From the IMG/VR virus record IMGVR_UViG_3300037851_000461, positions 1 through 59,218 of that record: DNA of 59,218 nucleotides. One strand, written 5' to 3'. Within the stretch, counting starts at the first letter, position 1; each line of letters opens with the position of its first letter. This DNA is from a virus (lineage: Duplodnaviria; Heunggongvirae; Uroviricota; Caudoviricetes). The position numbers and the translations under genes are program-made. This document shows positions 1-59,218 of this stretch, piece after piece. The notes beneath the pieces are model-generated. The model had not been told where the DNA came from and did no database searches. It saw nothing but the letters and a program-made list of their open reading frames with translations.

Positions 1-29
1 AATCAGACGGTGAACGCACGACTTTCTAC

Positions 30-1025
30 ATGACGTTCTATCGTCTTGAATTGATTCCTATGGGTTCACCACTTCCTGTCGGGTCATATCCTCTTTACGG
101 ATCGTGGACAACGAGCGATACGCGCAAGAGAAAGACCTTCACTCAGGAAGTCATCGTTCCATATGCGGGCGGATACCAGACGGGAAGCAAATTTGCTCGT
201 GGTGTTCAGACAAAGTACACATCGGTCGGATTGGATTCCATGACCGATGGTGGCTCTCCATTCATAATCAAGAATAGCGGATACCTCACAGGCTCCATGT
301 GTGGCATTCTATTGGGATCGATGACTGGATCGTTCGATGACACGGTTGAAAAGAAGAACCTGCAATATTTCAGATATTATGAGTCGCACTCGGTCGTAGG
401 TTCGGTCATTCAAGGATTTGAAGTTTATAACATTTCCACGAATGACTTCTTCCTAGTCGGAAAAATCATCGGCAAGTTCACCTCCGGACCACTGGCAGGA
501 GAATCGCTTGTTCTCGGAGATGTGGGAAGTTACGTCTCCGCAACAGGTATTTCTGACAACTATCCAAACCAATCGTTCACATCAGCGTCGGTTATTTGCA
601 AACTCACCAACTCGGCTGTATCAGCAACATCAGACCTTTATTTCAGCGGTTCTATCTCTGCTGGTATCATCACCGGTAAAGGAAAGAACAACGAAACCGC
701 ATCCCTTTCCGTCAACGGTAAGGTTCTTGGAGAATACGGCAATCTGATTCCAAATATCGGTCGCTATTCTGGTTCATACATCGGCTGCTTCACCGGGTCT
801 TTTACCGGATCATTTGAGGGTCTTTACACCGGAGTATATAAGTCATATGATGACTTTGAAGAGGAAGTGGTCGAAATCGTCACCGGCAGCTCGGCGGCGG
901 GCATCACCCTAGAAGACATTCAGCGTTTGGGCATCCAGTCGTTGACCAATGCACAACTCGTTGCCAACAACAAGTTGGCTGTTCCTAAGAAGAAGAAAAA
1001 GAAGAAGTTCCTCGGATTATTTTAA
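30..1025 (+). CDS. Virion structural protein with [ST]GS/GSF repeats (fibre/spike-like)
   Basis: 331-aa ORF with YSGSYIGCFTGSFTGSFEG-type repeats and a poly-Lys + FLGLF C-terminus; first gene of the structural block. Confidence 0.5.
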   Translation: MTFYRLELIPMGSPLPVGSYPLYGSWTTSDTRKRKTFTQEVIVPYAGGYQTGSKFARGVQTKYTSVGLDSMTDGGSPFIIKNSGYLTGSMCGILLGSMTGSFDDTVEKKNLQYFRYYESHSVVGSVIQGFEVYNISTNDFFLVGKIIGKFTSGPLAGESLVLGDVGSYVSATGISDNYPNQSFTSASVICKLTNSAVSATSDLYFSGSISAGIITGKGKNNETASLSVNGKVLGEYGNLIPNIGRYSGSYIGCFTGSFTGSFEGLYTGVYKSYDDFEEEVVEIVTGSSAAGITLEDIQRLGIQSLTNAQLVANNKLAVPKKKKKKKFLGLF

Positions 1026-1048
1026 CACGAGATTTCTTTAGATTTCCC

Positions 1049-1056
1049 ATATTTAT
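1049..1056 (+). promoter_or_regulatory. ATATTTAT motif (putative late promoter or initiation signal)
   Basis: 10 nt upstream of ATG 1067; the same motif occurs before 9 other genes. Confidence 0.6.
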
Positions 1057-1066
1057 GATTTGAACT

Positions 1067-1702
1067 ATGAGCTATATCGACAACAGAGTAATCACCGTGA
1101 ACGCAGTTCTCACAAAAAAGGGTAGAGAACTGCTCGCCCAAAATGGAGCACTACAAATTACATCGTTTGCTTTGGCTGATGATGAAATCGACTATAGTCT
1201 CTACAACCCCAACCACCCACAGGGGTCGGCATACTACGATTTGGCTATCCGCAACACGCCAATCATGGAGCCTGTTTCAGATGAAACGCAGGTTCTCAAG
1301 TATAAACTCGTAACTCTCAATCCCGGAGTCACTTCCATCCCTGTCATTACCCTTGGGCAGACCAGCATTGAAGTCGATAAGAACTACCGTGGTGAAATCG
1401 TCATCGTTCCTTCGACGAACCCTGTTTACAACACCACGCTCGGATACACCGCAATCCTTGCCAACAAGAATGCAGGCCGTATCATCGGAGAATTGGTTCA
1501 AATCAATCAGGCTGCAACGATTCCTTCGTTCCTTGGAGATATCGGTTCGACAACGGCTCAGACAGCAGTTGGTCTACGCTTCCGTTTCATTCCAAACAAC
1601 GGTCTAACATCAACCCTCCAGACGAACTTGACCATCATCGGAAACGAATCCGGTGGCAGCGTCACAATTCCAGTCGTAGTCAACGTCGATACAAACGCTT
1701 AA
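1067..1702 (+). CDS. Conserved huge-phage virion (putative baseplate/tail) protein
   Basis: N-terminal VLTKKGRELLA...ITSFALADDEIDYSLY motif, which I recognise from large-phage structural proteins; lies in the structural operon. Confidence 0.65.
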   Translation: MSYIDNRVITVNAVLTKKGRELLAQNGALQITSFALADDEIDYSLYNPNHPQGSAYYDLAIRNTPIMEPVSDETQVLKYKLVTLNPGVTSIPVITLGQTSIEVDKNYRGEIVIVPSTNPVYNTTLGYTAILANKNAGRIIGELVQINQAATIPSFLGDIGSTTAQTAVGLRFRFIPNNGLTSTLQTNLTIIGNESGGSVTIPVVVNVDTNA

Positions 1703-1706
1703 TCCT

Positions 1707-2756
1707 ATGGCAGCAACAGGCTCATCAGTATTCAAGAATTTTGAGGCAGGAGACATTGTTTCCGGAAGAAGTCAAACGGTTTCGTTCGGTCTCTGGGCCG
1801 ATGGAGCCATTTCACAGTCTGCTTTCTACACCTCAAGCATTCAAATCTCGAACAGCGGTTCTTCTCTATCTGTAGGGAATGGAAGTTACTATTGGGATAT
1901 CTACAATCAGGCGCTTCCCGACACGAATGCTCAATCTCAGAAGTACTTTGCAATCGCACATGGTAACTTCTACGGTTCCGGTTCGTATTATGCCGGGGTA
2001 ACCGACGCATTGGTATATCCAGCCCGTGCCATCTACAATCAGTACAAGAATCTTCTTCTCCTCCCATCCGATACCAAGTTCAGTTTTAAGACTGGTAGTG
2101 GTGATGAGTTTGTCGATTCCGATGATATCTACGTCATCAACTTTGCAACCGACAAATACAAGGATCGTGTAGACGCCGGTCAATGGTCGATCAAACTTCA
2201 AGGTTCAGCCAGTTTTGTAACCCTAACCGACGATAGCGCATATCCTGCAACGGTTCGCGGAACCAGCACATCGGTTTACAATGTCGTTGGAAGCACTCCA
2301 AGTGGAACATATGATGGTCTTGGTCTATTCTACCCAAGTTTGGGAACGATTGTTCTAAATCCATCAAAGGTTGCCGCCCGAATTGGTTCGGAATTCCTTC
2401 CATACACATCGAATGTTTCCGTCACCACAAAGGCTGATACCAACTTCCAAAAGATTTTCAACGCTGTTGCCACAGGAAGCAACGTCACCGTTCGTGCATC
2501 TGAATTCGTTCCTTCCCGCCACTACTTTGTGCGCGTTAAGAACTCGGAATTCAACTATTCGAACAACCCAAGTTTCGTGACCGGCTCTGAAGGTGCATTG
2601 AGATTCGATTCGTTCTCGAACGACCCACAGGTTTACTTGACCACGGTCGGTCTTTACGACGATAACAACGACTTGGTTGCAGTTGCTAAATTGAGCCAGC
2701 CTCTATTGAAGACCTTCGACAACGAAGCGTTAATTCGTATCCGCCTCACATTCTAA
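1707..2756 (+). CDS. Virion structural protein (baseplate/fibre-collar-like C-terminal domain)
   Basis: C-terminal YLTTVGLYDDNNDLVAVAKLSQP resembles tail-fibre collar/baseplate adaptor domains; S/T/G-rich. Confidence 0.6.
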   Translation: MAATGSSVFKNFEAGDIVSGRSQTVSFGLWADGAISQSAFYTSSIQISNSGSSLSVGNGSYYWDIYNQALPDTNAQSQKYFAIAHGNFYGSGSYYAGVTDALVYPARAIYNQYKNLLLLPSDTKFSFKTGSGDEFVDSDDIYVINFATDKYKDRVDAGQWSIKLQGSASFVTLTDDSAYPATVRGTSTSVYNVVGSTPSGTYDGLGLFYPSLGTIVLNPSKVAARIGSEFLPYTSNVSVTTKADTNFQKIFNAVATGSNVTVRASEFVPSRHYFVRVKNSEFNYSNNPSFVTGSEGALRFDSFSNDPQVYLTTVGLYDDNNDLVAVAKLSQPLLKTFDNEALIRIRLTF

Positions 2757-2791
2757 AATAACTAACTTCTAACGAGAAGTTGGTGGGCGGT

Positions 2792-2801
2792 ATATTTATA
2801 G
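2792..2801 (+). promoter_or_regulatory. ATATTTATAG motif
   Basis: 4 nt before ATG 2806; preceded by the hairpin aacttct-aacg-agaagtt. Confidence 0.6.
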
Positions 2802-2805
2802 AGGT

Positions 2806-5800
2806 ATGATCAAAACTCTCGATAGAGCATCTGTCACAACCGTACCGTTCAAGACCCACAAAGCGTGGAATGTAGACACGGCTACTCAGGCTGATATTTT
2901 GCTTTTGGAGCAGAGTGGCAGTGATAGTGGCATCATCATCAACGATTATTATACATCCTCGTTGTTGGCTATCGAACAGCAATCATACTACTCGTCTTTC
3001 CGTGTTCTTGAAGGTCTCCACATCAGCGGAACTTTCTTTGAGACTTCCAGCATTCACTGGAGTTCCATTGACAACCCGATTAATTGGGAAGGCTCTTACA
3101 AGGGCTTGGTATATGATTCCGTTGACCATCTTTTCTATCGCAACCAAGAAAGCCCGCTCACAATGTTCGGATTGCGCATCTACAAGGATGTGTCGTATCT
3201 AGGAAAGCGGGAAAATCGAAAGATCAATGATCGCATTCTCACCGCTCGCCTTCCCATTGGATACTTCGGCGAGAGAATCCTTCCAAACAGCGTTAACGTA
3301 ACCGACTTCTCAAATTTCCACGACAAGTACACAATCTCCGATGATGGTCACACAAACCTAATCCTCAGCGGTTCAAACTTTGTTGATGTTGGCGTGTTGT
3401 CGGGCATTCCAAATCTGTCAGGATCGGCTTCATATTACAATCCAATCGATGAACGGTTTGGCGTTTCCGTCTCAGGTGATGGAGCATGGGTGGCAGTCGG
3501 GTCACCGATGGATGAAAACTCCTTGTCGTTCAGTAAGACCGGTCGTGCCTATCTCTTCAAGAGAACTGGTTCGGGTTATCTTGGGATGCAAACACTCTAT
3601 TCGCCATTCTCACAGGATGCCCTCACAGCCGAACAACTGGCTTCTGGAAGCGATGATCCTCTTTTGCTTGAAACTGAATTCGGTGATTTCATCATCTCCG
3701 AAGGAACGTCTTCTTGCTCTGGTAATGATACCCCATTCGGTCAATTAGTCGATGGATTTGGAAGATCGGTATCTTTGCAGGGAACGCACTTGGCAATTGG
3801 TTCACCTACCAGTATTGTATTTCCATCGGGGTCAACTTACGTCTCAACCGCATCTGCCTGTGTGACCGGTTCTGGCTTGGTTTTCTGCTATGACATGAAC
3901 TTCGGCGGCACTGAGAGTTGGGGAAGAATCAACATTCTTTCGAGTTCAAACGATCCCGCCGCAGAGCACGAATTCGGATATACCGTGAGCGTTTATGGAG
4001 ACACTTTGGTTGTGGGAGCACCCGGAACAGGCTCGATCTTCATCTATAACTACACAAGTTCAAATTGGGCTCTTTCTCAGACGTTTACGATGAACGTCAC
4101 AAGCAGTTTCGGTTCCGCTGTCAGTGTATGTGGCGACAACTTGGTTGTCGGAAATAGAAACGCTGCTGGCAAGGCGTGGTATTACCACAGAAGCGGTTCC
4201 TCATGGTATTTCGTCAAGGAGTTGATCGGTCGCACCGACTTCACAGGAAGCATTTATACAAACGGTCTCAATTACACAAGCAGCATCGATGGATTCGGTC
4301 ACTCCGTAACCGTCAATGATAGTTTCATTGCTGTTGGGGCACCGACTGACCGAATCTTCACCCCATCAGGATCGTCAAACAACTATTACGCAGGTTTGGT
4401 TTATGTTTACGGTCTCACTGGATTTGCATGTGATCAGCCATTTCCGCACTCCGGTTCATACTTCTCCGAAGCAAGTTATCCAATTCCAATGCAGAGAATC
4501 TTCAGCGAAGATTCGATTGACAATTCTTACTTTGGTCAGAGCGTTTCCTTGAACAAGACTCGTCTCGCAATCGGTTCTCTGAAACCTCGCGGTTCCCTGC
4601 AAGTAGAATACTCATCAAGCCTGTATTATGTCGAGGGTATCGAAGATGAAATCAACGATTTCGACGACACCCGCTTCACAGATGGATTTGCTTACCTCTA
4701 CAAACTCAACTCCAATAGAACCGAGTATCTACAAGAGAAAATCGTGCGCAGAAACAAGGAGCGCAACGTTCCTTACAAGCACTACGGTCAAGCAATTCAC
4801 CTGAGTCCGCAATTCATGGTTGTTGGAAGCCCTCTATACACCATTCCAGACCTATCGGGAAGTTTGTTCTCACAGAGCCTCTACCCAACCGGAGCATATA
4901 TTGATCAACAGCAGTTGAGAGAGTCGGCAAGTTGGGCATACGATGTTGGTCCTAACATGTCGGGTAGCGCATTCATCTACAATCTATTCGACCTCAGTTC
5001 TGAATATCAGGTTGGAAACGTTTTCTACAATCAGGGAACGTTTGTCATTACCACGACGGGTAGCCAATTCCAAAACATCCTGAACAACTCAGGCAATCGA
5101 GGCTTTGATCTACAATACCGTGGAGAGCACACAATCTTTGAGCACGAAATTCTCATCTCGATTAATCCGGGAGAATTCAATGTCAGCACCAACCCGTCAG
5201 CCCTTGTTCGAGATGCAAGAATCCCACTCGACATAAACAATGACGGTGTATTCGACTGGATCGACGTTGACCTTCTCCTTCAGTGGTTCAATGGAATGGA
5301 TGCTAACAGCAGCCTTTCACCAGAAACGGCAATGATCGTGGAAGCATTGAACCTATCACACGCTCCGAACGTTTTGACACAGGAGATGATTGATTACATC
5401 GAAACGGAGTTGAGCGATACCGGAGTTCTTGATATCGATGGAAGCGGTGGAGTTGATAGCCGAGACGGAAACATGATTCTCTATTGGTGGTTGGGTCAAT
5501 TGACACCGGCACTTTTGAGTTCATTCATGGTGCCAACCAGCACCAGAACCAACGTCAAGGATATCGACACCTATCTCCGTGGAATCACCGGAAAGAACAA
5601 GCCATACCCAACCAAGGCACAGGCAGAAACTCTCCAAGCCAACAACAATCTTGACCTCCTACCGGCTTATGGAATTCAAAACGGCGAACTGATCAAGCCC
5701 GATTTCTTTAACTATGTTGAAAGTAGTTCGCTTGACCGCACCGGCAGTTATCTTGCCCCATATATAACAACGATAGGTCTTTACAATGGTCTCGACCTCG

Positions 5801-5883
5801 TTGGTGTGGCTAAGATGGGTCGCCCGGTCAAGAATATGATCCAATACCCTCTGAATTTCATCGTTCGATTCGATTTCGGTTAA
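2806..5883 (+). CDS. Large virion protein: FG-GAP 7-bladed beta-propeller + dockerin-like Ca-binding repeats + collar-like C-terminus
   Basis: Seven [FY]G.[ST]V......[LV]..G[SA]P repeats; DINNDGVFDWID and DIDGSGGVDSRD; C-terminal YITTIGLY...LVGVAKMGRP paralogous to 1707-2756. Confidence 0.75.
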   Translation: MIKTLDRASVTTVPFKTHKAWNVDTATQADILLLEQSGSDSGIIINDYYTSSLLAIEQQSYYSSFRVLEGLHISGTFFETSSIHWSSIDNPINWEGSYKGLVYDSVDHLFYRNQESPLTMFGLRIYKDVSYLGKRENRKINDRILTARLPIGYFGERILPNSVNVTDFSNFHDKYTISDDGHTNLILSGSNFVDVGVLSGIPNLSGSASYYNPIDERFGVSVSGDGAWVAVGSPMDENSLSFSKTGRAYLFKRTGSGYLGMQTLYSPFSQDALTAEQLASGSDDPLLLETEFGDFIISEGTSSCSGNDTPFGQLVDGFGRSVSLQGTHLAIGSPTSIVFPSGSTYVSTASACVTGSGLVFCYDMNFGGTESWGRINILSSSNDPAAEHEFGYTVSVYGDTLVVGAPGTGSIFIYNYTSSNWALSQTFTMNVTSSFGSAVSVCGDNLVVGNRNAAGKAWYYHRSGSSWYFVKELIGRTDFTGSIYTNGLNYTSSIDGFGHSVTVNDSFIAVGAPTDRIFTPSGSSNNYYAGLVYVYGLTGFACDQPFPHSGSYFSEASYPIPMQRIFSEDSIDNSYFGQSVSLNKTRLAIGSLKPRGSLQVEYSSSLYYVEGIEDEINDFDDTRFTDGFAYLYKLNSNRTEYLQEKIVRRNKERNVPYKHYGQAIHLSPQFMVVGSPLYTIPDLSGSLFSQSLYPTGAYIDQQQLRESASWAYDVGPNMSGSAFIYNLFDLSSEYQVGNVFYNQGTFVITTTGSQFQNILNNSGNRGFDLQYRGEHTIFEHEILISINPGEFNVSTNPSALVRDARIPLDINNDGVFDWIDVDLLLQWFNGMDANSSLSPETAMIVEALNLSHAPNVLTQEMIDYIETELSDTGVLDIDGSGGVDSRDGNMILYWWLGQLTPALLSSFMVPTSTRTNVKDIDTYLRGITGKNKPYPTKAQAETLQANNNLDLLPAYGIQNGELIKPDFFNYVESSSLDRTGSYLAPYITTIGLYNGLDLVGVAKMGRPVKNMIQYPLNFIVRFDFG

Positions 5884-5900
5884 TTTTCAAAAGGAACGAG

Positions 5901-5910
5901 ATATTTATAG
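5901..5910 (+). promoter_or_regulatory. ATATTTATAG motif
   Basis: 15 nt before ATG 5926. Confidence 0.6.
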
Positions 5911-5925
5911 AAAAGGAAAACACCC

Positions 5926-6201
5926 ATGGCAGCAAACACATCAAAACTCCCTCCTATCCAGACAGGCAGTCCACAGAGATTGGAAGACCTTTACGCAAAT
6001 CACCCAACATCACGTAAGGATTCCAAGACAGGACCTGCGGGAGCAGTTGTTTCCAACGTGGTTGACATTCCAAACCAGTTTTCCAAGAACTTTGTCGCCA
6101 AGCCAATGCCTCGTCAGACGCAATTCACAGCCATGGCACAGAACTACGCAACACAACTTGGCGTAGGAACGAAGAAATACGCTCCTTCCGGTCGCGGTTA
6201 A
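5926..6201 (+). CDS. Small hypothetical protein (probably late/virion)
   Basis: 91-aa ORF with AAGGA RBS and ATATTTATAG motif. Confidence 0.6.
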   Translation: MAANTSKLPPIQTGSPQRLEDLYANHPTSRKDSKTGPAGAVVSNVVDIPNQFSKNFVAKPMPRQTQFTAMAQNYATQLGVGTKKYAPSGRG

Positions 6202-6225
6202 GCGAGGGAAGTCTAAAAAAAGGTT

Positions 6226-6804
6226 ATGAATCTCGGGCTTGATGCAAGTACTTCGTGTTGTGGATATGCCTTTTCCGAAGGCAATGTAATCGTTGACGCC
6301 GGTTGGATTGATACATCCAAAGAAGACACATTCCGCGCCAAATCAGCCAAGATAATCAATTTTCTAAATTCGACCGGGCGGATGGGTCAAGTTGAATGTA
6401 TCTATTTGGAATCGGCTGTATCCGGGTTCTCACCGGGCTTCACCAGTCAACAGACAATCGTTCTCCTTTCTCGATGGAATGCTGTGTTCGAGTATATCCT
6501 TCAGGAGACGTTCGGATTAGAAAAAGTGGTTCTTTTAACCAGCAATCAGGCACGCAAGGCTGTATTTGGAGCATGTCGGATTAAAGGAATGAAACCGAAG
6601 GAGTTTGTGAGACAAGAACTCGCCAAGTTATTTGACTTGACGCCGTACATCAAGTTCAACAAGATCGGCAACGAGGACAAGCGCAACTCGGATACCCTTG
6701 ATGCAATTGTTCTATCCCTTCATGGACACTTCTCGCAAAAAACCAACTCAAAAGACAAGAAAACTGGTAAGAAAGTTGATAGCACTTCTGTCAAGCCCGA
6801 ATAA
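6226..6804 (+). CDS. RuvC-like Holliday junction resolvase
   Basis: N-terminal LGLDAST, mid YLES, late DTLDAIVL acidic triad of the RNase H/RuvC fold. Confidence 0.8.
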   Translation: MNLGLDASTSCCGYAFSEGNVIVDAGWIDTSKEDTFRAKSAKIINFLNSTGRMGQVECIYLESAVSGFSPGFTSQQTIVLLSRWNAVFEYILQETFGLEKVVLLTSNQARKAVFGACRIKGMKPKEFVRQELAKLFDLTPYIKFNKIGNEDKRNSDTLDAIVLSLHGHFSQKTNSKDKKTGKKVDSTSVKPE

Positions 6805-7411
6805 GGGTGAGGCGGATGCTGCACGTGTCAAACTTGAGAGGTTGCAGAAGAGGTATCTGCTTGACGATGTAACGTTGGAGCAGATAAGCGAGCAAAAGCA
6901 GAATTACATCATCTCGTTCAAGAATGCTTGGGAGAAGAAACTCCTGACGGATGTGATTTGTTGGGTCATGAATGATATTCACCCGAAGGTGTCTGGAATC
7001 GGCAAGGATCAAATGCTTCTATTCGTTTCACCGACGCAGTATCGAACCATTCTCGGAGCGTTTAACCACTGCCGGGATCAATTCAACGACATTGCAGAGG
7101 TTATTTCAACCATCATCATCACGAAGGCAGGAATGATGGTCAATCAGAACGACCCGAGCAATGTTGATGACGATCCTCCTCCGACTGATGTTATCCATAA
7201 CGGAGAAGAGCCTACACCAGATTCAGGCTCAAACGAACCCGCCAAGGAAGAAGAGCCTCCACCGGCACCACCTCCGACTGACGACGCGTTCAGTAAACAA
7301 ATCAAAGCGCAGAACCTTATGTATCGTCTCTTTGGAGCAATCGATGTTGAAAAATGGAGCAAGGCAGAGCCACTTCCTTTAGGATTGCCAGATGAGAGTG
7401 ACTCAAAATAA
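6722..7411 (+). CDS. DUF2786-like domain protein with acidic/Pro-rich C-terminus
   Basis: LVRKLIALLSSPNKGEADAARVKLERLQKRY fits the DUF2786 pattern; start uncertain (6698 or 6722), overlaps the RuvC 3' end. Confidence 0.5.
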   Translation: MDTSRKKPTQKTRKLVRKLIALLSSPNKGEADAARVKLERLQKRYLLDDVTLEQISEQKQNYIISFKNAWEKKLLTDVICWVMNDIHPKVSGIGKDQMLLFVSPTQYRTILGAFNHCRDQFNDIAEVISTIIITKAGMMVNQNDPSNVDDDPPPTDVIHNGEEPTPDSGSNEPAKEEEPPPAPPPTDDAFSKQIKAQNLMYRLFGAIDVEKWSKAEPLPLGLPDESDSK

Positions 7412-7412
7412 G

Positions 7413-7442
7413 TTGACACATCATCCTGTGGATGAATAGTGT
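7413..7442 (+). promoter_or_regulatory. Sigma70-like promoter for the primase/SbcCD operon
   Basis: TTGACA-N18-TAGTGT; the spacer contains the palindrome catcc-tgt-ggatg. Confidence 0.5.
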
Positions 7443-7448
7443 TAATGC

Positions 7449-8414
7449 ATGTCTGAACTTCGATCCAACAACATACAAATTCTACTCAACAAAGCGTTGG
7501 GGCAGGAGGGTTATGTTCGAAGGAATACAGGCGATATCAAGTATTTCTGCCCGGTGTGCGGTCACAGAAAGCAAAAACTTGAAATCAACTTGGAGAGTGG
7601 TGCCTACCATTGTTGGGTCTGCCACTTTAAGGGTCTCTCGCTCTTCTCTTTGTTCCGCAAGTTGTCGATGCCAGAGTCATTGGTGCGCGAACTCGAAGCA
7701 ATTGTCGGCAAAGAACCGGCAAGAAAAACCTCAGAACTTGACAATCTATTCGGCGATCATACACACGAGACAGCAGTTGAGCACGTTGAACTTCCGGAAG
7801 GATTCAAACCACTCGCCCATATAGATAGAGATAGCATGACATGGCGACGCATCTTCGCGTATGCCAAATCTCGAAACTTTGATTGGAATCACATTTTGCG
7901 ATACAACATGGGATTCGTCGAATCGGGTGAATATGCAAATCGATTGATTGTGCCAAGTTACAATGGCTTAGGCAGATTGAATTTTTTCAGCGCACGGTCG
8001 ATATACGACAACACGTTCTTGAAATATCTCAATGCCGACGTAAGTAAGAACATCGTGGGCTTCGAGTTGTTTCTCGACTACAAACAACCAATCAACTTGG
8101 TTGAGGGTGCACTCGACGCCATTACACTTGGAAGAAACACAACACCTCTTTTCGGTACAAGCATCTTGAGTGAACTCAAGAAAAACCTTATAGAAAACCA
8201 AACTCCCGAAGTTCGTGTTATTTTAGACGACGATGCTTTGAGTAAGGCGATAGTTATTTCTGAAGAACTAACTAAATACAACATCAAGGTTCGACTCGTA
8301 AAGTTGAATGGGAAAGACCCAAACAAATTAGGTTTCGATGCAACGATAAAATTGATTGACAATACTCCGATTTTCTCGTTGACTGACTTGATCAAACACA
8401 GACTTGCATTATGA
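7449..8414 (+). CDS. DNA primase (Zn finger + TOPRIM)
   Basis: CPVC...HCWVC zinc finger, VEGALDA, ILDDDA (DxD), KDPN. Confidence 0.9.
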   Translation: MSELRSNNIQILLNKALGQEGYVRRNTGDIKYFCPVCGHRKQKLEINLESGAYHCWVCHFKGLSLFSLFRKLSMPESLVRELEAIVGKEPARKTSELDNLFGDHTHETAVEHVELPEGFKPLAHIDRDSMTWRRIFAYAKSRNFDWNHILRYNMGFVESGEYANRLIVPSYNGLGRLNFFSARSIYDNTFLKYLNADVSKNIVGFELFLDYKQPINLVEGALDAITLGRNTTPLFGTSILSELKKNLIENQTPEVRVILDDDALSKAIVISEELTKYNIKVRLVKLNGKDPNKLGFDATIKLIDNTPIFSLTDLIKHRLAL

Positions 8415-11400
8415 CAGAAACGGAAAAGTTATATCCCGACAGAAAGATTAAGGCAATACTTCACTTCAGCGACGCGCACATCCGACTGACCTCTCGTCAT
8501 AAAGAATACCGAGAAGCATTTGACAAGATGTATGATATTGCATCGAAACTTCCGGTCAATGAAACGCTCATAGTTTTCTGCGGAGACCTTTTCCATAGTA
8601 AGGTCGATCTGAGTCCCGAGGCTGTTCAATTGGCTTCGGAACTTCTCGTCAATCTTGCAAACATCCATCCCCTCGTTTTGATTGCGGGCAATCACGATGC
8701 TCTTCTCAACAACGATTCTCGAATGGATTCGGTGTCACCAATCGTTCAGAATCTCAAGCACGAACACATCCATTACTTCAAGAAGACCGGATTGTATGGC
8801 GTAGGTAACGTTCTATTCAACAACTTCAGCGTGTTCGATAACCGTGAGAACTATATCAACACGAAGGAAATCCCGAACAAACTGAAGGTTAAATATGACA
8901 AGTTGATCGGTCTCTTCCACGGCCCCGTCTACGGAATGATGACTGACTTGGGATACGCCGTTGGTGACAAATCTATTTCCGCCGAACTATACGACGGTTT
9001 GGATATCGTGCTCTGCGGCGATATTCACAAGGCGCAGACGATTTACATCGAAGAATTCACCAGCAAGGAAAACCAGCACAACTACAACGAGAAGGAATGG
9101 TCGTTCTACTATGACGATCAGAAGCGGTATATCGCTCGCAAGAACACTCCTATCATTCGTCAGGCTGGAAGTTTGATTCAGCAGAATCACGGTGAAACTC
9201 TCGACGGGCACGGCTTCTCGGTGTGGAACCTTGAAACAAATCAGTTCCTCCACGTTGAGATTCCAAACGACTATGGTCATGTCACCATTGACATTGAAGG
9301 CGGAAAACTGATAACGGATATCAAAGATATTCCGGTAAAGGCTAAGATTCGTGTTCGATGCAAGGAATCCGTTTCATCGGAAGTCAAACAGGTTATTCTC
9401 GATATCAAGAAGAAGATTCAGCCAAGTGAAATCTCATACGTCAGAATTGACGGTGAAACCGCCGAGTCAAACGCCGTGGCACAGGATTTGGCTGCTCTCA
9501 ATCTACAGAGTTTGGCAAGTGTTGATTATCAGAATCAACTCATTGAGTCATACCTCCGCTTGAATTACGAGGTTGATGACGAAATCCTCGCGACTATTTT
9601 CAACATCAATAAGCAGATCAACGCTGAGATTACAAAGGATCAAAAGGCGACCAACATTCGCTGGAATCCAAAGCGTTTCGAATTCTCCAACATGTTCTCA
9701 TATGGAGAAAACAACGTCATTGACTTCGGTCAGATGAAGGGAACGATGGGTCTCTTCGCATCGAATGCTTCAGGTAAGTCGAGCATCTTCGAGGCTCTTA
9801 TGTTCTGTATCTTTGACAAGTCGTCGAAGGCATTCAAGGCAGCGAATATCATCAACACACAGAAGATGGGATTCTCCTGCAAGTTCACATTCGAAATCAA
9901 CGGCGTCGATTACACCATCGAAAAGTCGGGAGCCAAGGATAAGAAGGGTCACGTTCCGGTCAAAATTCAGTTTTACAAGACCGAGAACGGCGAAGTCACC
10001 AACCTTGAGGGTGAAGACCGAGACAAGACAAACGAAGCAATCCGCTCTTATGTAGGTTCGTATGAAGATTTCATCCTCACAACCATGTCTCTTCAGGGAT
10101 TCAAGACTAAGAACATCGTTGACATGGGACAGACCGACCGAAAAGACCTTCTATGCAAGTTCATGGGTCTTGATGTATTTGAGAAACTCATTGCAATTGC
10201 CTCTGAGAGAATGAAGGAAGCCAACTCAAAGTTGAAACTCTTCTCCCGTGAATCAATTGACAAGAATTTGGTGGATATCAACTCTGAAATTGAAACGCGT
10301 GAGAAGAAGGCATTGGAACTTGCCGAACGCATCAAGCAGGGTAACGAAATCATTGCTACCATCAACAATCAAATCGTCGAACTATCGGAAAAACTTACTC
10401 CGTTGAGTGATGTTCCGACCGATATCGAACGCGAGCGTGAAAAACTTTCCGACGTTATCGAAAGTATTGCCGAACTTGAGAAGCAGGTTGAAGAAAAGAC
10501 CGAGTTGGTCGCTTCCATCGTGAAGGAACTCGAAGCACTCAAGGCATCTCTCAAAGATTCCAAGTTTGATGACATCGAAAACAAGATGAAGGCATACAAT
10601 GCCCTTGTTTCCGAAATCAACAAGATGAACACAGTAATCGACAAGTATGAGGCTACTGTGTCTGTCAAACTCGATCAACTGAAGAAACACACCGATCAGC
10701 ACGATTTCGACCCAAACTGCGAATTTTGTGTCAAGAACAACCAAAAGCGTGCCGATGAACTCGTTCGCATCAAGGAATCCTTGATGAAGGATAAGGAAGC
10801 GGTCACGAAGAAGGTTGAGGAACGCGATGCAAAGAAGGCTGAAGCGGATACTATGGCTTCTGTGGTGGCATTGTATGATGAATGGAAGACGATTTCATCC
10901 GCCGTTTCCGCCAAGACGACTGCACACAACAAGGAAAACGTCACGCTCCTGAAGAAGCAGAATGAACTTCTCTCTCAGAAGACGACGAAGGAAAAACTCG
11001 AAGCCTCTATCCAGAAATATGAGCAGTTCAAGGAAACTGTTCAGAAGAACAATGAAATCAATGCACAGATTGCGGTTCAGAAGAAGTCGCTGGGCAATGC
11101 TCAATACGATTTGAAGACCGCATCCAAGGAGCACACCGAAAATACGTCTCGGTTGGTGTCTCTTAAAGACCAAATCAAGGAAATCACCAACAAGATTGAA
11201 TTGGTCGGCAAACTTGAAGACGAATATGCTGGATACGAGGCTTACCTGACGGCAATCGGTAAGAACGGTGTTCCATACGAATTGATCAAGAGCATTCTTC
11301 CATTGATTCAGAAGGAAGTTAACAACATTCTCAGCCAGATTACCGACTTCACCATTCGCCTTGAGTCGGAATCCAATAACATCAACATTTACATCGAATA

Positions 11401-11704
11401 CGAGAACGCAACATGGCCCGTCGAAATGGCTTCCGGAATGGAAAAGTTCATTACCACACTTGCGCTCCGTGTTGCAATGTTTGATATCAGCAATCTACCC
11501 CGCCCGAACTTCTTGGCGGTTGACGAAGGATGGTCGGCGTGCGACGGAAACAACATCGCGCAGATTCCAGTTCTTCTCTCCTACCTCAAGACACAGTTCG
11601 ATTTCATCGTGATCATAAGCCACCTTGATCAGATGAGGGATTTTGTTGATAAACTGATTGAGATTAAGAAAATCGATGGCTATTCAGCCGTTGACTTTCA
11701 GTGA
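8411..11704 (+). CDS. Fused Mre11/SbcD nuclease - Rad50/SbcC ATPase (gp47-gp46-like)
   Basis: HFSDAH, GDLFH, AGNHD, FHG, GDIH; Walker A ASNASGKS, coiled coil with CEFC zinc hook, ASGMEK signature, AVDEG Walker B, IISH. Confidence 0.93.
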   Translation: MTETEKLYPDRKIKAILHFSDAHIRLTSRHKEYREAFDKMYDIASKLPVNETLIVFCGDLFHSKVDLSPEAVQLASELLVNLANIHPLVLIAGNHDALLNNDSRMDSVSPIVQNLKHEHIHYFKKTGLYGVGNVLFNNFSVFDNRENYINTKEIPNKLKVKYDKLIGLFHGPVYGMMTDLGYAVGDKSISAELYDGLDIVLCGDIHKAQTIYIEEFTSKENQHNYNEKEWSFYYDDQKRYIARKNTPIIRQAGSLIQQNHGETLDGHGFSVWNLETNQFLHVEIPNDYGHVTIDIEGGKLITDIKDIPVKAKIRVRCKESVSSEVKQVILDIKKKIQPSEISYVRIDGETAESNAVAQDLAALNLQSLASVDYQNQLIESYLRLNYEVDDEILATIFNINKQINAEITKDQKATNIRWNPKRFEFSNMFSYGENNVIDFGQMKGTMGLFASNASGKSSIFEALMFCIFDKSSKAFKAANIINTQKMGFSCKFTFEINGVDYTIEKSGAKDKKGHVPVKIQFYKTENGEVTNLEGEDRDKTNEAIRSYVGSYEDFILTTMSLQGFKTKNIVDMGQTDRKDLLCKFMGLDVFEKLIAIASERMKEANSKLKLFSRESIDKNLVDINSEIETREKKALELAERIKQGNEIIATINNQIVELSEKLTPLSDVPTDIEREREKLSDVIESIAELEKQVEEKTELVASIVKELEALKASLKDSKFDDIENKMKAYNALVSEINKMNTVIDKYEATVSVKLDQLKKHTDQHDFDPNCEFCVKNNQKRADELVRIKESLMKDKEAVTKKVEERDAKKAEADTMASVVALYDEWKTISSAVSAKTTAHNKENVTLLKKQNELLSQKTTKEKLEASIQKYEQFKETVQKNNEINAQIAVQKKSLGNAQYDLKTASKEHTENTSRLVSLKDQIKEITNKIELVGKLEDEYAGYEAYLTAIGKNGVPYELIKSILPLIQKEVNNILSQITDFTIRLESESNNINIYIEYENATWPVEMASGMEKFITTLALRVAMFDISNLPRPNFLAVDEGWSACDGNNIAQIPVLLSYLKTQFDFIVIISHLDQMRDFVDKLIEIKKIDGYSAVDFQ

Positions 11705-11777
11705 TAAGCGTTTTTGATTAGATACGCTTATAACCAGCATTATTTTAATGCTGGGTAGGGTATTTTGCTCAGAATAC

Positions 11778-11808
11778 TTGACAAATGCTCGGGTTCCTGA
11801 TTACTTAA
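11778..11808 (+). promoter_or_regulatory. Sigma70-like promoter
   Basis: TTGACA-N18-TACTTAA upstream of the small ORF at 11877. Confidence 0.5.
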
Positions 11809-11876
11809 TCTTGAACAACTGATACTGGAAGGCTTGATCAGCCGGAAGGTGGAGGTTCTTAACAGTAAAGGATACA

Positions 11877-11984
11877 ATGATCATCGAAACAATGACGACC
11901 ATCGTATCTTGGGGAACGGTTCTCGGAATCCTCGCTATCGCACTCGCTGAGTACGGTCGCAAGACGAAAACCGCTCTGAGATAA
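11877..11984 (+). CDS. 35-aa single-pass membrane peptide (absent from the ORF track)
   Basis: MIIETMTTIVSWGTVLGILAIALAEYGRKTKTALR; AAGGA RBS, own promoter, downstream hairpin. Confidence 0.5.
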   Translation: MIIETMTTIVSWGTVLGILAIALAEYGRKTKTALR

Positions 11985-11997
11985 CAAAACAGATAAC

Positions 11998-12030
11998 AAA
12001 AAAGGGGAGGGTGTAAGAACACCCTCCCCT
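11998..12030 (-). terminator. Rho-independent terminator between converging units
   Basis: 12-bp stem aggggagggtgt/acaccctcccct, 4-nt loop, U-tract on the - strand. Confidence 0.85.
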
Positions 12031-12057
12031 TCCTATTTACTAATTGCTGGGCAGCGG

Positions 12058-12699
12058 TTACGCCTTGGATGGGGCACCGGCTTCGCCAGTGGAACCGAAT
12101 CCGCCGCCACGGTCAATGCCGGGCAGTTCATCGACAAGTTCGAACTCGATATCATGTGTTTGAACCGGGAGCATTTGAGCAATGCGGTCACCCTTTTTAT
12201 AGAGACGCTCCGGATTGACCGTTCCATTGAGGCGACGGGCAACAATGGCTTGATCGCCTGTTGGAATCATGTCGGAAGTGATCGTAACGAGCAAATCTTC
12301 GGGTTGCCACACATACCGGAACCGAATCAGAACTTGGTTCATGTAGCCACGGTCAATGAGACCAATGGAATTGGCAAGAACGAGGTTCGTCTTGGATGAA
12401 ATGCTTGAGCGTGGGCGTACATCCGTGTGGAAGTTTGCACCAATATAACCCAACGTCTGAAAATCGGCGAACTTGACGGTCGATCCTTCGAACTTGAAGT
12501 CAGGCGACTCCGGAACGAAGTAGAGATTCGTCTCGTACTCGATATAATGAACCGATGCGAACACGTTCGACTCGGGTGGCTTTGCACCAACGATGATTGG
12601 ATCACTTGTAGCCGTGATATCATATCCAGCATCGTGAGGGTTGGCTCGCATTGGAACGGTAAGACCGTCAACTTTCTTTAGGTAGTATTTGACTTTCAT
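12058..12699 (-). CDS. dut: Trimeric dUTPase
   Basis: DAGYD, PRSS, NSIGLIDRGY, RIAQM, RGGGFGSTG motifs. Confidence 0.92.
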   Translation of the reverse strand: MKVKYYLKKVDGLTVPMRANPHDAGYDITATSDPIIVGAKPPESNVFASVHYIEYETNLYFVPESPDFKFEGSTVKFADFQTLGYIGANFHTDVRPRSSISSKTNLVLANSIGLIDRGYMNQVLIRFRYVWQPEDLLVTITSDMIPTGDQAIVARRLNGTVNPERLYKKGDRIAQMLPVQTHDIEFELVDELPGIDRGGGFGSTGEAGAPSKA

Positions 12700-12706
12700 G
12701 AATAAA

Positions 12707-13012
12707 TTAAGTTGCCAATGTCGGAATATCGACAAAATCGCTTACCTTAACGTGAACGGATTTCAGGTGAAGGCTGTTCTGCTCATCGTCTGCAACGAAT
12801 TCAAGAAAAAATACCATCGCCATCTTGCTTGGAATTGTGCTCAACTGTTTCTCGAACGTTTCTGGCGCATCGGTATCTTTATGTAAGAGAGCCGAATATT
12901 TTGCCGAGAACATTTTCTGTCGGTCGGTGTTGAGTGGATAGGCATTGTTCAGATATTCGAGCAACTCTTCCTTCGTTCCCTCGTATAGCGTGTGTATTTT
13001 CATATGATTCAT
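12707..13012 (-). CDS. Hypothetical protein
   Basis: 101-aa ORF, translationally coupled to its neighbours. Confidence 0.6.
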   Translation of the reverse strand: MNHMKIHTLYEGTKEELLEYLNNAYPLNTDRQKMFSAKYSALLHKDTDAPETFEKQLSTIPSKMAMVFFLEFVADDEQNSLHLKSVHVKVSDFVDIPTLAT

Positions 13013-13500
13013 TCCGTAAAATATTCACGAACAGTGTTCTCGAAAATCTGCTTCAACTGAGCATCCATGTTATATCTCTTGGCGTTTATTTCAATCGACT
13101 TTCGAATGTTGCCATTCTTGTTGCGTGCCGTCGCGGCTTTCCAGTCGGCAAGCATTTCAACCAAGTCGATAAGCGTCATGTCATTCACGCCCTTGGGATG
13201 ATGCTCGGGATGGTGACGATTTTTGGCATAGTGATGCTCAATTGCGGGCTTGACCTTTTCAAGCAGCGCGTGGTATTCGGGCGAGCCGTATTCCGTTTGT
13301 GCCAACAGGTGTGTATTGTCTCCGAAGATTTCCGCCTCGGGTGATTCGAACTTGGAATCATCGTGCTTCAGAGAGCGCGAGAGCAAGTCGTTAATGAACT
13401 TTCGCATGTTTTCACGAACCTCTCGAACGTGTTTATACGTTTCGATGGTCGCGAGAGCACGCGTCAATTTTTGTTCAGCGGTTAGTTCTTCGGGTTGCAT
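13009..13500 (-). CDS. DUF5662-like (HD-like) protein
   Basis: KHDDSK...HHYAKNRHHPEH...DLVEMLADW motif set. Confidence 0.7.
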   Translation of the reverse strand: MQPEELTAEQKLTRALATIETYKHVREVRENMRKFINDLLSRSLKHDDSKFESPEAEIFGDNTHLLAQTEYGSPEYHALLEKVKPAIEHHYAKNRHHPEHHPKGVNDMTLIDLVEMLADWKAATARNKNGNIRKSIEINAKRYNMDAQLKQIFENTVREYFTE

Positions 13501-13504
13501 AATC

Positions 13505-13798
13505 TTATCGTGTTGGTGGCGGAACTCCGGATTTCTGCATATCCGCTTTGGGTAGAATTTCCAAACTACCATCCTTATATAGACGCAATCGGAACTGGAT
13601 TCTCCTACCGACGTTGATATGCCAGTGAACGTCCTTAAGTGCTTGTGGTATTTCGGAAGACGGAACTTCCAGTGGAATCGTTGGAGTGCCAAAGTAAGCG
13701 GTGTTTGCCAACGCACGCCATTTCTGTGAAGCCACTTGATCTACAACCAATGGCATCGAAGAAACCACTTCAATGTAATCTTTGTTTTCTTCGCTCAC
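13505..13798 (-). CDS. Hypothetical protein
   Basis: 97-aa ORF in operon. Confidence 0.6.
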   Translation of the reverse strand: MSEENKDYIEVVSSMPLVVDQVASQKWRALANTAYFGTPTIPLEVPSSEIPQALKDVHWHINVGRRIQFRLRLYKDGSLEILPKADMQKSGVPPPTR

Positions 13799-14667
13799 TT
13801 CAGCCTCCTATATTCGTCGAGTTTGAACTGTTCGTAACGGGCTTTGATTTCGGGAGTGATGATTGGGTGCCGGTATTGATCCAGTGGCGTCCACGTTCCC
13901 CATTTCTTCATAAAGTGATCGTGTGCTCTCTTGCTATAGAAAGCATACTTGTCATGGTCTTTACCCACTTCTTTAGACCATCCACGATGACCACGAGAGC
14001 AGAAGTGGTAGCACAGAGCATCCCACGATTGAATCAGATTGACTTCCTCACAGCCAAGGCGAGTAAACCAATCGTGGTCCTCATGTGGGTAAGGGGCAAA
14101 GCCCAAATCCATTCCACCAAGTTCGAGGTATTCATCCTTCGACATGAGCCACGGAGCAAAGATTCCCTTCGTGTATTCTCCTGCCTTCTGTTCTTTGATG
14201 GCTGCACATACCTCTTTGAAGTAAGATTCATCGAACTCTTCGGAATACATCGCAAAATCCACCAAAATCTTCTCGGGTGAAGGAGGATACAGACCTTCGG
14301 GTTCAACACGGGTACCGGAGACAACCGTCCACGGTTTCCACCACTTGACCAAGTTTGGAACGTAATCCTTGTCAAACACCATGTCAGAATGGGCAATGCT
14401 GAACAAGTGTGTCTTGCAGAAATCACGAACTCCGATGTTGTAGGTCGTCGTATGACCAACTATTTCTCCGGTTGTATTGTACCAGCAAGTCAAACAATCA
14501 TCGTGTGCCAAACTCTTCATCCAGTTCTGTGTTCCATCCGTTGATCCATCATCGAGAATGACGATATCGTGCTTGACTGGCATAGCACGAATTGACAGGT
14601 ATGCGAGGATTGTGTAATCCAGTGTGTTAAACGATGGTAAAATAAAAGTAATCTTCGTGTTGTTCAT
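13795..14667 (-). CDS. Glycosyltransferase family 2
   Basis: ILPSFN, ILDDGSTDGT, HSDM, PHEDHDW, YHFCSRG. Confidence 0.88.
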   Translation of the reverse strand: MNNTKITFILPSFNTLDYTILAYLSIRAMPVKHDIVILDDGSTDGTQNWMKSLAHDDCLTCWYNTTGEIVGHTTTYNIGVRDFCKTHLFSIAHSDMVFDKDYVPNLVKWWKPWTVVSGTRVEPEGLYPPSPEKILVDFAMYSEEFDESYFKEVCAAIKEQKAGEYTKGIFAPWLMSKDEYLELGGMDLGFAPYPHEDHDWFTRLGCEEVNLIQSWDALCYHFCSRGHRGWSKEVGKDHDKYAFYSKRAHDHFMKKWGTWTPLDQYRHPIITPEIKARYEQFKLDEYRRLK

Positions 14668-14834
14668 CCTTCGCCAATACCTTTCTTGTTGGTTGGATCG
14701 CGTGACGGGTCATATTCCTCGTTCACATCCTCCACGATCATTACATCGGCAGATTGAATGATGAAACGCGCAGTGTCACCGACAATGTAGATTCGGTCAC
14801 CTTTCTTTAGGAATTTGATTCTCGGCTCGTTCAT
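14664..14834 (-). CDS. Small hypothetical protein (56 aa, absent from the ORF track)
   Basis: MNEPRIKFLKKGDRIYIVGD...KKGIGEG; ATGA overlaps at both ends. Confidence 0.55.
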   Translation of the reverse strand: MNEPRIKFLKKGDRIYIVGDTARFIIQSADVMIVEDVNEEYDPSRDPTNKKGIGEG

Positions 14835-15085
14835 CATTTTGGGTAGACAATCAAGAAATCAACGACCTGAAATGGCTCATCTTCTTTACGAAACGCGACG
14901 GTGATGCCAACGGTTCTGTTGTCGATCTTGTACATTCTCGTCATGGCGTCGCAAACTTTGAACTTGTCGATCATATGATTGGTGAGTTCTTCCACCGCCA
15001 CGCGCTTTGCGATTTCATCGAAGCCATTCTTGAAGTGCTTCGGAGTGTTTTTGATGATGAATGCCTTGAGTTTTGTTGAGTTCAT
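14834..15085 (-). CDS. Hypothetical protein
   Basis: Start MNSTK overlaps the stop of the dCMP deaminase. Confidence 0.55.
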   Translation of the reverse strand: MNSTKLKAFIIKNTPKHFKNGFDEIAKRVAVEELTNHMIDKFKVCDAMTRMYKIDNRTVGITVAFRKEDEPFQVVDFLIVYPK

Positions 15086-15648
15086 ACTTTGAGAATCTTT
15101 CCATCCCGGAGGTAATCCATCCCGAGAACTTTGTCGAAGTAGCGAATTTCTACTCCACATTCTTTGCACATTTCCAAAGAACGCAAGCCTTGTTCATACC
15201 ACTTGTCGCCAAAGGTATTGACGGCTTGAGTGTGCAGAACAAGTTCCTTGATTCCAGATTGAATGACGCCACGGCAGCAATCACAGCACGGGATCGCCTG
15301 TGTGTACATTGTGGCACCGACGAGGGAGACTCCGGATCGGCAAGCGTTGTAAACGGCATTGCGCTCGGCGTGCTCAAACCAAAAATACTTCTCGGGGCGA
15401 ATGAATCGCGCAGGAACGCTATCATTAAGACCGCGAGGAAATGAGTTGTAGCCGGTGCTGAGAATCTCGTGTTCTTTGCCGACTACGACGGCACCGATGT
15501 TCGTGCGGTTATCCTTGCTCTTGTAGGAAGCAAGATACACCATACGCATGAAATATTCATCCCAATCGGCGATATAGGTTGGAGAACGCTCGATTACAGG
15601 AGCATTCACAACGGAATCAGGCAAGCAATGAAAGTTCTCTTCGGTCAT
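15082..15648 (-). CDS. dCMP deaminase
   Basis: HAERNA and PCCDC zinc motifs; IGAVVV...LSTGYN. Confidence 0.9.
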   Translation of the reverse strand: MTEENFHCLPDSVVNAPVIERSPTYIADWDEYFMRMVYLASYKSKDNRTNIGAVVVGKEHEILSTGYNSFPRGLNDSVPARFIRPEKYFWFEHAERNAVYNACRSGVSLVGATMYTQAIPCCDCCRGVIQSGIKELVLHTQAVNTFGDKWYEQGLRSLEMCKECGVEIRYFDKVLGMDYLRDGKILKV

Positions 15649-15839
15649 TTTCCACTCCTATCCGCATTAACCGTTGCAATGATGATGCAAAACGGGCAAA
15701 ACAAAAGGTTCACTATGAATGCCATCGGAACCTTCCACCACGACTTTCCATAAAGGATAATCTGCATTCGAGTGGCGTAGATCGCCCAAAAGATGCAAAG
15801 CATGACGTAGTGTGTGTAGTTGATATGCAGGTCGGTCAT
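15645..15839 (-). CDS. Small membrane protein
   Basis: Two hydrophobic segments, coupled ORF. Confidence 0.55.
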   Translation of the reverse strand: MTDLHINYTHYVMLCIFWAIYATRMQIILYGKSWWKVPMAFIVNLLFCPFCIIIATVNADRSGK

Positions 15840-16081
15840 GATTTTTTGACATCCTCGATTGCTTGTTTGAAATGGGCGATAACGTTGTTCATCTTAAACC
15901 ATTCAGCGGTAAACTCGTCAACTTGCTCTGGCATCAAATCCAAGTCATACAAAAGACTCATTATGACGCTGTTTTTATTGGCGTAACGAACAAGTTCATC
16001 CGAACGCTGACGTTGCTCGAATTGTTCTCGGGCATATAGTTCTTCTGGCAAGTCTTCGGGTCGTTCGAATGATTCTGGCAT
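15836..16081 (-). CDS. Hypothetical protein
   Basis: 81-aa coupled ORF. Confidence 0.55.
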   Translation of the reverse strand: MPESFERPEDLPEELYAREQFEQRQRSDELVRYANKNSVIMSLLYDLDLMPEQVDEFTAEWFKMNNVIAHFKQAIEDVKKS

Positions 16082-16083
16082 AG

Positions 16084-16302
16084 TTACGTCAATTTACTCC
16101 TGATATCCTTGAGGGATTTGATCAAACCGTCAAGTTCTTTCAACTCTTCTTCGGTTGATAGGCTTCCCCACACCTTGAAATCGGGAGCATCCTTCATGAC
16201 AATTTCAAACCACTTATTGTGAGAGCCTTTCGTCTTCTTCGAGTGATCCTCAAAAAAGTCAATCTGGAATGGTCCTACGATGCATGTCGTGATTGGGTAC
16301 AT
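16084..16302 (-). CDS. Hypothetical protein
   Basis: Start MYPIT after AGGAG RBS. Confidence 0.55.
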   Translation of the reverse strand: MYPITTCIVGPFQIDFFEDHSKKTKGSHNKWFEIVMKDAPDFKVWGSLSTEEELKELDGLIKSLKDIRSKLT

Positions 16303-16321
16303 AATGCTCCTTTTTTTAGTG

Positions 16322-16639
16322 TTATCCTTGCAAGAGAGACTTCGGGGCAGATGGAATAACTGTGCGAGGAACCGAACCGTTGTTTTCCATAGCGGCAACA
16401 GCAAGAGCACCGATCTTCCGCATGATTTCAGCGGCTTCTCCATCAGCAACTTGCTTTGGCTTTGTAGAAAGGGTTGCCTTTGCCAGACCAACGTAATGGT
16501 CAATATACATTACCCACTCTTCCCACGAATGATTGCCATCGCTCGTAGTTGTTGCCGGATTCCAACGGGAATCCTGATATGCTCGCTCACCTTCGATCAG
16601 GTCGAAGACCTGTGGTCTTGTCATAGTTCGTCTTGTCAT
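16322..16639 (-). CDS. Small all-alpha protein, possibly MazG-like NTP pyrophosphohydrolase fold
   Basis: ERAYQDSRW...WEEWVMYI...KIGALAVAAME resembles small phage MazG-like proteins but lacks a clear ExxE pair. Confidence 0.4.
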   Translation of the reverse strand: MTRRTMTRPQVFDLIEGERAYQDSRWNPATTTSDGNHSWEEWVMYIDHYVGLAKATLSTKPKQVADGEAAEIMRKIGALAVAAMENNGSVPRTVIPSAPKSLLQG

Positions 16640-16649
16640 AGTGTTATCC

Positions 16650-17657
16650 TCAATGAATGTATTTGTATTCTACTTCCTTCATAGCCTTCAGATCGAGACC
16701 GCCTGCGTATGAAATTGCAGATTGCATGTCTTGTTCGATTTCAGCCACGTATTCGGTGTAGGTCATTCCATTGCAAGGAATGATGATTTCCCTGCCCTCA
16801 ACGTGCTTCTTCTGCCCACGCTTGCTCTTGGAGTGTGATGATGCAGAACCAAAGTATCGCTTGTGCGTCACGACGCCTTCATCGTTGACAATGCTTTCGG
16901 CGGGCGAGTCGATGCACGCAGCAAACAAACCTCCAGACATACACATCGTAGCACCTGCTACAAGAGCCTTGGAGAAATCACCATTGTTCCGAGCACCACC
17001 ATCGGCGATGATTGGTAGACTATTCATAGTTCTCGGTCCACATGCCAGAACAGCGTCAAACATGGGAACGCCGAATCCGGTATGATTGTATGTTGTGCAC
17101 GCTGCGCCTTGGGCAATGCCCACCTTGGCGGCATTGGCACCCCATCGTTTCAAATCATGTGACGCCTCTGCGGTGCAAATGTTTCCCGCAATGATGAATG
17201 GCTTCTTCCACTTCACATTGGTCGCCGAATAGAGAGTGTTGATGTATTTCAACATATTCTCCATCAAAATGGAATGACCGTGGGCAATGTCGATGGTGAT
17301 GTAATCGACGCGCCATGCCGGGTTTTCTTTTTCTGCCTCAATGCAGAGTTTGGCAATAAGTTCGTAATCTTCCTGTTGAACGCCAATCGAAATTGACACC
17401 ACGCGGAACTTTTCTTCGTTGGCACGCTGGATAAACTCGCGGGTATCATCAAAACGATGCATGACGTAGAACGTTCGAAGCATGTCGAGGAGTTTTGCAG
17501 TGTCAAAATCAATGCAACACTCCATATTTGCTGGCATCACAGGTGTTCGAAAACCGAAGTTGCCGAATTCTACTTCTGCATCGCAGTCGAGTGCTCGGGA
17601 TTTTGCAATCCCCTTCTTGGGAAATAGGCAGACATGTTCGTATCCGTGGCTATACAT
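16650..17657 (-). CDS. guaC: GMP reductase
   Basis: PANM, IDIAHGHS, KVGIAQGAACTT (catalytic Cys), IIADGG, YFGSAS, HVEG; no CBS domains. Confidence 0.88.
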   Translation of the reverse strand: MYSHGYEHVCLFPKKGIAKSRALDCDAEVEFGNFGFRTPVMPANMECCIDFDTAKLLDMLRTFYVMHRFDDTREFIQRANEEKFRVVSISIGVQQEDYELIAKLCIEAEKENPAWRVDYITIDIAHGHSILMENMLKYINTLYSATNVKWKKPFIIAGNICTAEASHDLKRWGANAAKVGIAQGAACTTYNHTGFGVPMFDAVLACGPRTMNSLPIIADGGARNNGDFSKALVAGATMCMSGGLFAACIDSPAESIVNDEGVVTHKRYFGSASSHSKSKRGQKKHVEGREIIIPCNGMTYTEYVAEIEQDMQSAISYAGGLDLKAMKEVEYKYIH

Positions 17658-17664
17658 AGTTTCC

Positions 17665-18573
17665 TTAATTGGTTGGGTAGAGTTCAGAGTATCGCTTGCG
17701 TAGACCGTCTGTCAACTTGATAAAACCAAGTTCATCATGTTGAAAGTGCTCACCCCACTTATCCATCCACTTCTTAAAGTTGACACGCTCGGCTTCGATT
17801 TGTCGTGGATGGCGCTTGGTGAGGTCATCGTCGCGGAATATTGCTCCTCGTGAGCCAAAGTGATACGTCACTGCCTTGCTGGTTGTGAGGAAATCGACAC
17901 CTTGGCACATAAGACGAATAGAAAGGTCGTGATCCTCATACGAGGCGGGAGCAAAGAGCGGGTCATTTCCTCCCGAATCCAGAAATACCTGCGTTCTTCC
18001 GAGATAACTGACGCCTTCGAGTTTTCGGTGAAGTTGTTCTTCATTGGAATGAATGAACGACTCTGCCCAATCCTCAAAATACACCTTGTCGAAGTTGTGA
18101 TGAAACTCGCCGAAAACGTCTTTGGGAACCACAATTGTTCCGGGGCGAGAAGTTGGATTGCCGAAGATATCAGGCTCGACACGGGTCGCGCTCACGAAAT
18201 GTGGCACGCCTCGCTCATCTTCATACTTTTTGCATACATCCAGAAGTGCCTTGTCATACCCCGGTGCAATGAACATATCCGAATGGATAAGGTTGAAGTA
18301 TGGAGTCTCAACATGCTTCATCGCTTCGTTCACGCCACCACCGATTCCCTTTGGAACGGTGTTCTCTTCAATGATTGCAGTGACGAAATCCTGCGTCATC
18401 AACCAATCGGCAGTTTCCTTGTCGTTTTCAACGTAGACGATGACCGGAGCATCGGTATAATGCGCATTGCGAAAGATTGATTCAAGAGCCAACTTCAGAT
18501 ATGGAAGGTTCTTGTGGGTATTGATGATCCAAGTGTAGTCGCTACTCATACTTTCCTTAATTTGTAGATACAA
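17665..18573 (-). CDS. Glycosyltransferase family 2 (paralog of 13795-14667)
   Basis: HSDM, VSATRVEP, SYEDHD, YHFGSRG. Confidence 0.85.
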   Translation of the reverse strand: MYLQIKESMSSDYTWIINTHKNLPYLKLALESIFRNAHYTDAPVIVYVENDKETADWLMTQDFVTAIIEENTVPKGIGGGVNEAMKHVETPYFNLIHSDMFIAPGYDKALLDVCKKYEDERGVPHFVSATRVEPDIFGNPTSRPGTIVVPKDVFGEFHHNFDKVYFEDWAESFIHSNEEQLHRKLEGVSYLGRTQVFLDSGGNDPLFAPASYEDHDLSIRLMCQGVDFLTTSKAVTYHFGSRGAIFRDDDLTKRHPRQIEAERVNFKKWMDKWGEHFQHDELGFIKLTDGLRKRYSELYPTN

Positions 18574-19040
18574 AAGTCGTGTGTGGTGTGAACCACAGGT
18601 AAATCTAACACCACAAGTGTCTGGTATGTCAACTTAGAAGTATATCCATTCAACCTTTTTCTGTCTCGGCGAACGGTGATGTATGCAATCCCACCTTTTT
18701 TCAAGTATGACTTTATTTCAGTCAATATGCCCTCCCACTCGTCTTCGGGTAGTGTATTTAGAACGTAATGGCAGGTCACGACATCAAACAATCCCACCGG
18801 CTTCCTTGGAAAGTAGTGAGGGTCGTAGCATTCCCACGTCGTTGACGGTGTAGGAAGACCGTTCATCATACTACACACCGCCAAGTTGCTTCGAAGATGA
18901 ACTACATCATCACCCCTTCCACAGCCAAAGTCGAGGTTTCTATCGCCATACAGAAGATTGGCGGCGATATATTTCATCGGCAGCGACAACTTCTTTCTTT
19001 TAATCGCCGTCAAGTATGATTTCTGCGACGCAATGCTCAT
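18546..19040 (-). CDS. Class I SAM methyltransferase resembling the DNA-phosphorothioation-associated putative MTase domain
   Basis: TAIKRKKLSLP...LDFGCGRGDD...YDPHYFP...FDVVTCHYVLN. Confidence 0.7.
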   Translation of the reverse strand: MSIASQKSYLTAIKRKKLSLPMKYIAANLLYGDRNLDFGCGRGDDVVHLRSNLAVCSMMNGLPTPSTTWECYDPHYFPRKPVGLFDVVTCHYVLNTLPEDEWEGILTEIKSYLKKGGIAYITVRRDRKRLNGYTSKLTYQTLVVLDLPVVHTTHDFCIYKLRKV

Positions 19041-19786
19041 AGTTTGACGTTGTAGTTGGTGCCTTCTGCCCGAACTTTGTGATACTCTTCCATCATTCCA
19101 GACTTAATGAAATACTCTGCCTGACCCAATTCCGCCAACCGGCAATATTCTTGAATGGTGAGCCCTGCGACGCCCCTTTTGACCGTAAGGGAGTTGTGAT
19201 GGAGCATCAATACGCGATCCGTAACGCCCATTTTCCACCCATTACGCTTTGCCATAATGGCGAAGAGGGCATCAATGCCCCACCCATAAATCAAATCAGA
19301 GTCTATGGCACCAACCGTTTCAAGGCAATGCTTCTTAATGAACGGTGCTTGGAAGTCAATGAATGGAACGGGTCGTACTTCTTTTCTGCCCCAATTCCAC
19401 ATCGTCTTCCAGTGGCATTGCTTGTCGGGTTGAGGTTCAATGTTGAGAAAGCAGCCGGAAAGAATGTCATAGTCTTCGGTGAATGCAATTTCTCGGAGGG
19501 TCTTGACGAATGACTGACCGTGAACCGTCAGGTCATTGTTCAAAAACAGCATTGAGTCATACTCCGAAGATTCAAGAACATACTGCATGGCAGCATTGAA
19601 CCCGCCGCCGAAGTAAATGTTCTCGGGAAGTTCAAATGTTGTGTTGATACTCCGACCCTCTCGGGTGGAACCATTGTCGATGATGAACGTGTCATACACC
19701 TTTCCACCGTGGGGTTCGATTGAATGGTAGAGCCAATCCGTATAATCCGGAAGGTTGTGATTGAGGATGAATACAGCAGTCTTCAT
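19037..19786 (-). CDS. Glycosyltransferase family 2-like
   Basis: IIDNGS, NIYFGGGFN, LFLNND, YGWGID. Confidence 0.8.
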   Translation of the reverse strand: MKTAVFILNHNLPDYTDWLYHSIEPHGGKVYDTFIIDNGSTREGRSINTTFELPENIYFGGGFNAAMQYVLESSEYDSMLFLNNDLTVHGQSFVKTLREIAFTEDYDILSGCFLNIEPQPDKQCHWKTMWNWGRKEVRPVPFIDFQAPFIKKHCLETVGAIDSDLIYGWGIDALFAIMAKRNGWKMGVTDRVLMLHHNSLTVKRGVAGLTIQEYCRLAELGQAEYFIKSGMMEEYHKVRAEGTNYNVKL

Positions 19787-20544
19787 AGTGTGGTTAGAAT
19801 TTCTGGAGCACCGTCTGTGATAAGGACGGTGTGTTCAAAGTGTGCAGAACGCTTTCCGTCATCGGTGACGGCGGTCCATTCATCGGGAAGAATCTTGATC
19901 TTGAATTTTCCTTCATTGACCATTGGCTCGATTGCGAGCGTCATACCCTCTACCAATTTTTCACCGGTTCCGGGATGCCCAAAATTAGGAATGACGGGCT
20001 TCTCATGCAATTCCTTACCGATTCCATGCCCGGTAAAGTCTCGCACAAGGGAGAATCCATTCTCTTCAATGTGCTTCTGAATGACAGAGGCAATATCGCC
20101 AATGCGATTACCTGCTCGCGCCTTTTCGATGCCCATATAGAGGGAACTTTCGGTAATGCGCACCAAATGGTTGGCAATTTCATCACCTTTACCGACAATG
20201 AGCGTTCCAGCGGTGTCGCCATAGAATCCATTCTTGCGAACGGCTACGTCAATTGAAATAACGTCGCCTTCTTTGAGAACAACATCCTCGGAAGGAATGC
20301 CGTGAACAACAACGTGATTGACCGATGTGCAAATATGCGACGGAAACAGTCTGATGCCCTTTCTGTATTGATAACTGGCGCTTTCGACTCCGAGAATTCG
20401 CATCTCTTCAATCGCCATACGTTCAATTGCTGCCGTGGTCATTCCGGGAACCACTTGCAACATGAGTTTGCGAAGCACAATCGCAGCGGCACGACATGCC
20501 GAGCGCATCATAGACAATTCAATGCTATCCTTTTGAAAAATCAT
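19783..20544 (-). CDS. map: Methionine aminopeptidase type I
   Basis: CTSVNHVVVHGIP, DVAV, GDTA, GHGIGKELHE, IEPM, SAHFEHT. Confidence 0.95.
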   Translation of the reverse strand: MIFQKDSIELSMMRSACRAAAIVLRKLMLQVVPGMTTAAIERMAIEEMRILGVESASYQYRKGIRLFPSHICTSVNHVVVHGIPSEDVVLKEGDVISIDVAVRKNGFYGDTAGTLIVGKGDEIANHLVRITESSLYMGIEKARAGNRIGDIASVIQKHIEENGFSLVRDFTGHGIGKELHEKPVIPNFGHPGTGEKLVEGMTLAIEPMVNEGKFKIKILPDEWTAVTDDGKRSAHFEHTVLITDGAPEILTTL

Positions 20545-21860
20545 ACTGTCTCCTCTGTGAAAAACTGTTCAACCTTTTCCTTGGCTCTCTCCTGCTCGAA
20601 GTAGAACTCCACACAGCGACGATTTGCCATGATTTTGTGAGGTGAGAATGCCTTAATGCTCAATGATTCCAAATCACGAACTCGGCTCAATGCCACATAA
20701 ACCTGACCAGCAGCGAACGCCTCTGAAATATCAATCTCCGCACGGTCGAGCGTGGCACCCTGCGACTTGTGCACGGTGACTGCCCAAGCGAGTTTGAGGG
20801 GAAGTTGTTTTCTTCCTGCAATCTTGACTTTTTTGATTTCACCTGTGATGAGGGGCTCGTCTTGCTTGACTTCCCATTCAAATGGTTGCACGACATGATC
20901 ACCAGTTGTGAAGCGGACCACCGGTCCCTCGTTGGAAAAACTCTCAACGACGCCGATGCTTCCATTGACGAGACCGTTGGCAACGTCAACGTTTGTAAGC
21001 AGCATGACCTGTGCACCTACACGGAGGCGCAATACCTCCGGAGCCATACAGTTCTTGTTGAAGAATTTCGTCCACTGCTCTCCACCCGTGTCTATGGCGT
21101 AGTAAACCTTTTCCTCGGAGCCGATCTTTTGAAGTTCTTTGTTGTTGAAGCCGTCAACATCGATGTTCTTACAGAAGAGGCGAACGGGTTTGATTCCATC
21201 ATCGGGGAACTTTCGGTCGATACATTCCTTCAACATGGCATGGTCTTCCGCCACACCGAAGCGAACCTCGTTGAGATACTCCGCAAACTTTGGCTGGCTA
21301 TGCTGACGAACGATTTCGGTCAGGTGAACCGTTTGAATCTTGGCACTTGCCCACGCATGAGAGTCAAATGCAAATAGTTCCTTCTGGAATCCTTTGAACA
21401 CAGGAGGCAATTGAAGAAAATCACCGACCATGACGACTTGAATTCCCCCGAATGGCTGGTCATTGTTTCGAATGTATTGGCAAACGATATCCAATTTGTC
21501 GAGAAGGTTGGCATCGCACATCGAGATTTCATCAATGAACAGAATGCGCGTTCCCTTGATTCGATTTGTTGCCTTCTGATTGTTGGAGACGCGGGTCAAT
21601 AGAGCCATTCCTTCGTCATCAGCCAATCCCATACCGCTCCAAGAGTGGAGGGTGGAACCGCCGATGTTCAGCGCAGCAACTCCCGTCGTCGCTGTCTTTC
21701 CATAGAAGACATGCTTGGAGTCAAGGAAGTCGATCAATTTCTTGATCACATACGACTTTCCGGTTCCAGCCGCTCCGGTAAGGAAAATGTTGAACCCACT
21801 GAAGAAGAACTCGAAGAATTCCCGCTGACCCTTGTTCATGGTCTTCCAAGCGGGAGTCAT
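20541..21860 (-). CDS. PIF1/RecD-like SF1B DNA helicase
   Basis: TGAAGTGKS, TATTGVAA, FIDEISM, GDFLQLPPV, LAWAVTVHKSQG, YVALSR. Confidence 0.93.
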   Translation of the reverse strand: MTPAWKTMNKGQREFFEFFFSGFNIFLTGAAGTGKSYVIKKLIDFLDSKHVFYGKTATTGVAALNIGGSTLHSWSGMGLADDEGMALLTRVSNNQKATNRIKGTRILFIDEISMCDANLLDKLDIVCQYIRNNDQPFGGIQVVMVGDFLQLPPVFKGFQKELFAFDSHAWASAKIQTVHLTEIVRQHSQPKFAEYLNEVRFGVAEDHAMLKECIDRKFPDDGIKPVRLFCKNIDVDGFNNKELQKIGSEEKVYYAIDTGGEQWTKFFNKNCMAPEVLRLRVGAQVMLLTNVDVANGLVNGSIGVVESFSNEGPVVRFTTGDHVVQPFEWEVKQDEPLITGEIKKVKIAGRKQLPLKLAWAVTVHKSQGATLDRAEIDISEAFAAGQVYVALSRVRDLESLSIKAFSPHKIMANRRCVEFYFEQERAKEKVEQFFTEETV

Positions 21861-21885
21861 CTTGAACTCTGTCTTGAATTTGAGA

Positions 21886-22371
21886 TTAGCCTTCCTCGTC
21901 ATTAAGTCTGTTCTCCCGTTCTGCCAGAGTTTCTTTCTTGATTTCGCGGGGCTCGTTGAATGAATTCTTCTCGGTTGCCCTGATATCAAACTTGGTTATG
22001 ACGCCTCTCTGCACAATTTCAACTTCGTAATCCTCAAGGTCGCTGTAAAGCAATTCCATGTATAGATCAACCTCTGCCTCGGTATCCCCAAGAATGAATA
22101 CCTCGAAGTCATCCTTGAAGCAGCGATAAACGTTGGAATTTTCGGCATGAAGGAGTTGAACAGACACCTTTTCAACAGTCCGACGCGACTTGTAGTTCTG
22201 GAAAAGCCAGTAGAACGCGAATAGAAGCGAAAACATCGCGTGTCCCTTTGTGCCTTCCAAAAATGAAAGAACGGATGAGAGTATAGAAAGTGCCGCTAAA
22301 GGAAGCGACGAGTAGTACCAAAAGGCATCGTAGATGCTGTCGAAATGTTTTGTCGAGGTGGTCGTTTTCAC
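21886..22371 (-). CDS. Hypothetical membrane protein
   Basis: Two N-terminal hydrophobic helices. Confidence 0.55.
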   Translation of the reverse strand: MKTTTSTKHFDSIYDAFWYYSSLPLAALSILSSVLSFLEGTKGHAMFSLLFAFYWLFQNYKSRRTVEKVSVQLLHAENSNVYRCFKDDFEVFILGDTEAEVDLYMELLYSDLEDYEVEIVQRGVITKFDIRATEKNSFNEPREIKKETLAERENRLNDEEG

Positions 22372-22412
22372 GAAACAACCTTGAACGCTAAGTTGCGAAC
22401 CGTCAACTTATT

Positions 22413-23210
22413 TCAGTAGCGAAATGGTGCGCCCCAATTGGATTGCATCACGATTCCGGAATAGACCTTTGCCAAATCGGCTTCCGTGTAGCCACTTTTT
22501 TTAGCCTCTTCGTATTGTGGCTTGTAATGGAATACCTTGAACAAAGGTTCGACCGGCCAGATCGGAATGGTCTTATCAACTAAAAGAAATTCTCCGTACC
22601 ATGTAAACTCGCTTGGCACTTCTTTAATTACTTGGGCGAGTGTCAGGTCGTTTGGAGATAGATAATTATTCTCCAGCGATTGCCAGACAGCGGCAGACCA
22701 TATTACGGGCACCGGTCCGAAGTCATAGAGCCTTCCCTCACGCCCAAACGTCTCCATTATTTTAACCCGACACTCGGCAAAACTCTTCTGCGGATCAAAA
22801 CCGAGCACACTTGCCTTATTGCAAGTCCACCCGAACATGTCTTTCTGTTCGTGCATGACGGTGTATGGCACGCCCGATGGATGAATGAAATCCGACACGC
22901 GAAAATGGCGGATAAAATAACAATCACTATCCAAGAGAAGGTATGCGTCGCAGCCCGAGTATTTCCAGTAAAGTGCTTTCGTGACTTGCTGAGAAACCCA
23001 GCCTCTCATAGTCGGATCGTGAAAGATTGCTTCGTCTTCATGGATTGAGGCGTTTCCACCAAGGGCGTGCTTGAATAGTTTTACGTCTTCCTTTGGAACG
23101 CTGACAATGAAAGGAATCAGATCAACGTTAAACTTGTAGACCGATTCGGCAAGAACCTTGACTCGTTCAAGGTCTCCACGATATGATTTGCAGTAAAGGT
23201 GAAATTTCAC
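22413..23210 (-). CDS. DUF6492-like nucleotide-sugar transferase-fold protein
   Basis: GWVSQQVTKALY...LLLDSDCYFIR (GWxxQQxxK and DxD); GTG start coupled to the FkbM stop. Confidence 0.65.
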   Translation of the reverse strand: MKFHLYCKSYRGDLERVKVLAESVYKFNVDLIPFIVSVPKEDVKLFKHALGGNASIHEDEAIFHDPTMRGWVSQQVTKALYWKYSGCDAYLLLDSDCYFIRHFRVSDFIHPSGVPYTVMHEQKDMFGWTCNKASVLGFDPQKSFAECRVKIMETFGREGRLYDFGPVPVIWSAAVWQSLENNYLSPNDLTLAQVIKEVPSEFTWYGEFLLVDKTIPIWPVEPLFKVFHYKPQYEEAKKSGYTEADLAKVYSGIVMQSNWGAPFRY

Positions 23211-23839
23211 GACACACTCTCCTTTTCGATCCAAATGGAATCGGATTGCCCACCGAGGTCGATGCAATGCACCAAATGATGTGTGGGAAGGAGTTTTGTG
23301 ATAACGTCGGAGAACAATTTCTGTCCTTCCCAAAATTGCTTGCGCTCCGCTTCAAGGTGAATGACCTTCACATCCTTCAATCGGGCACCGAATCCGTCAA
23401 GCACTTCCCAAGTCTTTCCTTCAACATCGAGTTTCAGGAAATCAATCGACTTGATTTCATATTCCGCCATCCAGTCATCCATACGGATGGTGTCAATGTT
23501 GACCGTCTTGTACTTGGTCGGATCGTCATAGTCGCTACGTGGAGCGAGACTTGACATACCGTGGTTGTTGTTTGCATCCATAATGCAACTGTGGAACGGT
23601 AGAATGCCATTTTCATTCGAGCAGGCATTGTTGAAAACGGTTACGTTGGGGTATCGTTGGCGAATCTGCACAGCAAGATCGGGGTGTGCCTCAAAAATAA
23701 CGACGGATGATTGGAAGACGCCCAATAGCCTTGCGATGTCAACAGCGTCGTGTCCATCGCGAGAGCCAATCTCGAATACGTTAGACGGAGTGAAACCAAG
23801 ATTGGCTTTTAGCACTTCAGGAAGGAATTGGGGAATCAT
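23207..23839 (-). CDS. FkbM-family methyltransferase
   Basis: FEIGSRDG, FEAHP, IDTIRMD, FLKLDVEG. Confidence 0.9.
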   Translation of the reverse strand: MIPQFLPEVLKANLGFTPSNVFEIGSRDGHDAVDIARLLGVFQSSVVIFEAHPDLAVQIRQRYPNVTVFNNACSNENGILPFHSCIMDANNNHGMSSLAPRSDYDDPTKYKTVNIDTIRMDDWMAEYEIKSIDFLKLDVEGKTWEVLDGFGARLKDVKVIHLEAERKQFWEGQKLFSDVITKLLPTHHLVHCIDLGGQSDSIWIEKESVS

Positions 23840-24390
23840 TGTTGTAGGTAAATGTTTTTCTTCACGGGCGGTTGACCGAGCCACGATAGGAGTTTGTTAA
23901 CGTCTGGAGAACACAGAACGCCAGACAAGCCATCAATTTGCTCTTTGCTCAAATCCCACCACTTAACTTCAAGAAGACGCTTGATGGTGTCTGGATCAAA
24001 TCTATACTTCAGGTGTTTCGCAGGGTTTCCACCAACGATGGAATACGGGTCAACATTTTTTACCACGTGGGAGTTCGCCGCGACTACGGCACCGTCACCA
24101 ATGGTGACTCCGCTCATGATTGTGGCACCGGCACCGATCCAAACGTCGTTTCCGATGATAACATCACCCTTGCTCGTGGGATGTTCCAATGCCTTGTGTT
24201 TGGTGAATACGCTTTGATTTACGTGACCAAACGGATATGTCGTTATCCAATCAACCCTATGATCTGCGCATAAGAAGATCGTAACGTCGGATGCAACAGA
24301 GCAGAACTTTCCGAACCTTACGTCTCCCTTTTCAGGACCGAAGATTCGAACCTTATCCGCACCGTATGTGTAGTCGCCAATGATCAGCAT
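23836..24390 (-). CDS. CatB/Vat-related hexapeptide O-acetyltransferase
   Basis: GKFCSVA, WITTYPF, IGNDVWIG, GAVVAANS.V.K.VDPYSIVGGNPAK, KWWD. Confidence 0.9.
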   Translation of the reverse strand: MLIIGDYTYGADKVRIFGPEKGDVRFGKFCSVASDVTIFLCADHRVDWITTYPFGHVNQSVFTKHKALEHPTSKGDVIIGNDVWIGAGATIMSGVTIGDGAVVAANSHVVKNVDPYSIVGGNPAKHLKYRFDPDTIKRLLEVKWWDLSKEQIDGLSGVLCSPDVNKLLSWLGQPPVKKNIYLQQ

Positions 24391-24391
24391 G

Positions 24392-24922
24392 TCAGATTAC
24401 CAACACACCAGTTCCCGATCCGTGACCGATACCGGTAATGTCATACTTTTGAGGATAAACCAAATCTGCCCAAAATGATTCCATCTCCTTGTTGAGATGA
24501 ATATCATCGAATAGAATCGTACCAGAGAATCCTGCATCGCACAATGCGCGAAAGAATTGACGCTCCGTATGACCATCGTGTGTGGTATCATACATAACGA
24601 ATCCTGCCTTGGCAATCTCGTCGATATCCTCCAGAGGATTCTTCACACGATGATCGACCCATGGATTCTTAACGCGAACCTGTGGATTGATATCATAAGA
24701 AATCACGGGGCTCTTCATTCCTGATAGAGCAAGGGAAGACATACCACGGTGGGTGCCAATGTCATATACCGGACCTTGAATCTTATCGCTCAACCAGAAC
24801 AGAAGACGATAATGCTCTTTGCCAGATGCCCAGCGGAAATAGTCTTTGTAGTCTTCGTCAATGTATGCGGCAAATTGCTCCATGTCGAGAGCATCTAGTT
24901 CTTGGTTGGTTGGTAGTTTCAT
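24392..24922 (-). CDS. Class I SAM methyltransferase (Methyltransf_24-like)
   Basis: YDIGTHRGMS, YDI, DTTHDG, LFDDIH. Confidence 0.8.
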   Translation of the reverse strand: MKLPTNQELDALDMEQFAAYIDEDYKDYFRWASGKEHYRLLFWLSDKIQGPVYDIGTHRGMSSLALSGMKSPVISYDINPQVRVKNPWVDHRVKNPLEDIDEIAKAGFVMYDTTHDGHTERQFFRALCDAGFSGTILFDDIHLNKEMESFWADLVYPQKYDITGIGHGSGTGVLVI

Positions 24923-25410
24923 AGGCTATTGGCAAAAAGTTCTCGGGCACGAGAGATTACGTCGCATTCACTTGTGGTATTGAACCTCTTCAATTCCTCA
25001 ACGAGTTCGTCTATGTTGAAGAAAATATCGGTTGCAAACTGATACATCACATCCCAGCGTTCGGGTTCCTTATCGAAGAGAATGTATCCCCTCTTTCCCT
25101 TACCGAGAGAGTATCCAAGTTCGAGGTGCCCCGACTTTCCTGCTGGCATGAGCATGACAACGATATCCGCACGGTCGATGTGAAACTTATCAAACTCAAA
25201 CACATGCTTGGCTGACCAATTGTTCAACGCTTCCTTATAGGTGCTTCCACGTTTCTTTTCGAACTTGCGCCAAAAGTCATCCGCCTCGGGTCCGGGAGAA
25301 AACCAATCATCGAACACTTCAAAGCCAGTCTGTTCGCGAAGTTGCTTCGCGACAACCGGCACGTTTTCATTTCTCAGACTTCCGATTAGATAAACGACGG
25401 GTTTCTTCAT
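24919..25410 (-). CDS. Nucleoside 2-deoxyribosyltransferase-fold protein
   Basis: VYLIGS, DKFHIDRAD, SGHLELGY (catalytic Glu). Confidence 0.75.
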   Translation of the reverse strand: MKKPVVYLIGSLRNENVPVVAKQLREQTGFEVFDDWFSPGPEADDFWRKFEKKRGSTYKEALNNWSAKHVFEFDKFHIDRADIVVMLMPAGKSGHLELGYSLGKGKRGYILFDKEPERWDVMYQFATDIFFNIDELVEELKRFNTTSECDVISRARELFANSL

Positions 25411-26285
25411 ATTGTCAGAAGTTTCTCAACCATCGTCTCACATGTCAAGAATTTTTTTGTGTAGTCTAAAAGATATGCGGAGTCTTCTGCGTATCGTTCA
25501 ATTTCGTATTCCTCATTGGCGAGAAGATTATGAATCTCAATCAGCCTTTCTTTAGGAAATGGAACCATCATTGACGCAGGGCATTTTTCTAACTCAAGGA
25601 AGTATGGAACACAGCCATCCGCCAGAATTTCGTAGTGACGGAGGCAATCCCAACCGGCTTTTTTCATAGTGACGGCAAAATAACTGTCTCGGTAGTCTTG
25701 ATGATATTTCACTTCATCATCCATACCGTAAATGTACGTCGATAGATCGCCCGGAATGATGTGGGCGAACATTTTCGTCTTTGCTGGCACATCATCGACG
25801 ATCAACCTGCGCGGAATGCTAAAATTGATCGGATTGACGCCGCCGTATGAAAAGTCGAGGAGTTCTCGCTTAAAGTATCTACCGTGCTGGGTGAGTTGAG
25901 TGCGGATGTAATTGTCATCCTCTCCGTCGATAAAAATGACGCGCTCCTTCGGATATGTTTCGATAACCAACTTCAAGTAGTCATTGCATCGAGATACGGA
26001 ACCGTATATGACAAAATCGTAGAAACGGGAAGCGATCTTGGCTTCGATATCCGTGCGATCAACTGGAATGTCGTCGAGAATTCCATGAAGCGTGAATCCT
26101 CTTCCATAACTGTCTCCACCATTGGGAACGCGCTCCTTCCAAAACTTCTGCTTGTCTTCCTTGTAGGAATACCAATTTCGATTGGCGTCAACGAAGTCGG
26201 CTCCGAACAGTTCTCTTCCTCCGAGGAAGGTCATGTCAGATTGGAAGTCGGGTAAGTTTCCCTTGGCTATGAACAGAATTTTCAT
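25407..26285 (-). CDS. Glycosyltransferase-like (GT-B C-terminal motif)
   Basis: FIDGED, YFKREL, KKAGWDCLRHYEILADGCVPYF. Confidence 0.65.
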   Translation of the reverse strand: MKILFIAKGNLPDFQSDMTFLGGRELFGADFVDANRNWYSYKEDKQKFWKERVPNGGDSYGRGFTLHGILDDIPVDRTDIEAKIASRFYDFVIYGSVSRCNDYLKLVIETYPKERVIFIDGEDDNYIRTQLTQHGRYFKRELLDFSYGGVNPINFSIPRRLIVDDVPAKTKMFAHIIPGDLSTYIYGMDDEVKYHQDYRDSYFAVTMKKAGWDCLRHYEILADGCVPYFLELEKCPASMMVPFPKERLIEIHNLLANEEYEIERYAEDSAYLLDYTKKFLTCETMVEKLLTI

Positions 26286-26905
26286 CGAATCTTCTCCCAC
26301 AAGAAGTTTCCTTGAAGCAGTTTGTTGTCAACATACGTTGGATCGCAAAGATCGACTATGGAGTATCCTTTCGAGCGAAGGTAATCGTTGATATCGTCAA
26401 AGAGTGGTGCGCCCTCGTTGAATGACACGAATGACACTTCCGCATAAACCCAGCGGGCTTTAGACAAAACGTTGTCGGCACCTTTCATGATATCGAGTTC
26501 GGCACCTTGAACATCCATCTTCAGGAAGTTGTAATTGGGGTAGTTCTCCATGATATCATCCAAACGATATGTGTCGAGGTTGATAACATCCGCATTCTCG
26601 AAGTGCTTCGACTTCTCACGATAGATTGAGCATCCCGTTGAAGTCGGGTCATTATGATCGACGTAGAAACTTTTCACATCACCACTTTCAGAACCCAACA
26701 GACAGATTGCGTAGTTGACACGCTTCGCACGGATTGCTTCTTCACACTTTGGATTTGCCTCAAACGAAAGAATATTGGCATCCGGGTAAACCGCACGAAT
26801 CATATCGATGGTCTCTCCGAAGTGCGCACCCGCATCAATGAAACCGGTGGGAACCAACCCACGTGCCTTCAGTCTGCTCAAAACGTGAACTAGATAGTTG
26901 CTCAT
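26282..26905 (-). CDS. FkbM-family methyltransferase
   Basis: IDAGAHFG, FEANP, FLKMDVQGAEL, YNEGAP-like SFNEGAP. Confidence 0.9.
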   Translation of the reverse strand: MSNYLVHVLSRLKARGLVPTGFIDAGAHFGETIDMIRAVYPDANILSFEANPKCEEAIRAKRVNYAICLLGSESGDVKSFYVDHNDPTSTGCSIYREKSKHFENADVINLDTYRLDDIMENYPNYNFLKMDVQGAELDIMKGADNVLSKARWVYAEVSFVSFNEGAPLFDDINDYLRSKGYSIVDLCDPTYVDNKLLQGNFLWEKIR

Positions 26906-27867
26906 TTCAGGAATACCTCGTTGAATTTGTTGATAACGTTTGTGCGAGAGAATGGAACGCTGAACATATCCCAATCGTTCTCAAGGCAGTAAGGTCGGTC
27001 AATTGCTCTGAACAAATCCATCAACTCGGAGGCATTCGAGTATTGAAGTGCCCGGTCGCCCAAGTGTTCGATGTGTGCCTTATCTGTGCCAAAACTGTTG
27101 GTGAGAACCGGCTTGTTGGCAACCGAAAACTCTCCGACTGCCAATCCAAACGTCTCGCCGATCATTCTGGCATGAATCATAGCATCGCATGAATGGATGA
27201 AGTTGAAAATGTCTTGTTGAACACCAACCCAAGGGATGAAAATGACTCTTTCGTGCTGAATGAATGGCTGTGTCGATAGAAAGAGGAAGTAAACGTCTTT
27301 TCTCTCCTGTAGAATCTGCCGAATACACTGATAAACAAATGGAACGTCGAAGGTATCCATACCACCGTGCCTTCCATAGACCAAAGCATCTGCGGGAATT
27401 CCATACTTTGCTCTCAAATTCTCCGTTGGTGCGTAGTTTGTGATGATATGGGGAACATAATCCGTCTTACCGAATTTGTTAGCAAGAAAATGAGACACTC
27501 CAGCATAACTATTACCGTGTGGCTGAGTCATGCTGAATACACAATGGATTCCAACCTTACAATTGGTAGGATCGATGCCATCGTTTTCGCCCGCCTTGAG
27601 CATATACATGAAGTCGATCTTCTCCTTTTCAACCAACTGCGACAGAACGTAGGAGATTTCGGATGGTTTGTCTTCCCCAACCTTCAACGCATAGTATGTC
27701 ATCGGAAATTCCTTGGTGATTACAGCAGAACCTTCGTTCTTACTCTTTCCCGATGTGATGAACGTGACTTCATGGCCGAGAATATCCCGAAGGGCAGTTG
27801 CGTAGTCGTATGGAACTTTTCCACTACCTCTACCGTCAAATTGATTGCTGTGAAGTGCTATTTTCAT
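26902..27867 (-). CDS. GT-B (GT4-like) glycosyltransferase
   Basis: RHGGMDTF, CDAMIHARMIGETFGLAVGEF (Ex7E). Confidence 0.8.
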   Translation of the reverse strand: MKIALHSNQFDGRGSGKVPYDYATALRDILGHEVTFITSGKSKNEGSAVITKEFPMTYYALKVGEDKPSEISYVLSQLVEKEKIDFMYMLKAGENDGIDPTNCKVGIHCVFSMTQPHGNSYAGVSHFLANKFGKTDYVPHIITNYAPTENLRAKYGIPADALVYGRHGGMDTFDVPFVYQCIRQILQERKDVYFLFLSTQPFIQHERVIFIPWVGVQQDIFNFIHSCDAMIHARMIGETFGLAVGEFSVANKPVLTNSFGTDKAHIEHLGDRALQYSNASELMDLFRAIDRPYCLENDWDMFSVPFSRTNVINKFNEVFLK

Positions 27868-28508
27868 TTGGTTAGGTTTCTATAATAGTCGATGACTGCC
27901 TGTGTTGTGGGTCCTAGATAATCATCATTGATGATTTTCAGATCGGCTTCATCTTTCCAGAAGTACTGAATCTCGTCTCTTCCCTGCCATGGATTTTTTG
28001 CTGCCCATTCATGGATAAATGGCATGTGTTCGATGAATGGTTGCTTTGGATATCCGATGACAACGCCATCCACCAAGTCATAAATCCATCTATGGTGAAT
28101 GTATCCGGTCCACTGCCCCTCTGGCTTATTTAGTTCGATGAACTTGCTTGGCATTGCAATGAAGCCTTCGTTTGCGATCTTTCCAAACATGTTGGAGACC
28201 ATCTTTGGAGACGAAATGTCTTCCAGCGTATGTGTGCACACCAAGAAATCAAACTTTCCGTGCCATTTTACGTGCTCCAGCACCAAATTCCATACACGCA
28301 TGTCGCAAATGTTTCCGGTGAAGTAGGTCGCCGCCAATCCACCCTTGGCAAAATCAACAATGTGGGTAACGAAATCCTTCGTCCACGGGTTGGCAGATGC
28401 GCCAACATCAATGAGCGTAAAGTTTGGCTTCGAGGCTTTCCTCTGACGAATAACCTCTAATGCCTTCGCATAATCTCGTATATGCGTGAACTTTGCATCA
28501 TAGATCAT
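27864..28508 (-). CDS. SAM methyltransferase-like protein
   Basis: LIDVGAS, FDFLVCTHTLED. Confidence 0.7.
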   Translation of the reverse strand: MIYDAKFTHIRDYAKALEVIRQRKASKPNFTLIDVGASANPWTKDFVTHIVDFAKGGLAATYFTGNICDMRVWNLVLEHVKWHGKFDFLVCTHTLEDISSPKMVSNMFGKIANEGFIAMPSKFIELNKPEGQWTGYIHHRWIYDLVDGVVIGYPKQPFIEHMPFIHEWAAKNPWQGRDEIQYFWKDEADLKIINDDYLGPTTQAVIDYYRNLTK

Positions 28509-29197
28509 TTTTGGATGGTACCACCCATATTTTCATTTTGGGTGAAGTTCTTTAGGTAGAATTTGTTTTGGTTTTCCTGACGATCAATCGTTTTGTGATG
28601 AATCAATGCGTATGACACTTCCTTTGGAAGTACTGCTTGTGTCTTGTACCCCGTCAACGTCTCATGAAGGCGCTTGAACCACCGAATATCAGGAGAACGA
28701 CGATAGAGGCGACGTTGATAGTCGCCCGAGTTCCAGTTGATAACCGGATCGGTGAATCCGGGAATCTGAGAAACGTGCCAGCCCCACTTCTTAGCGGCTT
28801 CCTCGGTCAATCCTGTAATCAGGTTAACACGCGGGATAGCATATACATCAACTTCAGGATTGGATTCGACCAACTCCCGAACAATCGACAGTAGGTCTTC
28901 GTGAGGAAATTCGTCAGCGTCGATTTGGAAGACGAAATCTCCGGTGCACTGGTCGGTTCCGAAGTTTTTGTGGGCTCCGAAGTCATTGTTTAGTGCGTGC
29001 TTGACGACCTTGTAGTGAAATACGTTTTCAGCCTCAGCCAAACAAGCGAGGAAATCAGGGTCAGATGAAAAGTCATCGACAACCACCACTTCGTCTTCGG
29101 GGAAATTTTTTCTATGTTCATTGAGTCGGGCGAACAGTTCCTTTAGATAAAAGGTCGGTTCGTTGTGTGTGAATATCAGAAAACTTATCTTGGTCAT
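28505..29197 (-). CDS. Glycosyltransferase family 2
   Basis: THNE, VVDDFS, DFGAHKNFG, QIDADE, WNSGDYQ.R, LHE. Confidence 0.88.
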   Translation of the reverse strand: MTKISFLIFTHNEPTFYLKELFARLNEHRKNFPEDEVVVVDDFSSDPDFLACLAEAENVFHYKVVKHALNNDFGAHKNFGTDQCTGDFVFQIDADEFPHEDLLSIVRELVESNPEVDVYAIPRVNLITGLTEEAAKKWGWHVSQIPGFTDPVINWNSGDYQRRLYRRSPDIRWFKRLHETLTGYKTQAVLPKEVSYALIHHKTIDRQENQNKFYLKNFTQNENMGGTIQK

Positions 29198-29290
29198 TGT
29201 CTGTGTATTTTCCTTTAATTACTCGGTCATTGTCAACACAAATAATCCAAGTCTCTCCGTCAGCGAAGGTAACCTTTCGTGAACTCCACA

Positions 29291-29695
29291 TTAGGTCACA
29301 ATTTCTCGTGTTGATACCGGTGTTGAGGCGAGGATTTCTTTTCCAGACTCGCTAAAGACTGGATCGGCTACGCCTGCGAGTTTTTTATACTCTTCCGGCG
29401 TGCGAAGAATTGGGTATGCCTTGCTGTTCCACACAAACAAGAAACTACCCCAAACAAAGTAGCGATTGCCAGCATTCGACTTACCGAATCCAAATCTCTT
29501 GATTTCAGCAACCTCGTCTGTAGCGATCTGTCCGGGGCGCTTCTCCAATCGACTGAATTCCCACAAGGGGGGAAGAGAAGTCATCTTTGCAAATACATTG
29601 TCATCATTCTTCGTGGCGCGAAGAATCTCAAACTTACCGATGTGGGCAAGTGATACTGCCTTGTTGTTTGTGTTTCTGATTCCTACGTCGATCAT
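29291..29695 (-). CDS. Hypothetical protein
   Basis: 134-aa coupled ORF. Confidence 0.6.
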   Translation of the reverse strand: MIDVGIRNTNNKAVSLAHIGKFEILRATKNDDNVFAKMTSLPPLWEFSRLEKRPGQIATDEVAEIKRFGFGKSNAGNRYFVWGSFLFVWNSKAYPILRTPEEYKKLAGVADPVFSESGKEILASTPVSTREIVT

Positions 29696-31020
29696 GGCGT
29701 TGCTGCGGATTGCGCCTCCGGGGTTGAGGTTGGCTCTTTCTTCTTGAACTTCGGAAGAACAAGTTTCTTACGTGTTGGGAAGGCTGGAATAGCCTTTTCA
29801 AGAGTTTCGATGAGAACCTTCTCCATTGCCTTGAGACTGAACTTCTCGGCGTTTTCCTTGCGAAGTTTCTCTGCGTTCGGAAGATATTTGTCGTAGTTCG
29901 TGAACACATCGTTGAGAACCTTCGCGGCAACGCTGTTATTCACGGAGAACCACTTACTGTTCTCAATGATCCAATCATTGATTGTGCTTGGGTGAACCGG
30001 TGTCAATTCTCCGGGGAGGAGAACTGCAAGGTCCTTGTTCAAGAAGTCACAATGACCCGACCATGCCGGTGCAATTACTGGCTTTCCACTCAACGATGCT
30101 TCGAGGAGAGGGCGACCGAAACCTTCACCCTTGGTGAAACTAACGTGTGCCTTGACCTTGGAATGATTGTAGAGAGCATTCATCTCCTTGTCGGTCAAAT
30201 CACCGTGCACGAGATAAACATTTGGAACCTTGCCCACAACCGTTGACTGAGCGTGCTTGATCTTCTTCAGCATTTCCTGACGATCCATGACGCTGAATCC
30301 GGCTCCGCTGGTCTTCATAACCAATGCAGGAGCATCCGGGCGATTCTTGAACACTTCGGAGAAGGTGCGAACCAAACGACCAACGTTCTTTCGGTCTTCA
30401 CCGAGTTCTCCCTGTAGCCAGTGACCAACGAAGAGGAATACGAAGTCTTCCTTGATTCCCTCGAAGATTTTTTCAATCTCAGGTTCCTTTGGAGCATTCT
30501 TCTTGTAGATATCCGTGTCGGCACCTTCGAAGATAACATCCATAGGCTTTTCCATAGCCAAGTCGGATTCACGACCCTGTTGATCCTTCTTCTTGTACTT
30601 GACTGCGCTGAACACGCTCTTCGTGAACGTCGAAGGAACAATGTTGTAGTTCATTCGATTCAAACCTTCCAACCATTCTCCACGTGGAAGAGTCGTTTCA
30701 ATACCGGCAGTGATACCGATGTTGAACTTGGCAGGGGTCTGGAATTCGTTCGGGATGGTGATCTGGATAAACACCTCCGGTTGTTCAGTCAATGGCTGAC
30801 TGAGAACCTTTCCGAGAAGTTGGCGCAACTCTGCGTCGGTCTTCGTCATTTCATCGAGATTCAACTGTGGGCATCCGCCCCAACGGGTAGGAACGATCTT
30901 GAGGTCATACTTGTCCCAGCGGTGAAGGCAGCGAACAATGTCAAGAGCGTGTGCTCCGTATCCCGAGCGTGTGAAGAGTGGTGATTGAACCACCATTACC
31001 GGTTTGATTTCGTTATCCAT
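29692..31020 (-). CDS. GT4-like glycosyltransferase
   Basis: SGYG, FLFVGHW, RKNV, KGEGFGRPLLEA. Confidence 0.9.
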   Translation of the reverse strand: MDNEIKPVMVVQSPLFTRSGYGAHALDIVRCLHRWDKYDLKIVPTRWGGCPQLNLDEMTKTDAELRQLLGKVLSQPLTEQPEVFIQITIPNEFQTPAKFNIGITAGIETTLPRGEWLEGLNRMNYNIVPSTFTKSVFSAVKYKKKDQQGRESDLAMEKPMDVIFEGADTDIYKKNAPKEPEIEKIFEGIKEDFVFLFVGHWLQGELGEDRKNVGRLVRTFSEVFKNRPDAPALVMKTSGAGFSVMDRQEMLKKIKHAQSTVVGKVPNVYLVHGDLTDKEMNALYNHSKVKAHVSFTKGEGFGRPLLEASLSGKPVIAPAWSGHCDFLNKDLAVLLPGELTPVHPSTINDWIIENSKWFSVNNSVAAKVLNDVFTNYDKYLPNAEKLRKENAEKFSLKAMEKVLIETLEKAIPAFPTRKKLVLPKFKKKEPTSTPEAQSAATP

Positions 31021-31038
31021 AACTGATTGTGTAAGGTG

Positions 31039-32559
31039 TTAAACTGCTACTTTTTTCTTGAGGTCTTCGACTTCGGCTTGAATTGCGGCTTCGTCGAGGG
31101 TTGGAACGGTGAATCCCATTTCGTTCGGATTGAACATTGTGTTTCCAACAAATTCACCGGTCTGGTGAACGGTGACGCGAGAACGTGGGGTCCAAGCCTT
31201 CATGGTTGCATCGATGCATCGTGACATTTGCTCGCACATGTAGTTCTTATTGCAAGCACCTTCCTCACATGCCCAGCGACGACCTTCAGCACCAGCCTTG
31301 GCACGAACCTCTGGTCCTGCCAAATACCAATACTTCATTGCGCTTGCGATATCTTCCCACTTTACCAAGTCATCAAAGATGTACGGGGTGATTGGGCTTC
31401 CCTGAATGACGCGGGTCGCCGGCCAGAGAGGCTTTGCCCATACTCCGTGTGTCTTGTAGCGACCGTCGTGGTTGCTTCCCCAATTTCCTTCGAAGCGGAG
31501 AGGCTTACCATTTTCATCAACTTGACCGATCTGATCCTGTTGACCACCGGTTACGGGGATAATGACGGGAGTTTCTGCCATAATCGACTCGGTTGTTCCG
31601 ATACCCCAACCTTCGTTGGATGTGGCGGATACCGTTACGTCGGCGATGTTATACATCATGTTCAACTCTTCTGGAGAAACCTTACGGTCGGAGTAAACAA
31701 TGTCATACATCGGGCACAACGCCTCTTTGACAGCAACCAAGTCGGTTCCTGCATCGTCAACGACAGCGGTGTGAAGGAGAAGCACGCACTTGGCGGATTG
31801 TTCCTTTGGCAAACTGTCGCAGAATGTGCGATAACCGAGGATGATGTTCGAAAGACGCTTGCGCTGAATGTTTCTGTTGTTGTAGAACAGAACGAAGTTG
31901 TAATCCTTCTTGAGAAGGCTCTTTCTCAGCGCAGCAACCTTGGCAACATCCTCCGAAGAGGTGAGTTTCTTGAACTTCACGGGGTCAACTCCGTGCGGAA
32001 CCCAATGGCTGATCAAGCGACCATTAAGTTTCTCGCCACGTTCTGCGTCAGCGAGTGTGATCCAATTATCCTTGCCGACAACATGACGATTGATATTGAC
32101 CGTCTGGCGGGAGATTCCCATCAAGAGGTCGCATGAGCGATAGAATGAGTGGTTATACATTGGGTATGGAACGTCATCCCAAATGTTGTAATACATGATT
32201 GGTATGAATTGACGGAGTTCGTGCTCCATCTGATACAACCAAATCCAGAAACGCGGATCGGTGAAGTGAAGAAGGGCATCCGGCTTTTCCGACATGATTA
32301 CCTGTCGAAGCAAATCGGGGTTGCCATAGCCATCGACGGGAAACAACTTTACGTTCGCATCCTTGATGCCTGCGGCTTCGTTCACGGCTTGGCTCATGTC
32401 AAGGATTTTGCCCTTGTCAGGATGCTTTACGGAACCCGCGATGTTAACCCAATCGTATTTGTGCGCCGTACCGGTGACAAACTCTCTTGCCATCGTAGCG
32501 ATACCTGACATCATGCGAATATCATCGCAGAGGAGTAGAATCTTCTTTTTGTCTGACAT
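31039..32559 (-). CDS. GT4-like glycosyltransferase
   Basis: SGIA, WVPHG, NRNIQRK, NEGWGIGTTES (Ex7E). Confidence 0.9.
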   Translation of the reverse strand: MSDKKKILLLCDDIRMMSGIATMAREFVTGTAHKYDWVNIAGSVKHPDKGKILDMSQAVNEAAGIKDANVKLFPVDGYGNPDLLRQVIMSEKPDALLHFTDPRFWIWLYQMEHELRQFIPIMYYNIWDDVPYPMYNHSFYRSCDLLMGISRQTVNINRHVVGKDNWITLADAERGEKLNGRLISHWVPHGVDPVKFKKLTSSEDVAKVAALRKSLLKKDYNFVLFYNNRNIQRKRLSNIILGYRTFCDSLPKEQSAKCVLLLHTAVVDDAGTDLVAVKEALCPMYDIVYSDRKVSPEELNMMYNIADVTVSATSNEGWGIGTTESIMAETPVIIPVTGGQQDQIGQVDENGKPLRFEGNWGSNHDGRYKTHGVWAKPLWPATRVIQGSPITPYIFDDLVKWEDIASAMKYWYLAGPEVRAKAGAEGRRWACEEGACNKNYMCEQMSRCIDATMKAWTPRSRVTVHQTGEFVGNTMFNPNEMGFTVPTLDEAAIQAEVEDLKKKVAV

Positions 32560-32578
32560 AACCTTTTTCGTTCTGTTG

Positions 32579-32758
32579 TTAAATTTCAGTCGCTTCTATC
32601 AATTGATTTCCCTGTAACTTGAAAACTGGAGTATCGCCGTCAACCTTGTTAGGGTGAATGTAGAACCACACGCCATCGTCCGTTACACTGCAACGAACGT
32701 CGTGATCAATACATCCCGTCTCGGTCAAGGTCTTACGGAAGTACTCCTCAAGATTCAT
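32579..32758 (-). CDS. Small hypothetical protein (59 aa, absent from the ORF track)
   Basis: MNLEEYFRKTLTETGCIDHDVRC...; ATGA-coupled to the upstream ORF. Confidence 0.5.
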   Translation of the reverse strand: MNLEEYFRKTLTETGCIDHDVRCSVTDDGVWFYIHPNKVDGDTPVFKLQGNQLIEATEI

Positions 32759-32949
32759 GGATTCGTGCCAGCGGTGTTTTGCTGATTGGCTTCTTCAAAT
32801 ACAGCCTTGATTTCAGACATTACGTCGCCGATGCGCTCTTTGAATTCCTTCATAGCAGCCTTCTTCTCAACTTCGATTTCGAGAAGACGTTGCGTGAGGT
32901 TATAAACCTTTTCCTTAGCCTGATCCGGTGTTAGTGGTTTGTTTGCCAT
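32755..32949 (-). CDS. Small coiled-coil protein
   Basis: 64-aa helical ORF. Confidence 0.55.
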   Translation of the reverse strand: MANKPLTPDQAKEKVYNLTQRLLEIEVEKKAAMKEFKERIGDVMSEIKAVFEEANQQNTAGTNP

Positions 32950-32961
32950 ATGAGTGTTTGT

Positions 32962-33249
32962 TTAGAATGAACTTCCCGTTGCCTGTAGGTCTGTCGTTTC
33001 GTTGATCTTTTTACGAAAGTCAGGATCACTGTTGTAAAGAAAAACCGTGCGATTGACCAACTTCTGTAGGGTCAACTTATCGGCAGCACCAGTTGCCCGG
33101 AAAGTGTCGTACTTATCGACAAGAATCTTAACGCTGGTCAAGAACGTCGGGTGTTGTGGGTGCTTTGGCTTCTTCTCCGCAACTACAGCAGCAGTTGTTT
33201 CGGTAGATTCGGTCGGTGATGTTTCTGTTGTAGATGTTACGTTTTCCAT
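32962..33249 (-). CDS. Small conserved phage protein (possible ribbon-helix-helix)
   Basis: TSVKI strand followed by two helices (TLQKLVNR). Confidence 0.45.
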   Translation of the reverse strand: MENVTSTTETSPTESTETTAAVVAEKKPKHPQHPTFLTSVKILVDKYDTFRATGAADKLTLQKLVNRTVFLYNSDPDFRKKINETTDLQATGSSF

Positions 33250-33307
33250 ACCAATATATACTGACAATCTGTATATAAAAACAGGAAATCTGTATATATG
33301 ACTTCTT

Positions 33308-34273
33308 TTATTCCATCTGGTCGCAAACTGGTGTTCCATCCTTGCGAAGAATTTCCTTGAATGGGCAATACTTGCAATTCTTCTTGCGCTGACCGGGGTT
33401 CTTGGGGTAGTTCGCCTCAGTGTTATAACCCCCGCCAGACTTGAAACAGGTGTCTACGAATTCGTTAAAACGAGTGGTAAGGTCTTTGGTCGTGTTTACT
33501 CCCGAAGGCGGCACAACTAATTGGACGCGGCTCTGTGGGAATGCTACATTTTCCATCAACTTGCGCTTGAGGATTAAGAAAACCACTTCGATTTGGCTTT
33601 CCTTAATGTTCATCTTCTCGGCGTAGTATTTCTTGTAGAGAACAAGTTGATCCAACTTGGCGGGGTCGGCTTTCTGATACTTGTTCCAACCCATCGACGA
33701 TGTTTTGATATCGATGATCTTGATCTTTCCAGTGGTCTTATCTTTGAACACCAAGTCGAGGAATGCGGTGAAAAGAATGTTTGGCTTGAGTTCAAACTTC
33801 AACTCACGTTCGATTGCGATCAATTCAAGCGTTTGGGTTGGGAAATACTTGGCACGATTCTTATATGACAGAATGTCTTCGATGATTTCCTTACCGTGCA
33901 TGATGTGCTCCTTGATGGCATCCATATCATCGAACACAACACCATCCTTGACGTTTTTCTCAAACTCGCGCATGAAAACCTCTTGAAACTTGCCGAGTTT
34001 ATCCATGCTGTCTGCTTTCGGCGCACCGTAGCAATATAGAATGTCTAAGTAGGTCTGAATAGTTTCGTGAATAGCCGTTCCGAATACCGTGGAAATGGAA
34101 CCTTCAAATTTTCCAAGTTTGTCGATCTTGTCGAACTTCCAACTTGCCGGGCATGTTTGCCACTTGCTGAATTGGCTGAAACTGACATACGTCTTACCGT
34201 TTTCGTAAGGAGTCTTTGGTTCCCACTTGGTTTTTTTAGGCTCTTCTGCTGGTGTGTCGAAAAATTCAGTCAT
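33308..34273 (-). CDS. PD-(D/E)XK (Cas4/AddB-like) exonuclease
   Basis: SFSQ, CPASW, FGTAIHE, FLDLV, IDIKTS, CKYCPF...C (four Cys). Confidence 0.88.
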   Translation of the reverse strand: MTEFFDTPAEEPKKTKWEPKTPYENGKTYVSFSQFSKWQTCPASWKFDKIDKLGKFEGSISTVFGTAIHETIQTYLDILYCYGAPKADSMDKLGKFQEVFMREFEKNVKDGVVFDDMDAIKEHIMHGKEIIEDILSYKNRAKYFPTQTLELIAIERELKFELKPNILFTAFLDLVFKDKTTGKIKIIDIKTSSMGWNKYQKADPAKLDQLVLYKKYYAEKMNIKESQIEVVFLILKRKLMENVAFPQSRVQLVVPPSGVNTTKDLTTRFNEFVDTCFKSGGGYNTEANYPKNPGQRKKNCKYCPFKEILRKDGTPVCDQME

Positions 34274-34279
34274 CCCTAA

Positions 34280-34307
34280 ATGCTACACCCACATTTGCCG
34301 TTGTCAA
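34280..34307 (-). promoter_or_regulatory. Sigma70-like promoter, back-to-back with an ATATTTATAG motif (34308-34317, +)
   Basis: TTGACA-N16-TAGCAT on the - strand. Confidence 0.55.
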
Positions 34308-34319
34308 ATATTTATAGCC

Positions 34320-34934
34320 ATGAGAAGACTTATTTCATGTATCATGTTCATTCTGCTTTGTATTACCTCCTATGGTCAAAGCGACGAGCCGAAGGATGGA
34401 ATCATGGTTGTGACGCGTGCAGCAACGTCAATAACACTGAACCACTCGTCTACGTTTGAGGGAAACCAACTTACCCTTGCACCGGATACCAACGTCTTCT
34501 TCTCGGGTGTCACGAACATTCTGATTCCTTCAATAGCCACCCTCAAGTTTCTACAAAAGTCAGAGTTTGAAGTCATCAACTGCCAAACGTATGAAGATGG
34601 AATGTCATCCACGACTCTAAAAATAGTGGAAGGAACCATCTCAGTTGAAAGCAACGTCAAGGATGATGATTGCTATTTCACATTGGTAGTTCCGGGAGCC
34701 ACCATTCAACTTTCCAAAGGTGCCATCGTTCAAATGAACCGCTACAACAATCTTACCACGATGATCGTCACCAAAGGTGTGGTGAAGATCATTCGTGATA
34801 GTGATATGGTAGAAAAAGAAATGGCAGTCGGTATGACTGCCAGTATCTTTATGAGTGATTCCGGTGCGGATAATGTCTCCGTTAGGGAATCTTCCGATTA
34901 CGACCGTAGCCTCTTTCGAGAACTCAATCAATAA
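34320..34934 (+). CDS. Secreted FecR-like beta-rich protein
   Basis: Signal peptide MRRLISCIMFILLCITSYGQ; LKIVEGTI...F.LVVPGATI...VTKGVVKI; ATATTTATAG 2 nt upstream. Confidence 0.55.
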   Translation: MRRLISCIMFILLCITSYGQSDEPKDGIMVVTRAATSITLNHSSTFEGNQLTLAPDTNVFFSGVTNILIPSIATLKFLQKSEFEVINCQTYEDGMSSTTLKIVEGTISVESNVKDDDCYFTLVVPGATIQLSKGAIVQMNRYNNLTTMIVTKGVVKIIRDSDMVEKEMAVGMTASIFMSDSGADNVSVRESSDYDRSLFRELNQ

Positions 34935-35589
34935 AGCCCAATTCCCTCAATGCTTTTCCAACGACTTCGTTGAGACCGGGATGGTTAACAAGTTCTGCTT
35001 CGCTGCTCACCGTTTGGTGTTCCCACTCAATTCGATAATCAGCCTTAGCCTTGAGTTTTGGATCGTTGTTTCGCTCATCCTCGTTTGGTGCTTCTACGAA
35101 AATTCTCACACGGCGATAATCCTGTGGGCTGTCAGAATTGATAGGTTTTGATGGATCGCCTGCCCAATTTACACCCCACGTGTATTTTGATACGTGAACA
35201 AGTTTGCCACCCATCGTCTGCTGAAGCCATTGGATTTCGTCGTGAGGAAATACATCATAACGAACATCCGTTACGATTGCTACGTCGGCGTCGGATTCGT
35301 TGATCTTCTTCGTCACTCGGCTTGTCCAGTATGTGCCATTGCTCCGCTTCCGTTGTACGCCACCATACCACACCAAGAATGGGCGAATGATAGTTTTGTT
35401 TTCAGGATCGCTTGTCCAAGCACTAATTCCGAACTTATCCAACAGAAACGCGTCAACGTCAGACTTCAGATCGTCGGCGAGAGCAAATCTCTGCACCCTC
35501 AATCCTCGTTCGGTCATAATCTTCCGAGCAACCGCGCAGAAGGTATCTTTTCCTGATCGTGCTACACCTGTTAGTCCGAGTACTTTCAT
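34924..35589 (-). CDS. Deoxynucleoside monophosphate kinase
   Basis: GLTGVARSGKDT P-loop, FALAD.LK, RPFLVWYG, TDVRY. Confidence 0.85.
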   Translation of the reverse strand: MKVLGLTGVARSGKDTFCAVARKIMTERGLRVQRFALADDLKSDVDAFLLDKFGISAWTSDPENKTIIRPFLVWYGGVQRKRSNGTYWTSRVTKKINESDADVAIVTDVRYDVFPHDEIQWLQQTMGGKLVHVSKYTWGVNWAGDPSKPINSDSPQDYRRVRIFVEAPNEDERNNDPKLKAKADYRIEWEHQTVSSEAELVNHPGLNEVVGKALRELGFID

Positions 35590-35593
35590 GGAT

Positions 35594-35941
35594 TTAGTCT
35601 CCCAAAGTTCCGTTGTCTGCTTGATCGTCGTCGTCCTCTTCCGGCGCGTTCATGTCAACGATGTTGCCATCGTCATCCATAACATATCCCATAGATTCGA
35701 GATGATCCATGGCGGCATCTTGATTCAAAATGTCATCAACGGTCTTCAATCGTCTCGTGGCTCTATTCAAGAGACCGTTGGCGAGAGTCACCGACCCTCC
35801 CCAAGTGAAAACGAAATCCTCTCCGTCTCCATTTTTGTCTTCGTCAATGTCAACTTGCCCGGCAAATACAAAGCCGTGGCATCGTTCTCCTACGAGTTCT
35901 TTGATATCGCTGAGTAGTTTGCGTCTTTCTTCAAGATTCAT
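35594..35941 (-). CDS. Acidic hypothetical protein
   Basis: 115-aa D/E-rich ORF. Confidence 0.55.
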   Translation of the reverse strand: MNLEERRKLLSDIKELVGERCHGFVFAGQVDIDEDKNGDGEDFVFTWGGSVTLANGLLNRATRRLKTVDDILNQDAAMDHLESMGYVMDDDGNIVDMNAPEEDDDDQADNGTLGD

Positions 35942-36410
35942 GTGTTAGTTCTTTTTCTTTGACTTCGATGCCGTATTTTCGATAGATGAATCTAATGTCA
36001 TCAGTCGAAAGGAGAGGAAGGACATCCCTTATCTCTCTAGTTGAACAACCATAATGGGTCGCCAAAAATTTCAATACGTCGGCGGGATACTTTTCCTTCT
36101 TTCCCTTGATATAAGGGGAAAAGACGGGTCGCTGAGGTATGACAGCAATAAGCACTCGATAGTAATGCTCATTGGAAAGTAGTGCGGCAAGATGCTGAAC
36201 GTCATTAACTGTCTCGGTATATTCCGGAGTCATGCTCAAGAATCGGTTGATCATGTAAGATGACCACGTTTTCTTATCAGCGTCATTCAATGTGCTCCAG
36301 TAGTCTTCATTTTGATACGTCGTGACCTGTTTCAAATGGTCGAATAGAGACTTGCACTTCTGCTTCTCTACGACGGGTTCATCCGATGACTTTTTCTTTG
36401 GTCTTGCCAT
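35931..36410 (-). CDS. Clamp-loader small subunit (T4 gp62-like)
   Basis: SLFDHL...YMINRFLS...F.PYIK pattern of gp62 homologs. Confidence 0.7.
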   Translation of the reverse strand: MARPKKKSSDEPVVEKQKCKSLFDHLKQVTTYQNEDYWSTLNDADKKTWSSYMINRFLSMTPEYTETVNDVQHLAALLSNEHYYRVLIAVIPQRPVFSPYIKGKKEKYPADVLKFLATHYGCSTREIRDVLPLLSTDDIRFIYRKYGIEVKEKELTHES

Positions 36411-36412
36411 GA

Positions 36413-36664
36413 TTACAGAGTAACATCCTTCTCAGGATAGCCGGGTGTCAAGTCAATATCAGGATGTGCCGCTCGAATCAGGTGTCTCATGTCATTGAGA
36501 ATGCCGGTCGGTACCGCATTGTACGACATTTTCCCTGCGGTGAAAGGAGGGCTGAACTTCACGGCAAGTGTAGCCATTCTCAACAGAGACCAATACACCT
36601 CCGGGTTGATTGCCGGTTTTGGCTTTCTACGAAAGCGACTGAAAAACTGTCTAATGAAGTTCAT
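36413..36664 (-). CDS. Hypothetical protein
   Basis: 83-aa ORF. Confidence 0.5.
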   Translation of the reverse strand: MNFIRQFFSRFRRKPKPAINPEVYWSLLRMATLAVKFSPPFTAGKMSYNAVPTGILNDMRHLIRAAHPDIDLTPGYPEKDVTL

Positions 36665-36701
36665 GTGTTGTATGTTGGTTGATTGTTGTCGATTGGTCAA
36701 C

Positions 36702-37097
36702 TTACTTTATCCGGAAAATACCAAGTGCACCTTTCAATGGATAGAAAGGAACGGGGCGAGGATTTTTCAATACGAATCCATACGGTCCCTCAAACCACGG
36801 TGATGTATGACTTGACACGCAATCCACGAGGTCGGCGATACCGAGTATTCCACCTGTCGGAAAATCTTCAACATCCTCGTGAAGAAAACTCATTGGAAAC
36901 TTGATCTTTCTCTCACGAACGAAGTTCTGCCACCCAACCATTTCTGCCATGCGAATGGATGCTGATGACTGAATGTAGATTGGTCCGCGATACTTGGTTA
37001 TCCAAGTTCTGTTCTCAATGTCTTTTCCTCCGTGAATGATCGACGATGCCCATGGCTGGCGAATGGTGATTACGGGGATTGTTTTGTCTATATTCAT
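36702..37097 (-). CDS. ASCH-domain protein
   Basis: ITIRQPWAS.I..G.KDIENRTW, GGILG...L.DC, P.KGALG. Confidence 0.88.
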   Translation of the reverse strand: MNIDKTIPVITIRQPWASSIIHGGKDIENRTWITKYRGPIYIQSSASIRMAEMVGWQNFVRERKIKFPMSFLHEDVEDFPTGGILGIADLVDCVSSHTSPWFEGPYGFVLKNPRPVPFYPLKGALGIFRIK

Positions 37098-37351
37098 GCT
37101 TCCTTTCTGACCCATCCGAGTTTTTCCATCTGTTCCGGGTCAAGCGATTCAATTTGAAAACTTGTGGGAATGACGAGTAGAGAAAATTCAATGTTGCGCT
37201 TCTTGAAAGCCTCGTGAAGTGAACTTATTGAAGTGAGAACCTTGTGTGCCTCTCCTTGTGTCAAGTGCTCTCGGTTCATTCTAATCACCAACACACTGTT
37301 GTTGGTGATGTCCATTTTTTCTATCGTCTCCAATATTTCGTGATCGGTCAT
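37094..37351 (-). CDS. Hypothetical protein
   Basis: 85-aa coupled ORF. Confidence 0.55.
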   Translation of the reverse strand: MTDHEILETIEKMDITNNSVLVIRMNREHLTQGEAHKVLTSISSLHEAFKKRNIEFSLLVIPTSFQIESLDPEQMEKLGWVRKEA

Positions 37352-37926
37352 GCTGTGTATTTCTCGATTCTGATTCGGTCGTTTTCGAACGTGATTTCTG
37401 GTTCCGACTTGAAATACTTCGTATAGTCAGGAAGGAACGTGTCTGCCTGATACTCACCTTTGACTCGTGTAAGTTCAAACTCGTAGCATTCCGGGAAAAG
37501 AAGTTTGTAGATTTCGGCTCCACCAATAACCCAAGCGTCATCGGGGATTTGGCTCATGTCGGTCACGAATCCACGACCATGTTCAGGCGTGGCTTGCCAC
37601 AAGGCTCCAAAGATTGTATCCTTCGGGGCGTTGAGATATTGCCGAGAAAGAATGAATACCTTTCGGTTCTTCAACATTGGAAGGGTGTCAGCAGTCTTTC
37701 GACCACACACAAGATTTCCACCTACCGTCTTTCGCTTGAAGTGTTCAAAATCTTCCTTAATGGGTGGCCAAGGCAACTTACCATCCAAGCCGATGCCACC
37801 ATTCAAATCCGCAGCGGCGATTGCACGAAAACGACGGGTACGTTTTTTCGACCAGTTGATTGCATCGTAGTTCACCCGAAAATCTTCGGAGAAACAGTTT
37901 CTCGGCGATGATCCTTTCCCGTTCAT
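37348..37926 (-). CDS. folA: Dihydrofolate reductase with ~30-aa N-terminal extension
   Basis: IAAADLNGGIG.DGKLPW, DFEHFKRKT, GRKT, VIGGAEIY, DTFLP. Confidence 0.9.
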   Translation of the reverse strand: MNGKGSSPRNCFSEDFRVNYDAINWSKKRTRRFRAIAAADLNGGIGLDGKLPWPPIKEDFEHFKRKTVGGNLVCGRKTADTLPMLKNRKVFILSRQYLNAPKDTIFGALWQATPEHGRGFVTDMSQIPDDAWVIGGAEIYKLLFPECYEFELTRVKGEYQADTFLPDYTKYFKSEPEITFENDRIRIEKYTA

Positions 37927-38780
37927 ACAGCAACCTCCCCGGTGAGTTTGGGACCACTGACATAGTTCAACAGTTTGGTGTCTGAATATTGCCAGTCGAA
38001 GATTGATGTAAACGGATCGGTGGTGATTGTTGGGAGAGGATACGTCTCTCTCCTCAAAAGTTCCCTGATCTGATCCATGTGATTGGAGTAAATGTGAGTA
38101 TCAGCGAGGAAACCGGTCAGTGTACCTTCCTTCAATCCCGATTCCTTAGCAAGAAGGTGGAGAAGCAAGGCATATGAAGAGATATTCGCCGGGAGCCCGA
38201 GAAAAACATCGACCGATCTTTGATACCAAAACAGATTGAGTTTTCCATTGATGACCGTAACCTGCCACAGAAGGTGGCACGGAGGAAGAGCCATTTGGTC
38301 AAGAGCGAGGGGATTCCACGCAGAGCAAATCATGCGTCTGTCGCTTGGGTTCTTCTTCAATCGGTCAACAATCACCTTCAATTGATCGACGGCGTTTGCG
38401 GGGTTGTATGGGTCTTTGAAATCTCGCCATTGTGCACCATATACCGGACCCAAATCAGTTTCTTCACGCATCTTGCGCTTGGTTTCTTCATCGTTGGCAT
38501 ATGGAACCTTCGTCGGGCTGCACCATTCATCCCAATACTTGCAACCACGTTCCTGAAGCCACTTCTTGTCGGTCAATCCCTTAATGAAGAATTCCAACTC
38601 AACCCGTGTTGACTTGAAAGGAAGTTTTCGACATGTCAATAATGGAAATCCATGAGACATGTCGTGTGTGATGGTGGCACCGGGAATGGTTAGTGCATCA
38701 ATGCCAGTTCGATTGCCTTTCCATTCTCCGTTGTCGAGAATGTTTTGCAGAATACTCAAATATCCAAGTTCAGCGTTCAT
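37923..38780 (-). CDS. thyA: Thymidylate synthase
   Basis: RTG, FPLLT, LGPVYGAQWR, ALPPCH, QRSVD.FLGLP.N, DTHIY.NH. Confidence 0.96.
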   Translation of the reverse strand: MNAELGYLSILQNILDNGEWKGNRTGIDALTIPGATITHDMSHGFPLLTCRKLPFKSTRVELEFFIKGLTDKKWLQERGCKYWDEWCSPTKVPYANDEETKRKMREETDLGPVYGAQWRDFKDPYNPANAVDQLKVIVDRLKKNPSDRRMICSAWNPLALDQMALPPCHLLWQVTVINGKLNLFWYQRSVDVFLGLPANISSYALLLHLLAKESGLKEGTLTGFLADTHIYSNHMDQIRELLRRETYPLPTITTDPFTSIFDWQYSDTKLLNYVSGPKLTGEVAV

Positions 38781-39382
38781 TTATCTTTCCTCTTCTTTAT
38801 TGGCTTCTTTTCCGGTGCGGGTGCTTCTGCCGTTGGTTTTGGTGGCTTTACTCTGAGGTTAGGGTTGTTGAACAGATTTGGAAGTTTGGCAGGAACCGCC
38901 GAAGCCTTCTTCTTAGCATCGTTCTTGTGAACGAGTTTTTCCAGTTCATCAACCTTTCGGTGAAGCGTCTTGAATTCTTGCACGGTGTTGACTTGTGTCT
39001 TGCTGACATTCTTTATCAGAAGCATCAGGTCGATTGCATCCTTTCGGAGTGCATCGTTCTCGCGAATAAGAGACCCGATAGCATCTCCGGTGCGAACGTG
39101 ACCGGCACGGAAATACACAATCGATATAAGAAGTGCAAAGGTCAATGCCAGAACTTCACTTCCCATCACGAATGATGTAATGGCGGCAATCAGCAACCCC
39201 AATACACTTCCCCACCCGATGACCCGCCACCAATTGATCTGCGTTTTGATCGTTTGGCTTCTTGTCGGGTCGTTTTCTTTTACTTCATCCTCTGCGTTGG
39301 CGAAAAGCACAGCCTTTTCTTTTTCAGTCAGGTGAACTTTCGTCAAATCAATCTCTTGCTCATCGGTTTCTTGTTCGCTCAT
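38777..39382 (-). CDS. Membrane protein with coiled coil and basic tail
   Basis: Two TM segments (VIGWG...VYF), coiled coil, K/P-rich C-terminus. Confidence 0.55.
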   Translation of the reverse strand: MSEQETDEQEIDLTKVHLTEKEKAVLFANAEDEVKENDPTRSQTIKTQINWWRVIGWGSVLGLLIAAITSFVMGSEVLALTFALLISIVYFRAGHVRTGDAIGSLIRENDALRKDAIDLMLLIKNVSKTQVNTVQEFKTLHRKVDELEKLVHKNDAKKKASAVPAKLPNLFNNPNLRVKPPKPTAEAPAPEKKPIKKRKDK

Positions 39383-39431
39383 TCATGTGATGGTGCACAT
39401 GTCAATGATATCCGTCAATTTATTTCAAGAC

Positions 39432-39464
39432 AAAAAAACACCGGAGGTTTCCCTCCGGTGTTTT
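39432..39464. terminator. Bidirectional intrinsic terminator
   Basis: aaaacaccggagg-tttc-cctccggtgtttt. Confidence 0.85.
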
Positions 39465-39480
39465 GAAATAACTGATCCGA

Positions 39481-40128
39481 TTACTTGTTATTGATGATGA
39501 ACGGAGCCCAAGTCGGGTGACGAACCTCCGTCAGAGCAGCACTTACAGGAACACGCATCGGCTCAACCGGCTTGCGAATCAACTTGAGACCAACTTCGTG
39601 GTTGAGTTGGTTACCCTTCATCCGGTTGACGTCCTTCTTGCAAAGAACCATGTTCGCGAAGGTGTTCTTACCACCACGGGAGACCGGGAGAACGTGGTCG
39701 ATATCGCTATCGTTCCACGAAACCTTCTCACCCGTGTATTGGCAGATTCCACCGTCACGCTTACGGATCGCGTCCTTGGTCGGGCGAGGCGTACGAACCG
39801 GCATCTTGCTGAAGTTCGGAGCGATGATGACCGTTGGAGCACGAGTCACCAACTTGGCAGAGTGCAGCGCGATATCGTAGTCACGAATTTCGAGTTTCAC
39901 CCAATCATCCCACTTCACCGGGTTCATGTAAACCGGGTTGGAGAAATCCCACTCACCGTCCGCGTTCTTTTCAAACACGAGGTCGAGTGCCATGGCTGGC
40001 GGGGTGCCGCCCATGTTGCCACCGTTCATGTCGATCAATGCCTGCTTGATCGTGCAATACGAGATTGGCAACCAGTTGGCATTGAGTTTGAGTACGATTG
40101 GCTTATTGATGATTTCTGAAGTGTTCAT
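39481..40128 (-). CDS. HNH endonuclease (VLxLN N-terminal family)
   Basis: VLKLNANW; CQYTG...IDHVLPVSRGG..TFANMV.C...N..KGN. Confidence 0.88.
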   Translation of the reverse strand: MNTSEIINKPIVLKLNANWLPISYCTIKQALIDMNGGNMGGTPPAMALDLVFEKNADGEWDFSNPVYMNPVKWDDWVKLEIRDYDIALHSAKLVTRAPTVIIAPNFSKMPVRTPRPTKDAIRKRDGGICQYTGEKVSWNDSDIDHVLPVSRGGKNTFANMVLCKKDVNRMKGNQLNHEVGLKLIRKPVEPMRVPVSAALTEVRHPTWAPFIINNK

Positions 40129-40150
40129 GTGACCTTTCTGATATGACTTG

Positions 40151-40178
40151 ACAATACATATCTGCTATAAAAAGTCAA
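40151..40178 (-). promoter_or_regulatory. Sigma70-like promoter for the HNH gene
   Basis: TTGACT-N16-TATTGT. Confidence 0.5.
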
Positions 40179-40201
40179 GCCCCTATCTATTTTTTTACGA
40201 A

Positions 40202-41041
40202 TTAATCTGTTCCTGCGTATGGAAAATCCTTGCGCTCCAACCACTTATCGTCATACAACCAGTGGTTTTCGACGAAAGAAAATGTCTCGTCTTCGAGGAT
40301 ACCGATGATCTTTCGGGCACAATCTAGGTTCCAATTGTGGGAATTCTTCTGTCGTATGCACTTGTTACCCGGCTCTTTAGCCGATTCCACGTAGGTTTCC
40401 CCATACTTGTTGAATTTTGTGACGGTAACGACTGTGTGCCCCACGATTTGATTGATGTTTTCGGCGGGACGAAACTCCTGATTCCAGTCACACCAAGTCA
40501 ATCCACCAATAAAATAGTGATGGTTCTGCAATCCCATACGTGCGGAACTATATTGAACCACAGGCGAAGGAAAGCCGCTTACAATCTCCCTCTGGAGGGC
40601 TGCTTGGGCTTGTTCCTGCACCCAATCCACCGACATACCCTCCGTAGGGTGGGTAAACAGTTCGGGGTGTGCTCCAGCATGGCTAAAGAGGTAGTTATTT
40701 TCAAAATGGCAGAGTTTCAACTTCTCCCGAGTTTCAAACAGGGGGAGAACGCTCAGAATTGCCCGTTGCTTCTCCAAATCAAATCCGGGGCAGTAAAGAT
40801 ACCGGTTTTGGGGGAAGAAGTAGGGCATATCATGGTTGCCAAAAAGGTGAATTCGCTTCGGGTCTTCCAAAGACGCACGAAGCCACTCGGCGGTATGCTT
40901 CGCTATGCTCGGACCGTCGCCGAACGAATCGAAGTAATCGCCAAGAAACACAACTCGGTCGTGTGGAATTTCCTTTAAGCAGGCTTCCACCCAATCGACT
41001 CGGTTGTGTAAGTCGGGGATGATGACTATCTTATTACTCAT
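40202..41041 (-). CDS. Calcineurin-like metallophosphoesterase
   Basis: DLH, GDYFD, GNHD, SHAG, VGHT. Confidence 0.9.
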   Translation of the reverse strand: MSNKIVIIPDLHNRVDWVEACLKEIPHDRVVFLGDYFDSFGDGPSIAKHTAEWLRASLEDPKRIHLFGNHDMPYFFPQNRYLYCPGFDLEKQRAILSVLPLFETREKLKLCHFENNYLFSHAGAHPELFTHPTEGMSVDWVQEQAQAALQREIVSGFPSPVVQYSSARMGLQNHHYFIGGLTWCDWNQEFRPAENINQIVGHTVVTVTKFNKYGETYVESAKEPGNKCIRQKNSHNWNLDCARKIIGILEDETFSFVENHWLYDDKWLERKDFPYAGTD

Positions 41042-41047
41042 CCTCAC

Positions 41048-41075
41048 ATTATGGCACAAGTGCCACGAATGTCAA
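41048..41075 (-). promoter_or_regulatory. Sigma70-like promoter with palindromic spacer
   Basis: TTGACA-N16-CATAAT; TGGCAC-tt-GTGCCA overlaps the spacer; ATG 6 nt after the -10 box. Confidence 0.6.
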
Positions 41076-41079
41076 GCCT

Positions 41080-41943
41080 TTAGAACTTGATGTGAGCGTA
41101 GAGGTAGAAGTAGTTTGTCGAATTCAACTCAATGACCGCTTTGATGGAATCTTTCTTCGAGCGGTGTTTCACGACGAGCAAGATACCCAAATTTTCTTGG
41201 TTGATTCTCCAACTTGGTCCGATTCCATACTTGTAGCGGCTCTCCGAAGGATGAAAAAACAGCACACCTTGAGCAACGTGATCGACGTTCGGAGAATAAT
41301 ACTCGGAAAGGGTCTCATGATACCACGTTCCGGTGTATTTTGCCTCAAGCGACCATGTATCGTCCCAGAACTTATAGTAATTCAAACGAATACGCTCACG
41401 GTAGTTTCCATCTTCGATGAATGTGTGTTCTGCGATTGCCACAAACTGACCATCGTCGAATTCAACCGTTTGCATCAATGCAATCGTGTCTTCGTAAATT
41501 CTCTGATCGAACGCCGCTTCTGACTCCAGAAAGTTTCGAGAAATGATTCCTTCCAAGCCATTGCCGAAATATCCGTATAGATATCCGGTTCCCAATGTGT
41601 CGATTTCAAAATCCCAATTCTTTCCATATCGACCGTAACCGATGCCGGTTCTACTGTGACCCTGTACGACGACGTTGTGAATGAACGCTCTGTCACGATC
41701 AACTGACCATCCAAAGCGAAGGTGATTTACCCACGTTTGATCTTCGTCGATGTACAACTCTTCGAGAATGTAGTTTGAAACGTGAAATTTGTCGTAGTGA
41801 ACGGGTGTAGGCTTTGGCGTTTCAACTAATGTTGGCTGTGTGATGACAACCTCTGGAAGCACGGTGGTCTCGGAATCCTGTGATCGTGCTATGTTGGCGA
41901 ACAGCAATGATACCGAGAAAATGATTGATAGGAATTTCTTCAT
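41080..41943 (-). CDS. Secreted putative outer-membrane beta-barrel (polysaccharide-export-like)
   Basis: Signal peptide MKKFLSIIFSVSLLFANIARSQ, aromatic alternating strands, EYYSP motif, C-terminal YLYAHIKF beta-signal. Confidence 0.5.
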   Translation of the reverse strand: MKKFLSIIFSVSLLFANIARSQDSETTVLPEVVITQPTLVETPKPTPVHYDKFHVSNYILEELYIDEDQTWVNHLRFGWSVDRDRAFIHNVVVQGHSRTGIGYGRYGKNWDFEIDTLGTGYLYGYFGNGLEGIISRNFLESEAAFDQRIYEDTIALMQTVEFDDGQFVAIAEHTFIEDGNYRERIRLNYYKFWDDTWSLEAKYTGTWYHETLSEYYSPNVDHVAQGVLFFHPSESRYKYGIGPSWRINQENLGILLVVKHRSKKDSIKAVIELNSTNYFYLYAHIKF

Positions 41944-41944
41944 G

Positions 41945-43270
41945 TTATTTCGTGCCCCATACTTTTGTCTTGGAGAAGATTTCATCGACGTATCCCATCA
42001 CACTTGAGAATGACAGAATGAACTGGTAAATGAAGATGAAGTTAAGCAAACCGCCAATTGATCCCTTGATTGGAATTCCCAACTCGTCGAGTGTCTTCTT
42101 TTGAATTCGGCGCATCATGTAAATCATAAACAGGGTAAATGGTAATACCAACAAACTGAATAGACCCACGATCCAGAATTTTCCGAACAGCGCCAAAATC
42201 ACTCCGGGAAGAAGACCGAAGAGCACGGCAAGGTCCATGATCGGGAGGAAAATGTTGTTGAAGATGAATGGATAGTTTTTCTTCATTCGGATCAATGTCT
42301 TTGGGTGATTTTTGAAGGCTTCAATGAGACCACGCGCCCAACGCTTGCGTTGTCTGAAGTATTGCCCCGATGTTTCTGGAACATTCGTCCAGATGACGGC
42401 GTTTTCGGCGTGATTAACTTTGTATCCCAATTCGAGGATTCCCCAAGTCAAAACGATATCCTCCCCAACGACGTTCTTCCATCCACCAAGTTTGCGAATT
42501 ACTTCCGTCTTGTATGCGGAGAATGCTCCCTGTGCGACGAGTGTTCCTTCCAAGAAGGATTGTGTGCGTTTGCTTCCGGCGATACCGAAGAGGTAGTCGA
42601 AGTGCTGTACTTTCGTGAGCCAGTTCTTGTCTTTGTTATTGACCAATACCAATCCAGCGGTTGCGGCATATTCTTCGCCACTACCGACGATGTTTCCCAT
42701 GATATTTTGAAGTGCGCGAGGATGAAGGTCGCTATCACCGTCGAGCGTAACGAAGTACTTCGTTCCGACCAATTCAAGACCGGTATTCAATGCTGACGAC
42801 TTTCCGAAATTCTTCCCGCGTCTTACCAATGTATAATTGAACCGTCTTGGATGCAACATCATCCAATCGGTTGCCAACTCGGCTGTCTTATCCTTGGAAC
42901 CATCGTCAATCACAATGACATGAATGCATCGATTGTATTGCTGATGTTCGATTGATTCGAGAGTGTTGATGATGGAATCCTGCTCATTGTATGCCGCGAC
43001 CAAGATAGTCACCGGCTCGTCAAGCACCGGCTTGAATTTCTTTCGTCGATCAAAGAGAAGGCACAGAATGTAAAACATAACCGACCAGCCGGGGATAAGT
43101 GCAACTCCACCAATCACAAATGCGGCATACCAAGTTGATGTTTGAGCCGACAATTCACGAAACCATGGTATTGCCAAGTAGATAGAAAGTGCCTCCCACA
43201 TTAGAGCGAGCAGAAGGATGATGGAGAATTTCTTATGAAGATTCATAGGGTAAGATACATATACACGCAT
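41945..43270 (-). CDS. PgaC/IcaA-like processive GT2 polysaccharide synthase
   Basis: Two N-terminal TM helices, AAYNEQ, IDDGSKD, GKSSALN, TLDGDS, GAFSAY, GEDIVLT, QRKRWARG, three C-terminal TM helices. Confidence 0.9.
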   Translation of the reverse strand: MRVYVSYPMNLHKKFSIILLLALMWEALSIYLAIPWFRELSAQTSTWYAAFVIGGVALIPGWSVMFYILCLLFDRRKKFKPVLDEPVTILVAAYNEQDSIINTLESIEHQQYNRCIHVIVIDDGSKDKTAELATDWMMLHPRRFNYTLVRRGKNFGKSSALNTGLELVGTKYFVTLDGDSDLHPRALQNIMGNIVGSGEEYAATAGLVLVNNKDKNWLTKVQHFDYLFGIAGSKRTQSFLEGTLVAQGAFSAYKTEVIRKLGGWKNVVGEDIVLTWGILELGYKVNHAENAVIWTNVPETSGQYFRQRKRWARGLIEAFKNHPKTLIRMKKNYPFIFNNIFLPIMDLAVLFGLLPGVILALFGKFWIVGLFSLLVLPFTLFMIYMMRRIQKKTLDELGIPIKGSIGGLLNFIFIYQFILSFSSVMGYVDEIFSKTKVWGTK

Positions 43271-43344
43271 GGGGGAAATACCCCAATCATGCGTACAAAA
43301 TGAGGGATAATACCCTAGACGCAAGTTAAAATAACGATGCTACT

Positions 43345-43761
43345 TTACACTTCGTAAATCCATTTGCCAAACTGATCGGCAAATTGCTTTACAAGAATAC
43401 CCGAAGCGGCATTTGCTTCGTTTTCGACGGGACCACCGATATTCGGCACACGCGTTCCGTCTTTGAGATTTCCCTTGTCGTCAAAATATCCTAACTCTCT
43501 CTGGCGCAAGTGAACCAATTCATGTGCGATGGTTCTGATTACATCCAGTGGGTGACGATCTTGAAGGCGGGAAATGACATTGTGATTCGATGGATCATAG
43601 CCACCGGTCGAGATGCCCGGATACTCGCCCTTTTTGCAACAAATGATATCACACGGAGTAGTCAAGCCCAACTTATTATAGCACCACGCAGAAAACTCGG
43701 TGATGAGTTTCTTACCTTCAGGCGTGAGTTGCAATCCGGAGGAAATCTTTAGTTGTGGCAT
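43345..43761 (-). CDS. HExxH zincin-like protein (late)
   Basis: RTIAHELVHLRQ...ENEANA; ATATTTATAC 5 nt upstream (43767-43775). Confidence 0.65.
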   Translation of the reverse strand: MPQLKISSGLQLTPEGKKLITEFSAWCYNKLGLTTPCDIICCKKGEYPGISTGGYDPSNHNVISRLQDRHPLDVIRTIAHELVHLRQRELGYFDDKGNLKDGTRVPNIGGPVENEANAASGILVKQFADQFGKWIYEV

Positions 43762-43796
43762 ACTTGTATAAATATGTCGTCATCCGGGAAATGAAG

Positions 43797-43832
43797 AAAA
43801 AAAGGCGAGGGGGTAAACCGCCCCCTCGCCTT
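43797..43832 (-). terminator. Intrinsic terminator after the DUF2828 gene
   Basis: aaggcgaggggg/ccccctcgcctt stem + U7 on the - strand. Confidence 0.88.
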
Positions 43833-43889
43833 CACTTTGGTCGGATAGGAACCGACCTAACCGTAACCTGTTGTTTTGTCTTATCTCAC

Positions 43890-45395
43890 TTACAGCACGA
43901 TCTGCTCGTATCGTGCCGAATTGATCACTTCGAGCATGAACTCGTAAGGCGTTTGTGACGCGCCCTCAAGAACCTGCTTCATGATGGATGGCGAACATCC
44001 CGAGACGAGGGTTACCCCACGCTCGTTCTTGGTCACCGGAGATTGTGTCTGACGCGCCTGCACGTTCCAGAAGACTACCTGTGGCAGTTCATATCCGGCA
44101 GCAGCGTACTTGCGCTTCATTGCGTCGAAGTTTGTACCTCCGTCGCTGACGCAGTTGAATTCCATGTCGGAAATGATCATCAGCGTGGCTGGCATTTCGT
44201 CGGCAGGAACATCGTTCTCAACAGCAGCCTTGAGGATGTTGTTGAATGCAGCCTGTAGGTTGGTTGAACCTCCCCACTCTGCTTGCGACAGGTTGTGATA
44301 CTTGCTCCAAAGGTCGGAACCCTTGAGAGAAACAAGTTTCGAGTCGTCCGAGAACGTCATGAAGTGATTCGCGAAGAATCCCTTGTTTCGCTCCGCAAAG
44401 TAAATTGCAAGAGAGATACACACATCGATTGGCTTTGGTGACGAACTTGCCCAAGTCATAGACCCGGAAACGTCGGCGACAACCAACGCATTGCGCTGAT
44501 TCTTGCCAAGGTAGTTCGGAAGTGCCTTCCATTGCGCCTCAAGAGTCTTGAGCGCAGCATCGCCACGGCTCGTCGAACGAACTTCCCGAAGGATATCGTA
44601 AGGGAACAGGGTAGACGCGTTGACCTTGGAAGTTCCCTTTGCGAGACCTTCCTGCCACTTCGAGTAACGCACGCTGTCGTGCTTTGCGAATGCCTTCTTA
44701 TAGAGTTTTGCCGCGTAAGAAGGAACGTGGTCGTAGTTTACACCCGACCAGCCACGAGCCGACATGAGTTTTTCAACGACCTTGAGTCGCGAACGGAGAC
44801 GCGAGAGCGTCTTGCGGTAACGCTTGTCGTTCCACTCAAGCAACTGAACGAGACGGCGAGCCTGAGCACGCGTCTGTGCGCTTGAAGTGTTGATCGAAGG
44901 CATCCACTTCGCCACGAGGGTAAGAGTGGAGTCGTCGTCATTGGAAACGTCAACCTTGAACTGCTTGAGCATTACCCAAGCAGCCTCGTCGAACACCGGG
45001 GTTCCCCAAGTTGCGTCGAGAAGGTCATCCCAACGTCCGTAGAGCGGGATGTGCTTGAGAGTCTTCATTGCCACGGCTGGGTAGTTTACACACAGCCACT
45101 TGAAGGCAATACGGAAAGTGTTTCGCTCACCCTGACCACCACGGCAGTCGCGGAGATAGAAAATCGTACGGAGAGCCTGAACAGGATTCTCGTCGAATGC
45201 CTCTGAGAAGAGGGTCTGAACCTCAGCCTCGGAGCGTTGGCGGATTGCACCACCGGTTGAGAACAAATCCAACACCTTCGACTTGGTTGAAGCGAAAGTA
45301 AGAGCGCCATTCTCAGTTTGAGTCATGACGGTTGGGTTCTTGAGTGCCGAAAGCAGGGCTGACGACTTTTTGCGAGTCTTTTGAGCAGTATTCAT
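43890..45395 (-). CDS. DUF2828 TROVE/vWA-like (Ro60-related) protein
   Basis: TENGA..F.ST...LDLF, FYLRDCRGGQGER, YGRWDD, AKWMPS, VNASTLFPY, VADVSGSM (MIDAS), ISDMEF, GCSP. Confidence 0.85.
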   Translation of the reverse strand: MNTAQKTRKKSSALLSALKNPTVMTQTENGALTFASTKSKVLDLFSTGGAIRQRSEAEVQTLFSEAFDENPVQALRTIFYLRDCRGGQGERNTFRIAFKWLCVNYPAVAMKTLKHIPLYGRWDDLLDATWGTPVFDEAAWVMLKQFKVDVSNDDDSTLTLVAKWMPSINTSSAQTRAQARRLVQLLEWNDKRYRKTLSRLRSRLKVVEKLMSARGWSGVNYDHVPSYAAKLYKKAFAKHDSVRYSKWQEGLAKGTSKVNASTLFPYDILREVRSTSRGDAALKTLEAQWKALPNYLGKNQRNALVVADVSGSMTWASSSPKPIDVCISLAIYFAERNKGFFANHFMTFSDDSKLVSLKGSDLWSKYHNLSQAEWGGSTNLQAAFNNILKAAVENDVPADEMPATLMIISDMEFNCVSDGGTNFDAMKRKYAAAGYELPQVVFWNVQARQTQSPVTKNERGVTLVSGCSPSIMKQVLEGASQTPYEFMLEVINSARYEQIVL

Positions 45396-45437
45396 AGTTT
45401 GATTCCTCGGTTTAGAAGGTTTCTGTTTGTGAGACGT

Positions 45438-45468
45438 ATAACTATCCACACTTTTTCACGAAAGTCAA
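45438..45468 (-). promoter_or_regulatory. Promoter for the DUF2828 gene
   Basis: TTGACT-N18-TAGTTAT. Confidence 0.55.
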
Positions 45469-45866
45469 GCACTTTTTGGATGTGTGAATGAGAAAAATGA
45501 TCGATGGGCTTCCAAAGCGTCTTCAATTGAAGACACAGATGCTATGCAATGATATGTCAGCCAAGGAGATAGGGGTCTATCACTTCGATTGATCAATACC
45601 ACCGGTTTTCTTCGTTCCCAAGCGTATAAAATTTCCATTGATGTTCCAACGGTCGGTTTTTCGAACCAAACGATGACACCATCACACTCGTCTATGTCTT
45701 TCTTGTCGCCTTCGACTATAAGTGCGGTGTGATTGCCCTCAACTCCGCGAAAATCCCTTGCCATAGGGTCAAGAACATCGGGGTGAAGTTTTTTCACTTC
45801 GGTTCTCCAACCGTTTGCTTCTTCATCGGTGCACCCGTTGATTGGTCCTGCTAGGTAAAGTTTCAT
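45465..45866 (-). CDS. Nucleoside 2-deoxyribosyltransferase-fold protein
   Basis: LYLAGPI, DKKDIDECD, GTSMEILYA. Confidence 0.8.
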   Translation of the reverse strand: MKLYLAGPINGCTDEEANGWRTEVKKLHPDVLDPMARDFRGVEGNHTALIVEGDKKDIDECDGVIVWFEKPTVGTSMEILYAWERRKPVVLINRSDRPLSPWLTYHCIASVSSIEDALEAHRSFFSFTHPKSA

Positions 45867-46486
45867 TCGAACCATCCCTCTTGTGTATTTGCTTTAACGA
45901 GGGCATCAATTTCATCCTTCGTCATGTATTGAACGGTCGGCGTGTCTGCCAACACCTCCAATTTTGCATTTTGTGTTGCCCGCTGTGCGGTGCAGATCGT
46001 GTCATTGTGGTCGCCGCCATGATTGACGAGTAGAATTTCTTCAGTATCCCATCCCTTTCCCATGTGGGCGGTGTTCCAACCAAACGAAATGATGATACAG
46101 TCGGGGGTCGCAAGTTTTCGGAACAGATTTCTACAATCATGTTTCAACTTCGACAACTGTGTGTCTTCGCGGGTAGCCTTTTTTCCCGCCTTTTTGTATG
46201 CCCGAGAAATCTGCACCGGTCCATGTGGAGGATCGAAGATGATTCGGTCAGCCTTGACCTTCTTTTCAACGAGCATGTTAAGGAAATCACGTGCTTCCAT
46301 GTGATACATCGCCGTCGTTTCCGGATCAATATCATTGGTGAGTGTTCCGAACGTCTCGTTCGCAGCAAATGGGTCGATAATCACGTTGCCACCGACCAAC
46401 CATTGTCGCAAAAATTTGCGAACGGGTGGCATTGTAAATGTAGCCTTGTTGGGCCACGCAAATATTCGGTCGATACGCATAATCAA
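45863..46486 (-). CDS. Adenine DNA-methylase-like protein
   Basis: IDPFANE, TNDID, IIFDPPH (DPPY-like motif IV), ISFGWN, NHGG.HND.I. Confidence 0.7.
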   Translation of the reverse strand: MIMRIDRIFAWPNKATFTMPPVRKFLRQWLVGGNVIIDPFAANETFGTLTNDIDPETTAMYHMEARDFLNMLVEKKVKADRIIFDPPHGPVQISRAYKKAGKKATREDTQLSKLKHDCRNLFRKLATPDCIIISFGWNTAHMGKGWDTEEILLVNHGGDHNDTICTAQRATQNAKLEVLADTPTVQYMTKDEIDALVKANTQEGWFE

Positions 46487-46520
46487 GCATTCTTATGCGA
46501 ACACGTGCCAACGTCAAGAT

Positions 46521-46556
46521 AAAAAAAGAAACCCACGGTATGCTACCGTGGGTTTC
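46521..46556 (-). terminator. Intrinsic terminator ending the tail-fibre operon
   Basis: gaaacccacggta-tgc-taccgtgggtttc, U7 on the - strand. Confidence 0.88.
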
Positions 46557-46580
46557 CAAAACAACAGGGTTACGAAATGA

Positions 46581-48590
46581 TTAGGTTCCGGTCTCTGGAC
46601 CGGCTTCCATGTAGAACTGAATTGCGTTGAACTCTGCCGATGTCCACTTAGCAGAACCGCTGTTCTCCTTGGTGTAGATGCTTCGAACGTGGCTTCCTGT
46701 TGAGGTATTCCATGTCGATGCTGTTGTTCCGAGTTGAATGTTGGTGTTGCTATCACGAACACCGATGATGAGCGATGCGGTGTTGTTGCTGGTTGCGTTG
46801 TTGACCTGAACGTTGAGACCTTCGTATGTGAAACCACTGAAGAAACTTCCAGTTGGCTTTGCAATTGTGATGTTGCAAATGTCGCCGGATGCTGTGGCTC
46901 CAGCACGGAGGGAGTCAGGGTTGAGGAGGGCGTTAACCACTCCACGCGACAGCGAACCTTGCATCGAGAATACCTTTTCTTCGTTGGCGTATAGAACTGC
47001 GGCATTTGCATGGCAATATCCACCGTCGAATGCGTTGAAGATTGCGAGCGTTTCGATGCGAGTGTTTGTGAGCGGGTCGAAGATAAACGATTCAACTTCC
47101 GTGAGAACGTAGATTGCGTTTCTTGCTGGAGAGTAAACCATCTTACGAACAGGGCGAATACCACCGGCGATTGAAATCGATGTAGCCACATCGGTCTGTG
47201 GATCGATCTGATAGATCGTTCCGGAGCCGAATGGTGAAACGTCAGGCTTCAATCCGAGGTAAATCTTGTCATTGATCGTCGAATAACACAACGAACCCGT
47301 CTTGTTGGTTCCAACGTTGATGTAAGATTCGACCAACATTGTTTGTGGGTCGATCTTGATCAAAGCAGACGAGTCGAATCTCTGACAGAATGCGTAAATC
47401 TTCTCGTTCGACGGGCAGTAAACCAAGTCGGCTTGGAAGTTCAAGTTGTTCGTATTGTTTTCATTGAACGTGGCGTATGCATTCGACGTTACCGTTGTAA
47501 CGAGAGTGCTTGGATCGTGTTCGATGAAGCGGATCAGTTTGGCAGAATTGTCAACGGTGTATGGATCGTTCAACACTACCAAACTGATGATCTTGGAGGT
47601 CTTATCGACATACAAAGATTTCAGCGTCTTGAAATATGTGTAAGGCGTGTATGTTCCTGTGAACGTGGTGACCGCTGAAGGGGTCTTTGTGGCAGGATTA
47701 AACGTCAAGAACTGCCAGTTGGATGATCCACCGATAACATATACTCTGTCGTTAAATGGGCTGTACACCAATCCGTTGACGGGATCGATTGTGGTCGTGT
47801 TGGAATAACTTTCGGAGTTTGCGTTGGGCTCAATTACAGCAAATCGATTTGCGGTGGATGTTCCGTCGCGATTTACCGTTGAGCACATCATTTCGCCCGT
47901 GCTTGGAACATAAATGAAGTTTCCTTGGTCTTCCCGAATGTAACTCTTTGGGAAGAGAGATGCTACGTTCTGTTGCCAATTTTGCGTCGTGCCGTTTGCA
48001 CGGAGACCACCGACCATACCAAGAACGGCGTTAGGAACACCGTTGTCAATTGATCCAGATGCATCGTTGATTGCGATATCATCAAGAGATGCAATGTTTC
48101 CTTGCAGAGAGTAGAGAACGACATTTGCATCTTGTGCAGAAATCGAGTCGCCGCTCCAAGAAGTGCGAAGGGAATTGAATTCCATCGAAGCGGTTGCAGT
48201 TGGTCCCAAGTCGATCAAGAATCGAACGAGGTTCCAACGATTGTTTTCGATGACGGTGACTTCCTGTGCAACCATCGTCGATCCGGTGACTTTGATCGCC
48301 ATGGAATTACTCGTCTCCATTACCAAGTCAACGTCGCCGAAACTCACCAATGTTGCTGGGTAAACGAGACCACTTGCTGCACGTGTGTAGAAACTACCAC
48401 GAACGGATGAGCCGGATTGAGGAAGAGGTGCTACGATCTGAGCCTGATACGTGCCTGATTGCGCATCGGCAACAAGTGCCGACGTATTGTTGCCAAAACG
48501 ACCGGCACCAAGCCAGATAGAACCACTGACGATGGTGATGCCGCTCGGAACGATGCCGTTTTCAAAACTTAGACGATAGATTGCTGACAT
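46581..48590 (-). CDS. Tail-fibre/receptor-binding-like protein: LamG-like N-domain + inserted beta-propeller
   Basis: MSAIYRLSFE...LDDIAIND; repeats GLVYSP..DRVYV, LVYCP..EKIYA, LCYST..DKIYL, MVYSP..NAIYV; ATATTTATAA at 48609-48617. Confidence 0.65.
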   Translation of the reverse strand: MSAIYRLSFENGIVPSGITIVSGSIWLGAGRFGNNTSALVADAQSGTYQAQIVAPLPQSGSSVRGSFYTRAASGLVYPATLVSFGDVDLVMETSNSMAIKVTGSTMVAQEVTVIENNRWNLVRFLIDLGPTATASMEFNSLRTSWSGDSISAQDANVVLYSLQGNIASLDDIAINDASGSIDNGVPNAVLGMVGGLRANGTTQNWQQNVASLFPKSYIREDQGNFIYVPSTGEMMCSTVNRDGTSTANRFAVIEPNANSESYSNTTTIDPVNGLVYSPFNDRVYVIGGSSNWQFLTFNPATKTPSAVTTFTGTYTPYTYFKTLKSLYVDKTSKIISLVVLNDPYTVDNSAKLIRFIEHDPSTLVTTVTSNAYATFNENNTNNLNFQADLVYCPSNEKIYAFCQRFDSSALIKIDPQTMLVESYINVGTNKTGSLCYSTINDKIYLGLKPDVSPFGSGTIYQIDPQTDVATSISIAGGIRPVRKMVYSPARNAIYVLTEVESFIFDPLTNTRIETLAIFNAFDGGYCHANAAVLYANEEKVFSMQGSLSRGVVNALLNPDSLRAGATASGDICNITIAKPTGSFFSGFTYEGLNVQVNNATSNNTASLIIGVRDSNTNIQLGTTASTWNTSTGSHVRSIYTKENSGSAKWTSAEFNAIQFYMEAGPETGT

Positions 48591-48644
48591 AGAGATTCTC
48601 CTGTGTGTTATAAATATGAACTAAATGACGAAAGGGTGCCGATT

Positions 48645-48941
48645 TTATAGGATATCGGGGTTGAATCCTTCCACCGCTGGGGGATATACAAACGACATTG
48701 CGCCTGCGCCAGAATATGATGCCGATGACCATGTTGAGGATGACACAAAGGCTTGATACTCTTCGTCAGTTTCTAACAAAATGCCCGGAAACTGTGATGG
48801 GGATGGATTTGCCGGGTTCGCAATCCAATCCTTCGCTGCTGCCTCATTGAAATTATACCAATCAATGATGGTTTTGCCGGAACCATATGCTGCCATGTAA
48901 TCCCGAGAAAATTTGTCAAGAATGTTGTGGAATAGTTTCAT
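48645..48941 (-). CDS. Small fibre-associated protein (chaperone-like)
   Basis: 98 aa, located between fibre genes. Confidence 0.45.
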   Translation of the reverse strand: MKLFHNILDKFSRDYMAAYGSGKTIIDWYNFNEAAAKDWIANPANPSPSQFPGILLETDEEYQAFVSSSTWSSASYSGAGAMSFVYPPAVEGFNPDIL

Positions 48942-48945
48942 GTTT

Positions 48946-51003
48946 TTATAGTGTCACGAGTTTTGCAATTCGAATAGAACCGGCACCACCAGAGCCACCG
49001 TTTCTTCCTGCGCCGCCTCCGGTGCCCGGCGAGCCCGTTCCACCGGCTCCACCGTTTGATTGTATGGTACCAAGATTGAATAGATTTCTTCCGTAAAGAA
49101 TGGTGATAGGTCCTCCACCCGAGCCACCACCGCCCCCGCCGCCCGACACACCGCCGCCTGACGCTCCTCCGTTGCCACCAGCAAGACCATTTGCTTGTAT
49201 GGTGCCACCGATATACAAGAAGTTTCCAACAATTAAGTAAATAGTACCTCCAACACCATTGCCTCCGGATTGTGCTCCACCTAGACCGCTTGAAATTCCA
49301 CCGGGGTTTCCTGCTCCACCACCGCCTTGAGGACCAGAACCACCGGGAATATATCCGTTTCCACCTTGGCCAGAGTTTGCTGTTGCATTTCCTCCTAAAA
49401 GAGTTCCGTTGCCGCCGCCACCGGAGCCTCCACCAAAACAACCTCCTGCCGCGCCGTCGCCTGCGAGTGATCCTTGCCCGGAACCTCCTCGGGTACCTCC
49501 GGAACCGCCGCCGCCGCCTTGTCCATTTGTGCCTGCCGAGCCCGGATTGCCCGCTACGCTATCCACACCAGTTCCCCCAGCGGCACCGGTTTGTGGAATT
49601 CCGAACGAAGAAGATACTCCCTGCTGTATTGGCTGGAAAAGTTGTTCTACAGATAGCGTTAGACCGCTATCCAAACTTGCGCTCATGATATTGAATGAGC
49701 CTGTGGTATTCTTGAACATTTTGAACCCACCGGTCAGTGTGCCCAAAGCACCCTTTCCGTTCATGGAAATCACACCATTGATGATGCAATTTTCCTTAAC
49801 GTAGATAACGAGTCCTCGACAGCGATTGGATACCGTAAGCGTTGCACCAGAGTCAAGGGTCAAATTTTGATATTCGAGAACGTAATAATCGCTGTCGTCT
49901 GTAGTTGTGAACGTGACACTGGATGTATATCGAACATTTCCCAAGTTTGCTCTGCCATAGAAGTTAGCATCGACGAATTGACGAGAGTCGATGCCAACTT
50001 TCATAGCAGAATAGTCAGTCAAATTAAACGGAAGACCGTTGTCTTTTCTGAGAATCGATGTAGCATTGCTTGATGGCAATGTGTTTGTGATGTAAGACTG
50101 GTCGTAGTTGAATCTCTGCGATCCTGAAGTAATGTAAGGAGTGAAATATGGATTTCCACCTCCCTGCTTCAACATATCGATTGCATAAAGGTTGATTCCC
50201 TCGAATCCTACCACGTTTGCACTTGCGGTCTGAAGATTGAATCTATCTTCGGTGTAAACACTTGGGCTATATGCATACTGACCGGGATATCCGCCGTTCA
50301 GAACTTCTCTTGCCGAAGCAACGAAATCTGTTGACAGCCACGTACCGAATCCCGGAGCGTCTGCGATTAGAGGAACTCTATCCGCTCGAATTAATGGAGG
50401 ATACGTCGCATCATCTACCGGTCCCCAAGAGCCAGTCGAATTGACGACTGTGATATTGTCGTTTATGGCAATGTCATCGATGTTTAACTGGCATCGGGTG
50501 CCGCCTACTTCACCCAAACCAAATGATATCGATGATGGGTTGAGCGTGGCAAACCCCTGCTGAGAGTTTCCAGAAAACAACATTTGATTTCCATCAACAT
50601 CGAGAACAACCGTTGCCGATGTGTTTACATGTGCTCGGCACTTGATTGGAATGTAAACGTTGGTCGGTAGAACCAATCCAGACGAAGTGAGAAACACATT
50701 GTTTCCAAAAAGGTAAAGTCTGGTCTGACTCGCGGAATATGCCAATCTAACCGGACCGAAATTGATCAAGTCGGTCAGCATTCCGGAAGAACCGGTATTG
50801 ACAATTTTTAGATAGTGAGACGAAAATACGAGACTTGTTGGAATTGGCAGTGCAACATTAACTGCGCCTACACCCGTTCCGGATGGCGAACATGCATAAC
50901 TGCTTCCACCCGCTCTTCCTTGAACGAATGCATATTCCCCACTGAAAGATACTCCAGCGGGTACCTGCTGCCCTTCAAATCCAAATCTGTAGATTGCTGC
51001 CAT
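48946..51003 (-). CDS. Tail-fibre-like protein: LamG-like N-domain + Gly-rich C-terminal domain
   Basis: MAAIYRFGFE...IDDIAIND; GGGGSGG repeats ending GGAGSIRI; ATATTTATAG at 51013-51021. Confidence 0.7.
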   Translation of the reverse strand: MAAIYRFGFEGQQVPAGVSFSGEYAFVQGRAGGSSYACSPSGTGVGAVNVALPIPTSLVFSSHYLKIVNTGSSGMLTDLINFGPVRLAYSASQTRLYLFGNNVFLTSSGLVLPTNVYIPIKCRAHVNTSATVVLDVDGNQMLFSGNSQQGFATLNPSSISFGLGEVGGTRCQLNIDDIAINDNITVVNSTGSWGPVDDATYPPLIRADRVPLIADAPGFGTWLSTDFVASAREVLNGGYPGQYAYSPSVYTEDRFNLQTASANVVGFEGINLYAIDMLKQGGGNPYFTPYITSGSQRFNYDQSYITNTLPSSNATSILRKDNGLPFNLTDYSAMKVGIDSRQFVDANFYGRANLGNVRYTSSVTFTTTDDSDYYVLEYQNLTLDSGATLTVSNRCRGLVIYVKENCIINGVISMNGKGALGTLTGGFKMFKNTTGSFNIMSASLDSGLTLSVEQLFQPIQQGVSSSFGIPQTGAAGGTGVDSVAGNPGSAGTNGQGGGGGSGGTRGGSGQGSLAGDGAAGGCFGGGSGGGGNGTLLGGNATANSGQGGNGYIPGGSGPQGGGGAGNPGGISSGLGGAQSGGNGVGGTIYLIVGNFLYIGGTIQANGLAGGNGGASGGGVSGGGGGGGSGGGPITILYGRNLFNLGTIQSNGGAGGTGSPGTGGGAGRNGGSGGAGSIRIAKLVTL

Positions 51004-51046
51004 AGTTGTTCCTATAAATATCTAAGGTCGTGGGTTTTCTCTTTAT

Positions 51047-53428
51047 TTATGGGTTGGCAAGAACTTTGAAAATACGAATCGAACCAGCACCACCGGGCGC
51101 ACCGTTCGGAGCAGCATCGGCGGAAATGCCACCAAGACCTCCGTTTGCCTGCACCGTTCCGGAGTTGGATAATGACCCGCCATAGAGAATGGTAATGGAG
51201 CCACCGCCAGAGCCGCCACCGGCTGAACCGTTGCCTGCATATGGATTTCCACCGTTAACTCCGTTTGCTGTGATGGTTGCTCCGGAGCGAATCGTTAGAT
51301 TTCCTCCGACAATTAAATAAATGACTCCACCAACACCATCGCCGGTACGATAACCCGTACCACCAACAGCAGAACCGCCCGGATTTCCAGCGCCTCCACC
51401 ACCGGAGAAGGTGAATCCTCCCGTGCCTCCTCCATTTCCTCCTTGACCTGAGTTAGCAACTGCATTTCCTCCGTTGGAGTCTCTTCCAGCACCTCCACCA
51501 CCCGCTCCTCCACCAAAACATCCACCAGCGGCTCCGGAACCACCAGAGCGTCCAGGTCCACCGAAGTTTCCACCAGACCCACCACCGCCACCGCCACCAG
51601 AACCATTGGTTCCAGCGGTACCGGCAACATTTCCAGAACCACCGGCTGCTCCGGTTTGTGGAATGTTGTATGCCGTCAACGAACCAGTTAATTGATTTGT
51701 TTGTTCAATGGTAAGCGTTGAATTGGAAGCAAACGTGTTATACGGAATGACCGATCCCGATGTGTTTTTGTGCATCTGGAATCCGCCTGTCAGAGTTCCG
51801 GATGCTCCGCGTGCAGTCATGGAGATGGAGCCTGAAATTACACAACTTCCACTAACATAGATGATGAGACCTCGTTTTCTGACAGAAGTTGAGAGCGTCA
51901 CTCCACTATTGATCGTGAGATTACCATACTCCACGACCACATAATCTCCGTCAACCGTTCCGTCGCCCACATTTGTATTGGTTGTGTATGTAACGTTTCC
52001 AAGAAGGGCTCTTCCAAAGAAGTTGTTAGATGCATTCACTTCATTGTTGAACGCTGCTTCAACGAGCAGTTGAGATAGGTACGCTTTCGTGAAAAGTAGA
52101 TTCTCCTCGTAACTAACTTCCGATAGAAGTTGCGCCAAGTATGCCATTGCCGCAGTTGAACTTTCTTGAAATGCGATTTCAGGCAGCAAACTTCTCAAGA
52201 ACAGATAACTACCAGATGGAGGATTGAAAAAGAATTGGTTCAAGAAAATCTCGGGAGTAATACAATCGACAACTCTATTCAAATCGATGACCTCACCAAC
52301 GATGATCGATTCATCACGAACAAAATCCACAAATCGTCGCGCAGCCAAAGACTCCGACGACACGATAGATTCCGGGCTGGTGACAAAATCCACAAACGAA
52401 TTCATTACACTCGATGTGGTTGATACCCCCAACTCAACGCGAGCGTGTTCGGTGTGATACTTTCTTTCATCGGCATCCTCTGACAAAGTTTCTTCTATCA
52501 CGGTCTTGTCAACGGTGCGGATGATGGCAGATGCCGTTTCAATGGGAGAAAGATATTGATCGACGTGAAGACCTTCCACGTGTCGGGGATATGCAATCGA
52601 CTCGGTTAAAAGTGATACTTCGTTTGATACAACGTCAACCGATCTATCCAAAACAACCTGTGATGCCGATTGGATCAGTGCAGTTTCATTTTGAATCTGC
52701 TCAACGTGATAAATGTCATCATCGTGGATGGTTATTAGGTTATTTTCGATTCCAATGTTGTCAACCGATAGGGGATATGTAGACTCGTGTTTGGATGCAG
52801 CAGATTCTACCTTAGAAACGTCAGATCGAACATAAAGGTGCTCGGTAATTGGCGAACGAAGCGTCTCGGTCTTGGTTTGGTCGGCACGAACATACAGATT
52901 TGGAGAAATCGGAGAGCGAATTGTCTCCAACTTGGCAACGTCGGCACGAACATACAAATTTGGAGAAACGGGTGCTCTAAATGTCTCAAGTTTGGCTCCC
53001 TCCACACGAGAAACGATTGCGTCGAAGTCTTTCGACGGCATCACTTCGATGAATGTTCTTCCTACTCCATAGTTTTCTGCATCTCTTGGAATGGAAGGCA
53101 TCTCTTCCAGCAAGATTTGATTGACGAATCGGGTCGGAACGGGGATTTCTTCACCCTTCATGACCTCAAACAAGGCTTGGTTGACGAATCGATCAGTTCC
53201 AATTGCAGTGTGAGACGTTAGTGCTTCAATTCCGGCACCATTTGCTACGCTTGAACTAACCGTAAGAGCCTGTCGAGACAATCCGACTTCAGTTCCGGTA
53301 GGACCGACATTCTGTTCGGCTGGGACTGGTACGGGTTTTGCCTCTACAGTTTCTATTCCTACCGTCTCAATGAGCCGGGGAAGGAATTTGTAGGAGCGAA
53401 CATAGAACCATTTGAAACCGCTTGACAT
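51047..53428 (-). CDS. Fibre-like protein with 20-aa repeats and paralogous Gly-rich C-terminal domain
   Basis: SPNLYVRAD repeats; C-terminal ~290 aa collinear with 48946-51003. Confidence 0.65.
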   Translation of the reverse strand: MSSGFKWFYVRSYKFLPRLIETVGIETVEAKPVPVPAEQNVGPTGTEVGLSRQALTVSSSVANGAGIEALTSHTAIGTDRFVNQALFEVMKGEEIPVPTRFVNQILLEEMPSIPRDAENYGVGRTFIEVMPSKDFDAIVSRVEGAKLETFRAPVSPNLYVRADVAKLETIRSPISPNLYVRADQTKTETLRSPITEHLYVRSDVSKVESAASKHESTYPLSVDNIGIENNLITIHDDDIYHVEQIQNETALIQSASQVVLDRSVDVVSNEVSLLTESIAYPRHVEGLHVDQYLSPIETASAIIRTVDKTVIEETLSEDADERKYHTEHARVELGVSTTSSVMNSFVDFVTSPESIVSSESLAARRFVDFVRDESIIVGEVIDLNRVVDCITPEIFLNQFFFNPPSGSYLFLRSLLPEIAFQESSTAAMAYLAQLLSEVSYEENLLFTKAYLSQLLVEAAFNNEVNASNNFFGRALLGNVTYTTNTNVGDGTVDGDYVVVEYGNLTINSGVTLSTSVRKRGLIIYVSGSCVISGSISMTARGASGTLTGGFQMHKNTSGSVIPYNTFASNSTLTIEQTNQLTGSLTAYNIPQTGAAGGSGNVAGTAGTNGSGGGGGGGSGGNFGGPGRSGGSGAAGGCFGGGAGGGGAGRDSNGGNAVANSGQGGNGGGTGGFTFSGGGGAGNPGGSAVGGTGYRTGDGVGGVIYLIVGGNLTIRSGATITANGVNGGNPYAGNGSAGGGSGGGSITILYGGSLSNSGTVQANGGLGGISADAAPNGAPGGAGSIRIFKVLANP

Positions 53429-54351
53429 TAGGCGTTGATTCCATCAACCCTTCTACGGAATAGGAGGGTGAAAGTTAGTCTTTCCGATCCAACCGAAGGA
53501 TTGATTGCCATTTCGACACTACTTCCGGTTTGAACGAATGCTGATGATGTGTTTGACGCGGTTACCATCTGCCCAGCGGATGATGATGCTATGAATGACA
53601 GACCGGCTACGGGAGAACCATTGATTGTTACTGCCAGCGAACTAGAACCAAGCCATGTTGCGGCAAATATTCCGTCAATGTACATTTGGTTTGGAGCATA
53701 ATTGACCAAGTGCATCACGTTTGATGGAACCGGAAATTCGATTTGACCTGAAATCATGTCCTTGAACCACATTTGGGTCGCATCGACAGATTGAGTTATC
53801 GAATAGAAGTTTCCAGTTGCCGGACCGTAAACACTTCCCGAGAACGAGCCTGAATAACTCTGATAGAAACTGTTGGTTATTTCAACGGATTGAGAAACTG
53901 AATAGAAACTTCCTGTGTATGATCCGCCTGTGAAACTTCCCGAGAACGAGCCACTATACTGGTAGAAATATTCTACATTGTAACTGTTTGTGACTTCGAA
54001 TGATTGAGTGACTATGTAGAACGTTCCCGTCATCGGACCGATGAACGTGCTGCCCGAGAAAGAACCCGTGTACTCATTGAAACTCTGTGTGATCGATGCT
54101 CCACCCGCTGAGAATGGCTCGTACGTAGCCATTGGTGGTGCTGATGCCGTAGTCAGTTTGTAATAAACACCATCAGATTGAACGTAAACCAACATACCAA
54201 CACGCTGACGTTGGAGAGGAATCTGAAGCATATCGGCTGACGACGAAACGCTTCGCAAACCGTCAACACCCAACAGTGGGTCGATGACGGCATAAACGTC
54301 CAACGGGCTGTTGGTTGAGAGTAAGCCTGAAATTGGTACTTCGCCTGCCAT
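53428..54351 (-). CDS. Structural protein with three SGSF repeat modules
   Basis: YTGSFSGS, YSGSFSGS (x2); N-terminal GLRSV...GMLVYV...YYKL. Confidence 0.6.
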   Translation of the reverse strand: MAGEVPISGLLSTNSPLDVYAVIDPLLGVDGLRSVSSSADMLQIPLQRQRVGMLVYVQSDGVYYKLTTASAPPMATYEPFSAGGASITQSFNEYTGSFSGSTFIGPMTGTFYIVTQSFEVTNSYNVEYFYQYSGSFSGSFTGGSYTGSFYSVSQSVEITNSFYQSYSGSFSGSVYGPATGNFYSITQSVDATQMWFKDMISGQIEFPVPSNVMHLVNYAPNQMYIDGIFAATWLGSSSLAVTINGSPVAGLSFIASSSAGQMVTASNTSSAFVQTGSSVEMAINPSVGSERLTFTLLFRRRVDGINA

Positions 54352-54353
54352 GG

Positions 54354-55340
54354 TTATGATACGGTCACTGAAATTGCATTACCCACACTTGGAACAGCAG
54401 AGTAATACAGATTGTAGTTTCCTAAGTTGACTGAATACTGGTTGATGAAATTGGAAGTCGTCTGCAAAATGGTTGGATATGTGAGAGCAACTTGCATGAA
54501 CGTTGAGGTTCCGAATCCTGATGGGTATAGCCAGAAGATAAGACCTCCGGGCGACGTGAAACTGCTCAAATCCCACACATTCGTTCCTGTAAACTTTCCA
54601 GAAGCAAGTTCGCTTGTGTCGAGAAGAATTCCCGGCACCATTGCCAATGCTGAATGGTTCGTGACTGCCAAAAGTTGTGGCAAACTGCTTGCGGGGATTC
54701 TTCCTCTGTAGCGGCGTGCTCTCCATGCCACAGTGTAATTGGAAGAGAATGATCCGGAGTTCGTGTTCGTTCCGGAAATTCCAAACGTTTCTGTGGCATT
54801 GATGGTGGTTTTGTTAATTGCGGTCGGAATGTAAATGTTTCGATTTCCCGTATTCAAATTCGGTCCGTCTGGATTTACGGGAAGGTTTGGATTGGAAATA
54901 TAGATCGACGGGTTGGCGACATTTGCTGAATTGCTGGTTGACCATGAGAATGTCTTGGTTCCGGCAACTATTGGATTTCCAACTTCCATGGTAGTCGATT
55001 GACCGACAATGCCAAATGATGTAAACGCTGGGTTCTGATAAGGATAGAACATCGCGTCGAACATTTGTTTAATGCTTCGAGAAACAAATGTGGTTCCCGC
55101 TGAGATACCTCCGACAGAGACCGTTGCCGGGAGAGGGTTGGTATATTTCTCACTCGGGCTTCCGGCGAGAATCCATTGTGATCCGTCGCAGTAATAGAGC
55201 GTTCCGTTGTCTTGGTCCGTAGCCAGATAGAACGAATCATCGTACTGTGCCAAGGAACTTGTGGGGAAATAGATGCCATCTCCACCAATAGGTCTTGCGG
55301 CTAATGAACCACTTAGAAGAATTCTGTTTACTGCGATCAT
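54354..55340 (-). CDS. Structural protein, S/T-rich
   Basis: 328 aa; ATATTTATAA at 55350-55358, 9 nt upstream. Confidence 0.6.
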   Translation of the reverse strand: MIAVNRILLSGSLAARPIGGDGIYFPTSSLAQYDDSFYLATDQDNGTLYYCDGSQWILAGSPSEKYTNPLPATVSVGGISAGTTFVSRSIKQMFDAMFYPYQNPAFTSFGIVGQSTTMEVGNPIVAGTKTFSWSTSNSANVANPSIYISNPNLPVNPDGPNLNTGNRNIYIPTAINKTTINATETFGISGTNTNSGSFSSNYTVAWRARRYRGRIPASSLPQLLAVTNHSALAMVPGILLDTSELASGKFTGTNVWDLSSFTSPGGLIFWLYPSGFGTSTFMQVALTYPTILQTTSNFINQYSVNLGNYNLYYSAVPSVGNAISVTVS

Positions 55341-55403
55341 ACGTCAAGTTATAAATATGACCGGTGCCAACAAATGAGACGACCAAAAGTAAAAAGAGAT
55401 GGA

Positions 55404-55451
55404 TGGTGGAGTTGAAGGGATTGAAATGTGCAGTGAAATCCGATCACCTCC
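55404..55451 (-). other. 48-nt tRNA/tmRNA-end-like remnant ending in CCA
   Basis: GGAGGTG...TTCAATCCCTTCAACTCCACCA; 6/7-bp acceptor-like stem; the 3' part matches 18 of the 23 nt at the tmRNA 3' end. Confidence 0.55.
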
Positions 55452-55463
55452 ATATTTATTCAC

Positions 55464-56045
55464 ATGAAAACAACTAACGTTCAGTGTGAGTGGTGCAATA
55501 TCAACTTCAACATATCCCAATCTGAATTTAATAGAAAGAAGAAGAAGCGAACTTCGTTCTTTTGTAGTAGAACATGCTCCGCACATCATAGAAATGCAAC
55601 GGTGCCAAAAAATTCGTGGGCAAAGCAATATGAAAGAAATAAGAGTGTGTTTGATATAAAAACCCACGCAAGCAATAGGCTCGATGAATACTCTCCATTT
55701 AGAACATTCTTGTCATCGGGAAGAAGGAGCATACAAAAACATGAGGTAAAAATCACACCAGCCCATCTCAAGGAAGTATGGGAATCACAGAGAGGTATTT
55801 GTCCATACACCGGGATAAAAATGCTACTGCCGCCGACGACGAAGGATTACACATCAACAAGAAATCTGTCCAAAGCCAGTTTGGACAGAATCGATTCATC
55901 CAAAGGATACATAGAAGGCAACGTAGAATTTGTGTGTATGGCAATCAATCTTGCCAAGAACAATCATTCTAAGAAAGAGATGGTCAATTTCATCAATAGT
56001 ATTGACCGGGAACACATTCAGCATTACTCAAGCGCAACCACGTGA
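55464..56045 (+). CDS. HNH/His-Me finger endonuclease with N-terminal Zn-binding motif (putative free-standing homing endonuclease)
   Basis: CEWC...FCSRTC; CPYTG...SLDRIDSSKGY.EGNV.FVC..IN.AKN; ATATTTATT 3 nt upstream. Confidence 0.8.
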   Translation: MKTTNVQCEWCNINFNISQSEFNRKKKKRTSFFCSRTCSAHHRNATVPKNSWAKQYERNKSVFDIKTHASNRLDEYSPFRTFLSSGRRSIQKHEVKITPAHLKEVWESQRGICPYTGIKMLLPPTTKDYTSTRNLSKASLDRIDSSKGYIEGNVEFVCMAINLAKNNHSKKEMVNFINSIDREHIQHYSSATT

Positions 56046-56066
56046 AGGTAGTGTTCATCTGCGCTC
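56030..56066 (-). other. 3' trailer hairpin of the tmRNA precursor
   Basis: GAGCGCA/UGCGCUU outer and ACUAC/GUGGU inner stems with G-U pairs on the - strand. Confidence 0.5.
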
Positions 56067-56067
56067 G

Positions 56068-56448
56068 TGGACTTGGCGGGATTTGAACCCGCATCTTCAG
56101 AACTTTGCCCCACTCGTTTACAAGCGTATCCCTACTTAATCGGATGGTGTGTCGAAAGGGCTCTAACACCAAACTTGTTTCAGTTCAATTTGACGATTAC
56201 AGAAACCTCTATCGTCCTCATTCGTAGTGTCAATGATTCAACCCTACCACGAAAATCTCGTGCTGAATCATACTGCTTTTTCTTTCGATTAAGCAGCAGC
56301 GAGTTCCTCAACATTGCTGGTGAGGAAGTTCGTCTTTACCAAGTTTGACTTAGCGTTTATGTTTGTGCGGATTCTTTTAAGGAAATACCGTACGTCTTCC
56401 TGCTTGTGGATATGGGACTACGCTATGAATCGAATCCATAACAAGCCC
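56068..56448 (-). ncRNA. ssrA: tmRNA (381 nt), tag (A)AKSNLVKTNFLTSNVEELAAA*
   Basis: 5' GGGCTTGTTATGGATTCGA; 3' GCGGG-TTCAAAT-CCCGC-CAAGTCC-A; perfect acceptor stem with G3-U70; resume codon GCT after ATAAAC; tag ORF 56354-56289. Confidence 0.95.
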
Positions 56449-56456
56449 AAATTGCA

Positions 56457-56652
56457 AAAGTCGGTGAAGAGGGGTCTACTCATTCACAGGTCTCGTTGTG
56501 GCAAAGCCTCACTTTCGGGGAGACCACCTATTCAGCACTCCTTCGGATTTTCGACTACATAAGAGATTCCTACTTGACTTGTGCTGACCGAACCTAGGAA
56601 TGTCTATTGCTAGGTTAAGGAGTTAAAATGGCGACCCCTCTACACCGACTTC
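56457..56652 (-). ncRNA. Unidentified ~196-nt multi-branched structured RNA
   Basis: 20-nt terminal inverted repeat (18 WC + 1 G-U + 1 mismatch) enclosing three further stems; lies between a promoter and the tmRNA; no credible ORF. Confidence 0.7.
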
Positions 56653-56673
56653 TACATCATTCAAAGAACATGA

Positions 56674-56704
56674 ATAAGTATCGCCAAAAAACGGCTAATG
56701 TCAA
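56674..56704 (-). promoter_or_regulatory. Promoter for the ncRNA-tmRNA transcript
   Basis: TTGACA-N18-TACTTAT. Confidence 0.65.
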
Positions 56705-56758
56705 TCACTTTTTGAGAATTTATAGAACCCATTAGTAGAATCTTCTGTACTTATAGGT

Positions 56759-57376
56759 ATGGAATACCAACCATTTATCGTCTCCAACATCACCTACCTA
56801 GGTCACGACACCGGTCCGGGTGATGAATCGTCTCTCGGCTTCACCGAAGACAAGAGACCCGTCAATCTGGTAGGCTGCATGATCGACGGAAGCAATGGCT
56901 CGTGGGGATTGAAGTTCAAAGGCAATAAGGATGTTCATGTCTACGAGTGTCGAGTGTTCAACGGAACCGCAGCAACAATGGATGTTGAGGGCGGATCGCA
57001 CTATCAGTTCAGAAAGACAAGTTTCGAAGACAAAGGATATCGCAAGATCAAGCCGAAGAAATTCTGGCGCAGACAATCCGACGTGTGCCTTCGCTCTGGT
57101 GCTAGTTTTCTCGTGTTCGACGAATGCAAGATGAACGATGTTTTGGTCGGAACAATTGAAGATATTCTCCTCGGGAAACCGATGGTTAGTGACGTTTTCA
57201 TCGACAAGTGCACTTCATTTGACGGTGAGAAAATTGATGTTCGCGTTTTGCACGGAAAGAACATCGTAGCGCCAAACTGCAATGTCATTTATTACAACAA
57301 GTATCTGGTCAAGGCTTACTGCCTATGGTTCAGAGCAAAGACGTTCATCAAATCGCGGATCACGAAGAAAAAATAA
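56759..57376 (+). CDS. Short right-handed beta-helix (pectin-lyase-like) protein
   Basis: GCMIDG...WGLKF...DVHVYECRV repeats; basic amphipathic C-terminus. Confidence 0.55.
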   Translation: MEYQPFIVSNITYLGHDTGPGDESSLGFTEDKRPVNLVGCMIDGSNGSWGLKFKGNKDVHVYECRVFNGTAATMDVEGGSHYQFRKTSFEDKGYRKIKPKKFWRRQSDVCLRSGASFLVFDECKMNDVLVGTIEDILLGKPMVSDVFIDKCTSFDGEKIDVRVLHGKNIVAPNCNVIYYNKYLVKAYCLWFRAKTFIKSRITKKK

Positions 57377-57378
57377 CC

Positions 57379-57981
57379 ATGTCTGAAGCCCACTATAATG
57401 AATATTGGAAAGCCGTTCCGGGTGAGCGTGCCGCCAAGTCATTTGGATCAATCAATGGTCTCTATCTACAAGGTTGTCGAATTGACGGTGATATGTCGGA
57501 GTGGGGATTGAAGGTATCAAACTCAACCGACGTTAATGTGGTTGGATGCTATTTGAAGAATGGATTCGACCGGGCATTTGATATGGTTCGTGGTGCTGAT
57601 GTGCACGTTGACGACTGCCACTTTTCCATCACAAACGGATCAAGAAAGAAGTTTGGATGGCTCCGTTTGTTTTCCAAGGAATGTGACATTGGTCTCAAGG
57701 GAGGAATTCAAGGCGGTTTGATTGAAAATAGTGCCGTTGATAGCATTTTGATCGGCGACTACAGCCTATACGATCAAGCGAAGAAATTTCCACCCACTCG
57801 CAACATCGAAGTAAGAAATTGTCGCAATCCTTATGGCGGAAAGGTAACCGTTCGCGTTTGGCACGGCGAGAACGTCAAGGTTGATGACACGTGCCGATTG
57901 ATAGTTTTTCCAAAGTGGCTCACGTGGATTTACTTCACGGTGAGAAAGTGGATAGATAAGACACCCATTCCACCCGCTTGA
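57379..57981 (+). CDS. Paralogous beta-helix protein
   Basis: GCRIDG...WGLKV...DVNVVGCYL; collinear with 56759-57376. Confidence 0.55.
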   Translation: MSEAHYNEYWKAVPGERAAKSFGSINGLYLQGCRIDGDMSEWGLKVSNSTDVNVVGCYLKNGFDRAFDMVRGADVHVDDCHFSITNGSRKKFGWLRLFSKECDIGLKGGIQGGLIENSAVDSILIGDYSLYDQAKKFPPTRNIEVRNCRNPYGGKVTVRVWHGENVKVDDTCRLIVFPKWLTWIYFTVRKWIDKTPIPPA

Positions 57982-57990
57982 TCCGGACAC

Positions 57991-58025
57991 AAAAAAAAAG
58001 GCGAAGGAAAAATCCTTCGCCTTTT
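57991..58025. terminator. Bidirectional intrinsic terminator
   Basis: aaaaggcgaagga-aaaa-tccttcgcctttt between converging genes. Confidence 0.88.
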
Positions 58026-58049
58026 GTCTAACTGGATTGTTCTTCGCGA

Positions 58050-58250
58050 TTAAGCCGTCACCGCAAGACCTTGACGGTCGAGGCGGGTAGCGAGACGCGA
58101 AACGTTGCGGGAGTTGACCGTGATTCCGAGGTTGCGGAGAACAGCGGAAACGCTATTGGCGTTGCTGACTGCGACTTCGAGGGTTTCGGTGCCAACGGCA
58201 CGGATGCGATAGCCCGCTGGGAGCTTGGTGAACTTGGATGTCTTACTCAT
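58050..58250 (-). CDS. Small basic putative DNA-binding protein
   Basis: 66 aa; AV...S.SAVLR.LG helix-turn-helix-like motif; own promoter (TTGACT-N18-TAATAG, 58301-58331) and terminator. Confidence 0.6.
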   Translation of the reverse strand: MSKTSKFTKLPAGYRIRAVGTETLEVAVSNANSVSAVLRNLGITVNSRNVSRLATRLDRQGLAVTA

Positions 58251-58353
58251 GATTTTGTCCTTGTGTTTTGTAATGTTCTTTTGGTGATCAAAAGATACAT
58301 CCTATTAAGAACAGACCATTACGGAAGTCAACAACTTTTATGCCAAACACTCG

Positions 58354-58674
58354 TTATTTTAAGTGTTTTTCCATGAAGTATTTTAACTCGTTGATGGTAT
58401 TGAACGGAACTGCCGTCTTGACCATTCCAACGATTGCAAATCCAGCGTGTGTCACCCACAAACCCATTTCTTTATTGAGGCGATGGAATTTGATCACGTG
58501 CCCATGCTTTCCCATGTCCCAAATCTCTGCATTACGGTCGAATTCCTTTCGCACATAATCAAGCAATGGCTCAGAAACTTTTTTTGCGTCGAATTCAACC
58601 TCGGGTTCAAGAGATGCAATCTCCATAATAAGTTCGCGCACAATCGATTTCAACTCTTGCTTGGTGATATTCAT
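58354..58674 (-). CDS. Hypothetical late protein
   Basis: MNITKQELKSIVRELIMEI N-terminus; ATATTTATT at 58684-58692. Confidence 0.6.
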   Translation of the reverse strand: MNITKQELKSIVRELIMEIASLEPEVEFDAKKVSEPLLDYVRKEFDRNAEIWDMGKHGHVIKFHRLNKEMGLWVTHAGFAIVGMVKTAVPFNTINELKYFMEKHLK

Positions 58675-58720
58675 GGGTTCGTGAATAAATATACGCGTTT
58701 TCCCAAAATCGCCCGTATAT

Positions 58721-59218
58721 ATGATTATGGCATTCTCATTAGCACTTCTCCAACAAGACCCCGACTTCGCCGCTTTGTTTAAGCAAAAGACGGAGACGGT
58801 AAAAAAAGACAAGACAAACCTTCTCACCGCTGCCCGCGACTTCAATCGCGAACATGAGCGTGAAATCGAAGAGGGAACAAAGAAGCGTGCACTTCTTCTC
58901 GAAGAGGGCAAGCGAAAGGGTCTATCGGAGGAGGAAACCTTCCAAGGCAATTCGTTATTTATCCCAACGAAGCAAACCCCTATCCTGAATTTTCTTTACT
59001 TCATGATGCGTGCGGAGAAGGATAGAGAGGAATCCAACAAGCGTGGTCAGATTCTCGGTCAGAAGTTGATGATGCTCTATGAGCAGTTGGCTTCCAAAGA
59101 AGGTCATGAAGCGGCTGAAAGAAAGATTCAGCACATTCTTGAATCCGAAGAGCACTTTGCCAGCGTTACTCCGGAAGATCACTCCGTTCAAGCCCGCCAT
59201 GTCGGTGAGAACGAAAAG
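58721..59218 (+). CDS. Hypothetical protein, truncated by the window edge (absent from the ORF track)
   Basis: Open frame M(I)MAFSLALLQQDPDFAALF...IPTKQTPILNFLYFMM... with no stop before 59218. Confidence 0.65.
   Translation, partial: MIMAFSLALLQQDPDFAALFKQKTETVKKDKTNLLTAARDFNREHEREIEEGTKKRALLLEEGKRKGLSEEETFQGNSLFIPTKQTPILNFLYFMMRAEKDREESNKRGQILGQKLMMLYEQLASKEGHEAAERKIQHILESEEHFASVTPEDHSVQARHVGENEK

Follow-up and report, generated by a model that had tools for sequence, protein, structure and literature searches.

Certain mobile endonuclease ORFs of fungal mitochondria, typified by that of Allomyces atp6, bring with them a replacement gene terminus. Phage T4 possesses free-standing homing endonucleases, including SegB (GIY-YIG; tRNA cluster) and MobE (HNH), and operators which resemble homing sites, as well as upstream hairpins, have been described for I-TevI and several T4 homing genes (PMC2988022). 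The theta ribozymes are minimal HDV-like ribozymes located at the 3′-ends of phage tRNAs (Kienbeck et al. 2024, PMC10879173); 4.5% of their partner tRNAs encode CCA, and the word tmRNA is absent from that paper. Of the papers matching a literature search for tmRNA together with homing endonuclease, the 15 of 97 that were listed do not treat the topic in title or abstract. Here we describe a phage locus at which a tmRNA gene, a predicted ribozyme of the theta type and a gene for a putative endonuclease adjoin one another.

The source record is 123 kb in length and is estimated to be half complete; the window, by which we mean the whole stretch of DNA that was analysed, constitutes its first 59 kb (59,218 nucleotides). 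The virus is an environmental T4-like jumbo phage carrying one tmRNA and 46 tRNA genes, on the minus strand throughout, and 13 T4-type late-promoter boxes (TATAAATA) are found across the 123-kb record. A nucleotide search of GenBank phages with positions 54300-57400 returned no matches. The neighboring tail-fiber-like gene has no relatives among the viral contigs, and the upstream neighbor of L052, used as the query, matched only itself. A protein of 519 amino acid residues encoded elsewhere in the window (43890-45449, minus strand) matches phrog_850 ("RNA-binding protein") at 5e-144, and might be linked to RNA end processing or repair. The features of the locus are as follows:

55350-55357, plus strand: T4-type late-promoter box (TATAAATA) facing the nuclease gene
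55404-55425, minus strand: 22-mer ending in CCA (the "displaced copy"), being the distal arm of a stem-loop plus CCA; from sequence match tests
55407-55452, no strand assigned: imperfect palindrome, or stem-loop, at the 5′-border of the nuclease gene; from folding and counterparts in relatives
55447-55459, plus strand: 13-nt motif, comprising the end of the proximal arm and an A/T-rich box, directly upstream of the nuclease ATG
55464-56045, plus strand: intact gene for a putative endonuclease of 193 amino acid residues; from the ORF, PHROGs and a homologue alignment
55865-55889, minus strand: perfect 10-bp hairpin with a T-rich tail, within the nuclease ORF
56010-56066, minus strand: predicted minimal HDV-like (theta-type) self-cleaving ribozyme, 57 nt; from covariation and a weak match to RF02682
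56067(56065)-56448, minus strand: phage tmRNA gene; from ARAGORN and Rfam RF00023

The tmRNA gene scores 80.1 bits against RF00023, for which the gathering score is 47, and the tag reading frame given by ARAGORN specifies 21 residues. The two strands of the acceptor stem pair at seven of seven positions, including G3-U70. The 3′-terminus reads GTCCA and is followed by CGA instead of CCA, whereas CCA is encoded in nearly all of the 46 tRNA genes of the record. The original prediction had described a tmRNA without an encoded CCA and a CCA-ending copy of its end beyond an antisense ORF, and both observations stand: the 22-mer is situated 642 nt downstream of the tmRNA and agrees with its end at 18 of 23 aligned positions, with one gap.

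The nuclease gene runs antisense to the tmRNA and is the sole ORF in the interval between the latter and the 22-mer; its final 12 codons (stop counted) lie antisense within the ribozyme. Over its length the GC content falls to 37-42%, compared with 45-49% nearby. PHROGs searches place the protein with phrog_3322 (1e-20) and with endonuclease, EndoVII and HNH families at 1e-20 to 5e-11. Pfam yielded no families at E values up to 0.01, and no HNH match, and a profile search of the PDB gave a weak PacI-like match (E 0.06). The N-terminal region possesses an FCS-like zinc finger (CxxC...C...C), and the C-terminal region an HNH/EndoVII-like ββα-metal motif. The motif region is conserved in five homologues, with D-R-I-D at the position where many HNH proteins carry the first histidine. 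We regard the product as a putative HNH-type endonuclease.

A profile of the five homologues recovered 79 viral loci (cited here by L numbers) with 36-52% identity. A tmRNA is found within about 150 nt of the nuclease gene in 63 of these (46 by ARAGORN and 17 more by Rfam), and several of the remaining loci adjoin tRNAs. Two layouts exist among the 63: a convergent one, as in the window (13 loci), and a co-directional one, in which the tmRNA is followed by the nuclease gene (50 loci). The co-directional family was also collected by means of a conserved tmRNA word, which gave 54 loci with a tmRNA; the nuclease gene is present in 34 and missing in 20. A look-alike of the T-loop-to-discriminator segment lies between tmRNA and nuclease, 3-8 nt past the tmRNA end, in about 24 of the 34, and is missing in 18 of the 20 nuclease-less loci, occurring alone in L155 and L163. 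The element therefore comes and goes without an integrase, and the tRNA-like fragment along with it. The co-directional loci (L062-L132, L134-L211) are marine T4-like contigs.

A further stage is presumably represented by the following feature of a related locus:

L354, about 1020-1110 (also L350 and L349): deletion scar, consisting of ribozyme, eight antisense codons, CCA-ending far stem-loop and terminator

Just the first eight codons of the nuclease gene persist here, between the ribozyme and the far element, and the arrangement looks like a snapshot of homing-gene loss. The nuclease locus of the window contains no intron, and it differs from an ssrA island of the integrase type in having no integrase gene and no exact repeat of the tmRNA 3′-end. 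Because the element is variably present among relatives and has left a deletion scar, mobility is supported, and the cassette can be viewed as a putative integrase-free mobile endonuclease element tied to tmRNA 3′-ends. At the family level, then, the proposal of a minimal integrase-free homing element is borne out by the 63 of 79 loci beside a tmRNA, the presence/absence pattern and the scar, and that of the tmRNA end region as its presumed target by the association with tmRNA and tRNA flanks.

A group I intron at the window locus was also considered and rejected, since the T-arm and acceptor are complete ahead of the nuclease gene and the searches detected no intron at this site. Group I introns scoring 72-86 bits are present in L116 and L119 (3072-3302) and in L125 (3024-3280). 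The intron of L116 splits the T-loop of the tmRNA, with a nuclease of the same family just past the 3′-exon; from their position, those of L119 and L125 presumably split the T-loop likewise.

The sequence adjoining the tmRNA end matched RF02682 in a relaxed Rfam search (56010-56067; 15.6 bits, where the threshold is 44; E 3.6), and the HDV-type Rfam families gave no matches to the ribozymes of four relatives at E values up to 1. The predicted fold comprises a P1 of 7 bp with G-U as the first pair, a P2 of 6-7 bp, a P3 of 3 bp, a P1.1 of 2 bp and a very short P4; the first position of J4/2 (alignment column 48) is an invariant C, with N-R-A after it. Among 12 distinct sequences (an earlier version of the covariation test employed six), 99.5% of the cells in the double pseudoknot are paired and 12 of the 18 pairs have changed on both sides. 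None of 500 shuffles was as good, and slid alignments paired at 28-39%. The first pair of P1 is G-U in ten of the 12 and A-U in two. In most of the loci compared, G1 immediately follows the discriminator; it is shifted by one base in the 3′-direction in the window, and by one base in the 5′-direction in L347 and L348. The window, L054, L055 and L058 share a conserved stretch that reaches from the tmRNA end to the stop codon of the nuclease gene and has compensatory changes in its stems. The conserved ribozyme nucleotides are, by our reading, in different frames of the antisense nuclease gene in the window and in L058, and the conservation there is consequently not protein-coding.

A loose version of the ribozyme pattern matched 80 loci, nearly all of them coding matches, and a loose descriptor scan produced many false matches in AT-rich DNA, of which only those directly after an acceptor end were kept. 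With the specific pattern, tmRNA plus ribozyme was found without the nuclease in the L345 group, L355 and L348, and with it in L347 and L357. Ribozyme and nuclease are thus separable, and each is found without the other. Ribozymes of this kind also lie behind plain tRNAs (L032 and L251). In L032 (1574-2500), which belongs to the same phage as L009, such a ribozyme stands behind a tRNA, and within the ribozyme begins a cysteine-rich ORF of 296 residues; by eye, the ORF looks like another nuclease, distinct from that of the window.

Presence of the ribozyme coincides with absence of CCA (window, L054, L055, L058), and CCA is encoded where there is no ribozyme (L056, L061, L087), a pattern counted in six of the seven convergent loci compared; L126 and L127 are off-pattern, with CCA absent and a ribozyme undetected. 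The missing CCA is most likely explained by a self-cleaving ribozyme that would trim the 3′-end of the tmRNA. In the window the predicted cut would leave a tmRNA ending in ...GUCCAC, for which reason CA would remain to be added. A search for a CCA-adding enzyme (PF01743) in the 123-kb record, which is approximately half of the genome, was negative.

One critical question is whether this unusual end belongs to the tmRNA or came with the cassette. The same CCA-less end and ribozyme are found in nuclease-less relatives, namely the five loci of the L345 group, L355 and L348, and since such tmRNA-ribozyme units exist without the nuclease, the CCA-less end is independent of the cassette. In the co-directional family the GTCCA ends without CCA are identical in the 34 nuclease-bearing and the 20 nuclease-less loci. 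Furthermore, the 3′-acceptor strand covaries perfectly with its own 5′-strand, locus by locus. Judged from these comparisons, the resident 3′-end is native and the gene complete. The tmRNA-ribozyme units share 44-69% identity overall, the nearest nuclease-less relatives being 46-51% identical to the window; at this distance the ancestral state of the window lineage is one that we infer.

The 22-mer is unique within the window, and over the 2 kb downstream no sequence matches the last 20 nt of the tmRNA better; agreement is at 16 of 20 positions, including a gap. One of 200 mononucleotide shuffles was equally good, and the likeness modestly exceeds chance. Two of the phage's tRNAs equal or surpass the tmRNA in their match to the 22-mer, and the likeness is therefore generic to tRNA-type 3′-ends. 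Both arms of the stem-loop resemble the T-loop-to-discriminator segment of a tmRNA. The structure, which ends 12 nt ahead of the nuclease ATG, is of modest stability (−13.1 kcal/mol on the minus strand, z −1.8; −17.2 kcal/mol on the plus strand, z −2.6). Stable hairpins occupy the same place in nine of 11 convergent loci (z −2.2 to −6.5), L055 and L347 being the exceptions, and their inner stems differ in sequence yet stay complementary. All convergent loci have in common a CTCCAC plus A/T-box motif 4-7 nt before the ATG, which in L116 and L126 forms a direct instead of an inverted repeat; the outer arm terminates in CCACCA in most loci. The stem-loop accompanies the nuclease gene also where the tmRNA encodes CCA (L056, L061, L087), and the hairpin is kept in the L354-type scar. 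In the clean nuclease-less loci, a search of the downstream sequence (500 nt in L345 and L355; 318 nt in L348) revealed none. We conclude that the stem-loop probably belongs to the cassette and either derives from or mimics a CCA-encoding tmRNA end. The far element was rejected as a simple intrinsic terminator of the window, there being no T-run directly after it; some relatives have a separate terminator beyond.

Several signals surround the nuclease start. Every convergent relative carries a variant of the 13-nt motif ahead of the ATG, and on the minus strand this motif resembles a late-promoter box followed by GGAG. A second exact copy of the 13-mer occurs at record position 73573 (73561-73600), in a TTGACA-type sigma-70-like promoter heading a tRNA array; on its other strand, this copy too displays a late-promoter-like box with GGAGG. 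The arrangement of promoter box and GGAG was seen at two other sites in the record, one of which has a proper start codon. A search for a sigma-70 promoter serving the nuclease gave no convincing −35 box. The tmRNA-ribozyme transcript may terminate at the 55865-55889 hairpin, which is antisense to the conserved portion of the nuclease ORF that encodes the motif. On the minus strand between 55344 and 55460, a strong Shine-Dalgarno-like run (GGAGGTGAT) comes after a late-promoter-like box, and no standard start codon follows; the open frame after GGAGGTGAT stops 4 nt before the ATG of the tail-fiber-like gene.

It is probable, in our estimation, that the locus consists of a free-standing, integrase-free homing endonuclease cassette directly behind a native tmRNA-ribozyme unit, and that the 22-mer is an arm of the cassette's own stem-loop. 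According to the original prediction, the cassette had supplied a replacement 3′-end and displaced the original one. Such a mORF-like event would involve a block in which the nuclease gene was joined to a new T-arm/acceptor end and perhaps to the ribozyme; this block would have entered the T-loop of a CCA-encoding tmRNA and pushed the old 3′-end about 640 nt downstream. The far arm does start in a T-loop-like manner, its spacing is the expected 5+7+1 and its terminus is CCA; its likeness to the tmRNA is beyond chance, and far arms with CTCCACCA recur among relatives. In L347 the 7-nt acceptor strand is identical in the far arm and in the tmRNA of that locus, in keeping with a local origin there, and the relic of the T-loop-to-discriminator segment beside the tmRNA of co-directional relatives is of the kind to be expected. 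Against this, the nuclease-less relatives, distant as they are, keep an end of the near type, like that of nuclease-bearing loci and unlike the far arm. At every locus the near end forms a perfect stem with the 5′-strand of the same tmRNA, and the far element is present even where the resident end has CCA. The tmRNA of the same locus is never the best match to the arm, ranking between 4 and 43 of 46, and neither the complementary 5′-arm nor the direct-repeat versions would be explained. With the ribozyme accounting for the missing CCA and the far sequence being one arm of a cassette-linked stem-loop, replacement and displacement are not upheld, and we deem them very unlikely.

The 48-nt element might instead be a neutral, now functionless relic of a second tmRNA, that of a former resident or of a donor, internally deleted to a 5′-acceptor/D-like part and a 3′-part from T-loop to CCA. 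Its minus strand indeed reads as a tmRNA 5′-end and then a 3′-end with ACCA, and by hand count the L354 arm agrees with the authentic 3′-end of the L061 tmRNA at about 20 of 23 positions. In four of eight loci the arms resemble tmRNA ends more closely than do shuffled versions of themselves (p at or below 0.015). The resemblance of the inner arm to a 5′-end adds little, however, because a tmRNA 5′-end approximates the reverse complement of the 3′-end and the two likenesses are dependent evidence. With nuclease proteins only about 50% identical, 48 neutral nucleotides should have decayed, but the stems still pair and GGAG/CUCC with A3-U70 is common to all; moreover, the relaxed Rfam search returned no match at the far element, tmRNA included. 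We therefore hold a neutral relic to be decidedly unlikely. An accidental origin, by which a late-promoter plus GGAG signal and its complement happen to look like an acceptor, would be in keeping with the two other promoter-box and GGAG sites (one with its proper start codon), with the recurrence of the 13-mer in the promoter at 73573 and with tRNA 3′-ends matching the 22-mer as well as the tmRNA. This is highly improbable given the shuffle result (1/200), the T-loop-like part and CCA which the far arms of the window and L354 have in common, and the consistent placement of the element at the nuclease start across loci.

Returning to the cassette behind a native tmRNA-ribozyme unit, the following sequence of events can be envisaged. 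Transcription would proceed through the tmRNA, and the ribozyme would cut the precursor at the tmRNA 3′-end, to which CA or CCA would then be added by a nucleotidyltransferase; the tmRNA-strand transcript may terminate at the 55865-55889 hairpin. Either the late box (55350-55357) or the A/T box beside the ATG could drive expression of the nuclease. The enzyme would cut nuclease-less tmRNA loci and be spread by recombinational repair from the occupied allele, in the manner of the Seg and Mob endonucleases of T4. The stem-loop would form the 5′-border of the cassette and travel with it; its target-like sequence would be an inheritance from an earlier host tmRNA that encoded CCA, or would have been retained as a putative binding site.

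As to its function, we prefer, by inference only, a role in the control of nuclease expression, as an operator or hairpin. A more elaborate version, in which the parts are read jointly, is that the stem-loop is a homing-site mimic bound by the nuclease to throttle itself, that the ribozyme-capped CCA-less end is an immune allele because the CCA half of the recognition site has been removed, and that ribozyme, tmRNA and homing gene form a single co-adapted module; alternatively, the stem-loop might be expressed as a tRNA-like minihelix RNA with a function of its own. This we find unlikely.

The locus unites phage ribosome rescue, self-cleaving ribozymes as makers of RNA 3′-ends, and selfish homing genes. 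If the ribozyme matures the tmRNA, the role of theta ribozymes reaches past tRNAs, and the lone CCA-less state of the tmRNA in this phage is accounted for as well. A nuclease family specialized on tmRNA flanks would constitute a new natural set of sequence-specific enzymes, and would also mark gene flow among uncultured jumbo phages. A word of caution follows for annotation: tRNA-like fragments beside homing genes need not be integration scars.

Comparison with known systems brings out both parallels and departures. Like integrase-borne ssrA islands and prophages, the locus has an ssrA 3′-fragment some way downstream; unlike these, it is without an integrase, the interval is 0.64 kb, the repeat is inexact (16/20) and a hairpin stands at the border of the nuclease gene. 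The Allomyces atp6 type corresponds to the architecture first proposed for the window, with a functional end, an endonuclease and a displaced old end, but here the nuclease-less relatives point to a native functional end, and the far copy is linked to the cassette. As with the control of I-TevI, a putative target-like sequence lies just upstream of the nuclease ORF, beside late-promoter-like boxes, and a hairpin precedes the start; the window element, a putative operator, differs in being a palindrome of two target-like arms with no sequestered Shine-Dalgarno sequence. The predicted ribozyme shares with theta ribozymes the double pseudoknot, the G-U first pair, the catalytic C opening J4/2, the very short P4, a cut site at the 3′-end of a tRNA-like acceptor and a partner gene lacking CCA. 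It departs from them in that its partner is a tmRNA, in a phage whose tRNAs nearly all encode CCA, and in being overlapped on the opposite strand by a nuclease ORF. Finally, SegB and MobE of T4 differ from the window nuclease, which adjoins a tmRNA in convergent orientation, overlaps a ribozyme and combines an FCS-type zinc finger with a PacI/EndoVII-like motif. What the window has in common with these T4 genes is a small intergenic nuclease gene, without intron or integrase, situated beside a conserved presumed target gene, variably present among relatives, and preceded by a hairpin in a T4-like phage with late-promoter boxes.

Follow-up and report, generated by a model that had tools for sequence, protein, structure and literature searches.

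A Caudoviricetes phage encodes, directly ahead of its tmRNA gene, a structured non-coding RNA (ncRNA) that has its own promoter and matches no known RNA family. We propose that it is an ncRNA gene of about 200 nt whose product folds independently, founds a small uncatalogued family and probably persists as a stable, protein-binding small RNA, a reading to which we assign a probability of roughly 0.55. The DNA analysed here, referred to as the window, is a stretch of 59,218 nucleotides at the start of an IMG/VR record (IMGVR_UViG_3300037851_000461) that is 123 kb long and estimated to be 50% complete. The original prediction of a structured RNA at this place was made from the letters of the window alone; the sequence elements that it named are found where it had put them and its base-pairing statements are correct for the window sequence. 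Below we describe how these pairings fare in a homologous locus and which roles of the RNA they favour.

Locus layout in the window and in a homologous contig

On the minus strand of the window a promoter is followed by a leader, the 200-nt ncRNA, a 6-nt spacer and a complete tmRNA:

56677..56704, minus strand: sigma-70-type promoter with TTGACA (56704-56699), a 16-nt spacer and GATACT (56682-56677), from a promoter scan (10/12 matches)
56655..56671, minus strand: predicted 5' leader of ~15-17 nt, its start site placed by position relative to the -10 hexamer
56455..56654, minus strand: structured ncRNA of 200 nt (RNA position 1 = 56654, position 200 = 56455), from its fold (z -5.16), a homolog, covariance model R1 and 12 compensatory pairs
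56449..56454, minus strand: spacer CAAUUU between ncRNA and tmRNA, read from the sequence
56065..56448, minus strand: tmRNA of the phage, placed second in the unit (Rfam RF00023, 80.1 bits; ARAGORN tag AKSNLVKTNFLTSNVEELAAA)

A neighbouring gene for a 328-aa protein has one close relative, of 77% identity, among 5.8 billion proteins. The contig that carries this relative, from a JGI metagenome and designated L004, has a layout that matches that of the window, with promoter, ncRNA, spacer, tmRNA and terminator, and holds no HNH gene:

L004:47-74: promoter TTGACA-16-CATACT, the only promoter-like site there
L004:96-294: homolog of the ncRNA
L004:305-687: tmRNA with the tag AKSNLVKTNYLSSAPVLAAA (85.7 bits)
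L004:700-733: terminator hairpin

The promoter of the window is the same site that had been read earlier as TTGACA-N18-TACTTAT, although our scan reads its -10 element as GATACT behind a 16-nt spacer. The bases around it are likewise conserved in the alignment of the window with L004, and the leader holds GUUCUUUGAAUGA, which is invariant in L004. A tmRNA had been expected 8 nt downstream of the element, and indeed ARAGORN and Rfam place its start at 56448, 8 nt past the end first proposed for the ncRNA and 6 nt past the last pair of the closing helix; its 3' limit is set at 56065/56067 by the two tools (ARAGORN, Rfam). The spacer between the two RNAs is 6 nt long in the window as against 10 nt in L004, and in both sequences a U occupies position -1 of the tmRNA. 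Both loci were scanned for a terminator-like site between ncRNA and tmRNA and none was found, so that the unit consists of promoter, ncRNA, tmRNA and terminator.

A tRNA array of at least 46 genes (ARAGORN) on the same strand starts ~3 kb from the ncRNA locus. Judged by a gp46-like protein, no sequenced phage is closer than Microcystis phage Mel-JY01 and an uncultured phage of 484 kb, at only 34% identity each, and the lineage is therefore poorly sampled. No SmpB gene was found in the 123-kb record (about half of the genome), a search with model R1 returned no second copy of the ncRNA from the same record, and a repeated promoter motif was looked for and not found. A divergent promoter-like site, TTGAGA-18-TAGAAT (window 56712-56741, plus strand), faces an orphan gene for a 205-aa beta-helix-like protein (56759-57376), for which no homolog was found among 5.8 billion proteins.

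Compensatory changes and strand

The ncRNAs of the window and of L004 differ at ~27% of alignment columns. RNAalifold predicted 53 pairs for the two sequences, all 106 cells of which form standard pairs, and 12 of these pairs are changed on both sides and still paired. They are spread over the closing helix P1 (four), the hairpin P2 (four), the domain P3 (three) and a short 3' hairpin (one). None of 500 shuffles matched this result, and when the pairing partners were slid by 1-3 columns only 0-1 such pairs were left. The original prediction had named homologs upstream of tmRNA genes as the place to look for covariation; the one homolog that we found in this position supplied the 12 compensatory pairs.

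A covariance model (R1) was built from the two sequences, window and L004. It scored their sense strands at 235 and 233.5 bits and the antisense strands at 33-42 bits, and for the window the minus strand scored 235 bits and the plus strand 32.7 bits, in agreement with the earlier observation that the pairing favours the minus strand. A strand asymmetry of 235 vs 33 bits indicates an RNA and not a DNA repeat, while the one-base indels present in five alignment columns rule out a conserved reading frame. Helices with compensatory changes together with strand asymmetry are what a structured-RNA gene in general displays. Taken together, the element is a structured RNA under selection, neither a DNA repeat nor a product of chance.

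Fold of the ncRNA

A 212-nt stretch that spans the element folds with a minimum free energy of -76.7 kcal/mol compared with -53.0 +/- 4.6 kcal/mol in dinucleotide shuffles (z -5.16), and 0 of 200 shuffles did as well. The L004 homolog gave a z of -5.36. The consensus fold is a multi-branched junction and not a rod, with the following parts:

56633..56654, minus strand: 5' strand of the closing helix P1, RNA positions 1-22, forming 22 bp with 56476-56455
56588..56619, minus strand: P2 hairpin, RNA positions 36-67, of 2 + 7 + 3 bp and including AACCUAG/CUAGGUU; in L004 both partners of four pairs are replaced
56532..56587, minus strand: P3 domain, RNA positions 68-123, a 7-bp UCAGCAC/GUGCUGA helix around a 42-nt interior, with three compensatory pairs
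56485..56531, minus strand: 3' domain, RNA positions 124-170, with either a GGUCUC/GAGACC helix or three short hairpins, from pair probabilities and the alignment
56455..56476, minus strand: 3' strand of P1, RNA positions 179-200, pairing with the 5' strand

The closing helix had been predicted at 20 bp. It is present and covaries in L004, and its true length is 22 bp with one U.U mismatch (56654-56633 with 56476-56455). In addition to the four P1 pairs changed on both sides in L004, one G.U pair has become G-C, the mismatch positions differ between the two sequences, and by our own reading of the alignment P1 gains 2-3 more pairs into leader and spacer in each of them. Comparison with L004 also supports the AACCUAG/CUAGGUU helix of P2 and the UCAGCAC/GUGCUGA helix of P3, both part of the original prediction. 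An extension through CAUUU/GAAUG is plausible, as it is present in both sequences with calculated pair probabilities of 0.76-0.97; covariation is uninformative on this helix because it is invariant. Other pairings did not withstand the comparison: the hairpins GUAGGA-AUC-UCUUAU and UCC-GAA-GGA are broken in L004, and ACUCCUU/AAGGAGU, which had suggested a pseudoknot or switch, becomes ACUCAAU/AAAUAGU there so that the pairing is not kept.

The least variable part of the RNA is the interior of P3, where 7 of 42 columns differ as against 30% in the helices. It contains the invariant blocks AGUAGGAAUCUC and UGUAGUCGAAAAUCCGAA and a 33-nt stretch with 3 changes, and the AGUA-GGA...UCC-GAA in it resembles a loop-E/S-turn motif. 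Conservation of the loops is suggestive and, at the observed divergence, not significant; by our own estimate an 18-nt invariant run at ~27% background divergence would arise ~0.2 times by chance.

For the 3' domain two models stand side by side, since only two diverged sequences bear on the choice between a helix and three hairpins. The GGUCUC/GAGACC helix of the original prediction has a pair probability of 0.65 in the window but of 0.02 in L004. The alternative consists of the hairpins GG.GG/CCCC, AAAG/CUUU and CACR/YGUG and, by our inspection of the alignment, assigns the columns of this domain that vary to loops or to one compensatory pair. Its energies are -60.7 (window) and -57.3 kcal/mol (L004) compared with -62.2 and -50.3 kcal/mol for the GGUCUC/GAGACC version. 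Contigs from a sludge and a viral metagenome (runs X2 and X3) cover the ncRNA with one difference, 56489 G>A, which is C166U in the RNA; this changes a G-C pair to G.U in the GGUCUC/GAGACC helix or falls on a loop position in the three-hairpin model and thus fits both.

We also noted that a change from CC to AU at RNA positions 57-58 (56598-56597, at the edge of the P2 loop) covaries with a change from GG to AU at positions 114-115 (56541-56540, beside the 3' strand of P3). The two changes might reflect a short tertiary pairing; since they overlap P2 and P3, chance is the other reading.

The tmRNA and the HNH gene

One further gene lies just beyond the 3' end of the tmRNA:

55464-56045, plus strand: HNH endonuclease ORF (phrog_3322, E 1e-20)

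The adjacent HNH protein had been put forward as a possible partner of the ncRNA. As the gene is absent from L004, where the ncRNA is intact, it is a later insertion in the window and not a partner of the RNA. The HNH ORF separates the 3' end of the tmRNA from the terminator region, which in L004 comes immediately after the tmRNA (window 55341-56064; L004:688-780). The tmRNA of the window ends in ...GUCCACGA with no encoded CCA, while that of L004 encodes CCA. About 640 nt farther along the minus strand of the window (~55400-55430) there is a second, diverged tmRNA 3' end, which does include CCA (..CAAUCCCUUCAACUCCACCA). From this arrangement it looks as if a homing-endonuclease cassette replaced the 3' end of the tmRNA gene in the window.

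The tags of the two phage tmRNAs share their ends (AKSNLVKTN...LAAA; window 56289-56354, L004:401-463). Between these ends they have diverged through substitutions and a 3-nt indel that keeps the frame, a pattern consistent with a tag that is translated. The longest complementarity between ncRNA and tmRNA is 12 nt including 4 G.U and is within the range of shuffled sequences. In a root metatranscriptome library (run X5) one contig aligns to the central part of the tmRNA (56115-56331) with 9 differences in 217 nt and diverges beyond 56115. This contig is the tmRNA of a relative in an RNA library and is proof neither of transcription nor of expression of the ncRNA.

Comparison with known RNA families

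At the gathering score of Rfam 15 the tmRNA is the sole match in the window, and at E<=10 with permissive filters no match in 56000-56900 overlaps 56455-56654. The original prediction of an unannotated structured RNA outside the known families thus holds, and given the conserved promoter of its own and the compensatory changes in a homolog, a new family of phage ncRNA is a fair description. The RNase P P4 signature had been reported absent, in line with the lack of any RNase P family match at E<=10 and of a GAGGAAAGUCC-like block. Likewise the element is not a 6S-type rod, as its fold is multi-branched and no Rfam 6S match was obtained. Resemblances to the hairpin ribozyme (AGAAGUC), to 5S rRNA (GGUCUCCCC, AGUAGG) and to the T-box S-turn were set aside, as the motifs pair in a different way or are not conserved in L004 and Rfam gave no match.

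Several phage RNAs are similar in kind. The species 1 and 2 RNAs of T4 (rnaC and rnaD) are also small structured RNAs of a large lytic phage and are annotated within its tRNA cluster, next to tRNA-Arg. They differ in being 139 and 119 nt long as against 200 nt, and in that no tmRNA follows them; furthermore rnaC has a tRNA-like T-arm and an acceptor-like end, which the ncRNA of the window does not have. There are no shared alignment blocks with rnaC and rnaD, and R1 with filters off found nothing in the T4 tRNA region. Sequenced in the 1970s and without an assigned function to date, the T4 species 1 and 2 RNAs are matured alongside tRNAs by the host enzymes RNase P and RNase III. GOLLD and ROOL (Rfam) are similarly orphan RNAs of phages and prophages with complex folds, often near tRNA genes, but they are several times larger and have no Rfam match at the ncRNA. 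Intergenic long ncRNAs of the Cellulophaga phage phi14:2 are highly abundant all through infection (bioRxiv 10.1101/2020.03.07.982082). Membership in this group was rejected for lack of similarity by R1, which with filters off gave no match better than 10 bits in positions 1-9000 of phi14:2.

Reach of the family

The family is very narrow, with two diverged members and a few near-identical metagenome copies. The known set comprises the window, L004 and near-identical copies in a sludge metagenome, a viral metagenome and a freshwater run, the last being possibly the sample from which the window itself derives. Searches of 50,697 phage records by blastn with ncRNA and tmRNA as queries gave chance matches or none. 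Pattern scans of IMG/VR had 0 matches for the closing helix, the tmRNA 3' end, AGGAATC..GTAGTCGAAAATCC, TCGAAAATCCGAA..CCCCGAAAG and a 19-mer of the tmRNA pseudoknot, and the pattern CCCCGAAAG..CTTTGCCAC was found at 4 loci, none matching R1. A pattern scan of metagenomes gave one match (L008) and a scan of genome contigs three, all due to chance. Neither the 328-aa neighbour nor the gp46-like protein has relatives in IMG/VR. These wide searches used patterns or words, and R1 was run on fetched sequence only, so that distant members of the family may exist.

Phages that are related through the gp46-like protein (24-34% identity), namely Microcystis phage Mel-JY01, LR756508 and LR756501, gave no R1 match, and the tmRNA of LR756508 is preceded only by an AT-rich gap of 175 nt. 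LR756508.1, the 484-kb uncultured phage, encodes a full tmRNA (72 bits; L021 = 90934-94380), and it contains a second, 112-nt match to the tmRNA model at 414804-414915 (58 bits).

Proposed pathway and alternative explanations

We propose that the host sigma-70 RNA polymerase would start ~15-17 nt before the closing helix and read through both RNAs. RNase P matures the 5' end of all tmRNAs, and its cut at position +1 of the phage tmRNA would also free the upstream ncRNA with a short 3' tail. The closing helix, of 22-25 bp, could seal both ends against exonucleases, and it would be long enough to serve as a substrate of RNase III. Once released, the multi-branched ncRNA would persist as a stable small RNA, in which the least variable parts (the P3 interior, which holds the loop-E-like AGUA/GAA motif and an apical loop of 20 nt, as well as the blocks CCCCGAAAG and CUUUGCCAC) would most likely bind protein or make tertiary contacts. 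Together with the tmRNA and the array of at least 46 tRNA genes 3 kb away, such an RNA probably serves the translation and RNA-maintenance programme of the phage.

A less probable but serious alternative is that the element acts in cis as a domain of the tmRNA precursor, a leader that helps to fold, stabilise or process the tmRNA (as an entry site for RNase III or as a 5' cap) and that is degraded after RNase P cleavage. In accordance with such a leader, 6-10 nt and no terminator separate the ncRNA from the 5' end of the tmRNA, its closing helix is as long as RNase III substrates are, and with two sequences the conservation of the loops is statistically uncompelling. Yet a processing stalk needs one helix, whereas at least three further helices are kept here by seven compensatory pairs, and only 3 changes are seen in the 33-nt stretch of P3. 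Moreover bacterial tmRNAs, like the tmRNA of LR756508, do without a leader of this kind.

The window also encodes a Ro-like protein, raising the question of a Y-RNA-like partner whose stem binds the protein and whose branched module recruits an effector or substrate:

43890-45449: DUF2828 Ro-like gene (phrog_850 'RNA-binding protein', E 5e-144)

We consider this partnership improbable. DUF2828 does match an RNA-binding phrog and is annotated 'Ro-like' in mycobacteriophages. Y RNAs have a long stem formed from their 5' and 3' ends (PMC4201824), and the ncRNA resembles them (YrlA, RF02553; Chen et al. 2014, PMC4201824) in having an end-closing stem with a branched module and in belonging to a genome that carries RNA-repair genes as well as one for a Ro-like protein. 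The flanks of the DUF2828 gene are coding and free of YrlA, and a search for YrlA in the whole 123-kb record gave only tRNA cross-matches, leaving the partner RNA of the protein unaccounted for. Both phages that bear the ncRNA carry DUF2828, but they are close relatives and the co-occurrence means little. Against such a role, the ncRNA is located ~11 kb from the DUF2828 gene, whereas Y RNAs adjoin the Ro60 gene; in Mycobacterium phage Fezzik a sub-threshold YrlA-like match (39.8 bits) sits 125 nt after the DUF2828 gene (L033:4041-4149). At 200 nt the ncRNA is also about twice the usual 80-130 nt, and neither YrlA (RF02553) nor Y_RNA (RF00019) matches it even at E<=10. P1, viewed as a candidate Y-RNA-like stem, has a base, UAGAAGUC, that is the same in both sequences and an upper half that covaries freely; the latter does not point to a sequence-specific protein site. 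Furthermore R1 found nothing beside the DUF2828 gene in Fezzik, Tsamsa or B23; DUF2828 is present in 696 phage records. A YrlA-type Y RNA was rejected on the grounds that Rfam gives no match, that mimics of the T-arm (GGGUUCGA..CCC) and D-arm of the YrlA consensus are both absent, and that the ncRNA is not beside the DUF2828 gene; the partnership with DUF2828 suggested by the original prediction is left without positive support.

In two of these phages DUF2828 abuts a tRNA cluster, with an unannotated gap of 610 nt in Bacillus phage Tsamsa (L034:1913-2524) and a 110-nt 'tRNA-OTHER' in Synechococcus phage B23 (L035:4399-4508).

It is very improbable that the element works as a riboswitch-like sensor governing transcription into the tmRNA gene. 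Such a role would suit a multi-branched fold just upstream of the tmRNA with some invariant nucleotides in junction and loops, but neither a terminator nor an anti-terminator precedes the tmRNA, an expression platform is absent downstream in both loci and the following gene is non-coding. The 22-bp closing helix is also too stable for switching, no Rfam riboswitch matches, and the alternative pairing ACUCCUU/AAGGAGU is lost in L004. Finally, a DNA-level inverted repeat (a recombination or homing site tied to HNH) or a chance structure is scarcely credible, for although a long inverted repeat does lie near a gene for a homing-type HNH endonuclease, the G.U pairs and R1 favour one strand (235 vs 33 bits), the nested helices covary, the ncRNA is intact in L004 without HNH and 0/200 shuffles fold as well.

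Significance

To sustain translation in a hostile host, large phages bring along tRNA arrays, tmRNAs and genes for RNA repair. An independently folding, stable ncRNA would be a compact example of this equipment: being ~200 nt long, with a promoter of its own, a known neighbour and demonstrated covariation, it could be cloned for tests of processing, stability, partner and trans-translation. On present evidence it is a rare RNA family, which we liken to the long-known small RNAs of phage tRNA regions.

Going further, we speculate that structured RNAs ahead of phage tmRNAs could form an accessory class for phage-directed ribosome rescue, or that the RNA could here stand in for the missing Y RNA of DUF2828; either way it would be a component of a trans-acting RNP and not a leader. 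We regard this extension as doubtful. If the first form of it were true, the target that the ncRNA binds or redirects might be SmpB, an elongation factor or the ribosome, and the phage tmRNA would thereby gain the upper hand over that of the host. Should the position ahead of phage tmRNAs reflect function, it would point to a new layer of phage control over ribosome rescue.
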